NCBI GenBank assembly: GCA_964016885.1 | Contig: OZ024745.1 | Location: 42,532,001-42,596,000, forward strand | DNA: 64,000 nt | Direction: 5' to 3' | DNA from: Eledone cirrhosa | Lineage: Eukaryota | Shown here: piece by piece, positions 1 through 64,000 of the stretch | Position numbering within the stretch: the stretch's first letter is position 1 | Layout of the letters: each line of letters starts with the position of its first letter | The notes under the pieces: model-generated | The model's input: the letters and a program-made list of their open reading frames with translations, nothing else | Databases searched by the model: none | Told to the model about the DNA's origin: nothing | Made by a program: the position numbers and the translations under genes

Positions 1-559
1 AAGAAATTAACGTTTCAGATACCCATCTTTTTTATTTTGTCTGAGAGTGAGGTGGAAGATATAAAATGTGATGTTCTCCCCTGGGCATAGCCTACTTCAA
101 GACCATTACTGGGCTTCGAGAGAACAATGGGAAGCTACTCAAGTATTCACCACCAGATCAGACACATCAACCACATTGATTAACCTTTTTATTGATATTT
201 TGTGTTCGTAAAGAATTTTTAAAACCCGGATTAGAATCAATTTACAGAAAAAAAACAACAGAGAGAGAGACAGAGAAAGACAGAGATGAGTCAGAGAAGG
301 AGAGAGAGAGAGTGAAAGAGATTAACACAGAGAAAGAAAGAAAGTACAGATAGACTTTATCCATCGTGGGGTGGCTGAAGAGGAAAGTGAATCTATTTCG
401 GTTTTTTTTTGGGGGGGGGGGAGTTCTTGTTCTTATTTTTGTTATTTTTCTTTGTTCAACTTTTCTATTTATTACTGCTTTTATTAACGCTTCGCGCTCC
501 TTCTTTGATTAACTGTTTACTTACCAGCGCTACACCTCTCTCTCGCTCTCTCTCTCACC

Positions 560-591
<32 letters not shown>

Positions 592-749
592 CTTTCGCTT
601 TCTCTCTCACACGCTCTCTAACCTCTTTTTAGACGAAAGTCTATTTATATTTCTCTCCTTACGTCGTTACCATTCGCACAACTTATTTTGTTTGTTTTTG
701 TATTATTTGTTCATGTGCAACTGTAGATAGTTAGATAGATAGATAGATA

Positions 750-2063
750 ACTTTCTATTTATTTGCCACCAGGGCATAAAAGATTGGGACAAATACAAAG
801 GGGGGCGGGTTACATACAATAAAACAAGTACAAAAATATAACAAACAAAATAAAACAATTATTTAAATACCCCCCCCCCCAAAAAAAAATGAGCAACCCT
901 TCTCCTCGGGAGCACAAAGAGAGGGTGCTCCCTTCTCCTATTCTTTCCACCTACAGGCTGATGTAGAGAGAAGGCCCATTCACACGGGCCATTCTCGCCA
1001 CTTTCACCCTCCTTTCATAAAACTGGCTGAGGTGGAGCACCTCTCTCTCCATCCTGATCCTTCTTCCGAAATGATATCGGAAGAAAAGGACGAGTTGTTG
1101 GCCGGAGAGAAAGGTGTCCGACCTTATTCCTTTAAAACGCGTCCACCATACAACCTCTTTCACCATGGCTATTACACAGAGGAAGACCGCCTCTCCTTCG
1201 CTTTTGAAGAGGGGGGAGGGCGGTTTGATCGTAACAATGGACTCGATGGTCAACCGGATTGGTCCCACCCGTGACAGCATTCGTTCCACATAGCCCCACA
1301 GGTCGGCAATGCCCGGGCAGTGTACCAATGCGTGCGCGACGGTTTCCTCGTCGCGCACGCATCTCGAACAGATCTTTTTCGAAGGGGCCCTACCCGGGCG
1401 CCCCTGTCTGTAGAGCTTGTCTCGAACGGGCAGAGCCCCACGGTAGCACCGCCAAGCCAGGGACCTCTGGAAGTTGTCCATCGGTCCCAGGCCAAATGTC
1501 CTACCAAACAGGCTTGCCAGTTCTTCCTCCGCCATGCCTAGGGCTTCTCCGAGGGCGTCGTCGCACCTGCTGTTGACCAACCCTCTATAGAATGTCGAGG
1601 TGGAGTCTCCACTGATAGCTGGGTCCGCCTGCCAGAGAGCCGTGAGCGTCTGAGCACACTCCGTGTGCCAGGCGCCCAGTTTTCTCGGTCTTTGCTTGAC
1701 CCAGGATTGCAGCTCGGTAAGCGAGGCGAGTCTCGGAAAGGCTCGCCTCACAAACGGGGCCCACACCGGTTGACCGGTGAGGAATACCTGGAGGTACCGT
1801 AGCCTTAATGCGTATTTACGCATCTGCAGCCACGGCATCCCCAGCCCGCCTTTCGAAGGGTGTTGACAGCAGATGGATCTCCTCACCAAAGGTGCACGCT
1901 TCTTCCAAAGGAATTGGAAGAGTGCGCGCTCCATTTTGGTGGTCGTTTCACCTGGGCAAGGCACGACAGTCAAGCGGTAATAGATTACGGACGCTATTTA
2001 AGCGTTCGCCACGTCCGCCCGACCTTTCAGGGATAGTTTGCACTCTGCCCACTTCTGGGCCAT
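750..2063 (-). mobile_element. Tx1-clade non-LTR retrotransposon, 5'-truncated copy 1 (3' end of ORF2 plus 3' UTR)
   Basis: ORF 951-1973 is colinear with the C-terminus of ORF 8050-10833, including GGLGMP and the CxxC-x8-H-x4-C knuckle (CSRCVRDEETVAHALVHC). An in-frame TAA lies near 1998. (GATA)n flanks it at 724-749 and 2065-2126. Confidence 0.93.
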
Positions 2064-2064
2064 G

Positions 2065-2128
<64 letters not shown>

Positions 2129-2505
2129 GCTCGTAGGAAACGAAGGTATAAACACAAACTTTCTAAACTCATAGAACATTTCTTTAAAAGTCAGGCGACT
2201 AATTGTAAGTTCATCACACTCATATTGTGTCCTCAGTCAATCTCTTCTGGTGTTATTACAACAATTTTCAGATTTCCACTGCCACTTTTGGCCTCGTCAT
2301 CTCTACTATTTCACAAACTTCAAATCCCGTAATAAAAACATTATACTTCCTTTATTTGAAGAATTTCAGTCTCACCATACATATTCAATTTTACGCCATG
2401 ATAGACTATAATCTAGTGGATACTTCTGGTGTCCTTAGCCCTAGGACCACATCCCTACTCACCACAATCGGCATGGAGTTGGCTCCCTACAGATTTATAT
2501 ATATA

Positions 2506-2578
<73 letters not shown>

Positions 2579-2686
2579 TGTGTCCCCTTACCTTCTAACA
2601 CTTCATTAGATAGATATCTTTCTTTATTTAGATAGATAGATAGATATAGAAACGCGCGTGCACGCACACACACATATGTATGTATG

Positions 2687-2730
<44 letters not shown>

Positions 2731-2733
<3 letters not shown>

Positions 2734-2910
2734 ATAGTAATAATAATAAATGTGAAGACTAAAATCCAAAGAGGGTTCGATAAGGATAAATATATATCAA
2801 ATATATAAGAACCCTAGAGCAAATATTTATTAAAATAACAGATTAAAGTTTAATCAAAGATCTTCTGCAGATCCCGTTAAGGGTGAAAGCAGCGATTCTT
2901 TGCTTAAATT
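2731..2910. mobile_element. PLE-like terminal fragment with internal inversion; same family at 52636-52669 and 55585-55743
   Basis: Near-identical to 55590-55743. Segment 2866-2908 is inverted relative to that copy and carries a degenerate hammerhead-like core (GA-TCCC-GTTAA-GGGT-GAAA). Abuts (TA)n. Confidence 0.6.
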
Positions 2911-2924
2911 CAAAGACCAAAGGT

Positions 2925-3069
2925 CATTATTGAAAGTCTCCGGATTTCGTAAAGTACATATTTTTTGAAAATGTTATTTATTCATTATAAAAATTAAATG
3001 ATAGCATTCAATATGTAGGTGGGCCCCCTTCATCTTGGAACCAATATTTTTAGACCTAGTCCGCCACTG
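2925..3069. repeat. Partial copy of the terminus at 4935-5154, ending CCGCCACTG (possible hAT-like CAG(G/T)GGCGG end)
   Basis: Direct sequence match to 4935-5154 with an internal deletion. Confidence 0.55.
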
Positions 3070-3157
3070 TATATATGAAGTTCAGGTGTAATCCGGATTG
3101 GTATCCAATTTCGGGGTGAAAATCCAATTAGAAAATCCAACGAATTTTGAAAGGTCC

Positions 3158-3712
3158 ACGAAGTTCGATCCAGGTTGGTAGTAGGGTTCCCATTAAACCT
3201 TTTCGTTTTTTTTTTCTATGGATTGAAAAATAAAAACTGAAAAAAAGGTTACATGTACCTCTTGACAAGGATTGAACCAAAGGCCAGGATATCCAGCGTC
3301 TCTAGTACTTTCCACTTGGCCACAGAGACAACTACGAAAATCTTATGAAAATTCATACTTATAAACCTACTTTCAAAATTTTCAAAACAAAGTGTTATGG
3401 TGTCGTTCATGTCTTTCTTAATGTTATTGCTCCTACTTAAGGTCGACTCCTAAATTATTTGGGTGTTCCATAAACTACATCCTCATTTTGTTTCTCATCT
3501 ATCTAGACTACCTTTTAACCTGTAATCCACGTTTCATTTCTGTTCCAACTCATTTCTCCCCCACACTCTCTCTATATATATATGTGTGTATGTATGTAAA
3601 AGGTAAACAGAAATAACAACACAATCGCTACAGTATATGGAAGGGATATATTAGGTTAACGCTTGATATAGCAGGAAGAGGGTCTTAACGATTCGGACGC
3701 TAGTCCTTCACC
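3158..3712 (-). repeat. Partial copy of the hammerhead + Pol III cassette repeat
   Basis: Reverse complement of about 4215-4764. Confidence 0.85.
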
Positions 3713-3915
3713 TTGATTCCTATCGCTTTCTCTTGATGATTAACATCTCTTACAACTAATACAGACCGACTACATATGCTCACTCTACTTTTTCCTTCAC
3801 TGCTCTGTATACACACATGCACTCCCTTATATTAACATACTTCGTACTTACATGCACACACACGCTTTTACTCACATATACACACACATTTATTCTTAGC
3901 TTCGTACGGACGTAT

Positions 3916-3981
<66 letters not shown>

Positions 3982-4208
3982 GCGCGCGCAAGTGCACAAG
4001 TATAGCTCTTTTTACAAAACGGCTTTTTTCCATTTCAGGTAGACGCGCTCCAACATCCACTTTTCGAAAGAATAAATCATACACACAACGCCAGCACCAA
4101 CAGTTTTGTAAGAGATGTTAACATGAATGGACCTGTTATTTTTATCTAAAGACATTTTTTCCTATTCCAACCCGCCCGTCCCCTCAATCTATCTTATTTC
4201 TCATTCTT

Positions 4209-4244
4209 TCTTCCGATGAAGGACTAGCGTCCGAAACGTTAAGA
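4209..4244 (+). ncRNA. Minimal type I hammerhead-like motif (U4C variant)
   Basis: TCTT-CCGATGA-A-GGAC-TAGC-GTCC-GAAA-CG-TT-AAGA. Palindromic ACGT stem III. The copy near 33222-33256 (-) reads GTGATGA, so the consensus is probably CTGATGA. Confidence 0.65.
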
Positions 4245-4598
4245 CTCTCTTCCTGCTATATCAAGCGTTAACCTAATATATCCCTTCCATATACTGTAGC
4301 GATTGTGTTGTTATTTCTGTTTACCTTTTACATACATACACACATATATAGAGAGAGAGGGGGGGGGGGGAGAAATGAGGTGGAACAGAAATGAAACGTG
4401 GATTACAGGTTAAAATGTAGTATAGATAGATGAGAAACAAAACAAGGATGTAGTTTATGGAACACCCAAATAATTTAGGAGTCGACCTTAAGTAGGGGCA
4501 ATAACTTTAAGAAAGACATGAACGACACCATAACACTTTGTTTTGAAAATTTTGAAAGTAGGTTTATAAGTATGAATTTTCATAAGATTTTCGTAGTT

Positions 4599-4686
4599 GT
4601 CTCTGTGGCCTAGCGGTAGGTACTAGAGACGGTGGAGGTCCTGGCCTTGGGTTCAGTCCTTGTCAGGAGGGACGTCTAACCTTTTT
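4599..4686 (+). ncRNA. tRNA-like Pol III unit 1 (putative)
   Basis: A box TGGCCTAGCGG 4606-4616, B box GGTTCAGTCC 4650-4659, T5 terminator 4682-4686, TTTATAA 4563-4569. Confidence 0.65.
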
Positions 4687-4720
4687 AAGTCTTTATTTTA
4701 CAACCCATAGAAAAAAACTG

Positions 4721-4813
4721 AAAAGGTTTACTGGGAACCCTATTACCAACCAGGATCGAACTTCAGACAAGGATCATCACCGTCTATGATCCCTCCAACT
4801 AGGCCACCGAGAC
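4721..4813 (-). ncRNA. tRNA-like Pol III unit 2 (putative, diverged paralog of unit 1)
   Basis: Minus strand: A box TGGCCTAGTTGG, B box AGTTCGATCC, AAACCTTTT end, TTTATAA at 4843-4849. Confidence 0.6.
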
Positions 4814-5159
4814 AGCTACAAAAGTGGAATGGAAATTGATAATTATAAACCTACTTTCAAAATCAAAGTTAAAAAGATGTGGTGTTGTTCATGGCTTTCC
4901 TAGAGCTTTTAGTAATACTTAGGGTTGACTTCTGGTCATAATTGAAAGTCTCCGGATTTCGCAAAATACATAATATATTTTATTGGGGAAGGTAAGATAT
5001 ATTTCCGCAAAAATTTGATTGCACTGTTTTGTTTCCGATTATGTATTTTTCGAAAATGTTATTTATTCATTATAAAAATTAAATGTTAGCATACTATATG
5101 TAGGTGGACCCCCTTCACCTGGCAACCAATATTTTTAGACCCAGTCCGCCCCTGTGTAT

Positions 5160-5288
5160 ATATGTATAGTTCTTGTAGGACGTTTGAGCACTCGGTGCTC
5201 GCGCAGAGCAGAGTATATTATTATAGATAACGAGGAATCAGTAATGCATCAATGTGTTTTGATGCATACTGATTCCTCGTTATCTATC
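5160..5288. repeat. Short fold-back insert; family member at about 34945-35075 in opposite orientation
   Basis: ATAGATAACGAGGAATCAGTA-ATGCATCAA / TTGATGCAT-ACTGATTCCTCGTTATCTAT inverted repeat between TA-rich tracts. Confidence 0.65.
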
Positions 5289-5398
<110 letters not shown>

Positions 5399-5594
5399 AA
5401 ATTAAAAATGCGAGGAAATGATAGACATAAATATATCTTTTCTTCAAAGACCCGGCGCAGTTTCGCCAAATTGGTTTGCAACAATCATGCACAATAGAAG
5501 TGCACCATCCCCGTGAATTTGTGAGGCTTATCAAGAGACCCCTCAGATAGGGGACTGTTTCTTGACCCGATCGTTACAATTGAATATATAAATA

Positions 5595-5656
<62 letters not shown>

Positions 5657-5687
5657 AAGATATATTCATGTATGTATCTATATATAA

Positions 5688-5746
<59 letters not shown>

Positions 5747-5747
<1 letters not shown>

Positions 5748-6515
5748 TAGCGGCAGTACCCAGCGTTGCCTGGGTAGGTAAAATAATATCTGCTTTGGTG
5801 AAAAGGTATTGATCTTAGCGACTGCTTCTCGATAACTCATCTATGCCCACACACAGGCTATGAGGGGGAGGGTGGTGATGACCTCTATCACTGAGAAACG
5901 CGGGTGACTGATGAAGGGGCATGCTGGGGGAGGGTGTTTCGAATTTGAACGAAATCGGTTGAAAAATGTGGGAGCTAGAGCCGAAAAGGCGGAAATTTGA
6001 GCGAAAAGGTGGTATTTTCGAATATTTAAACGGCTGCCACGCCGTTCCTGAACAAAAAATCCAAAATGTAATGCCACTTTAAGACGTGAAATAATCATAT
6101 CTAGCGTAGTGTAAAATTTGAACAAAGTAGGTTGATTAATGTGGGAACTAGAGCCGAAAAAATGGAAATTGGAGTCTAAAAGTGGTATTTTTGAATATTT
6201 AAGTGGCTGCAACGCCGTCCTCGAACAACAAATACAAAATATAAAGTCATTACAGGATGTGCAATGATAAATTCTATTTTGCTTTAAAATTTGAACGAAA
6301 TCAGTGGCAAAATGTGGGAGCTAGAGCCAAAAATCTTATTTTTATCTGCAGAATGAGCCCGGAATAAAATTTTAAAAAAAAACGATACTCTGATATATAG
6401 AAAACACTCCCTATGAGCCTGTAAAGTTTCATGAAAATCGGTCGTCGTAAGATGTAGGCCCCTATAGGTAATACACAGACACACACACAGATACTTAATT
6501 TTATATATATACAGA
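5747..6515 (-). mobile_element. Non-autonomous Helitron
   Basis: Minus strand begins TC (6515) and ends with hairpin TACCCAG-GCAACG-CTGGGTA then CTAG (5750-5747). Inserted between A and T with no TSD. Internal degenerate tandem repeats. Confidence 0.85.
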
Positions 6516-6544
6516 TATATGTGTCGGTGTTTATATATATATAT

Positions 6545-7158
6545 AGTATAATAATTAGTATACTTCAATCTGGCTAAATTTTTCTTTTGCAATATATATA
6601 CAGATGTGTTGGTATCTGTGTTTCATCACTTACATATTAATTTATACACTGCTCAGGGGATATTTTTTCCTCATTCGAGCTGATTCCATTGTAAAAGAAT
6701 TCATTACCTTATTAATTTTAACTGCTCCTAGTTTGAGCTGCAAACCGTCCCATATATACGACTGTTATTTCTAGCAGTACGGTTATGAGACTAGTTAGAT
6801 ACTGTAAAGCCATGTGCGCCATGCAGTCTTTTAAATTATTTAGAAGTGAAGCATATCAATTTGTCTCTGGATGTTTACTGAGGAGAGCGGGACATGATAT
6901 TCCTACACTTTTTTAACTCGAAACATATTTGGATCTTAAAGTCTAAACTTATCTACGGAACAGGTTTGATTTTGAAATTTAAATGTGTCTAAACATCACG
7001 GCCTTTTGGCAATACAGTTCGTCTCCGTTGATTTATTATTTTAAATCGATATGGACAAACTGTAGTATAATAATTAGTATACTTCAATCTGGCTAAATTT
7101 TTCTTTTGCAATATATATACAGATGTGTTGGTATCTGTGTTTCATCACTTACATATTA

Positions 7159-7165
<7 letters not shown>
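6545..7165 (+). mobile_element. Hammerhead-bearing non-coding element (PLE pLTR/retrozyme-like) with about 100-bp terminal direct repeat
   Basis: 6545-6645 is repeated at 7063-7165 (period about 518 nt). One hammerhead per unit. (TA)n at the right end. Confidence 0.8.
6870..6997 (+). ncRNA. Type I hammerhead ribozyme with extended stem III
   Basis: Stem I GATGTTTA/TAAACATC (8 bp), CTGAGGA 6878-6884, stem II GAG/CTC, GAAA 6920-6923, stem III ACATATTTGGAT/ATTTAAATGTGT, GTC cleavage triplet 6987-6989. Confidence 0.85.
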
Positions 7166-7212
<47 letters not shown>

Positions 7213-7215
7213 ATA

Positions 7216-7323
<108 letters not shown>

Positions 7324-7345
7324 GGTGTGTGTATATATATATATA

Positions 7346-7428
<83 letters not shown>

Positions 7429-7596
7429 GTCTATCTGTCTATCTAGCTATCTACCTATCCCTCTCATCACACACACACATACATACACACACACACACAT
7501 ACATATATGTATATCTGTGTAAGTGTATATGTGTGTATATGTGTGTGTGTGTGATGAGAGAGATGGGTATATAGCTAGACAGACAGCTAAGTACAC

Positions 7597-7684
<88 letters not shown>

Positions 7685-7693
7685 TATAGATAA

Positions 7694-7724
<31 letters not shown>

Positions 7725-7765
7725 TATTTCTTTTATTTGCCACTAGGGCATCAAAAGTGGGACAA
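7725..7765 (-). mobile_element. 41-nt solo 3' terminus of the same Tx1 element
   Basis: TATTTCTTTTATTTGCCACTAGGGCATCAAAAGTGGGACAA repeats 7786-7826 exactly, separated from it by (GATA)5. Confidence 0.9.
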
Positions 7766-7785
7766 GATAGATAGATAGATAGATA

Positions 7786-10700
7786 TATTTCTTTTATTTG
7801 CCACTAGGGCATCAAAAGTGGGACAAGTACAAAGGGGGGAGTTTACACAAAAAGGCGTCCTCAATAAGGAGAAGGCAATAACAAAATATAAAAATAAAAT
7901 AAGATATAACAAAAAATAAAATTTTTAACAAAATCCTCAATAGAGAGGAGGCGCCTTGGGGGGTCGCACACACCCCCGAAAAAAGTGTGCAACCCTTCTC
8001 CTCAGGAGCACAGAGAAGGGGTGCTCCCTTGGTCTTTTATCTTCCTCACCTATAGTCTGATGTAGAGTGAAGGCCCATTCACACGGGCCATTCTCGCCAC
8101 TTTCACCCATCTTTCATAGAAACGGCTGGGGTGCAGCACCTCTCTCTCCATCCTGATCCTTCTTCCGAAATGATATCGGAAGAAACGGACCAGTTGTTGG
8201 CCAGAGAGAAAGGTGCCCGACCTCAGTCCTTTCAGACGCGTCCACCATACAACCTCTTTCGCCATGGCTATTACGCACAGAAACACCGCCTCTGCTTCAT
8301 CTTTGAAGGGGGGAGGCGGCTTGATCATTACAATCGACTCGGTGGTCAACCGGATCGGTCCCACCCTTGACAGCAGTTGTTCGACATAGCCCCACAGATC
8401 GGCTACGCCCGAGCAGTGTACTAATGCGTGTGCAACGGTTTCCTCGTCGCACACGCATCTGGGACAGATCTTTTTGGCGGGGTCCCTACCCGGGCGCCCG
8501 TGTCTGTAGAGCCTTTCTCGAACGGGTAAAGCCCCTCGGTAGCACTGCCAGGCCAGGGACTTCTGGAAGTTGTCCATAGGTCCCGGGCTGAATGTCCTAC
8601 CGAACAGGCTGGCCAGTTCGTCCTCCTCCATGTCTAGGGCTTCTCCGAGGGCGTCGTCGCACCTGCTGCGTACCAGCCCTCTATAGAATGTTGCGGTGGA
8701 GTCTCCACTGATAACCGGATCCGCCTGCCAGAGGGCGGTGAGCGCCTGGGCACACTCAGTGTGCCAGGCGCCCAGTTTTCTCGGTCTTTGCTTGACCCAG
8801 GATTGCAGCTCGGTGAGTGAGACGAGTTTGGGAAAGGTTCGTCTCACAAACGAGGCCCACACCGGTTGTCCGGTGAGGAATACGTAGAGGTGCCGTAGCC
8901 TTAATGCGTGTTTACGCATCATTAGCCACGGCATCCCCAGCCCTCCTTTCGAAGGGTGTTGACAGCAGATGGATCTCCTCACCATAGGAGCCCGCCTCTT
9001 CCAAAGGAATTGGAAGAGCGCGCGCTCCATCTTGGTGAGGGTTTCCCTTGGGCAGGGCACTACGGTCAGGCGGTAGTAGATGACGGACGCTATGTAGGTG
9101 TTCGCCACCTCCGCCCGACCTTTCAGGGATAGTTTGCAACTGGCCCACTTCTGGGTCAGTGCAAACACCCTGTTCGTAACCTCCGCCCAGTTTTTCTCCA
9201 CCTGGAGGTCCGGTCCGAACCAGACCCCGAGCAACTTCACCGGGCCCTCCGTCCAGCGTCCGACGACGCTATCGGAGGGCATCGGTCTGCCCCTCCACGT
9301 GCCGAGTTGCAAACCGATCGACTTGTCCCGGTTCAGCTTAGCCCCTGTGAACTTTTCGTACTCCTCCAGTAAGGTGCCGACCGCCTCGATTTCGGAGGCC
9401 GTCGACACCATTACTGTCACGTCATCGGCGTAGGCCGACACCGCTTTCCGCAATCCCGGTTCCAAAGGGATGCCCTGCAACAACTCCAACTTCCGCAGTA
9501 GTGGCTCGAGAGTCAACACATACAGAAGGGAGGAGAGAGGGCACCCTTGTCGGATGGACCGCGCGATTTTGAACGGCTCCGAGAGGTAGCCGTTCACCTT
9601 GACCCTAGAGCAGATGCGGCTGCTGTGCATAGCAGTGATCCAGCCCCTGAAAACGGGTCCGAAGCCTGCCGCCGCTAGCACCGCATCCAGGTAACCATGG
9701 TCGACCCTATCGAACGCCTTAGATTGATCCAAGTTGATCAGAGCCCCACCAAAGCCGGGTTCGTTCCCAACCCTCTCTATGATGTATCGCATGAGGTGGA
9801 GGTTGTCATGGATGGACCTGGACGGGATAGCGCATGTCTGCGCATCTCCCACCAGGTTGCCCACGACAAGCGCCAACCTCTTTGCTAGCACCTTGGCCAA
9901 AATCTGTAACTCTGTATTTAGCAGTGTTATGGGCCTGAAGTTACTTATTTCGTCCCCCTTGTTCTCGTCCTTCCTCACTAGCGTGACTACGCCCTTGGTC
10001 ACAGTACAGGGAATTCTCCCGTTCTGTTGCCAGTTGCAGTAGACCGCCTCGAGGAGATCGGGGAACAAGTCCGGCATAGCTAGATATAATTCGTAAGGAA
10101 GACCATCGAGACCCGGGGATTTGCGTTTGCCGCATTGGCTCAGCACGTCCTCTATCTCAGCGGCCGAAATCGGCTCCTCGCAGGACTTCGCCTCCCTGTC
10201 CGAGAGGCGCGGCAGGCCGTCGAGGTATGGACCGAAGTCCACGTTCCCAACCGGCTCCCCGCCCCTCCCGAACAGTCGGGCAAAGTGCCTTTGAAAGGCC
10301 TCACACATCTGCTTAGGCTCAAGAATCGCCCGTCCATCCAGGTCTTGCAAAGACCGGATGGTGGATTTAGTTCCACTGTTGGCCTCTGTCACGCGGGCCC
10401 AGCTAACAGCTTTGGTCCCCTCGTTCCCTAGAGCACGTATTTTACTTCGGACAACGCAGCCTTCGTGCTTCGCGTCGAAAAACTGGCTCAACGCCGTTCT
10501 CGACGCTAGCACTCTGGCCACGTCGCCGCTTCTAATTGCCTCTTCTACTCTATCTATTAGCTCCCTTTCCTTCCTATTCCTATCCGCAGCTAGAACCTTA
10601 CTAAATTCTATCGAGACTACTCTAATCTCTCTCTTTAGAGATACCCACCACCTGCTGTTGACGATCGCTCCAGTCAACCGTTCCTTAACTAACGTACTAA

Positions 10701-10900
10701 TCCGATTCCTGTAGGCTCTACTTGCCGGCAAGGACAAGTTGAGCTTCCAGTAACCGGGGCCCTGTCTATGAGTTCTGTCAAGGTTGACCATGCAGGTCAC
10801 TAATTTGTGGTCTGAATAGCCAACAATGCGCATTTTTGGACAACTTAAAAAGTCCTTATCCTTAATTCTAACTAAGAACCTATCTAGGTACGACCTAGAT
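7786..10900 (-). mobile_element. Tx1-clade non-LTR retrotransposon, 5'-truncated copy 2
   Basis: Long intact ORF2 plus a 3' UTR ending TGCC-CTAGT-GGCA-AATAAAAGAAATA-(TATC)n. Truncated inside the endonuclease domain. (GATA)n on both sides. Confidence 0.96.
8050..10899 (-). CDS. Tx1/L1-group ORF2: end of APE endonuclease, reverse transcriptase, C-terminal CCHC zinc knuckle (N-terminally truncated)
   Basis: Motifs SYLDR...SDH (APE end; the frame stays open 22 codons upstream of the Met at 10833), GPGYWKLN, KSPGLDG, FRPITLLN, LDQSKAFDRVDH, RQGCPLS, YADDV, CPRC...HALVHC. No internal stops. Confidence 0.95.
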   Translation of the reverse strand, partial: SRSYLDRFLVRIKDKDFLSCPKMRIVGYSDHKLVTCMVNLDRTHRQGPGYWKLNLSLPASRAYRNRISTLVKERLTGAIVNSRWWVSLKREIRVVSIEFSKVLAADRNRKERELIDRVEEAIRSGDVARVLASRTALSQFFDAKHEGCVVRSKIRALGNEGTKAVSWARVTEANSGTKSTIRSLQDLDGRAILEPKQMCEAFQRHFARLFGRGGEPVGNVDFGPYLDGLPRLSDREAKSCEEPISAAEIEDVLSQCGKRKSPGLDGLPYELYLAMPDLFPDLLEAVYCNWQQNGRIPCTVTKGVVTLVRKDENKGDEISNFRPITLLNTELQILAKVLAKRLALVVGNLVGDAQTCAIPSRSIHDNLHLMRYIIERVGNEPGFGGALINLDQSKAFDRVDHGYLDAVLAAAGFGPVFRGWITAMHSSRICSRVKVNGYLSEPFKIARSIRQGCPLSSLLYVLTLEPLLRKLELLQGIPLEPGLRKAVSAYADDVTVMVSTASEIEAVGTLLEEYEKFTGAKLNRDKSIGLQLGTWRGRPMPSDSVVGRWTEGPVKLLGVWFGPDLQVEKNWAEVTNRVFALTQKWASCKLSLKGRAEVANTYIASVIYYRLTVVPCPRETLTKMERALFQFLWKRRAPMVRRSICCQHPSKGGLGMPWLMMRKHALRLRHLYVFLTGQPVWASFVRRTFPKLVSLTELQSWVKQRPRKLGAWHTECAQALTALWQADPVISGDSTATFYRGLVRSRCDDALGEALDMEEDELASLFGRTFSPGPMDNFQKSLAWQCYRGALPVRERLYRHGRPGRDPAKKICPRCVCDEETVAHALVHCSGVADLWGYVEQLLSRVGPIRLTTESIVMIKPPPPFKDEAEAVFLCVIAMAKEVVWWTRLKGLRSGTFLSGQQLVRFFRYHFGRRIRMEREVLHPSRFYERWVKVARMARVNGPSLYIRL

Positions 10901-10933
10901 GATAGATAGATAGATAGAGGGAGAAAGAGAGAA

Positions 10934-10980
<47 letters not shown>

Positions 10981-10983
10981 TAT

Positions 10984-11052
<69 letters not shown>

Positions 11053-11445
11053 TAGATAGATAGATGGCTAAAGAAATAAAAATAAAAATGTACAGATCGC
11101 AATTACACAGAAAAAAATGGCATTCAAATGATTGGAAGAACTTTTATAAAAGTTAATTTATAAACGCATGCTTGCCCACAAATCTATCTAAACAGTGGGA
11201 TTGATGCCGGCTCTCTGATCGTTTCTCAATATAAACATAAACAACCAGAAATTACCACCATCCATTAATTAAAACACGCTTTATAGCCGAGAATTTATTG
11301 AACTTATTAGAGTGATATTTGCAGAGAGAATATATTAGAATCATTATAGTGGTGCGTTAAAAATCGATTGTAAATTAAAGATAAGATCAGAGATTATTGA
11401 AAAATATTACTTCGTTACCCTATCAACCGTACGTATGTATGTATA

Positions 11446-11524
<79 letters not shown>

Positions 11525-11533
11525 ATACGTATT

Positions 11534-11568
<35 letters not shown>

Positions 11569-11636
11569 TTAAATATATATATATACTCTCTCATGCACAG
11601 AACACAAATTCAGATATACATACATACGTACATACA

Positions 11637-11705
<69 letters not shown>

Positions 11706-11752
11706 CCACAAATATAATTAAATCTACATATGTGTATAAGTATACATATATA

Positions 11753-11830
<78 letters not shown>

Positions 11831-11876
11831 TATGCTTGGTGCATGTGTGTATGTGTTAGTGAGAGTGCTTGTGTGC

Positions 11877-11914
<38 letters not shown>

Positions 11915-12254
11915 TGTACGTATGTATATGTGTGAGTGAGAGTGTATATATATATATACACACATAAACACACATACACACACTTATATTTAATACATAT
12001 AAAGTATATAATTAGACACACCTGTACATATATTTATGCAATATAATCACACAATTTACCATATGTGTATTGCATAAATATTACATAAATATTATAAATT
12101 GTATTGGTGTATACATATGAAACATGAATATACACATAGCTTCATCTGATCGTTACTAAACAGACACCCACTATAGAAAATCATACATTATGCATTCATA
12201 TGGTAGCCCTTTAAACACAATCATACTCCACACACCCACCGACATATACAAGCG

Positions 12255-12557
12255 CATGGCCCGATTTAATGGGGGGGGGGATTTCCCCGTGCCCCCTACA
12301 GTGTGGGCCCCATCAGCAATCGATGCCCGTTGCAATTTATTCGTGCCCTCACCTGGGCTTTTTTAGGTTTAGGATGGTTAGAATGTTTAAATTTAATTTT
12401 AATGTAACACCTATGTAAATTTCAATTCCAATTACTTGCGCCAAGTTAACTTTGATATGTAAAATTGTGGGGGTTGCTGTGTATTCTAATTTTTTGTGTA
12501 TGAGGAGTCCCCCAAAACCTGATGTGCCCCAAGCCCCTCAAGGTCTAAATCAAATCA
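12255..12557. mobile_element. Degenerate hAT-like MITE (tentative)
   Basis: CATGGCCCGATTTA ... TAAATCAAATCAT eroded termini with internal GGGCCCC-type motifs. Confidence 0.3.
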
Positions 12558-12589
12558 TATACAAACTTACACCCACACGGACGCATTAT

Positions 12590-12796
12590 TACGTTGACTT
12601 TGCCTTTCATCCTTACGGGGTCGACAAAATAAAGTACCAGTAATACACTGATAATTGCTGGCCTTGTGCCTAACGTAGAAACAATTATTACAATCGAAAG
12701 CAATACAAATAGTAACTTTTGGCACAAGGCCAGCAATTACTCAGTGCATCACTGGTACTTTATTTTATCGACCCCGTAAGGATGAAAGGCAAAGCA
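12590..12796. mobile_element. Two 3' halves of the main SINE family, tail-to-tail
   Basis: TTTGCCTTTCATCCTTACGGGGTCGA...GGCCTTGTGCC on +, then its reverse complement. Confidence 0.85.
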
Positions 12797-13570
12797 ATTA
12801 ATTAAATTACAAGTTAGTTATGAGCTGGAATTGTCCATGTGCTTGTCTTTTCCGCGGTTTTTGTGTTTTTTTAATATTATCACACAGCTTATTTTTTAAA
12901 TCAAACTGTTGTTTATTATTGTTGTTACACTCTCTTTCTCTCTCTCTCTGTCTCTCTTCCTCTCTCTATATATATATATATATTTCTTTCCTTCTTTCTT
13001 TCTCTGTCTTTTTCATTCTCTCCGTCTATCAATCTATCTCTATTTCTCCCTGTATATCCATCTATCTGTCTTTTTTTCTCCCTCTCTCTCAATTCTTAAT
13101 ACAACCCTACCTTCCAATCTTTTGTGATTTGACTGCCGACCTTGTCAGTTCATTTTCGCCACATGTCTCTCCTATTAATACCCGTTCTAGGTCTAATGCT
13201 CGAACTAACTTGTATAATTTAATTCATTCCTTTATATCTACTACGGTTACCAACCCATATTTGTGTTGCTTTCGATTGTACAAATTTTCATGTCCCGAAC
13301 TTGTTTCGTTTTGTGTTTTCATCTCGAATAACACTGTGGATGACTCCGAGGATACTATTGAATCGTTTCGACAAGAGCTCAACTGTCGAGCACTAATGTA
13401 TAATAATACATACACTCTACTTTCTCAAGTATTTAATATTTAGCTAAACAATGGTCTTACTAGTCTAAACTGGTCATTTCCCCCATCTCTCACTCTCTCG
13501 CTCTATTATATTATATATATATATATATACTCACACGCATACACACACACACACAGATAGATATATATAT

Positions 13571-13652
<82 letters not shown>

Positions 13653-13696
13653 ATATTTATATATTTATATATATATACATATATATATAAATATAT

Positions 13697-13910
13697 AACG
13701 AAGGAGGTGTGATAAGGAACCAGATGGAACATAACGCACCAGAGTACTCAATACTTAGGGTAGTAGAGTGGGTAATAGGAAAATGTTTAACCCCGACGGC
13801 AGAGCTCAAGAGCTCAAGCCGTTTCGACCGCTATTTCTGGACTAAATTGAATTTAGTCCAGAAATAGCCGTCGAAACGGCTTGAGCTCTGCCGTCGGGGT
13901 TAAACATTTT

Positions 13911-13912
<2 letters not shown>
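13697..13912. mobile_element. PLE-like fold-back insert in (TA)n, family TA1 copy 1
   Basis: Inverted arms around 13848. Each arm has the hammerhead 3' half GAAACGGC-TTGAGCTC-(T/A)GCCGTC. Confidence 0.8.
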
Positions 13913-13971
<59 letters not shown>

Positions 13972-14016
13972 TAATAAAATAATGAATAAACAAAGAAACA
14001 TAATCTACATTCATAT

Positions 14017-15262
14017 CTACTTTTGATAAGGGGTGGCCCTTTTGAGCACACTCCAGGTCAGGTCATAATCTATATTCCTCTTTCTATAACTATTAATTAT
14101 TTCAGCTAGAGATGTTGTATTAGCTAGTGCGGCATTTTTAAAACTATGTTTGTGGGTATTAAATCTTACCTTAAATTTGTTAGAGGTAGCTCCTATATAT
14201 GAATAAATTGAGTCCTTAGTGTTAACTTTACATTTATATACTATGTTATTAACAAGGCAATTTCCTTTTAATGGACAGTTTGCCTTGTTTCTACAGTTAC
14301 AACTTTTCTTGAATCCTGTATCTGAGGAGATATTATGGTTAGTTTGATGTACTGGTGGTATACTCATGGTTTTTTTACATTTATATGCATTATAGGCACT
14401 TATATTTTGTTTTATGTTTTTGGTTGTTGAGTAGGAGAATTTAACCGTTGATCTATTTAAGATTTGATAGTATTTGTGGTTTGGCGAGAAGTTTTTCTCT
14501 AGGCTATTAAAGAATTTTTTAGGTATATTATCCTTAATTTGTAAATTAAATGGAGCATTGTACCAAGTAACTCGTCTATTACGGTTTCGATGTTGTTTAT
14601 TGTTTTTATAGGATGCATCCTGATGTTTATTAAGAGAATTATTGTTAATGACCTCACCACACATTTTTAGTTAGATTTATTGATTTAGATGTTTTAGCTT
14701 GTTTATTAGGAGTTTTATTATTAACATTTATTAGAGTTGTAGGATGAGTAGTTTTTTGAGAGTTACTATACTGTATATTAGAAGAGTTAGAGAAATTTGG
14801 TTTTATGTTGGTGTTTTGGGGTATAGTGTGAGTGGCATTTAGGTGTGTATGTTTCATTTGGTGTTTGTTGGTAATATTAGGTTGTATGTTTGTAGTGTTA
14901 TTGGTAGAAGGTATATATGCTAATCTATTTTTGTGGCCACTTCTAGCTAGAGCTTCGTTATAAAAGGTCGCATTTTTATCAAATATATCTTGGTTAGATG
15001 AAAGGTTAGAAATTCTAAGTGATATATTATATGCAAGGTTTTTAAGGATAGATTTAGGGTGATTAGATTGTGAGTGTATGTAGTGTAAATTTTGGTTGGG
15101 TTTATGGTAAGGTTGGTAGATACCCGTAGATAAGTCTAATGTTATATCTAGGAAATTAACTACTTTACTTGTGTTTTCAAATGTAATATCTAGACTATAA
15201 TAGTCTTTAAGGAAAGTTCTAATAAGGTTTTTATTTTTTTCTATCTCTGAGAGGCTAATCTT
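14017..15262 (-). pseudogene. Penelope-like element (Naiad-like) RT thumb + Cys linker + GIY-YIG, truncated and frameshifted
   Basis: Manual translation gives VNFLDITLDLSTGIYQPYHKPN...YIHSQSNHPKSI...YNEALARSGH. The ORF track continues VTWYNAPF, CNCRNKANCPLKGNCL, IVY...YIGAT...FKVRFNTH. Frameshift near 14660. (TA)n on both sides. Confidence 0.9.
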
Positions 15263-15394
15263 GACTCTGTTTTCCGTTTATTTTTCACCGAAAGTAGTTT
15301 TTGAATGCATCTTCTCTTTTCATGATATCCGGATTACATTGAGTTCTTCATACGGATTGGACACTACCGTAAACCTTTGGTAGATTTATCTACA

Positions 15395-15466
<72 letters not shown>

Positions 15467-15469
<3 letters not shown>

Positions 15470-16121
15470 CATAGGTTAAGAATAACGTCCGCGAAAATGA
15501 AAGTGAATTTTCTGACAAGTGAATGTGTTTTTTTTTTTTTTTAAGTGAAAGTTACGATACACTCTTTGTTTATTTACAACAGGTCTCTATAGTGATATGG
15601 TGTTAATTAGTATTGCGTGTGTGATTATTTTCTCTTATATATATGTGTGTGGGTGTGTATATGTGTGTATATATATGTGTGTCTGTATGTATATATATAT
15701 GTGTGTTTGTATATATATATATGTGTTTGTGTCATCATCATCGTTTAGATGTTTTTACCCAAATCCCTTATCATTCTCTGTCCTTCTTATGACCCGGCCT
15801 TAATTTGTTTATAGTTGGTGCCAACTTTGGCAAGATATTACAAAAACATCTAAACGATGATGATGACACAAACACATATATATATACAAACACATATATA
15901 TATACATACAGACACACATATATATACACACATATACACACCCACACATATATATATGAGAAAATAATCACACACGCAATACTAATTAACACCATATCAC
16001 TATAGAGACCTGTTGTAAATAAACAAAGAGTGTAGCGTAACTTTCATTGTAAAAAAAAACAAAAAACACATTCACTTGTCAGAAAATTCACTTTCATTTT
16101 CGCGGACGTTATTCTTAACCT

Positions 16122-16127
<6 letters not shown>
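15467..16127. repeat. Fold-back insert with about 290-bp near-perfect arms and an 85-bp spacer inside (TA)n
   Basis: 15467-15756 is the reverse complement of 15842-16127. Confidence 0.9.
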
Positions 16128-16153
<26 letters not shown>

Positions 16154-16395
16154 AGTGACAAACCTCGTGGGTTTGTAACAATAGAGTATTGGTGTATCTA
16201 GTGTGGGCATCATTGCTTAACAACGGAGTCCATCTCTGCCAAAGCTGCACATATAGGAAGATTTACAGTCTTCGAAGAGGCAGGAACCCGAAACGTTCAT
16301 TTTTTTTTTTTTTTTTCATTCTCTCACCTACTGAATTATTGGACATTTCCCGAACTCTCCCATCTAAGTTCAGTTCATAATATAGTGTCATCCCC

Positions 16396-16432
<37 letters not shown>

Positions 16433-17167
16433 CTCATTCTTACATTGTTTCTCTTTCTTTGCTTCCTCCTCTCCCTTTCACTCATTTCCTTCTTTTTGTC
16501 TCTCTTACTTTCCTTCCACCTTCCTCTATTTCTCTATTGGACTCTTCTGGTTTTCTTATATTTCTCTTTGTATTTGAATCTGTATGTGTATACCTTGTCT
16601 GTGTTGTTGTTGTTGTTGTTTGGTTGCCTGTGTGTGTGTGTGTGTGTGTGTTAGTGTTTTTCATGAGTGTTAGTGTTAGTGTATGTGTGTGTGTGTGTCT
16701 GTGTCTGTGTACGTAAGAGTGATAGTTTGGATATTTTATAACCCGTCCTTTGAAGTGTTGAAATAATGACTCCTCACATTGCATTGTTGTGATTCAGGCA
16801 ACATACAGTTATGAAATGGAATAAATATACATTGATAATTTAATTGTGTGTACTCTAGGACCTTGTGGTCTTTTCATAAACAAAAACAATATTTCACTTC
16901 ATTAGTGCCCCCATGGGTTATACAATTAAAATCTCTTTATGTCATTTACACTATACTATTAATCCGGCGGAATGTGCGACCCAGTTGACTACACATACCT
17001 GGAAAGTAATAGCAAACTTGAAAACGTATTATTAACTGCCTCATACCCACCCAAATATTTAGCACTAAAACGACACCTTCATACCACCAGACAACAAGTC
17101 TTTACTCGCTCTTGTTAAAACTAGCCGCATAATCTCTCACCTATTAAACACTACTCTCTCTCTCTCT

Positions 17168-17266
<99 letters not shown>

Positions 17267-17346
17267 GATAAGCAGAACAAGTAAAATTCAATCAATTTTT
17301 CAAAATACATTAAAAAATATAATATAAATATTTACCTCTCCTAGTG

Positions 17347-17428
17347 GCCCTTACTGATCAGTTTCGCTTTGTAAAACCTCATAAATCCGATGGATTTATG
17401 ATGGAAAACCAAAGCTCATCAGAGAAGC
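17347..17428 (-). ncRNA. Type I hammerhead ribozyme in (TA)n-flanked insert 17263-17637
   Basis: CTGATGA-GCTTTG...(hairpin CATAAATCC/GGATTTATG)...CAAAGC-GAAA-CTGATCAG-TA. Palindromic stem III and GTA triplet. Stem I is short with G-U pairs. Confidence 0.85.
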
Positions 17429-17633
17429 ATTTTCCCTTCCTAGGGCTAAACGTCCCAGGAACGACAAAATATACAACCTCCTGCCAGCTAATAAAGGTCT
17501 GAAAGGTCGTAAAATTGACCCGTATGTAAACTGGACCGAAGTAAAAGCGGGAAAATCAAAGACTTGCTGTCTACAATTACTACTAAAAAAATAGCAGCCA
17601 AGTAGAGCAACAGGATTGTTCTCAACGGACGGA

Positions 17634-17713
<80 letters not shown>

Positions 17714-18011
17714 CGATCTATCTATCTATCTCTATATATATCTCTCTCGCTTTTTTATTTAGAAAAGTATACAATGGGCAAAGTTGCTCTGGATATACAA
17801 AGATATGGTATGGTCTAAGCAAGCCGGATTGCATTTGATCATAGTTCAGCTCAATGAGAAATTACCCGGGGTTAAACAATAACAATGACAATAGTAGCTC
17901 TGGTGCTTTAAGTCTTAGTTCACTTTCAAGCAGATTGTCAAATATTTTAATATTTCATCTACTAATAAAGTACCCGAAAATATTGTTGTGAGAAGCCGTT
18001 ACTTCTCAGAA

Positions 18012-18292
18012 TTGAGGGATCACAGCTCCGATACTATGGACATATGGTTAGAATGTTTCAGGAAAGAATCGCTGAACAGATTTTACGGGCAAAACCAACC
18101 GACAGGAGATCCAGGGATAGACGCCGAGCGAGATGGTTGGATAACATACATGAGCTTAGTTGGTCTTGCTTTGGGATCCAGACGGATCAGTTACAGACAG
18201 TTGCTTCTGACAAGATCCGCTGGAATGAGTGTTTGAGTACTCAACCCCCACGACCCTCTCAGGAATAAGTGAGCGAAGAAGAAGAAAGAAGG
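18012..18292 (+). mobile_element. 3' end of RTE-clade LINE with (GAA)n tail
   Basis: SQLRYYGHMVRM...ILRAKPTDRRSRDRRRARWLDNI...VASDKIRW followed by GAAGAAGAAG. Confidence 0.8.
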
Positions 18293-18769
18293 ACTATATA
18301 CTTTACAATTCGTTCTCAGAGCTTGTAAGTACGCGTTAGACTCTATTTGATTAGTGAGTCTAATACGACTGAATATTGTAAGGAGTTTCCAACTAGTAAC
18401 CAGAGATTAGACTCACTTCCCACTACATGTCACGCCTTTTTTTTTTAAATTCAATTTGAATGTCGTTTTTCTTTCCCTCGCTGCTCTTGAAAAGAATTAT
18501 CATTAACGCCAATGATGTTTCGTCTTACACGATGCGATTTAAATTGGTTAAAATTTATTTTGCATTCACTGCATTCAATATTAGCGTCCCTTCATTTTAT
18601 CACTTACAGAAATGGGAAGTTTTTATAGGCCTTTAAAGGGTCTCAAAGATTCTTTGGAAAGAGGAAGATGTCCTCAAACCGCGAATTTTAACAGTGAACT
18701 CGGCTGAAACCATTAATGGGCCTGGTGGCGAACTTAAACTGGGCTATGGATTAAGTATATGAAGCAAAT

Positions 18770-18960
18770 GCATTATCACGTGATTTGAACACAGAACGTA
18801 ATGTGCTCGAACAAACACCATGTGATATCTCGTCTGACGTTTTAACGATTCTGCCAGACCACCGCCCTTAAGTTGTACTTATCAACCCTGAAAGATGAAT
18901 GGTAAAATTGATCTCGGCAAGATTTGAACTCAGAACGCAAGGAGACGGAATAAATACGAT
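18770..18960 (-). mobile_element. Degenerate SINE fragments
   Basis: GATTTGAAC(T)CAGAACG (reverse B box) occurs twice, with the GATGAA..GTAAA core. Confidence 0.6.
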
Positions 18961-19260
18961 AAAAGGATTTTGACATTTTTGCCAGTTCCTATCCTACACA
19001 TACTGTGTCTTCATACAGAAGGTACTGCTGGACAATCGCTTCAATCTCATTAGTTATTCTCATATCGGTACCTGTGTATCTCTGTTATACTACAACAGAT
19101 GGGAGAGATGAATGAATGCTATAAATTGTCATAAATTGCCATAACACATAACATATCAAATGAAACACTTCATTAACTTGTGATTATAGTTTTAGTGAGA
19201 AAATGTTTGATATAGTCGAAGATGAAAAATATTGATAATGTTAAGATAAAGAACGTTGTG

Positions 19261-19343
19261 CTCATGCGCAGATATGCTATAAAAACTTTTACGCGCTAGG
19301 ATTATCGAGCTTATATAAATGCTATAGCATCTCTGCGCATGAG
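19261..19343. repeat. Small inverted repeat (21-bp arms)
   Basis: CTCATGCGCAGATATGCTATA ... TATAGCATCTCTGCGCATGAG. Confidence 0.75.
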
Positions 19344-20192
19344 TTCATCATCCTTTATATAAGTTATGAGCAAACTGCGACCCGTTTGGATTTCTGAATG
19401 GTACGCCTAATTTCAAAATTGCCTTGAATTATTTTCAGTAGTGCGGCCTGCCTTATGATGAAGCTCATTCTATGAGGCCCACTGATTGAAAAATGTTGCT
19501 CATGTCTGCTTTATATCAACTCTATATTCTCAGCACTTAAAAATCCGAGAGATCGGCTACGTATAATATTGATAATGTTTTGAATAGTAGATTTCAGTGT
19601 ATTTTCAATGTGCAAATACACCCTATAATATATATTATACACTACTTAGATTGCCACAGATCTACAATCTTTTTTATAATTCTTCTATATGGTTGGTTAT
19701 TATATGTGGTTAGTTTAATTAATTAGTTTCCAATTAGAGGAAGAAGATAAAAAAAAACCACTATTAATTCTTAAATGTTTCAATGCGTCAAATCTTTGTT
19801 CTACCAATCATATCATTTTCTAAGAGATTCAGGTGTTTGCATATATAACACACTTCTGGAGAAAATAACATTAATTCTACATCTATAACATATTCTGTTA
19901 TAAGAGTTAATTTTATTTTTAAAGTTTTTTCTTTTCTTTATTGTTTTTATTTCAATACGCTTTTCTACTGTATTTGTTATATTGATGGAAACTCTACCAA
20001 GTATCATTGTCGTCAACTTCATCAACATTTTGAGGCAATTAACTATAATATACATACACAATTACGATGTACAGCGGTGTTTACAAACTAGATGAAGTAG
20101 AGTGTATAGTTATATATTGAAGCTGAAACTAGCAGTTTGCAGCTTATATGTATGTGTATGTATATATATATATATATATATACATATACAGG

Positions 20193-20268
<76 letters not shown>

Positions 20269-20998
20269 CTATGTCACAAACTCTTTAATACACACGCGCT
20301 TCCATACAAATCACAGTTAGATACTTTACACGTACTCAATATATACTTCAATATACATACACTTGTTATAATTTAATCATATACTCACACATACAAATCC
20401 CCACATCTCGCGGACATACGCTAACACTGCCGAATACTTTACACACGCACAAAATAACTTCAAAGCCCACATACAGTACACACATTCAAACTTACATTTA
20501 CTCACAAATACATGTCTACTACCACACGGATATACGTATAACACAACTAACTTTGATACTTTACACAATATACCTTAAAGAACACGCACATGTTTAAACA
20601 TACATATACACACACATAATATCAACACTAATATACACACACACCTCACTTTGCGTTCCATCTCGTTACCAAGGCTACGTAACGGTTTGTCTTGTTTACT
20701 CTTTATTTTCGATTTTTTTTTTTCTTTACTGGACTCCTTTATATCTGTAACTCCTTTGTTTTCCTGTCCCTAATTTTGTACTCCAGAAGAAGGGCTAAAG
20801 CCCGATACATCGAACTTTCTTTCCTCTTTTCCATATAAAGAGTTAAACTAATAAGATATTTTGTAACTCTGTTGTCTCAAACTGTCGGCCAGACTCTTTG
20901 TATCGGCTCCCCTCCGTCATCATTCTTAGTGAATCACACCCACCCATCACCCATTTGTTCCATTTTCTTCATCTACCAGTCAACACTTAGATACTAAA

Positions 20999-21190
20999 TA
21001 ATTGTTTCTACTTTAGGCACAAGGCCAGCAATTACCCAGTGTATTACTGGTACTTTATTTTATCGACCCCGTAAGGATGAAAGGCAAAGTTAACCTCGGC
21101 GGGATTTGAACTCAGAATGGCAAGGGCCGTAACTCCATGCGTCAAAGCATGGCGTCCGACCCTCTACCGATACTGCCAATCTACCGCCTT
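20999..21190 (-). mobile_element. Full-length tRNA-derived SINE (MetaSINE-like core); a deleted second copy follows at 21200-21392
   Basis: Minus strand: GGCGGTAGATTGGCAG head, B box GAGTTCAAATCC, core GCCTTTCATCCTTACGGGGTCGATAAAATAAAGTACCAG. The family assignment is from memory. Confidence 0.85.
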
Positions 21191-21969
21191 AGATACCAAA
21201 TAATGATTTCTGATTTAGGTACTAGACCAACAATTTTGGGGGAGGAGCAAGTCGATTAAATCGACACCAGCACATTACTGTTGCTTTAAGCTAACCCCGG
21301 CGGGATTTGAACTCAGAAAAGTAAATGACCGTAACTCTATGCCGCGAATCATGGTGTCTGGCGCTCTACCGATACTGCCAATCCACCGCCCTACTTAGAT
21401 ATCAAATAATGAAGATCAATCCTAGAAGCTTGTTTCATCATTGAAATACAGCCTTTCCCAACCCCACTTCTGACATCCAACAACAATTTGCAACTACGGC
21501 GCCCCTACCACTTTGTCTTGACTTACACGTCTATTCATTCATTCATGGAAAATTGGTTGCCTTGGAAGCCGTTGCAATGCAGTTGGGGTTGTAAATATTA
21601 AGGCCCTAAAATTGAATGAAGAAAGAGAGAGGATAAGGTTGAGTGGAGAAGAGGAAGAAAAAAAGAATTAGAGTTAATGATACCTTGGAAATATTAGTCC
21701 CAATATATTTCGTACGTAATATCAATTATCAAAGGAATCGATGGGAACTTCAGGGAATGTGATATGTAAACAGGGTATTTCATGTATTTACTTAAAATAC
21801 ATGGCAACTAAGCATACTTTTTCGTCGATGCCCAGTTTCATGATAGTTATCCAATTAATCGTTACCATCATGAAACGCTGTAGTTGATGGAATGTCATTG
21901 ATACCCTACTGTGATTTAACAGATACAAGTTGAGAGAAAGAAGGAAAACATCTGATACAATTAATTCTT

Positions 21970-22146
21970 AATAATTGTTTCTACTTTTGGCACAAGACCA
22001 GTAATTACCCAGGGCATTACTGGTACTTTATTTTATCGACCCCCCGTAAAGATGAAAGGCAAAGTTAACCTCGACGGGATTTGAACTCAGAATAGCAAGG
22101 GCCATAACTCTATGCGTCAAAGCATGGCGTCCGACCCTCTACCGAT
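21970..22146 (-). mobile_element. SINE, same family
   Basis: Matches 20999-21170. Confidence 0.85.
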
Positions 22147-22330
22147 CTGTCAAAGATTGTAGATGTAGAGCTAACGTTACCATTTTCAAGATCTATGTTA
22201 TCTATGGAAACATATCTAGATGCACTAGAAACACATCTGAATGTCAGAACAAAGATCTTCCGCAAGGTATCATTGAAATATATAAGAAATAATAGGGCTT
22301 TTTTTTATTTGTCAGGTAATTACAAAGAAG

Positions 22331-22907
22331 TAAATTTATTGAACTACTTACATATAATAATTTACTATACAGAAAAATAAAAGGATAATTTGTAGCAAAG
22401 TACAGTGTTTGTTAGGTTGCACCTGTATATCATTATATATTGAAAAGTAGACTGAAAATATATCTTATTCTAAACTAAACGGTGAACTTAAGAAGCAATG
22501 CTCATTTATTAATTTTACAGAATCAGTCCAATTTTACCATTTCAATAATTTATTAAGAATTTAGTTACAAGCTGAAGAAAAAAAATATATATTCTGAATA
22601 TGGATAGAAGGAGATGTACAGCAAATAGAGATAGATTGGGTGTTGTGTCTATAGTGTAATTGCGCTCCCTGTAATTCCATATCGGCCGGTACTGTGTGTT
22701 TTTACTGTTGACCACAGTGACAGATACTGGTTAGATCCAACCCCAACACGAGTAGCTTTACTCTAAAGTTGATTTGGAATGCCTGTGCTTTTCTATGAGT
22801 TCAAATCCCGCCGAGGTTAACTTTGCCTTTCATCGTTACGGGGTCGATAAAATAAAGTACCAGTAATGCACTGGGTAATTGCTGGCCTTGTGCCAAAAGT
22901 AGAAACA
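22331..22907. repeat. About 580-bp segment duplicated at 30073-30650; ends in a SINE 3' half
   Basis: Near-identical direct repeat 7.7 kb apart. Confidence 0.92.
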
Positions 22908-23773
22908 ATTATTATAGTCATTTCAGTTATGAAGCTCACATTTCAAATATATTATATTATATTTGCAAGTAGTATTCACAAAAGAAGGTGTATTTGGAAA
23001 ACAAAGCACTCAATACGCATTGCAGATTAAATATATTATATTAAAATATTTACAAATGACCAGTAATACAACTACTTAATTACTGTAAATTTCATATCTT
23101 GAGTCAGTAATAGGAATAATAGAAATACACGATAAATTAATGATTTTGTATGTAAATAATATGAAATCGTACACATTTCTAAACAGCCTCAAAACAAAAC
23201 AAGTGTATATACAACTATCCATACACATACATTCATATATAGATGCATATATGCATATATATGTGTATGCGTGCCTGTGTGTGTGTTGAAGGTATTTAGA
23301 TTAACTTTTATTTAACTCCGCATTACCAACAGTTTCAAGACGTAAACACGTCTATCTCGTCATGTGAATTGCAGAATAAGTAAAACAACAAAATAGAAAA
23401 TGAAGTTTAGGGGTGTTGAGAAGATAAGACGGCAATGATAAATGAGCGAGCGTGAAGGACCTGGTGATGTTGAGTCTAACAGACCTTCTGCATTATATAT
23501 CTGGTGTACTGGTGGGCTGAGAGTTCATTTGATATTTTGTTGGCTCAGATAGAGATGTTGTCAGGGTGTACGTACTGGTTCGAGGGTGGGGCTTGTCCTC
23601 CACACACGTACACGTGAGCCGCATTTTTGGTTTAGGATTGCTTACTCGTCCGGCAGAAACACTCATATATCGCAACTAACCATCACATCTGATGGGCGTA
23701 TCATTACCCACCACCTGCGACCCGTTCTCTAGCATAAAAGCCCTGCAGCGTATATATATATATATATATATGT

Positions 23774-23871
<98 letters not shown>

Positions 23872-23883
23872 ATATATATATAT

Positions 23884-24085
23884 AACGAAGGAAATGTGGT
23901 AAGGAACCAGGTGGACCATAACACACCAAAGTACTCAATACTTAGGGTAGTAGAGTGGGTAATAGGAACAAGTAAGACCCCGACGGCTGAGCTCAAGCCG
24001 TTTCGACGGCTAATTCTGTACTGCATTAGTACAGAATTAGCCGTCGAAACGGCTTGAGCTCAGCCGTCGGAGTCTTACTTGTTCC
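23884..24085. mobile_element. PLE-like fold-back insert in (TA)n, family TA1 copy 2
   Basis: Inverted arms around 24025. Stem III ACGGC-TTGAGCTCA-GCCGT with GTC triplet on both strands. Confidence 0.85.
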
Positions 24086-24415
24086 TATATATATATATAA
24101 TGAAACCGCCGGGGGTAGAGATATTTTGATGATTTTAGTAAGTTTATGTACATTTTTTCTTCTAACTTTGATTTTGTACCTAATTATATATGGTTAACTA
24201 TATGTCTAGTCAATTTCTAGAGGCTATCAGAAATACTGGGTAAATTTTCTGTAGCTGTGAGTCGCGGATAAAAACTATATCATTTATCTATTGTTTCTTC
24301 ATAAGTATATTTTAAACTTATAGCCTCGTTTAAATGATTTTTGTGTGGTTGATTTATACTGATTGGGAGAAGAAATACTGTATATATTTTATCTAATGAT
24401 TCTATGGACTTACTT

Positions 24416-24449
<34 letters not shown>

Positions 24450-24480
24450 CACATATATATATATACATATATATATGTAT

Positions 24481-24512
<32 letters not shown>

Positions 24513-24534
24513 GCATATATACATATATATATAT

Positions 24535-24569
<35 letters not shown>

Positions 24570-24663
24570 CCTATATATATATGACGTTTGAGAAATTCGG
24601 TACACATTTGCTTAAGCATGTGTGTGTGTCTGTCTGTGGCTGAGTGTGTCTGTGTTGGTGGTT

Positions 24664-24741
<78 letters not shown>

Positions 24742-25224
24742 TTTTTGTGTCCGTCTTTGTGTTTGGTGGGTGGGTGTGTTCTTCCTCGGCAGATTTCTGA
24801 TTTAAAGTATGAGTACCATAACCAACATTTGTAATGAATTTAGCAAAGAGCGGTTATCATTTACAATATATTTCCTAATTAATTATCTCATCTAAGAATT
24901 GTATTATGAAGCTTATTTCAGTACACTGAAATTAATAATTAATACAGGAAATTAAATAAACCTTAGAAAATATAACTACAGTAAATGAACATCATTTTGA
25001 GAACACTGATTCTCCAGTATATTAAAGTTTAAAAACAATATATTTATTAAGCATGGTTCTACATGAAGCAAAAGATTTTAATTTATATTAATTTTCAGTT
25101 CGTATTTGTTGAAGATTATTATTATTTTAATGAGATAGCCAAATAAATTAAGCTTAAGCAACTAATTTCATTCCCCATAACTAAAAATTTCATTTCGTTG
25201 GATAAATTCATTTCATCTTCATCT

Positions 25225-25281
<57 letters not shown>

Positions 25282-25304
25282 TATATATATTATATATGTA
25301 TATT

Positions 25305-25374
<70 letters not shown>

Positions 25375-25457
25375 TTATATATGTATATTATACATATATA
25401 TATATACATATATATGTATGTATATATATGTATTTATATATAAGTATATATATATAC

Positions 25458-25490
<33 letters not shown>

Positions 25491-25653
25491 GTATATATAA
25501 ACTATATATATATATAGTATATATAAACTATATATATGTATATATGCGTGTGAGTATATATACATATATACATATGTATATATATACATATATATGTATA
25601 TATATATATATATATAGTATATATATAGTATATATATATATATATATATATGC

Positions 25654-25690
<37 letters not shown>

Positions 25691-25764
25691 TATATATGAA
25701 TATATATATATATAGTATGTATATATATATATAAATATGTATATATATATGTATATATATATAA

Positions 25765-25834
<70 letters not shown>

Positions 25835-25835
25835 G

Positions 25836-25876
<41 letters not shown>

Positions 25877-25877
25877 G

Positions 25878-25975
<98 letters not shown>

Positions 25976-27452
25976 CTCCCATGGAATGACAAAACGAGGT
26001 CTATTTTTCAAAATGGTACTAAAGAGTAGCAAACTAAGCTAAGGAAGGAACTTCTAAATAGTTGTTCAACCTGCTATAAATAATAACCATATCTCCCAGA
26101 GATGGCACTAGATAGGACACAAGATAATATTGTCCAATATACCACTAAAAACGACTTGATCCGCTTGATGAAGGTGAACCTGTGGCTAAACAACAAACGC
26201 CACTACAAGCATATCTTTCTCAAATAGCCCTAACTCCCATAAACACAAAACAAATCACATGACACATAAAATGGTCGTAAATAACACTTAAAAAGGCAAG
26301 AGGGTCAAGTCTGGAATCACTTTGATTATATGTTGCTCAATTAAGATGGCTGACCTGGAACTAAACAACAGGAATAACAAGCGTTGATTGTATCCCAACG
26401 CTCTTAATTTAAGTTCTGAATTTGCTTCACATTGAACTGCGGCTAAGAGAATGTATGTTTATGTGAGCATCTTTATAGACTGGTATGTATTTATGTGTGT
26501 ATGTAAGTATGTAACACAGTCCAGGGAGAATCGAATTCACGACATTATGATCGTAAATTCAACACCTTTAACACTAGGCCACGCGCCTTCACTATTTAGA
26601 AATTAGAGCTAATAAAAATGTCCTAAAATAGGTTTTTTTGGTGTCTTAACATTACTAACAAAACAAGAAGACAATTAATTTTTTTAAATGTAAACAAATA
26701 TGATGATCAAAAAATTCTAATGCCACTCACTCCCCGACAAACCAAAGAATTATGATGGGCCTGGGGAGGCTACGGATGCCATCAGGCTGCAGCCGTTATA
26801 TTGCGTGGATTTTATATATTTCACTATATATCTAATGAAGGCTTAAGGTCTTGAACCAACATATATACCTTTGTGTGTTTTGCCATGTTCGTTTGGCAGG
26901 GTGATTGCGATGCTTGCATTTATGTAATTGAATATATGTATATTTATATATATTTATATATATATGTGTATATGTGTGTGTTTGTATTAGTATGTGTCTA
27001 TATAAACACACACATACACACACACATGGTGGCTGCCAACTCGTTTTCGAGTACGGCCACTACTTTATATCCATGTAGGAGAACCCCTACTGATGCGCTG
27101 AACGAGTGTGACTTTTTAGTCCAGCCAGCGACTTGAAAACTCTGGTACAAACACTACACTTGTGACAATTACTGACACATAGTGCTGGGCCCATGGTACC
27201 ATGTGACGACAAGTGCAGAGAGATCTCCAGATATAAAGCAATGCCTGTGCCGTGAAGCTTTTATAGTGAGCAAAGGCACTGCACAAAGCCAGTCCCACTC
27301 TCTTAACCAAGATGATATTTACCAAAAAGAATAAGAAGTCAACATCATTGGATACCATCAGGGTTGCAGGTGTTATATCAGAGTTTTCCTTCTCCTAGAA
27401 TTCTGCCTTGACAACGGCTAAGGGGTCATCTCTCCCGGGAAACACACATACA

Positions 27453-27570
<118 letters not shown>

Positions 27571-27596
27571 TATATAACATATATAACATAATATTC

Positions 27597-27627
<31 letters not shown>

Positions 27628-27651
27628 GAATATTATGTTATATATGTTATA

Positions 27652-27844
<193 letters not shown>

Positions 27845-28130
27845 CACGCGGAGAACACCTAAACGAATTATTCAATATTCTAATCTCATTCAAATCGATT
27901 GAAACAAACCTAAATCGAACGTGAAATAAATTTCGTCTCCCAGAAACATTCAGATCTTGCCATCCATAATATTTCAGTGTGTTTGTCCTCTGAGCGTAGA
28001 CGGTTTTCCTCCTTTCTTTCTCTCTCTTTTCCAGACAAATTTTTATTTCGTTTACTTGAAATGTAAAGATTTTTCATTTCTACTTTTACCTATGTTTACA
28101 GACCCATTCACATTTATAACCACGTACATA

Positions 28131-28179
<49 letters not shown>

Positions 28180-28854
28180 AAACAAATATATACGTATATA
28201 GAGATATATATATAACAAATATATATCTACATATATATATATATATAACAAATATATATCTACATATATATATATATATAACAAATATATATCTACATAT
28301 ATATATATATATATAACAAATATACCTATGTCTATCTATCTATCTATCTCTCTCTAAATATATATATATATAAAACAAATTGAAATGATAAAATAGATTT
28401 CTTAAATCATTTAATAGCCTTACAAATGTTTCAATTCAAGTTATTTAACTAATGCTATTATAATTTAGTAAAAAGAGGGGAAGATATCTTGAGTATAACG
28501 AATCATCACTAAATATTGTACACCTTCAGAAGCAATATAAACGATTATAAAAGTACCTGGTAATCATCAAGCCCAAATAAAAAAAATAACTTACTTCTTT
28601 CTTCCTTTCTTAAACATCTCTTCTCTTCTATATTTCTCTCTATAATGCATAAACACATTGAGTTTGATAATATTGTTAATTGGCAATATTAATTATATAT
28701 AACACGTGGGATAAATAAAAACACAAAAATTCGAAAAGACGGACACATGGACAGTTCCCGCTCATCGGCTGTCTTCTGGGTATCATTATAGTTTCGGTTA
28801 TTTCAAAAGACCGGACTATTCTTCCCAGTGCATCAAGGGCGGTGGATCGGTCTT

Positions 28855-29045
28855 ATCGGTAAAACGCCGGGCAACGCCCTTTGCGGAATATAGTTACGGC
28901 CCTTTATGTGCTGATCATAAATCACGACGTGGTTAGCTTTGCTTTTCATCTTTACAGATCGATAAAATAAAGTACCAGTAACGCACTGGGGTCGATTTAA
29001 TCGACTTTCCCCCAAAATTGCTGGCCTTGTGCCTAAAACAGAGAC
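28855..29045 (+). mobile_element. SINE, same superfamily (diverged); another relic at about 29240-29385 (-)
   Basis: GATAAAATAAAGTACCAGT...GCTGGCCTTGTGCCTAAA. Confidence 0.75.
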
Positions 29046-29940
29046 CATTATAGTAATAAAATATATAAAACTAATGTATTCATCACTCGAAATCAAGTAT
29101 GACTTTGTAGTATGTATCATGCTTTCACTAAGGGTTTTACGTGCCCAGCAGTCGCGAACAGAAACAGACACTCTCTAGACTCTCTCTCCTTTGATCCTGA
29201 GGCACCTCCAAGTAGGGTCAGCTGGAAGGAGAGAAGGTTGCACTAGCACTGGGCTAGTATTTTCTTTAATAGACCAGAAAGAATGAAAGGTAAAATGTAC
29301 CTCCGTGGGACTCGAACATAGAACACAAAGACCCGAAAAAAATATCCTACGCTCTAACGACTCTACAAAATTGCCCGCCTTGTGAGAAGAGGTAGAGACT
29401 AAGATGTTGAGACAGGTAAAGTGGCCTCCTTACGAACGCTCTAGGCTTCTGTCTTAATAATCTGCGTCAATGAATTCGGTCAGGTGAAGTCATTGAGTGC
29501 AAACTTCTGTGTGGATCTAAATAGATATTTATCGACCATTTACGTAAAGTCTGTTTATCACAGTTTGCTCACTGAATATTTACCCGATTTTCCAATACAA
29601 CTACAGTTCATCTTAGTACCAGACATTGTGACAAAGTAATATATACCCGTTTCAACCCATGTCACGGTTTAGATGATTAGGTTTCAGTCAAGTAAGGCTA
29701 AGAAATATAATAAGGAAACGCCAACTATTGGGCAATACCGCTTTTACTGCAGCTGCTAACATAATTGGATTTAATTAACCTTACTTAATTAGTGGGTGTT
29801 CATTTTTTTTTTTTTTTTTTTTTCATTTTCTCCTAATACTCATAAATGTCTTTATCGCTGCAGGGAAGAGTTGCTAGCGGTTCATAATATTATATTAAAA
29901 GACTTCACCGTCATTGCCATCATCATCATCATCGCCAACA

Positions 29941-29942
<2 letters not shown>

Positions 29943-29971
<29 letters not shown>

Positions 29972-30043
29972 CTTCTTCTTCTTCTTCTTCTTCTTCTTCT
30001 TCTTCTTCTTCTTCTTCTTCTTCTTCTTCTTCTTCTTCTTCTT

Positions 30044-30072
<29 letters not shown>
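29943..30072. repeat. (TTC)n microsatellite
   Basis: Pure CTT run directly abutting the duplicated segment. Confidence 0.98.
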
Positions 30073-30074
<2 letters not shown>

Positions 30075-30650
30075 AATTTATTGAACTACTTACATATAAT
30101 AATTTACTATACAGAAAAATAAAAAGATAATTTGTAGCAAAGTACAGTGTTTGTTAGGCTGCACCTGTATATAATTGTATATTGAAAAGTAGACTGAAAA
30201 TATATCTTATTCTAAACTAAACGGTGAACTTAAGAAGCAATGCTCATTTATTAATTTTATAGAATGAGTCCAATTTTACCATTTCAATAATTTATTAAGA
30301 ATTTAGTTACAAGCTGAAGGAAAAAAAATATATATTCTGAATATGGGTAGAAGGAAATGTACAGCAAATAGAGATAGATTGGGTGTTGTGTCTATAGTGT
30401 AATTGCGCTCCCTGTAATTCCATATCGGCCGGTACTGTGTGTTTTTACTGTTGACCACAGTGACAGATACTGGTTAGATCCAACCCCAACACGAGTAGCT
30501 TTACTCTAAAGTTGATTTGGAATGCCTGTGCTTTTCTATGAGTTCAAATCCCGCCAAGGTTAACTTTGCCTTTCATCGTTACGGGGGCGATAAAATAAAG
30601 TACCAGTAATGCACTGGGTAATTGCTGGCCTTGTGCCAAAAGTAGAAACA
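30073..30650. repeat. Second copy of 22331-22907
   Basis: Near-identical sequence. Confidence 0.92.
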
Positions 30651-30829
30651 TTTAAATTTTCAACCCAGCAGGAGAATACAATCTCTATCTTGGATGGTAT
30701 TTGATGTGAACGATATTAAATGCCTCATTCCCCAATCTCACCTGATTGTTCATCTTAATATTTCACAAGTTGTAAACTTGGAGCTTAAATTGCCAGCAAA
30801 GTAAAAAATGAAACTCACCCACGAGGAAC

Positions 30830-30960
30830 TCTTTTTAGCAACAGTTCAATCTGTTTTGTTATATAGCTGTGAGACTTGGACACTTAGGCAGAAACCTGGA
30901 AATGAGCTCCTCATAATGTAATTTGTGCATGTTACGGACAGTTCTTAACATCACATGAAA
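30830..30960 (+). pseudogene. RTE LINE RT relic
   Basis: Translates LATVQSVLLYSCETWTL. Confidence 0.6.
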
Positions 30961-31269
30961 GAGCGCAACAACTCACATTTTTATAGTAGTCTGTCACCAT
31001 AAATTTATCTATTAGAGTTGTGGCTCTGAAGATTGCGATGGTTTCACGTGATTTAATTGAGAGGTTTCGGGGCTGATGCGAGTGAAGATGTCTGCATGTG
31101 AACTGTATCGCCTTTCTTTGTTTCCTTCTTCTTTTGTGTACCGACACACTTCTACTTGTCTTTCGATCATTTCTATATTTCATCTGCCTGTCACTCATCT
31201 TTTAGTTTGTCTCTCTGTCGTCCGCTGGCCGCTAGTCTCTGTCCTCCGAGACATTTTGCCCATTGCTGT

Positions 31270-32150
31270 CTTTGGCAGCATTTTGTTGTTTTAACGGCTG
31301 AGTCTTTGGTAGCATTTTGTTGTTTTAACGGCTGAGTCTTTGGTAGCATTTGGTTGCTTTAATGGCTGAGTCTTTGGTAGCATTTGGTTGTTTTAACGGC
31401 TGAGTCTTTGGTAGCATTTGGTTGTTTTAACGGCTGAGTCTTTGGTAGCATTTGGTTGTTTTAACGGCTGAGTCTTTGGTAGCATTTGGTTGTTTTAATG
31501 GCTGAGTCTTTGGTAGCATTTGGTTGTTTTAACGGCTGAGTCTTTGGTAGCATTTGGTTGTTTTAACGGCTGAGTCTTTGGTAGCATTTGGTTGTTTTAA
31601 CGGCTGAGTCTTTGGTAGCATTTGGTTGTTTTAACGGCTGAGTCTTTGGTAGCATTTGGTTGTTTTAATGGCTGAGTCTTTGGTAGCATTTGGTTGTTTT
31701 AACGGCTGAGTCTTTGGTAGCATTTGGTTGCTTTAATGGCTGAGTCTTTGGTAGCATTTGGTTGTTTTAACGGCTGAGTCTTTGGTAGCATTTGGTTGTT
31801 TTAACGGCTGAGTCTTTGGTAGCATTTTGTTGTTTTAACGGCTGAGTCTTTGGTAGCATTTGGTTGCTTTAATGGCTGAGTCTTTGGTAGCATTTGGTTG
31901 TTTTAACGGCTGAGTCTTTGGTAGCATTTGGTTGTTTTAATGGCTGAGTCTTTGGTAGCATTTGGTTGTTTTAACGGCTGAGTCTTTGGTAGCATTTTGT
32001 TGTTTTAACGGCTGAGTCTTTGGTAGCATTTGGTTGCTTTAACGGCTGAGTCTTTGGTAGCATTTGGTTGTTTTAATGGCTGAGTCTTTGGTAGCATTTG
32101 GTTGTTTTAACGGCTGAGTCTTTGGTAGCATTTGGTTGTTTTAATGGCTG
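31270..32150. repeat. 34-bp minisatellite, about 26 copies
   Basis: Unit TTTAACGGCTGAGTCTTTGGTAGCATTTGGTTGT, head-to-tail, no spacers. Confidence 0.97.
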
Positions 32151-32673
32151 TTCTAGTTATGAGTTTTCTCATTTCTATACGTATTCAAATACACTCTTGA
32201 TTCGTCTCGATCAGAGAAATCAATATGTTTTGATTATATATATAGATTGCATATTTGCATATTTGAATTCTAAAGAGTCTTCTCCGCAATCACGGGGTCC
32301 TGGATTTGATCTCATTGAATGAAATCTTTGGTAAGTTCCATCTATCATAGCCACGAGTCTACACAAGACTTATGAGTGGGGCTATGCAGTAATTTTATCT
32401 ATAATTCAAAACTCCAACATTGTCCCACAATGTGTCACACTGAATCAACCAAGATATTTCGTTAAAAGTACACATGCCCTTAGCCACATGCACCTTAATT
32501 TAACGAGTGAAACATTCAATGTCAAAGCCAATGAAGGCCCATTTGCTTTCATACATATGTAAATATTTATGTATGTATATATATATATGTGTGTGTGTAT
32601 GAGTGTTAGTGCATGTATGTTTAAGCATTTATATATATCCATATATAAATATGGATATATATATGCATATATA

Positions 32674-32719
<46 letters not shown>

Positions 32720-32723
<4 letters not shown>

Positions 32724-33095
32724 GTTTCAGTTTTTTTCTATGGGTTGTAAAATAAAAACTGAAAAAGTTTACACGTCCCTCTTGACCAGGATTGAACCCA
32801 AGGGCAGGATCTCCACCGTCTCTAACACCTACCGCTACGCCACAGAGACAACTACGAACATCGTATAAAAATTCATACTTATAAACCGACTTTCAAAATT
32901 TTCAAAACAAAATGTGGTGGTGTCGTTCATGTCTTTCTTAAAGTTATTGCTCCTACTTAAGGTCTAATTCTGAATCATTTGGGTGTTCCATAAACTACAT
33001 CCCCGTTTTGTTTCGCATCTATCTAGACTACATTTTAGCCTGTAATCCATGTTTCATTTCTGTTCCACTTTATTCCGCCCCACCCCCCACCCCTC

Positions 33096-33130
<35 letters not shown>

Positions 33131-33410
33131 ATGTAAAAGGTTAACAGAATAACAACACAATCGGTACAGTATGTGGAAGGGATATATTAGGTTAATGCTT
33201 GATATAGCAGGAAGAGGGTCTTAACGTTTCGGACGCTAGTCCTTCATCACAAGAAAGAATGAGAAATAAGATAGATTGAGGGGACGGGTGGAATGGAATA
33301 GGAAAAAAATGTCTTTAGATAAAAATAACAGGTCCATTCATGTTGACATCTCTTGCAAAACTGTTGGTGCTGGTGTTTTGTGTATGATTTATTATTTAGA
33401 AAAGTGGATA
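32720..33410 (-). repeat. Third copy of the hammerhead + Pol III cassette repeat (unit 1 only)
   Basis: Reverse complement of about 4055-4730. A box TGGCGTAGCGG, B box GGTTCAATCC. Abuts (TA)n. Confidence 0.88.
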
Positions 33411-33652
33411 TATTCTACTGACATGGCTTTAAAAATGAGGGTTGTTTGCATAATTGCAAACGAATCGAATATTATTACTAATATTCGAAAAACTCAGATT
33501 ACATATACATATGTATATATATATATATATATATTTACTTATATATATATATATATATATATATATTCTACTGACATGGTTTTAAAAATGAGGCCTGTTT
33601 GCATAATTGCAAACGAATCGAATATTATTATTAATATTTGAAAAACTCAGAT
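33411..33652. repeat. About 90-bp direct repeat separated by (TA)n, each unit with two palindromes
   Basis: 33411-33500 matches 33563-33652. GTTTGCATAATTGCAAAC and TCGAATATTATTACTAATATTCGA. Confidence 0.8.
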
Positions 33653-33939
33653 TAGATTTATATATGAATATATGTATATATAATTAAGTGACCAATAGAA
33701 TGGAGACAGATTCGGTTGTTTCCCCACTCACTCAATAATCTAATTAAGTCTGTATTGTAGATTATCATAATTCGAACCCAACAGAGTAGAGTGTAAACAT
33801 ACGTTAATCATCGAGGAAGACAACTTCGTGTGGTTAGGAATATTGAGATACCCGGACTGATGCACCAGTGTCTACGATTCCGTACTGCTGACGGTGGTCC
33901 GAGCGGAACCACCTTCTGCAAAAAGTTAGGTAATGTCAT

Positions 33940-34031
<92 letters not shown>

Positions 34032-34034
<3 letters not shown>

Positions 34035-34837
34035 GGTGTGTCAGAAAAGTTCCAGGACTGATGTCACAAAAGAATTATTTCAAACCCAAACTTCACACTA
34101 AGAGTTTTCTCCTTCAAAGTAATCCCCCTGAAGTATGTAACTGTAATCTTAGCTCTCTGCAGCGATCAAAGTTTGTTCTTCATAATTTTATATCCTCTGT
34201 TTCAGGTCGTCAAGCAATGAGCACAGAGCAACGAACAAACTTGAAAACTCCGTCACAAGCGCTGGAATTGCTGCAGCCAGTGTATGTCGATGAGACAATG
34301 TCACTCTCACGTGTTTTTGAGTGGTGCAAGAGGTTTAAAAAGGACGCGAGGACGTGGAAGATGACCCCAGGAGCGGAAGGCCCTCAACAACCAGGACTGA
34401 GGTCAACGTTGAGCGCATCAGGCAGATGGTGCGTAGCCATCGTCGGCTGACTGTTCGACTGATGGCAAATGAGCTGGGCATGAATCGGGACAGCGTCTGG
34501 AAGATTCTCACTGTGCCAGGACATCCTCGAGCATCTTGAAACCGAACCAGACTTGCTAGGGACAGTCATCACCGGTGATGAGTCATGGATCTTCGAGTAC
34601 GACCCGGAGAGGACCCGTTTTGAAGACGTGGACGACATCAAAAGGGCCATGACGACGGAACTGCGGAGGAACCCGAAAGAATCCTTCCAGGAGTGCATGC
34701 AAGCGTGACAGAAAAGGATGGAAAAGTGCATTAGACTCCAGGGGGATTATTTTGAAGGAGAAAACTCTTAGTGTGAAGTTTGGGTTTGAAATAAATCTTT
34801 TGTGACATCAGTACTGGAACTTTTCTGGCCCACCTCG
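34032..34837 (+). mobile_element. Non-autonomous mariner, copy 1
   Basis: TA-flanked, about 100-bp TIRs. Transposase relics EDDPRSGRPST, ITGDESW, GDYFEG. Extra deletion near 34512. Confidence 0.93.
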
Positions 34838-35144
34838 TATATTACGTATCTGGGGAACTTGCGAATCCAGCGTCAGGTTCGATCCACAAACAGATCGCAC
34901 CTCGAGCTGTTCACCGGAGAAACAATTGTAATACTTAATAAATTGTGTTCCGATGCATCACTGATTCTTCGTTTTCCATATTATTATACTCTGCTCCGAA
35001 GGAGCATAGAGTGCTCAACCGGCATACAGCCTATGGACGCATCCAAGCAACATTACTACAAATATATATATACAATATATTAATAAATGGAAACTATATT
35101 TATAAAACCATATTTATTTTATTATACATATTTCAAGGGCTACC

Positions 35145-35208
<64 letters not shown>

Positions 35209-35407
35209 TCTATATTTGTATGTTTTTATCTGAATTTATACAGGCATATACATAAATAGATAAATACATACATACATACCTTCATATATATATACATATA
35301 CATATATATATATATGTGTGTGTGTCTGCGCATGTGTGTATGTATTTCAGAATGCAATTATATATGTATGTCAAATATTGTGAACGAACAAGGAAACATG
35401 GTAAGCC

Positions 35408-35600
35408 ATAATTGTTTCTACTTTAGGCACAAGGCCAGCAAATACCCAGTACATTACTGGTACTTTATTTTATCGACCCCGTAAGGATGAAAGGCATAGT
35501 CAACCTCGGCGGGATTTGAACTCGGATCGTAAAGGGACGTAACTATGCTGGAAAGCATGGCGTCCGACCCTCTACCGATACTGCCAATCCACCGCCCTGC
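35408..35600 (-). mobile_element. SINE, same family as 20999-21190
   Basis: Direct similarity. Confidence 0.85.
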
Positions 35601-35989
35601 CAATCCACCATAATAATGGTGCATACTTAGAAGTAACCCTTATACATAACAAGGTATTGGAATGAAACTTATGTTATACCTTCCAGCTATGTGATTGTCA
35701 TGCAGAATATGTGTGCTTATGTGTGTTTATCTGGGAGTTCGTCTGTGTGGTTTTTCGAATCATATATAATCCCCTATATTTATTTATGTATGTGTATATT
35801 TATGTATGTATGTGTATATTTATGTATGTATATTTATGTATGTATGTGTGTATATTTATGTTTGTATGTTTATATATATATTTATATATATATATATATA
35901 TAAATACTTATATATATATATATTTATATATATATATATATAAATATATATATATATAGAGATATATATAGATATATTTATATAAATAT

Positions 35990-36058
<69 letters not shown>

Positions 36059-36111
36059 TAGATATATATTTATATAAATATATATATATAGATATATATA
36101 TATTTATATAA

Positions 36112-36160
<49 letters not shown>

Positions 36161-36244
36161 GGGGAGAGAGAGACATACATTCATACAGAGTGTCATTAAC
36201 TCATGTACATAGACACACACACAAATATAGACAAGTGCTTGTGC

Positions 36245-36331
<87 letters not shown>

Positions 36332-36565
36332 TGAGTGTGTCTGTGTGTGTAACGAGTGGGGGCATGAAATAAAATTGACAGTTTCTGTAAAGTAAAGATA
36401 AATAGTTTTGAAAAATTATAAATAAACATGTTTTATATATAATTTCTTTTATCAATGCTGTGTCTGCACACAATAGGACAATCGATAGATACATGGCTTT
36501 TTTTACTTCCTCACCTTTCACGCTCCCCCTATATACATAGGTGTGTGTGTCGAGAAATACGTACT

Positions 36566-36609
<44 letters not shown>

Positions 36610-36644
36610 ATATATATAAGTGCATACATACATATATATATATG

Positions 36645-36720
<76 letters not shown>

Positions 36721-36740
36721 TATCTATATATACATACATA

Positions 36741-36812
<72 letters not shown>

Positions 36813-36813
36813 C

Positions 36814-36855
<42 letters not shown>

Positions 36856-36904
36856 GAATATATATATATATATATATATATACAGAGAGAGGGGGGCGAG
36901 AGAC

Positions 36905-36966
<62 letters not shown>

Positions 36967-37024
36967 ATAATTATAGGAATAAAGATTAACAAAAACAACG
37001 AACAACGATCAACAACGTGCAAAA

Positions 37025-37221
<197 letters not shown>

Positions 37222-37759
37222 CACAACATGTTCATATACAAATATAAATGCATAAATGTTTTAATAAGAAAACGTTTCTTTGATGAGGAAGAAAGGCCAG
37301 CCTAAGATACTAAGCAGCGTTTATGAAGCAGTTCTGGCGACATAGCTAATTTAAGCGAAACCCAAGTGACGTTATATGCGTGCACAGAACGCCTGGTTGA
37401 ACTTCCATGTTGTTTCGATAGTTGGGTTGGGTTGGTAGAGGACATGAGAGTTGGTGGGGGGTCGGATGGGTTTGGTAGAGTGACAGCTAAAGAGACAAAA
37501 TCTAAACAACAGAGCTTCATATACAAAACATAGCAAAAGCGAAGCTAAACACTGAAATCATTAAAAAAAAAACAAAAAAGACGAAAAAAATAAAAGTTTA
37601 AAAAAGAAAAAGAAAGACAAGAAGGAAAAGTGCCAATATATTTGCAGGCGTTTGTTATATGAAGTACATATTGCTTGTTCATGCGTGAATGAAATTATGT
37701 TGAAGAGTGAGTGAGAGGTGGTTGCAATGGGTGAAGGGGAGATGCAGTTAAGATATAGG

Positions 37760-37830
<71 letters not shown>

Positions 37831-37859
37831 TTTGTTTGTGTATGTACATTCATATGTGA

Positions 37860-37900
<41 letters not shown>

Positions 37901-37924
37901 TATATAATATATATATATACACAC

Positions 37925-38028
<104 letters not shown>

Positions 38029-38134
38029 TATATATACATATATATATATCTATGTATATGTATATATATTTGTATATATATATATTATATGCACATATAT
38101 GTATATATACATAAATATGCACATATATACACAC

Positions 38135-38233
<99 letters not shown>

Positions 38234-38578
38234 ATAGTGTGTATGTGTATACAACACCATGGTTTGGTGAGATACTGATCACACACACACATGTGCATGT
38301 GAGTATGTACGCATGTGTATATGTATGGGTATGTGCAACCTGCCTCTGTGCCCATGTGTATGTGTGTCTGTCTGGCAGTCGGGTGGGGTGGGGGAGATAC
38401 CAGACAGACGGACAGACAGACAAATGAACAAACTCATTCAAATTGTGACAGAAGCAAAAAGAAAGTAAAATTTAGAAAAAACGAAAGAGAAAAGAAATGA
38501 AAATGAGGTGAATGAGAGGAAAGACTTTATATATACACTTATATATATATATATACATATATATATATGTATATATAA

Positions 38579-38657
<79 letters not shown>

Positions 38658-38887
38658 GTATAATAAACAATACAATATAATTACCTCATTACCAGAGGTT
38701 TCCCGAATAAGATGAATACGAAAAACGTCCTCATTCGTTCGTCGGACAAGGCAATTTAAAACATAGTGAAATATTTGAAAAGTCTTCTCAAGAAATGCAA
38801 AAAATATATAAATAAATGTAATGCAAGAGATATATAAAAAATAAGTCCCCCTATTAAATCTTATATCATCAATAAGAAATCAGAGAA

Positions 38888-39371
38888 CATCAAAATTGCT
38901 CCTGTAGAGTCAAAAGTGCATGCCCATTACAAGGTAAATGCAACACCAAAGCCATTCTATATGCGGCTAAAGTGACAACCATCAGCAACAACCAACCAGC
39001 CACCAGCGAACGATATGTGGGTATGACACAAGACAAATTCAAAACGCGTTATTACTCACATGTCGCATCTTTCCGACATCCAGAAAAAAAGATTCACAAC
39101 AGCTCTGGCTAGCAGAATATGGGATTTGAAAGACCAAGGTATCCAATATAAATTGGATTGGTCAATTTTGAACCAATCTAAAGAATATGCAAGAAGAACA
39201 AGATGTACACTCTGCATAATTGAAAAATACTGGATTTTACAGAACCTTAAATCACCAAAAACCTGCCTAAATACAAAAACAGAAATTTTCACCTGTTGCC
39301 CACATATGAAATCACACTTGCTTTCCAGCTCATATAAACTTAACTCACTTTCAGATACTTATCCTCCATAA
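38888..39371 (+). pseudogene. PLE GIY-YIG endonuclease C-terminus
   Basis: NCSCRVKSACPLQGKC...ILY...YVGMT...FKTRYYSH, a frameshift in the A-run near 39085, then TALASRIWDLK...CTLCIIEK...LNTKTEIFTCCPH. Confidence 0.9.
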
Positions 39372-40610
39372 ACTCTTATTCTTCACTTTCCTTAAATTAT
39401 CCTCTTTACAGACTTCTCTTTCTGATTTACTTTCATTTTTAACTTTATTTTTTATTTTATTTTTTTTATTTTTACTTCACATCCACCAGTAACCCCCCCC
39501 CCCACCTACTTTTCGATTCACTTACCTAATATCTTCACATTCCACATTTTACTTCCCCATTTTCTTTCACTATCTGATAATACATGTCACTTGCGTTTTC
39601 CACCCCAGATATATTCTGTTGTTTCGCAGCCGATTTTATATTTGTACTCATTTATTCATACGGTTGGTTTATAATCTGTATATATGTGTGTGAGTGTGCT
39701 TATGTGCGTATACGTTCTGTATATGTATACGAACGCCTCCGTATGTGTGCGTGCGTACGTATATATATGTGTGTGTATGTGTGTTTTTATATCTATGTTT
39801 TTTTATATCTATGTTTTTTACATACTTATTTATACGTGTGTGTGTATGCGGGTGAATGTATGTGTATGTGTATGTATATGTGTGTATATGTATATGTATG
39901 TATGGGTGTGTATGTATATATGTATATATATAGTCGCGTACGCACGTGTGATTAGATATACATGTGGCGATATATATATACGTGCCTCGTGTGTATGTAT
40001 GTACGCATGCATGCGCTTTTGTCTGTACGTATTTGTGTGTATAAATATATTTTATATATATATATATATGTGTGTGTACGTGCGTACCTGTTTGTTTTCT
40101 TTTCTCTAGTGTTAATTGATTACTTTCTCTGTGATTTAAACATTTTTTTTTTCATTCTCATATATTGTTTCATTTTTATACATATATCGAGAATGACACT
40201 TCGTTTTACTATTACACTCCCTTCCCTCTTTATCTTCCGCATATAAGTGACCGCACGTGTGTTTGTGTTTATACGCGTGCTTTCATACTCGTATGTGTAT
40301 TTAATACCTGTATCTGGATGCGTGTCAACTATATTATCATACAATTTCTTTTTCAACTCATATTATAGACGTATTTGTGGTCACATATACACAAATATAC
40401 TTGCCCTCATATATGTACTAACGCACACATTTTCACCATACACATGCATTTGTACATACACACATATGTACATTTGTGAGTGTATATACATACATATACA
40501 CATACCCTAACTATATTTCCTTATTTTTTATATATCTCTTGCATTACTTTTATTTATATATTTTTTGCATTTCTTGATGAGACTTTTCAAATATTTCACT
40601 ATGTTTTAAA

Positions 40611-40684
40611 TTGCCTTGTCCGACGAACGAATGAGGATGTTTTTCGTATTCGTCTTATTCGGGAAACCTCTGGTAATGAGGTAA
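40611..40684 (+). ncRNA. Type I hammerhead (U4C variant); inverted copy at 38681-38754
   Basis: Stem I TTGCCTTGT/ATGAGGTAA, CCGACGA, stem II CGAATGAG/CTTATTCG, GAAA, stem III ACC-TCT-GGT, GTA triplet. Confidence 0.8.
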
Positions 40685-40785
40685 TTATATTGTATTGTTT
40701 ATTATACATAAAATTTTGCTCTGGCACTTACATAGAGCACTCTTCACTCCTATGGCTTTTTCAATTTTCAACGGAAACTTCAATA

Positions 40786-40867
<82 letters not shown>

Positions 40868-40874
40868 TATATAT

Positions 40875-41174
<300 letters not shown>

Positions 41175-41448
41175 ATATATATGTATATATATATGCATAT
41201 ATATATTTTTATATATGTATATATATAAATATATATTTCGTTTCTGAATTTGTTTAGCAAGATTCTTTATTTGAAAACGTGTGTTGAAACCGATATTGTT
41301 ATACTTTGGGAGGGTCGTGTTGCCAATAAGAAACACACTCACCAGTTGCTTTCACTCCAATTTATTATTAATTAAATTATAAATTTAAAAAAATTATAAA
41401 TTTCCGGTTGGCTGGTTGGTTCCACAACCGGATGGTTGTTCATATATT

Positions 41449-41491
41449 GTCAAAGTTCTTTCGTCACACATTCTGTGACCTCATCAGTGAC
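41449..41491 (-). ncRNA. Minimal type I hammerhead; inverted copy at about 42949-42992 (+)
   Basis: GTCA-CTGATGA-G-GTCAC-AGAATGT-GTGAC-GAAA-GAAC-TT-TGAC. Confidence 0.7.
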
Positions 41492-41686
41492 CGGGGATTC
41501 TTTTCTTTGTTTTGTGCCTCTCCTTTATTCTGTCATACGCCATCTTGTTTTTGTGTGTGTTGTGTGCTTAGTTTGCGCATGGGTTACGTCAGGGTGTCTG
41601 TGTGTGTTTTTATTTGTTTATTTATTTGTTTATTTACATGTTACTAGTTGGTTGTTTGTTCTATGTGTGTGTGTTTTCATTTTGTC

Positions 41687-42460
41687 CTTAATTGTAAGTT
41701 GTGATGTTGCTATTCCATTCATGTTTTCTATTTAATTTTTGTTTGAGTTCATTTATGTTTATTGCCTCTGTGATTTGTCTTAGCATTGCGTCTTTTCTGT
41801 GTGTAGATTTAATTTTTATTTCTATGTTCTCTAATTTGCCCTTATGTTCTATTTTAGCATGTTAGTGGAGTACTGATGAGTCTTTTCTTTCTTGAAGCTC
41901 TCGCCAGTGTTCTTATAATCGTTCTCCTATACTACGAGCTGTCTCACCTATGTACATTATATTCTTATCTTTACATTATCCCTCAGTACACCTTATGCTA
42001 TATACGTTTCTATATATATGTTTCTAGTTTTGCAGTTAATATGGGGGCTTAGTTTACAGATTATGCATTTCTTATCTATACAGGGAGGTCTTTGAAAATT
42101 ACTAATAAGTGTTTTTATGGAGGTACCTGGTCTTTCCACTATCTTAATATTTAGTTTAAGTTTATCTAGGGCCCTTCTAAATTTGTAAGTTAGTTCACCT
42201 CTAGGGGTTGTATTGATTAACATTACACTCTGGTATGTATTGCTATCATACCATGAGTTTATTCTATTAACCTTATTCCTAGTTTTTTCTATTCTATTCC
42301 AAAATTTGCTCCTATACAAGGGGCAGGTCCCATTTGTATTATTATTTACCATTTTTTCCCATTTGGGTCTGCTTCCTCTATATACTCTGATTTTATCTCT
42401 CTGATTGTAACCAGAGAACTGCATACGGTGGATGAAGTGTTGTATGTGTCTCTCTAGTTC
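41687..42460 (-). pseudogene. PLE linker + GIY-YIG endonuclease, decayed
   Basis: CPLYR...WY...TPRGEL...IKIVERPG...CIDKKCIIC, then YIGETARSIGER, then LRQITEAININ...LNRKHEWN. Contains stops and frameshifts. Confidence 0.85.
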
Positions 42461-43969
42461 TATGGGTTGCGCATGCGGGACACATTCCTCATCATCCGTA
42501 CTAAATCCGCAATCAGTATGTTGATTTTGGTGTGATCCGAAACAGCTGAGTTTCGGTGGATCAGGTATTTGGAAGTCATGGGTTTGACATAATGGGAATG
42601 GAGGATATAATGGCAAATTAGAGAACATAGAAATAAAAATAAAATCTACGCACAGAAAAGACGCAATGTTTAGATAAATCACAGAGGCAATAAACATAAA
42701 TGAACTCCAACCAAAATTAAATAGAAAACATGAATGGAACAGCAACATCACAACTTACAATTAAGGACAAAATGAAAACACACACACATAGAACAAACAA
42801 CCAACTAGTAACATGTAAATAAACAAATAAAAACACACACAGACACCCGGATGTAACACATGCGCAAACTAAGCACACAACACACACAAAAACAAGATGG
42901 CGTAGGACAGAACAAAGGAGAGGCACAAAACAAAGAAAAGAATCCCCAGTTACTGATGAAGTCACAGAATGTGTGACGAAAGAACTTTCACAATATATGA
43001 ACAACCGTCCGATTGTGGAACCAACCAACCAACTGGAAATTTATAAAAATGTTTAAATTTATAATTTAATTTATAATAAATTGGAGTGAAAGCAACTGGT
43101 GCGTGTGTTTCTTATTGGCAACATGACCCTCCCAAAGTATAACAATATAAATATATATATATATACACACATACATTCAGTTTTACGTGAGCGTGCACAC
43201 ATACACACACATGTACGTATGCATGTATGTATCTATGTAAGTATGTATGGATTGATGGATGGATGTGAGTATGTATGTATGTATAATTGTATATATGAAT
43301 GCAGTTAAGTAAATATATAAGTAAGCAGGTAAGTAAGTATGTAGGTAGGTAGGCTGGTACGAGAATGATCAAAAGGTTAGATTAAGAGGTTTGCTTTGCA
43401 ATCATTAGTTTCGGGGCAAATGTCATTCATTATAGTCTAGAATTGATCCATGACTTGTGAGGTAAATTGGATCGAGAGAAACTGTAAAACAAAGGGCCAA
43501 TCATGCCATATACCGTGTCACGTTGAATCTACCTGAGAATTACATATTGGGTACACGTTTCTGTGGAATACTCAGCCATTTACACGTTAATTTTATGAGC
43601 AGGTTGTTCCGTTGATCGAACAATTTAAACATTCATCGTTCGAAACCAACGGAGGACCATTGGTACATCTGACATTTGGCACATAGATATTCATAGATAT
43701 AGTCAGACCAACTGACGTAAGTTAAGATTCCATCGGAGAAATATTAAAACTGAATTACAAAGATATGAAAGAAATGGTGGGAGATGGAGGAACTCTCTAA
43801 TAGGGGGGGGGGGGGGGGGGCACACAAACAGAGGAAGAACAAAAGAAAGACACAGAGAGAGAAAAAAGAGAGTGGGAGGAAGAGAACGTTAAGGAAAGAG
43901 GATAGTATGTGTTAAAAAAGACGGAAACGAGATAAGTCGGATATATAAATATGTGTGTGTGTGTGTGTG

Positions 43970-44214
43970 TGGCTTAATGGTTAGGGTTCGATTAACCGGC
44001 GGGTGTTGTGCTCTTGAGCAAGATATTTTATTTCACGTTGCTCCAGTCCACTCAGCTGGCAAAAAAAATAAGTTCTACCTGTAATGAGAACTACGTTATG
44101 GGTAGGTGTGTCTCTGGAATTCTCAGCTACTTCCACGTAAATTTCACGAGCAGGCTGTTCTGTTGATCGTATCAACTGGAACACTCGTCGTCGTAACTGA
44201 CGGAAAGCCAGTTA

Positions 44215-44218
<4 letters not shown>
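43970..44218 (+). mobile_element. Second tRNA-derived SINE family; relatives at about 43480-43660, 47455-47630, 60185-60440 and head at 26520-26590 (-)
   Basis: A/B boxes followed by TGT(G)TCCTTGAGCAAGACACTTTATTTCACGTTGCTCC. Confidence 0.7.
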
Positions 44219-44259
<41 letters not shown>

Positions 44260-44543
44260 TGAAAAGTTTGTGCCCGAGGGCTGGGCTCACAACGTTTCAA
44301 CGGCGAGTGGATAACTGAATTATTTGTTCATTTTCGACTATTTCCATACGCGGTTTCTTGTTTCAAGAGCGGGGGCTTATGGGGTAAATGGAAAAAATAG
44401 TATAGTTGGGGGAGGAGGGAGAAAATTATAGAGTGAACTATTTGGAGGGGGACTTTGGTTGATAGTTCCATGTTGTGATGTCTCTGTCCGAGTGCGGTGA
44501 CGCACTCATGGCGCTTTAATATATGTATTATTCATCACTTAAT

Positions 44544-44637
<94 letters not shown>

Positions 44638-44899
44638 TGTGGCATGGCCGAGTGGTATCCTTTTCAAATAAACAAATATAATTTTAAATATTCACGAATT
44701 TATTTCCCAAAATTAAGGTCTTATTGTAATTTTTGTGTTAGTAAAAAATTGTTTTGAGCCTGGAAATTGCTATGTTGTGGTAGATTAAATCGGGTCACTT
44801 TCTTCTTAATTCTAATTCCCTATTTGGTGGGTTGGGTTCTATCCTTATTTCTATCCATTCTAGCTGTTCCTAGATATCATATCTTTATAATACGGTTGA

Positions 44900-45500
44900 C
44901 TTCTCTTTGAAGATATCCTTGTCGAAAGCAGTGATGTGATGACACATGCACCAAACACGCGATAGAGGCTATATCAATTCTTAAGTTGATCTCAAAATCT
45001 AGGTATCTATCCCTGGAGACAGAACTGCCAATATATACAAACGAGTCCACATCAAACCTAGTTCACTAAAAATGTTTGGTTCATCACCTCAATCTTCTTC
45101 TGACACCAGAGAAAAGATCCAGTATTTTCTAGATATCTCGTTCCGAGTGTGGTACAAGAGCACAGTCATTAACATACAACAAATCACGAATTAGAGCCAT
45201 ATGAGTCCTCCAGTTCGTTTAGAGACAATTCAAGTTGTCTCTAAGAGTTTATCTGTTTCATGATAGCAGACAAACTCAGTCATACAATACATTCTCAGAT
45301 TTGGTAAATATATTGAAAACAAGGTTGTTGTGGACAGATGCCCTTGTTTTAACCTATCACCATAGGGTTAGTTTCCAATATTACACTGTTAAAGTTGGAG
45401 TAAGCCATCATACCAGTGTGATGCTAGACAAACACTGTGACAAACGTAAGTGGACACCCTAATTTCTCCACGATTCTCCACTCTGCACTCCTGATGATTT
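44900..45500 (-). pseudogene. Decayed RTE LINE reverse transcriptase fragment
   Basis: Minus strand KQGH...TTLFSIY and RDLLYVNDCALVPHSERDI*KILDLF, resembling GVKQG and LLFADDCAL. Confidence 0.65.
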
Positions 45501-45538
45501 CATACGAATGAAACAATTCTGGTCTCCAAGAAGCCATT

Positions 45539-45612
<74 letters not shown>

Positions 45613-45677
45613 AATGGCTTCTTGGAGACCACATCTGGTTCCTTACCACAATTCCTTTGTTATATATATATATATAT

Positions 45678-45749
45678 AACAAAGGAATTGTGGTAAGGAA
45701 CCAGATGGACTATAATGGTTTGAGCTCTACCGTCGGGGTCATACTTTTT

Positions 45750-45751
<2 letters not shown>
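45678..45751. mobile_element. Family TA1 copy 3 (inverted junction, non-overlapping arms)
   Basis: Same two termini as 13697-13912 and 23884-24085. Confidence 0.75.
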
Positions 45752-45795
<44 letters not shown>

Positions 45796-45796
<1 letters not shown>

Positions 45797-46688
45797 GAGG
45801 TGGGTCAGGGAAGTTCCAGGACTGATGTCACAAAGATTTATTTCAAACCCGAACTTCACACTAAGAGTTTTCTCCTTCAAAGTAATCCCCTGGAGTATGT
45901 AACTGTAATATTAGCACTCTGCAGCGATCAAACTTTGTTCTTCATAATGTTATATACATGTCCTCTGTTTCAGGTCGTCAAGCAATGAGCACAGAGCAAC
46001 GAACAAACTTGAAAACTCCGTCAGAAGCACTGGGATTGCTGCAGCAAGTGTATGGAGTTGAGACGATGTCACGCTCACCTGTTTTTGAGTGATGCAAGAG
46101 GTTTAAAGAAGGACGCGAGGACGTGGAAGATGACCCCAGGAGCGGAAGGCCCTCAACAACCAGGACTGAGGTCAACGTTGAGCGCGTCAGGCAGATGGTG
46201 CGTAGCGATCGTCGGCTGACTGTTCGACTGATGGCAAATGAGCTGGGCATGAATCGGGACAGCGTCTGGAAGATTCTCACTGAAGATTTGGACATGCGGA
46301 AAGTCTGCGCGAAGATTGTGCCAAAACTGCTGAACGGTGACCAGAAGGGTCGACGCATTCAAGTGTGCCAGGACATCCTCGAGCGTTTTGAAACCGAACC
46401 AGACTTGCTAGGGACAGTCATCACCGGTGATGAGTCATGGATCTTCGAGTACGACCCGGAGGCGACCCGTTTTGAAGACGAGGACGACATCAAAAAGGCC
46501 GTGACGACGGAACTTCGGAAGATCCCGGAAGAATCCTTCCAGGAGTGCATGCAAGCCTGGCAGAAAAGGATGGAAAAGTGCATTAGACTCCAGGGGGATT
46601 ATTTTGAAGGAGAAAACTCTTAGTGTGAAGTTTGGGTTTGAAATAAATCTTTTGTGACATCAGTCCTGGAACTTTTCTGACCCACCTC

Positions 46689-46689
<1 letters not shown>
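45796..46689 (+). mobile_element. Non-autonomous mariner, copy 2 (CGAGG termini, irritans/Hsmar2-like)
   Basis: TA duplication within (TA)n. TIRs 45796-45896 and 46587-46689. HTH2, KIVPKLL (WVPHEL-equivalent), TGDESW, then deletion of the rest of the DD34D core. Confidence 0.95.
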
Positions 46690-47029
<340 letters not shown>

Positions 47030-47215
47030 ACTCTCTTTTCCTTTACCTTTCCTACGGAAACACTTCTTATATATATATATATATCCGTATGTGGTTGAAG
47101 GCTGAGAGAAAAGAGTACTCAATACCGAAATAGATTTTTAATATTCATTTTTTTATATTAAGGCTAAAAAGTGAGTTTTCTTACTCTGGAGTTTCGCCTG
47201 TTTATCACAGGGTCA

Positions 47216-47265
47216 TCTTGTCTGACGACCCTGTGATAAGCAGGCGAAACTCCAGAGTAACAAGA
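47216..47265 (+). ncRNA. Type I hammerhead ribozyme within fold-back insert 47085-47295
   Basis: TCTTGT-CTGACGA-C-CCTG-TGATAAG-CAGG-C-GAAA-CTC-CA-GAG-TA-ACAAGA. Perfect 6-bp stem I and GTA triplet at 47257-47259. Confidence 0.9.
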
Positions 47266-47289
47266 CTCACTTTTTTGCCTTAATATAAA

Positions 47290-47360
<71 letters not shown>

Positions 47361-47687
47361 AATTAATATATCTAGTAAGTAACATATATATATACATACA
47401 GATGCATATCAATGCTAGCAAATATATAGGTTTTATATATGTATATGTGTGTGTGTAAGGTTGTGAGTTCGATTCCTGGACCAGGTGATGCGTTATGTCC
47501 TTGAGCAAGACACTTTATTTCACGTTGCTCCTTCTACCTGGAGTTGCGACCGATAGATATTATTAGCAATTGGAAAGACCAACGGAAACATTGTTCCCTC
47601 GGTCCGATTTGACGAAAGTCGATCGATCCTTAATATATGTGTGTGTGTGCGTGTGTGTGTGTGTGTGTGTGCGTGTGTGTGTGTGTG

Positions 47688-47790
<103 letters not shown>

Positions 47791-48409
47791 ATGTATGTAT
47801 GAACGTATCTATGTATACATACATATGTGGGCGGATTATTGACACGGAAAATATAATTTAATAGCAGTTGTCGGTAGATAGGATCGATCAGTTGTTCCGA
47901 GTGCTTGACTCTCTTTGTTTCCCTTTCCTCCCTCATTGATTGGTAGTCACTTAGAAACGAGAAGTTCTCGTCATTAGCCAGGGTTCTGTATTGCAGAGAA
48001 GTGATGATGGTTGCCGAGTCGGATTTATGTTGAGTGTGTAGATTACTTGTTAATCATGGATTTATCTTTGGGTGAGCCAGATGGACTGGCGGTGGGTGAG
48101 GGCTGTTAATGTTATCGTCGTAGTTGAAACGGTAATGGTGGCGGATTATGATGGTTGCTTTGAAAATAATATTGGGAGTTTATATTGGTGATGTTTGAGT
48201 GTCGTAGTGAAGACACTTGTGAAAGTATAGGTGTAATGGTGGGAGAGGGTGGTGGTAATGGTTATAGTCATAGTGTTGGTAGTGATGGTGGGGGTGGTGG
48301 GGTGGGGGGGGGGGGTAACGTTAGTGAGAGATTTAGATCCGGTTGTGGTTGCGGTTGAGTTGCGACTTTGGTGATGCTTGAGTGTGGTGCTGTCAATAGC
48401 GATAGCAAT

Positions 48410-50820
48410 GGTGATAGTGGTGGTGGTCGTGGTGATAGTGGTGGTGGTCGTGGTGATAGTGGTGGTGGTCGTGGTGATAGTGGTGGTGGTCGTGGTGATA
48501 GTGGTGGTGGTCGTGGTGATAGTGGTGGTGGTCGTGGTGATAGTGGTGGTGGTCGTGGTGATAGTGGTGGTGGTCGTGGTGATAGTGGTGGTGGTCGTGG
48601 TGATAGTGGTGGTGGTCGTGGTGATAGTGGTGGTGGTCGTGGTGATAGTGGTGGTGGTCGTGGTGATAGTGGTGGTGGTCGTGGTGATAGTGGTGGTGGT
48701 CGTGGTGATAGTGGTGGTGGTCGTGGTGGTAGTGGTGGTGGTCGTGGTGGTAGTGGTGGTGGTCGTGGTGGTAGTGGTGGTGGTCGTGGTGATAGTGGTG
48801 GTGGTCGTGATGATAGTGGTGGTGGTCGTGGTGATAGTAGTGGTGGTCGTGGTGGTAGTGGTGGTGGTCGTGGTGATAGTGGTCGTGGTGATAGTGGTGG
48901 TGGTCGTGGTCATAGTGGTGGTGGTCGTGGTGATAGTGGTGGTGGTCGTGGTGATAGTGGTGGTGGTCGTGGTGATAGTGGTGGTGGTCGTGGTGATAGT
49001 GGTGGTGGTCGTGGTGGTAGTGGTGGTGGTCGTGGTGATAGTGGTGGTGGTCGTGATGGTAGTGGTGGTGGTCGTGGTGGTAGTGGTGGTGGTCGTGGTG
49101 GTAGTGGTGGTGGTCGTGATGGTAGTGGTGGTGGTCGTGGTGGTAGTGGTGGTGGTCGTGGTGGTAGTGGTGGTGGTCGTGGTGATAGTGGTGGTGGTCG
49201 TGGTGGTAGTGGTGGTGGTCGTGGTGATAGTGGTGGTGGTCGTGGTGGTAGTGGTGGTGGTCGTGGTGGTAGTGGTGGTGGTCGTGGTGGTAGTGGTGGT
49301 GGTCGTGATGGTAGTGGTGGTGGTCGTGATGGTAGTGGTGGTGGTCGTGATGGTAGTGGTGGTGGTCGTGGTGATAGTGGTGGTGGTCGTGGTGATAGTG
49401 GTGGTGGTCGTGGTGGTAGTGGTGGTGGTCGTGGTGATAGTGGTGGTGGTCGTGATGGTAGTGGTGGTGGTCGTGATGGTAGTGGTGGTGGTCGTGGTAA
49501 TAGTGGTGGTGGTCGTGGTGATAGTGGTGGTGGTCGTGGTGGTAGTGGTGGTGGTCGTGGTGATAGTGGTGGTGGTCGTGGTGATAGTGGTGGTGGTCGT
49601 GGTGATAGTGGTGGTGGTCGTGGTGATAGTGGTGGTGGTCGTGGTGATAGTGGCGGTGGTCGTGGTGATAGTGGTGGTGGTCTTGGTGATAGTGGTGGTG
49701 GTCGTGGTGATAGTGGTGGTGGTCGTGGTGATAGTGGTGGTGGTCGTGGTGATAGTGGTGGTGGTCGTGGTGATAGTGGTGGTGGTCGTGGTGATAGTGG
49801 TGGTGGTCGTGGTGATAGTGGTGGTGGTCGTGGTGGTAGTGGTGGTGGTCGTGGTGATAGTGGTGGTGGTCGTGGTGATAGTGGTGGTGGTCGTGGTGAT
49901 AGTGGTGGTGGTCGTGGTGGTGGTCGTGGTGGTAGTGGTGGTGGTCGTGATGGTAGTGGTGGTGGTCGTGGTGGTAGTGGTGGTGGTAGTGGTGGTAGTG
50001 GTGGTGGTAGTGGTGGTGGTCGTGGTGATAGTGGTGGTGGTCGTGATGATAATGGTGGTGGTCGTGGTGATAGTGGTGATGGTCGTGGTGATAGTGGTGG
50101 TGGTCGTGGTGGTAGTGGTTGTGGTTGTGGTGATAGTGGTGGTGGTCGTGGTGATAGTGGTGGTGTCGTGATGGTAGTGGTCGTGGTCGTGGTGATAGTG
50201 GTGGTGGTCGTGATGATAGTGGTGGTGGTCGTGGTGGTAGTGGTGGTGGTCGTGGTGATAGTGGTGGTAGTGGTGGTGGTCGTGGTGATAGTGGTGGTGG
50301 TCGTGGTGATAGTGGTGGTGGTCGTGATGGTAGTGGTGGTGGTCGTGGTGGTAGTGGTGGTGGTAGTGTTTGTGGTCGTGGTGATAGTGATGGTGGTCGT
50401 GATGGTAGTGGTGGTGGTCGTGATGGTAGTGGTGGTGGTAGTGGTGGTAGTGGTGGTGGTCGTGGTGATAGTGGTGGTGGTCGTGATGGTAGTGGTGGTG
50501 GTCGTGATGGTAGTGGTGGTGGTCGTGGTGGTAGTGGTGGTGGTGGTGGTGATAGTGGTGGTGGTCGTGGTGGTAGTGGTGGTGGTCGTGGTGATAGTGG
50601 TGGTGGTCGTGGTGATAGTGGTGGTGGTCGTGGTGGTGGTCGTGGTGGTCGTGGTGGTAGTGGTGGTGGTCGTGATGGTAGTGGTGGTGGTCGTGGTGGT
50701 AGTGGTGGTGGTGGTGGTGATAGTGGTGGTGGTCGTGGTGGTAGTGGTGGTGGTCGTGGTGATAGTGGTGGTGGTCGTGGTGATAGTGGTGGTGGTCGTG
50801 GTGGTGGTCGTGGTGGTTAT
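48410..50820. repeat. 21-bp (GGT)-derived minisatellite
   Basis: Unit GGTGATAGTGGTGGTGGTCGT. Confidence 0.96.
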
Positions 50821-52100
50821 GGTGCTATGGTAGCTATGGTAGTGGTGGTAGTGGTGGTTGTGGTGGTAGCTATGGTAGTACTGGTAGTGGTGGTAGTGGT
50901 GGTAACTATGGTAGCTACAGTAGTGGTGGTTGTGGTGGTAGTGGTAGTTGTGGTGGTAGCTATGATCGTGGTGGTTTTGGTGGTTGTGGTGGTAGCTGTG
51001 GTAGTGGTGGTAGTTGTGGTAACTATGGTAGTGGTGGTTGTGGTGGTAGCTGTGGTGGTAGCTATGGTAGTGATGGTAGTGGTGGGAGCTATGGCAGTGG
51101 TGGTTGTGGTGGTAGCTGTGGCAGTGGTGGTTGTGGTGGTAGCTGTGGTGGTAGCTATGGTAGTGATGGTAGTGGTGGGAGCTATGGCAGTGGTGGTTGT
51201 GGTGGTAGCTATGGTAGCTATGGTAGTGGTGGTAGTGGTGGTAGTGGTGGGAGCTATGGCAGTGGTGGTAGTGGTGGTAGTGATGGTAGCTATGGTAGTG
51301 GTGGTTGTGATGGTAGCTATGGTAGTGGTGGTAGCTATGGTAGTGGTGTAGTGGTGGTAGTGGTGGTTGCAGTGGTAGTGGTGGTAGTTATGGCAGTGGT
51401 GGTAGTGGTGGTAGCTGTGGTAGTGGAGGTAGCTCTGGTAGCTGTGGTAGTGGTGGTAGTGGTGGATGTGGTGGTTGTAGTGGTAGTGGTGGTAGCTATG
51501 GCAGTGGTGGTAGTTGTGGTAGCTGTGGTAGTGGAGGTAGCTCTGGTAGCTGTGGTAGTGGTGGTAGTGGTGGTTGGGGTGGTTGTAGTGGTAGTGGTGG
51601 TAGCTATGGCAATGGTGGTAGTGGTGGTAGCTGTGGTAGTGGAGGTAGCTATGGTAGTTGTAGTGGTAGTGGTGGTAGCTATGGTAGTGGTGGTAGCTAT
51701 GGTAGTAATGGTGGTAGCTGTGGTAGTGGTGGTAGTGGTGGTAGTAGTGGTAGCTGTGGTAGTGGTGGTAGTGGTGGTAGTAGTGGTAGCTGTGGTAGTG
51801 GTGGTAGTGGTGGTAGTGGTGGTAGTGGTGGTTGTAGTGGTAGTGATGGTAGTGGTGGTAGCTATGGTAGTAGTGGTGGTAGCTGTGGTAGTGGTGGTAG
51901 TGGTGGTAGTGGTGGTTGTAGTTGTAGTGGTGGTAGTGGTGGTAGCTATGGTAGTAGTGGTGGTAGCTGTGGTAGTGGTGGTAGTGGTGGTAGCTATGGT
52001 AGTAGTGGTGGTAGCTGTGGTAGTGGTGGTAGTGGTGGTAGTGGTGGTAGTGGTGGTTGTAGTGGTAGTGATGGTAGTGGTGGTAGCTATGGTAGTATTG
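50821..52100. repeat. Degenerate GTGGTA/GCTATG low-complexity array
   Basis: Direct reading. Confidence 0.9.
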
Positions 52101-52573
52101 GCTGCGATGTTAGCTCTGGCAGTGATGGTTGTGATGACAATGGTAGTGATGTGGAAAAAGCAGTGGTTGTTACCAGAGTAGGCTTCGTCAGTTCCTTTTG
52201 ACGTGGGAAGGTGTTAAATAGCGTTGAGTTACTTTTACACCATCTCTGTCTCTGAAATGTCCCAATTTCTGATTCACCTACATAAACACAGATACATCTC
52301 CCGACATATTCATTATTCACACACATAAACACACACAAACATACACATATATCTTCAGCCACACACGCACACACACGCACACACACGCACACACACGCGC
52401 AAGACACACACACACACACACATACACACACGGTCCTTTACACAACCATGTACAAACATACGTGACATAGAGAGGAGAGGAGTTTGGTGGATCATCATAC
52501 AAGCCTGGTGAAACTGTGAGTGCGAAGGTGAAACTTTAGAGTAACAAAGCTCACCAATAGTTATAATGAATGA

Positions 52574-52631
<58 letters not shown>

Positions 52632-52859
52632 CAATTCTTTGCTTAAACTTTAATCTGTTATTTTAATATATATATACAAATATAATTTCAGCGAGATCGC
52701 ATTTCGGCTGTGGTCAAAAACAAAGCGAAACGGAATTTTTGAGATATGCGGCAAGCGCTCAATGGACTAAAAGAAGATATAGGATATGAATAAATTGGGT
52801 ATAATACCAGTTTATTACTAAATGAGAAGAATCTCGATATATTAATCCCTTAGGAAAGT

Positions 52860-53145
52860 GTACAGCGCATAATTTCTTTTTTAAATTAGATATATATATT
52901 TGAAAAAAAAAATAGAAAATAATGACTTCACTTGTAGTTCTAAGATGTACGACAATCGCCATCGATGAATGCGAGAAAGTTCTCCAAGAAAGTTAACCAG
53001 CAAAATTTGTCCCACCGAAGTTAACAAAGAACTTACTATATCTACCAACTCATAATATTATAATATTATAAAATTAAATCAATTTTTTAACACTACAAGT
53101 GAAGTCATTCTTTTCCTGTTTTTCAAATATACCTAACTGTACCAA
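52860..53145. repeat. Imperfect fold-back
   Basis: AATGACTTCACTTGTAGT (52921-52938) / ACTACAAGTGAAGTCATT (53092-53109), with flanking similarity. Confidence 0.65.
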
Positions 53146-53173
53146 GGATCTCACACATTTTCCAATATATATA

Positions 53174-53510
53174 TAAACGTTTGAAGTTAGAAGGCAGGTT
53201 TGGAGATAGAATATAATTGTAAAAGACAGCGTTGACAATTAGTCTTTTACCTTAATTTATTCATATATCCTGATATTTCGAGATAATATCTCTTCGTCTG
53301 AGGAAAGTAAAGGGGTTAATCCAGTGTTCGAAGTGGATTAACCCCCTTTACTTTCCTCAGACGAAGAGATATTATCTCGAAATATCATGATATATGAATA
53401 AATTAAGGTAAAAGACTAATTGTCAGCGCTGTCTTTTACATTTATATTCTGTCTTTTAGATATATCTCCAAACCTGCATTGTTCTGGCCTTCTAGCCTCA
53501 AACGTTTATA
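53174..53510. mobile_element. PLE-like fold-back with minimal hammerhead (U4A variant) in both arms (53268-53304 -, 53354-53390 +)
   Basis: TCCT-CAGACGA-A-GAGAT-ATT-ATCTC-GAAA-TA-TC-AGGA. Arms about 150-180 bp. Confidence 0.8.
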
Positions 53511-53545
53511 CCTCACTACACAATGCTTCAAGTAAACTACCAATT

Positions 53546-53593
<48 letters not shown>

Positions 53594-53879
53594 AGAGCCA
53601 GTGCCCCCTACCCCCAATAATAATATTCTTCTCCCCAAACTACCAAAACACACATCTATTTGGATATGCGCTACAATTTATGTACATGTTATGTTTATCG
53701 GACATCGAAATTTTCTGACCACTTTAGAGTGCAAAGAGCTAAACTGATCAATACAACTAAATTGACCAAATTTGTTCCCATATACACATATACACACACA
53801 AACGGATACACATTTACACACACACATACCCACACACATACACACACACATACATATTTACACACACACATATTTATCC

Positions 53880-54130
53880 ACACACACAAATCCACACACA
53901 CAGATCCACACACACATATCTCCTACACACAGATCCACACACACATATCTCCTACACACACAGATCCACACACACACACAGATCCACACACACAGATCCA
54001 CACACACATATCTCCTACACACACAGATCCACACACACATATCTCCTACACACACAGATCCACACACACATATCTCCTACACACACAGATCCACACACAC
54101 AGATCCACACACACATATCTCCTACACACT
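53880..54130. repeat. (CA)-derived minisatellite (CACACAGATCCACACACACATATCTCCTA)
   Basis: Direct reading, within a CA-rich region extending to about 55180. Confidence 0.85.
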
Positions 54131-54751
54131 GATCCCCGCATAAATTCAAACATGCACCCTTATCAAGACACTTGCACTTCCATACACACACACACAAGCA
54201 CAGACACATACACACACATTCACACAAACATGAAAATACACATGCACAAACTCACATTCACACACTCCCTTACGCACATACACACACACACATACACGTA
54301 CACACTCATACACACACACATACACACATACGCTCATACACACACACACACACAAGCACACAGACATACACACACACGCACAGACAAACACACACACACA
54401 CACATGGACACAAACACACACACATACATAGGCACAAACACACTGGCACACAAACACACATCGACACAGACACAGGCACACACACACACATATGGAGACA
54501 AACACACTGGCACACACGGGCACAAACACACACACACACACACACACAGGGACACAGCCACAGACACACACACACACACACACACATATGACACACACAC
54601 ACACACACACATGGACATACACACAACACACACACGGACATAAGTACACACACACTCACACACACATATGGACACAAACAAACACCCAGACAGCCACAAA
54701 CGGGCGCGCGTACATGTGCGTGTGCACGCACACATACACACACACACATAG

Positions 54752-54782
<31 letters not shown>

Positions 54783-55030
54783 GACATATACACACACACA
54801 CACGTACACAAACACACACTCACACACACAGGGACACAGCCACAGACACACACACACACACACACATATGGACACAAACATACACCCAGACAGCCACAAG
54901 CGGGTGCGCGTACATGTGTGTGTGTGTGTGCACGCACATACACACACACACACAGACACACACAAACATGGACACACACATGGACGGACACACACACACA
55001 TGGACATACACACACACACACACACGGACA

Positions 55031-55066
<36 letters not shown>

Positions 55067-55126
55067 GCCACAGACACACATGGACATACACACACACAAG
55101 GACACAAACATACACGTATACACGCA

Positions 55127-55165
<39 letters not shown>

Positions 55166-55550
55166 ACCCACATATACACAGACAAAGACGACAAGGACAA
55201 CAGCAGCATCTGTTTCGATGCAAATGTCTGTGCAGGCACGCATGCACGTGCTGGCTAAATGAACGTGAACACGTGCTGCACAAACAATCGGGCATAAAAA
55301 TATTCTTATTCGTTCGGGCGTGTCTTGTCTGTCTGTGTGTGTGCGCCTGCGCACGTTTATGTGTGTGTATTTGTGCGTGTGTGTGTGTGTGTGTGTGAGT
55401 GTGTGTTAGTGTGTGTGTGTTAGTGTGTGTGGGGGGTACTCGAACTAAGCAGATCATCTCTGTATATGCTTGTGTGCAGGCGTTTTTATGTGTGCGTGTG
55501 TATGCATCACACACATATAAATGTATATGTGTGTGTTTGTGTGTGTATAC

Positions 55551-55585
<35 letters not shown>

Positions 55586-56183
55586 GTGTTAATAATAAAT
55601 GTGAAGACTAAAATCGGAAGAGAGCTCGATAAGGATAAATATATATCAAATATATAAGAACCCTAGAGCAAATATTTATTAAAATAACAGATTAAAGTTT
55701 AAGCAAAGAATATCTGCTTTCACCCTTAACGGGATCTTCTGAAATATATATATATATATCCCGCTTGGTGACGGTGTAAGATTTCTCTTCGCGAGACTGC
55801 TGGAATTTCAAATTTGGCGGTCACTCTAACACTGATAGGTACCATGGCTGAATGTTAATATCGGTAGGGTTTTTTTTTATATCGATATTGTTGGGCATCC
55901 ACTGATGATTTATAAGTGCCCACCTGCATATATTCCTATAGACTATGTGTAGGCTTCTACATAACGTGGACATTATTTTCCCAAATTATAATGAAACGAT
56001 CGTTTGCAAAGAGGGATGTATTTAATTATGTCTCATATAAAATAATACAACTGTCTATCCTCAAAATACGTATAGTTAGCACCCCAAACGTATAATTGGG
56101 ATTATACTAAGGTATATCCTAATGTTTGTTGAGTGAGACAGAAGTTGGTCGGAGTATTGCTTAAAGCTTTCTCTGTTAATATA

Positions 56184-56502
<319 letters not shown>

Positions 56503-56561
56503 ACCAATACTGGAATTGAAATATCAAGACCGTAGAAGTATGTCATATATCAAATCATATA

Positions 56562-56626
56562 TTTTATCTGACGAGAACGTACTGGGAAAAAAAAAACACA
56601 GTACCTTCGGAATATATATAATAAAG
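56562..56626 (+). ncRNA. Type I hammerhead with one core mutation (GGAA for GAAA)
   Basis: TTTTAT-CTGACGA-GAACGTACTG...CAGTACCTTC-GGAA-TATATA-TA-ATAAAG. Confidence 0.75.
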
Positions 56627-56679
56627 CATATTTTTTGATTATGTGAATATTTTCATTTGTTAATATTTTGAATAATAAT

Positions 56680-56739
<60 letters not shown>

Positions 56740-56774
56740 TGCGCGTGTGTGTGTGCTGCGTGTGTGTGTGCTGC

Positions 56775-56851
<77 letters not shown>

Positions 56852-56910
56852 TAATATATATATTAAAATAAGAAGGAATCTGGTGTCAGAGTATCATCAT
56901 TAATATTCAG

Positions 56911-56997
56911 GTGTGACGCGCGTTTCGCTATTGATCAGCTCAAGGTTCGATCTGTATCTATCTGGCCCGACTCTGTAATCAAAAGCTCATCAGACTC
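56911..56997 (-). ncRNA. Type I hammerhead ribozyme in (TA)n-flanked insert
   Basis: CTGATGA-GCTTTTGATTA...TGATCAATAGC-GAAA-CGCGCG-TC. Palindromic stem III ACGCGCGT. Stem I is imperfect. Confidence 0.8.
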
Positions 56998-57083
56998 TTG
57001 GCTTGGTTCGTTAAAGACTAGACTTGAACGGACCCACCTAACGCTTCGAGTGCTCAACTTGATGAACCAACAATAACACAAAG

Positions 57084-57119
<36 letters not shown>

Positions 57120-57289
57120 CAGGATGGATTTAGTTTGAAACTGGTTAGACCATTACTCAACAGAGTACTCAATTGGGATAGTAGAGTATGGTTAGATAAG
57201 AAAGAAAGAAACGTACACATGCAGTCGTAAGAACTATTACGTTAACAATGAATCAGATTTTTTACAGGTTTCAGACAGTTGAGTCATAT

Positions 57290-57790
57290 GTGGTCATACT
57301 GGGGCAATCTATTGCAATCTGTTACTTATATCTCTGGTCATACTGGGGCAATCTATTGCAATCTGTTACTTATATCTCTGGTGATGCTGGGCAATCCATT
57401 TCGATCTGTTACTTATATCTGTAGTAATACTAGGACAATCTATTGCAATCTTGTACTTATTATATCTCTGGTCATACTGGGGCAATCCATTTCGATCTGT
57501 TACTTATATCTGTAGTAATACTAGGACAATCTATTGCAATCTTGTACTTATTATATCTCTGGTCATACTGGGGCAATCCATTTCGATCTGTTACTTATAT
57601 CTGTAGTAATACTAGGACAATCTATTGCAATCTTGTACTTATTATATCTCTGGTCATACTGGGGCAATCCATTTCGATCTGTTACTTATTATATCTACAG
57701 TAATAGTGGGGGAATATATTTCAAGCTATTTATTATTATAACTGTGGTCATACTGGAGCAATCTATTTCAGTCTGTTACTTATTGTATCA
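57290..57790. repeat. 44-bp minisatellite with a 91-bp (44+47) higher-order unit
   Basis: TGGTCATACTGGGGCAATC... recurring. Identical peptides in the ORF track are offset by 91 nt. Confidence 0.9.
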
Positions 57791-58573
57791 ATCTTTATTT
57801 GCCGAACCGCTGGGTGAGAGAGAAGATGAAAAGGAGGGATATGAGAGAGAAAATGAGGAGAGAGAGATGAAAGGGTGAGCGAAAAAACAGAGAGAGTGGA
57901 TGAGAGAGATGTGTAATAGAATCCAAGAGAGAAAAACTGAGAGGAAGGGGAATAGTAAGAGATAGGGAAAGTAAGACACTAAGAGAAAGGATGGAGAAGT
58001 AAATATGGATGAAAGTAGAATGCACTTTATCTAAAATGGAGGCTAAATTTGTTATTTGTAAAACTGTTTATCCATACTTGTATCTATGTATTCATCACAT
58101 TTAGTAATAAGTGTAAAAATGTGTTTACTTTCTTGAAATACCCAGGCATCACCGGGTAGCTCTGCTAGTATACATGTATAGTGAGAAAGAAATGGTGAAC
58201 ATTGTTGTGTGCGTAAGTATGCGTATGTGTTTGTGTGTGTGTATGTATGTACGTGTTTGTGAATATATACATTTACCAACCCTTACCAACCCTTACCACA
58301 ACCCATATATGTCTCTGTGTATCTGTATGTGTATATGTGTGTATGTATGTGTTTGAGAGTTTGCGTGTGTATGTGTGCGCATATGTGTTCATATTTGTAT
58401 GAACGTTTACCAAACATAACCCACAATTGCTTGTATTTATATGCATACGTGCGTGCATTTCACTTACTGGGTGTATGTGGATGTGTGTGTGTGTGTGGAT
58501 GTGTGTACATGTAAGTTGATATGTGTTTGCGTATGTTTGTGTATAAAGTAGATGTGTGTGTGTTGTGCGTGTG

Positions 58574-58758
<185 letters not shown>

Positions 58759-59411
58759 CCTTTGCGTGATTGGTCACATTTAGCCCGGGAGCCTTATTGA
58801 GTATAGCCGGAAGATAAACAGAAGACGGACTGAGTTAGCTAACAAGAGAGGAAAAGTCAGAAAGGGAAGAGAACGAGTGTGTTTGTGTGTATGCGATTGA
58901 AACAAAGAATGTGTGTATTTACGTTAGTGTTTACGCTCTACTGATATTAGTAAGAAGATAAACAGTAAGACAGCTTGAGTTGGCTAACAAGATGGCTGAC
59001 TGGTTCATATAGAGATTCTGCTGATATGAATATCATTGAAAAGTGTGTATATGTATATGCTTCACTATGGGAGTGACTTGGTATGACTCTTTGCTGTATT
59101 TGTTAAAGTCATTTGTTGGCACGTTATTAGTATATAAATATCAACAGTATATGCATACGCTATTATAAATCTTTTATTCATTTTGTATATATATTTGTGT
59201 GTGTGTATGTGTGTGTGTGTGTGTGTGTGTGCGTGTTCGTGTGTGTGCGCGTGTGTGTGTGTGTGTATTAAAGTTGCACACGGAATAAACGAAACAAGTG
59301 GGATGAATGAAATGAAAAGCATCTAACTTCTTCGTCAGCTACCCGCTGGGCAAAGTAATTTCGTGCATATACACACATACACATGTACTTATATATATAT
59401 ATATATATATG

Positions 59412-59477
<66 letters not shown>

Positions 59478-59486
59478 TTCTAACTT

Positions 59487-59652
<166 letters not shown>

Positions 59653-59980
59653 GAATGTGTATATATATATATATATATATAATGCACCATTTTAGTCATA
59701 TATCAAGAAGCTAGCAGTTTCATATTTGGCAATGTTTTTCATGTATACAAAAATGTGTGCGTCCCAACCACAAACGTGAATCGTCAGCAATTGATGATAA
59801 CTTCAGTTTTTGAGGCTGGGACGCACAACTTCATGCATATATAAAAGAAATTAAAGAAAAATATGCAAAAGTACGAAGTGTTATAATTTTCACGCTTGGG
59901 AATGGAAATAAAGGAATAAGAACATGTTTCAACGTATTGGATATTAATTCTTCATACATATATGCATGTGTACGTGTATG

Positions 59981-60030
<50 letters not shown>

Positions 60031-60037
60031 TGTGTGG

Positions 60038-60129
<92 letters not shown>

Positions 60130-60768
60130 GTGTGCGTGTGTGCATTTAGGTATGTATACATGTATTGACTACCATTTCTAATGTGAAACCGCCTGGTTTA
60201 GTGGTTAAAGCGTTGGGATTGCAATCGTGAAGTTATGAGTTCCATTGCAGTGTGGGTGATGCGCTGATGTCCTTGAGCAAGACACTTTATTTTCTGTTTA
60301 CTCAACTTTAGAAATGAGTTGCGACGTCACTGTTGCCAAGGTGTATCGGCCATGGCCCTCCACAAAAACACCTTGCCCGGACTTGTGTTTTGAAGGGGAA
60401 GTTTCTAGGTGCAATACTTATGGTCCTTCGTGACCAAAGGGTTTCTTTGCTCTAACCTGTTACCGTTTCTCATAAATGTAGTTATCCGTTGTGTTATAGT
60501 TAGTTGTAAGTTAATTAGGGCTTCATAAACTGTCTCTTTCATCTCACTTTACCTCTATCTCCTCACATGGCAATAACCTTACTCATAATAGAAGCCGTAC
60601 AATGAGGACATTTTATCTCATAATGTAAGGTGTTGGAACTGATACTGCAAAGTCTGAGGCTGTAACAATTCCTACACCGGTATTAAACTGAAGGCTCCGA
60701 GGGCTGGAAGAAATAGCACAAAGAAATGGATTCGACGCTCTAACATTCAAATATCGTAACTAATAAGG

Positions 60769-60843
<75 letters not shown>

Positions 60844-60964
60844 TACACACACACACACATATCTATATATATATATATATAAACCCGTAGAGCAAGTATT
60901 TATTATTAGCACAGGTTATATACATACACACGTGCACACACACATGCACATGTACACACACACA

Positions 60965-61010
<46 letters not shown>

Positions 61011-61359
61011 TATCCATTTATGTGCGTATGTGTATATATAAAATGAAGAACAATGCCATCGACAAATATACCCGAGAGCTGTCACTCGAGCACGCACACA
61101 TATATATATATACATATATATATATATAATATTCCCAGACTCACTTATACGCACGCACACGCACACACACACGCACACACACACACGCACACACACACAC
61201 ACACACACACACTCACATGCTATGGGGCCCCCACACATACTCCCACAGTGTTATATTCAATGTCAGTGAAGTTCCCTTCATGTAGTTTCAGCCAAAATTT
61301 CATAAGTTTCGTTCAGTCATGTGTGTCAGATGTTTCTTTCTCGTCTAATAACGGAGGAA

Positions 61360-64000
61360 GACAACAACGGTAACATCATCAATAACAACAACAAGAGTAA
61401 CAACAATAACAACGGTAACATCATCAATAACAACAACAGTAACAACAACAACAACAACAGTAACAACAACAACAACAACAACAACAACAAGAGTAACAAC
61501 AATAACAACAAGAACAGTAACAACAACAATAACAACAACGACAGTAACATCATCAATAACAACGACAGTAACAACATTAACAACAATAACAGTAACAACA
61601 GCAACAACAACAATAACAACAACAATAACAATAACATCTTCAATAACAACAACAGTAACATCATCAATAACAACAACAGTAACAGTAACAATAACAACAA
61701 TGACAACAACAATAACAACAGCAATAACAACGGTAACAACAACGACGGCAACATCATCAATAACACCAACAGCAGCTTCTACAATAACAACATCAATAAT
61801 AACAACAACAACAATAACAACAACAGTAACATTAATAACAACAACAACAGCATCATTAATGAAAGCAACACTAAGATTAACAGCAACGTCATCAATAATA
61901 GCAGTTACAATATCAATAACAACAACAATAACAACAACAATAACAACAACAATAACAGCAGCAATAACAACAACAGCAATATCATCAATAACAACAATAA
62001 CAACAACGACAGCAACAGCAAGGCCTTCAATAACAATAATAACAACAACGACAGCAACAGCAAGACTTTCAATAACAACAATAACAACAACGACAGCAAC
62101 AGCAAGACTTTCAATAACAACAATAACAACAACGACAGCAACAGCAAGACCTTCAATAACAACAATAACAACAACGACAGCAACAGCAAGACCTTCAATA
62201 ACAACAATAACAACAACGACAGCAACAGCAAGACCTTCAATAACAACAACAACAACAGCAACAGCAAGACTTTCAATAACAACAATAACAACAACGACAG
62301 CAACAGCAAGGCCTTCAATAACAACAATAACAACAACGACAGCAGGACCTTCAATAACAACAATAACAACAATGACAGCAACAGCAAGGCCTTCAATAAC
62401 AACAATAACAACAACGACAGCAACAGCAAGGCCTTCAATAACAACAATAACAACAACGACAGCAACAGCAATACCTTCAATATCAACAATAACAACAACG
62501 ACAGCAACAGCAAGACCTTCAATAACAACAATAACAACAACGACAGCAACAGCAAGACCTTCAATAACAACAATAACAACAACGACAGCAACAGCAAGAC
62601 CTTCAATAACAACAATAACAACAACGACAGCAACAGCAAGACCTTCAATAACAACAATAACAACAACGACAGCAACAGCAAGACCTTCAATAACAACAAT
62701 AACAACAACGACAGCAACAGCAAGGCCTTCAATAACAACAATAACAACAACGACAGCAACAGCAATACCTTCAATATCAACAATAACAACAACGACAGCA
62801 ACAGCAAGACCTTCAATAACAACAATAACAACAACGACAGCAACAGCAAGGCCTTCAATAACAACAATAACAACAACGACAGCAACAGCAATACCTTCAA
62901 TATCAACAATAACAACAACGACAGCAACAGCAATACCTTCAATAACAACAATAACAACAACGACAGCAACAGCACGACCTTCAATAACAACAATAACAAC
63001 AACGACAGCAACAGCAAGACCTTCAATAACAACAATAACAACAGCAACAGGAAGACCTTCAATAACAATAATAACAACAATAACAGCAACAGGAAGACCT
63101 TCAATAACAACAATAACAACAACGACAGCAACACCCAGACCTTCAATAACAACAATAACAACAACGACAGCAACAGCAAGACCTTCAATAACAACAATAA
63201 CAACAACGACAGCAACAGCAATACCTTCAATATCAACAATAACAACAACGACAGCAACAGCAAGACCTTCAATAACAACAATAACAACAACGACAGCAAC
63301 AGCAAGACCTTCAATAACAACAATAACAACAACAACAGCAACAGCAAGGTCTTCAATAACAACAATAACCACAACGACAGCAACAGCAAGGTCTTCAATA
63401 ACAACAATAACAACAACGACAACAACAGTAAGACCTTCAATAACAACAATAACAACAACGACAGCAACAGTAAGACCTTCAATAACAACAATAACAACAA
63501 CGACAGCAACAGCAAGACCTTCAATAACAACAATAACAACAACAACAGCAACAGCAAGACCTTCAATAACAACAATAACCACAACGACAACAACAACAAG
63601 ACCTTCAATAACAACAATAACAACAACGACAGCAACAGCAAGACCTTCAATAACAACAATAACAACAACAACAGCAACAACAAGACCTTCAATAACAACA
63701 ATAACAACAACAACAGCAACAGCAACACCTTCAATAACAACAATAACAACAACGACAGCAACAGCAAGACCTTCAATAACAACAATAACATCAACACTAT
63801 TAATAACAACAATAACAACAACGACAGCAACATCATCAATAACAAAATAAGAACAACAATAACAACTACTACAACAAGAGCAGCAACATTTCAATAACAA
63901 CAATTACAACAATAACAACGGTTTCAATAACAACAACAACAGCAACTGCAGCAACGTCTTCAATAACAACAGCGGCAATTACAACAACAACAATAATAAC
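61360..64000. repeat. (AAC/AAT)-derived array with a 42-bp minisatellite core (about 61990-63790)
   Basis: Unit AATAACAACAATAACAACAACGACAGCAACAGCAAGACCTTC. Confidence 0.96.

Follow-up and report, generated by a model that had tools for sequence, protein, structure and literature searches.

Two described families of small RNAs that RNA polymerase III (Pol III) makes come closest to the locus reported here. The snaR genes of great apes form, according to the part of PMC3045588 on which we draw, a lineage-restricted Pol III family of ~30 genes in tandem arrays, in which the transcribed part diverges faster than its surroundings. The rodent 4.5SI and 4.5SH RNAs are Pol III products of 94-98 nt, and their genes, as described in the part of PMC7279448 cited here, combine A and B boxes with a needed TATA-like box at −31/−24 and with further upstream elements. 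In molluscs, tRNA-derived SINEs carry a tRNA-like head with A and B boxes (PMC4758252, in part).

Here, we analyze two facing tRNA-like units in a 64,000-nucleotide stretch of the Eledone cirrhosa genome (GCA_964016885.1, contig OZ024745.1, positions 42,532,001 to 42,596,000 of the forward strand), hereafter the window. Our preferred reading, to which we assign a probability of about two in three, is that these units, which sit inside a nonautonomous hAT-type transposon, were captured from a host family of Pol III genes with few members. From internal A and B boxes and an upstream TATA-like block, they are predicted to give rise to RNAs of 90-105 nt.

The family resembles snaR in having clustered Pol III-type genes with a fast-changing transcribed part; however, snaR, as far as the cited account goes, has its origin in Alu/7SL and was multiplied by segmental duplication, whereas here the boxes are tRNA-like and the spread was by a DNA transposon. 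With the 4.5SI and 4.5SH genes it shares A and B boxes, a TATA-like upstream element and a clustered or tandem arrangement. By contrast, those genes are SINE-derived and conserved in rodents, their transcripts have been shown and the part of the source cited describes no transposon capture, while transcripts of the present family are predicted. By analogy, the units may work like snaR and 4.5S genes while belonging to neither family, and we claim no sequence kinship with snaR. Unlike molluscan SINEs, as the cited part of that source describes them, the units have no body or tail, their upstream DNA travels along, and transposon ends take the place of variable target duplications. Vault RNA genes (RF00006) have in common with the units an A box, a T-run end, a length of ~90 nt, clustering and a TATA-like box near −30; the vault matches of this genome are, however, a separate family without likeness to the units. 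The carrier shares with nonautonomous hAT elements short terminal inverted repeats, an 8-bp duplication, the lack of an ORF, thousands of copies and the capture of DNA between its ends, and differs from such elements with host DNA in that the cargo is a complete pair of Pol III units with upstream promoters and that the likely source family is still in the genome. We take such hAT elements to belong to the subgroup called Tip100-like.

Results

The initial annotation had described a mobile cassette with two convergent tRNA-like Pol III genes, and all the upstream blocks, boxes and ends that it named were found where it had placed them (Table 1). Both units begin with GTCTC and end in AACCTTTT, and both have the A box at +8 and the G of the B box at +53, which is the tRNA spacing (T8 to G53). 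The boxes of both units match the type-2 consensus given in the cited part of PMC7279448. The distance from the last block to GTCTC is the same in both units, as had been claimed, but is 29 rather than 30 nt; the units are 88 nt (unit 1) and 93 nt (unit 2) long. Transcription of unit 1 is predicted to start 3-4 nt upstream of GTCTC. The additional copies of unit 1 expected near 3200-3470 and 32730-32970 are also present.

The similarity between the two units is far above chance (E 1.6e-38), and the family majority sequences of units 1 and 2 are identical in 165 of 212 columns. Despite this 22% divergence, block 3 is identical in unit 1 and unit 2. The observation that blocks were kept while spacers diverged is borderline when drawn from these two units (P = 0.057 for the longest stretch of identity and P = 0.069 for the three longest; 20,000 permutations) and became significant once the host clusters described below were added.

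Table 1. Features of the cassette and its relatives in the window
Feature	Position	Strand	Basis or detail
Left-truncated nonautonomous hAT-type transposon copy with cargo	4350..5154	+	81-92% identity to genomic copies
Right terminal inverted repeat, 14 bp	5141..5154	.	matched to other copies' ends
Second transposon right-end segment, same orientation	2922..3069	+	sequence match
Unit 1	4599..4686	+	GTCTC start 4599; A box 4606-4616; B box 4650-4659; end motif 4678-4685; T run 4682-4686
Unit 2	4721..4813	-	GTCTC start 4813; A box 4806-4795; B box 4762-4753; end motif 4728-4721; T run 4724-4721
Unit 1 distal blocks 1 and 2	4480..4530 (4480-4494, 4511-4530)	+	in host clusters, weak constraint
Unit 1 block 3, TATA-like box at its end	4550..4569	+	probable upstream promoter element
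Hot spot of mutation in unit 1 (−18 to −8)	4581..4591	+	change counts, clusters and mobile copies
Unit 2 block 3 with TATA-like box	4843..4862	-	same sequence as block 3 of unit 1
Unit 2 distal blocks 2 and 1	4880..4930 (4899-4880, 4930-4916)	-	motif positions
Local duplicate in inverted orientation, comprising unit 1 (3329-3243), its upstream blocks and the 3' end of unit 2	3160..3710	-	92.6%
Further unit-1 copy, flank shared with 4055-4730	32718..33409	-	88.6% over 693 bp

The window also holds other repeats. A separate dispersed repeat (4055-4345, 3560-3710 and 33100-33409) contains a hairpin flanked by hammerhead-like core letters and has no Rfam match; we take this combination to be typical of the ends of Penelope-like elements. 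At 5223-5287 lies a near-perfect 65-bp inverted repeat, the left flank of which recurs at 34952-35028 and which scores weakly with miRNA models, and the ends of 5745-6500 are, we presume, those of something like a nonautonomous Helitron.

Queried with the DNA of the two units in turn, the 3.0-Gb genome (1,796 contigs) yielded 2,482 and 2,625 candidates; the window itself aside, the 40 top-ranking ones are 90-93% identical. Several lines of evidence identify the carrier. First, the right end is fixed at window position 5154 across copies. Second, although the window copy has no left end, left ends and 8-bp duplications are seen in other copies: both ends are found at 8 of 56 loci, of which seven are truly two-ended and one (L008) has a false left end, and the seven have the 14-bp terminal inverted repeat at both ends. 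Third, the 8-bp flanks match with at most one mismatch in six of the eight two-ended candidates, three of the six lying outside microsatellites; the remaining two are one with a false left end and one inside a microsatellite. An additional locus (L157) has an 8-bp target duplication. The carrier is a nonautonomous hAT-type DNA transposon, which confirms the mobility proposed in the initial annotation. The first 10 letters of its end are common to the hAT transposase elements of this genome (PF14291 and PF05699); at the 50 hAT loci checked, likeness to the carrier went no further than these letters, and six transposases used as queries found no transposase remnant in 348 other loci or in the window. 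No autonomous partner was thus found among these loci; a transposase may yet lie inside one of the long copies, the wider context of which was read in a minority. Several hAT families of the genome (L111-L125) have open frames of 870-909 codons and some near-identical copies, and may have been active recently.

In long copies, the left end is followed by a middle part and a right end, after which come one or more modules and another right end. Each module starts with segment B and a GA repeat and continues with unit 1, unit 2 in inverted orientation and segment C; modules are often in tandem. Block 3 has 2,803 exact matches genome-wide and is exact in 23 of 46 sampled units, which gives ~5,600 units; the left-end 18-mer has 532 exact matches and was exact in 12 of 22 sampled cases, giving ~1,000 ends. 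All 60 pattern-picked loci lie inside cassette sequence. Deletion forms without one unit or its promoter have also moved, with target duplications (L011, L043, L231). Metagenome and viral contigs, searched with one pattern each, gave no match.

Units with upstream blocks also occur head-to-tail, without transposon ends, at five places in the genome (C5:84.03, C4:22.91, C5:106.6, C5:112.51 and C5:112.62 Mb). The first of these has six head-to-tail units and no transposon end, its four 2-mismatch end matches all lying at least 16 kb away; in the C4 cluster, one 2-mismatch end-like match lies between units, inside a long ORF resembling a retroelement fragment. The clusters hold 24 profile matches, 19 of them near-complete, so that the family has at least this size. 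Members are 61-91% alike and are spread over two chromosomes; over a compared window that includes unlike flanks, unit 1 is 67-76% and unit 2 61-66% alike to them. The order of the cluster repeat (end of C, B, GA repeat, upstream blocks, unit) is the segment order of the cargo module, and the upstream DNA of the window units matches the clusters better than any of 300 shuffles. In a midpoint-rooted tree, unit 1 falls into one group with five members of the C4 cluster (98% ultrafast bootstrap), the placement of unit 2 has 41% support, and the two units are not sisters in the best tree. The transposon-free clusters are the likely source of the cargo, and it is the greater divergence and the absence of ends in the clusters that suggest capture in the direction from host to transposon.

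Of the 19 cluster members, 17 reach a T run by +105 and the other two have none within 105 nt. Several members have damaged boxes or lack this T run, so that some of the family are dead. In its spacer, each cluster repeat (for instance at L249, L317 and L318) contains another A/B-box-like motif, which is shorter and lacks upstream blocks; the 16 copies seen change at the background rate. Protocadherin-like genes were considered beside the clusters and rejected; the long ORFs there look by eye like retroelement fragments.

Other arrays were rejected as the source of the cargo. A strand excess of 213 in the RNA-core count, which had suggested a large uniform source array, was traced to a 55-bp minisatellite at C5:31.80 Mb that is built from part of unit 1 and is not an array of genes. 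Amplified copies of the transposon make up the arrays at C20:35.87 Mb and C1:441.19 Mb. Satellites seeded by the cassette are the 55-bp repeat (L399), the 1.12-kb repeat at C20:35.87 Mb (L240) and, at C13:34.45 Mb, matches spaced roughly 93 bp apart. In a tandem tRNA-Ser(TGA) array at C1:441.186-441.21 Mb (L351-L353), the 1.68-kb repeat has absorbed a truncated transposon copy with unit 1.

Changes in the clusters were counted on a tree of 17 members, two of the 19 being left out for missing upstream DNA. The 20-bp block 3 changes four times more slowly than background (0.35 per site, with 7 changes over its 20 sites; P = 0.0005 for any window), a figure to be read with a possible bias to intact block 3 in mind, as the clusters were first found via shared words, although the within-cluster neighbours came from the profile. 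The upstream background is 1.3-1.6 changes per site (1.32 at −124 to −50, 1.58 farther up). The region from −20 to +80 changes about twice as fast as background: −20 to −1 has 2.95 changes per site (59 observed, 27.6 expected) with a peak at −16 to −8, and +1 to +80 outside the boxes has 169 changes compared with 93.5 expected. Fixed box letters change less (1.83 vs 2.82 per site, P = 0.018); the last G of the A box accounts for 7 changes. The difference from the majority sequence is 2.1% in block 3, 9.9% in the upstream 95 bp, 12.4% farther up, 14.7% in the spacer and ~22% from −12 to +80 outside the boxes, A/T and G/C alike, and the hot spot is not a CpG effect. We read this pattern as selection for a working promoter. 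It upholds the upstream promoter element of the initial annotation in that the TATA-containing block and the box letters are constrained in the host clusters.

In tRNA genes, according to part of the account in PMC6130373, divergence is about fourfold in the 20 bases upstream, peaks 10-15 bases upstream and is strongest at active genes. In the tandem tRNA and vault sets of this genome, which are small in number, −20 to −1 is the most variable stretch in four of six (Asn, Ser-GCT, Ser-TGA and one vault type) and is more variable than farther upstream in five of six. The mutation pattern of the clusters suggests that their genes are or were actively transcribed. It is distinctly unlikely, in our view, that the clusters are instead a selfish tandem repeat or an old mobile relic with a tRNA-like head, making no useful RNA and keeping the block as a replication or binding signal or by gene conversion. 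Block 3 is near-identical across two chromosomes and the transposon while its neighbours are 61-91% alike; its place 30 nt from the start, the tRNA box spacing and the −16 to −8 peak all point to Pol III; and only about two dozen members were found. What such a repeat would explain is that the RNA part changes faster than background and has no shared fold, that copies are partly decayed, that the spacer has its shorter A/B-like motif and that units readily seed satellites.

In the dispersed mobile copies, block 3 differs at ~3.8%, which equals the A/T background and indicates no protection, and the boxes differ at 7.7-9.7% compared with 4.9-8.1% upstream (two pattern-picked samples). The excess conservation of blocks for which the initial annotation had proposed to look across mobile copies is not there: the blocks decay like the rest of the element. 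Because block 3 is unspared in mobile copies, protection by a bound factor does not explain its conservation in the clusters. At −18 to −12, 57 forms occur among 160 units, a difference of 10.5% per site where five control heptamers give 2.7-4.5%; the excess is found at A/T sites only, being 1.9-fold at −20 to −1 with none at G/C, unlike simple deamination. We infer that many mobile copies have been transcribed without selection.

These data bear on a further alternative, in which the Pol III pair has a function for the transposon and the TFIIIC-bound facing genes, acting as a chromatin barrier or through a decoy RNA, favoured the form with cargo. Cargo units do outnumber left ends (~5,600 against 532 exact, or ~1,000), modules are often in tandem and the hot spot of dispersed copies suggests transcription; however, deletion forms without a unit or promoter moved as well. 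The identity of block 3 in units that are 22% diverged would fit such a role, but is also inheritable from the host family, and the boxes and blocks decay neutrally in copies, although this is expected even if the pair were useful only to master copies. We regard this role as unlikely.

Neither ARAGORN nor Rfam, at gathering and E-value level, matched the units. A tRNA identity was rejected (no cloverleaf with an anticodon arm, no ARAGORN or Rfam call). As to a tRNA parent, the start of the unit equals tRNA-Asn genes over the first 11 letters, yet no parent, Asn by the 5' end or Ser by the A box, is assignable among the 16 sampled types (z at most 1.4). Among 1,161 RNA-core matches, 30 loci were read as candidates for a tRNA-derived SINE; all 30 lie in cassette sequence and none has a SINE body. 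Vault RNA was rejected on the lack of an RF00006 match on the units, the separate vault cluster of the genome and a closing stem without covariation, and the vault genes do not match the family profile. The initial annotation is borne out in describing a small-RNA-like family that is unannotated, without Rfam, ARAGORN or SINE identity and present outside the carrier as well. We found no support for its suggestion of vault/tRNA-Sec/EBER-type kinship, vault genes being a different family in this genome, or for PSE-like upstream blocks, as these do not resemble the DNA upstream of the genome's U6, vault or tRNA genes (34-292 of 300 shuffles score as high against three U6 upstream types; against U6, vault and tRNA-Asn, 14 of 300 in the best of 14 comparisons).

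It is very improbable that the two units are common tRNA pseudogenes, or heads of SINEs, that sit with incidental flanks in an ancient inverted duplication within a MITE. The tRNA-like boxes and their spacing, the Asn-like start and the nonsignificant block pattern of the two units alone would agree with such a reading; nevertheless, the units give no ARAGORN or Rfam call and have no parent among the 16 types, the 30 loci all lie in the cassette, units 1 and 2 are not sisters, and their flanks are common to the transposon-free family and constrained there. The clusters and their constraint largely refute this reading.

The genome has a vault RNA cluster at C3:221,183,987-221,251,257 (L320-L340), with 14 genes of two sequence types above the Rfam cut-off and two more just below, and single vault matches at C4:22,848,500 and C2:223,304,784. 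To our knowledge, vault RNAs are little described in protostomes, and our literature search found no paper on molluscan vault RNA. The U6 genes (L061-L080) have an octamer-like motif near −77 and a TATA near −30, and in some copies of the C19 U6 array an inserted repeat replaces the element upstream of the TATA. Dispersed tRNA-like genes (among L376-L391) have one common body and the anticodons GGC, GGT, GTC, GAC and AGC, and may be either a tRNA-derived repeat or an anticodon-switching family.

Consensus folding of 21 units with RNAalifold gave no shared structure, and of five correctly cut units, none has a clear folding advantage over its shuffles (z −1.62 to +1.61). Pairing reaches 81% in a 5' stem that spans about −3 to +35, and its covariation is weak, being equalled by 2 and 9 of 500 shuffles with relatedness uncontrolled. 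The 5' hairpin attributed to both units is the minimum-energy fold of window unit 1 but not of window unit 2. An acceptor-like closing stem has no covariation. The public sequencing runs listed as containing the stretch are three DNA-type runs of one study, and no RNA run is among them.

Discussion

We suggest that part of a host cluster, with one of its units inverted, ended up between a short transposon and a second right end, and that transposase would then have moved this part together with its promoters, which is impossible for a SINE. Selection would keep the host genes because they are transcribed, while constraining the RNA little apart from the promoter letters and perhaps one 5' stem. 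By analogy with snaR and 4.5S RNAs, we tentatively propose, at somewhat less than even odds, that the RNA acts through its shape and ends on a binding protein and not through a fixed sequence. The mobile copies would be unselected passengers, many of which may have fired for a time after insertion.

Our literature search, with repeat databases and most subscription papers outside its scope, found no description of such a family or of Pol III genes carried by such transposons. The boldest reading, which we think improbable, is that an undescribed, fast-changing family of Pol III small-RNA genes with an upstream element of its own was captured whole and that the hAT element uses the facing pair to stay open or to escape silencing, thereby seeding thousands of live Pol III promoters and local hot spots of mutation.

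Altogether, the clusters point to a candidate family of small-RNA genes that Rfam lacks, and supply its exact loci together with a putative element of its promoter. Capture by a DNA transposon would be a route by which Pol III genes are multiplied with their upstream promoters intact, unlike SINEs. Moreover, thousands of unselected copies of the same age may serve as a natural, selection-free gauge of transcription-linked mutation near the Pol III start.
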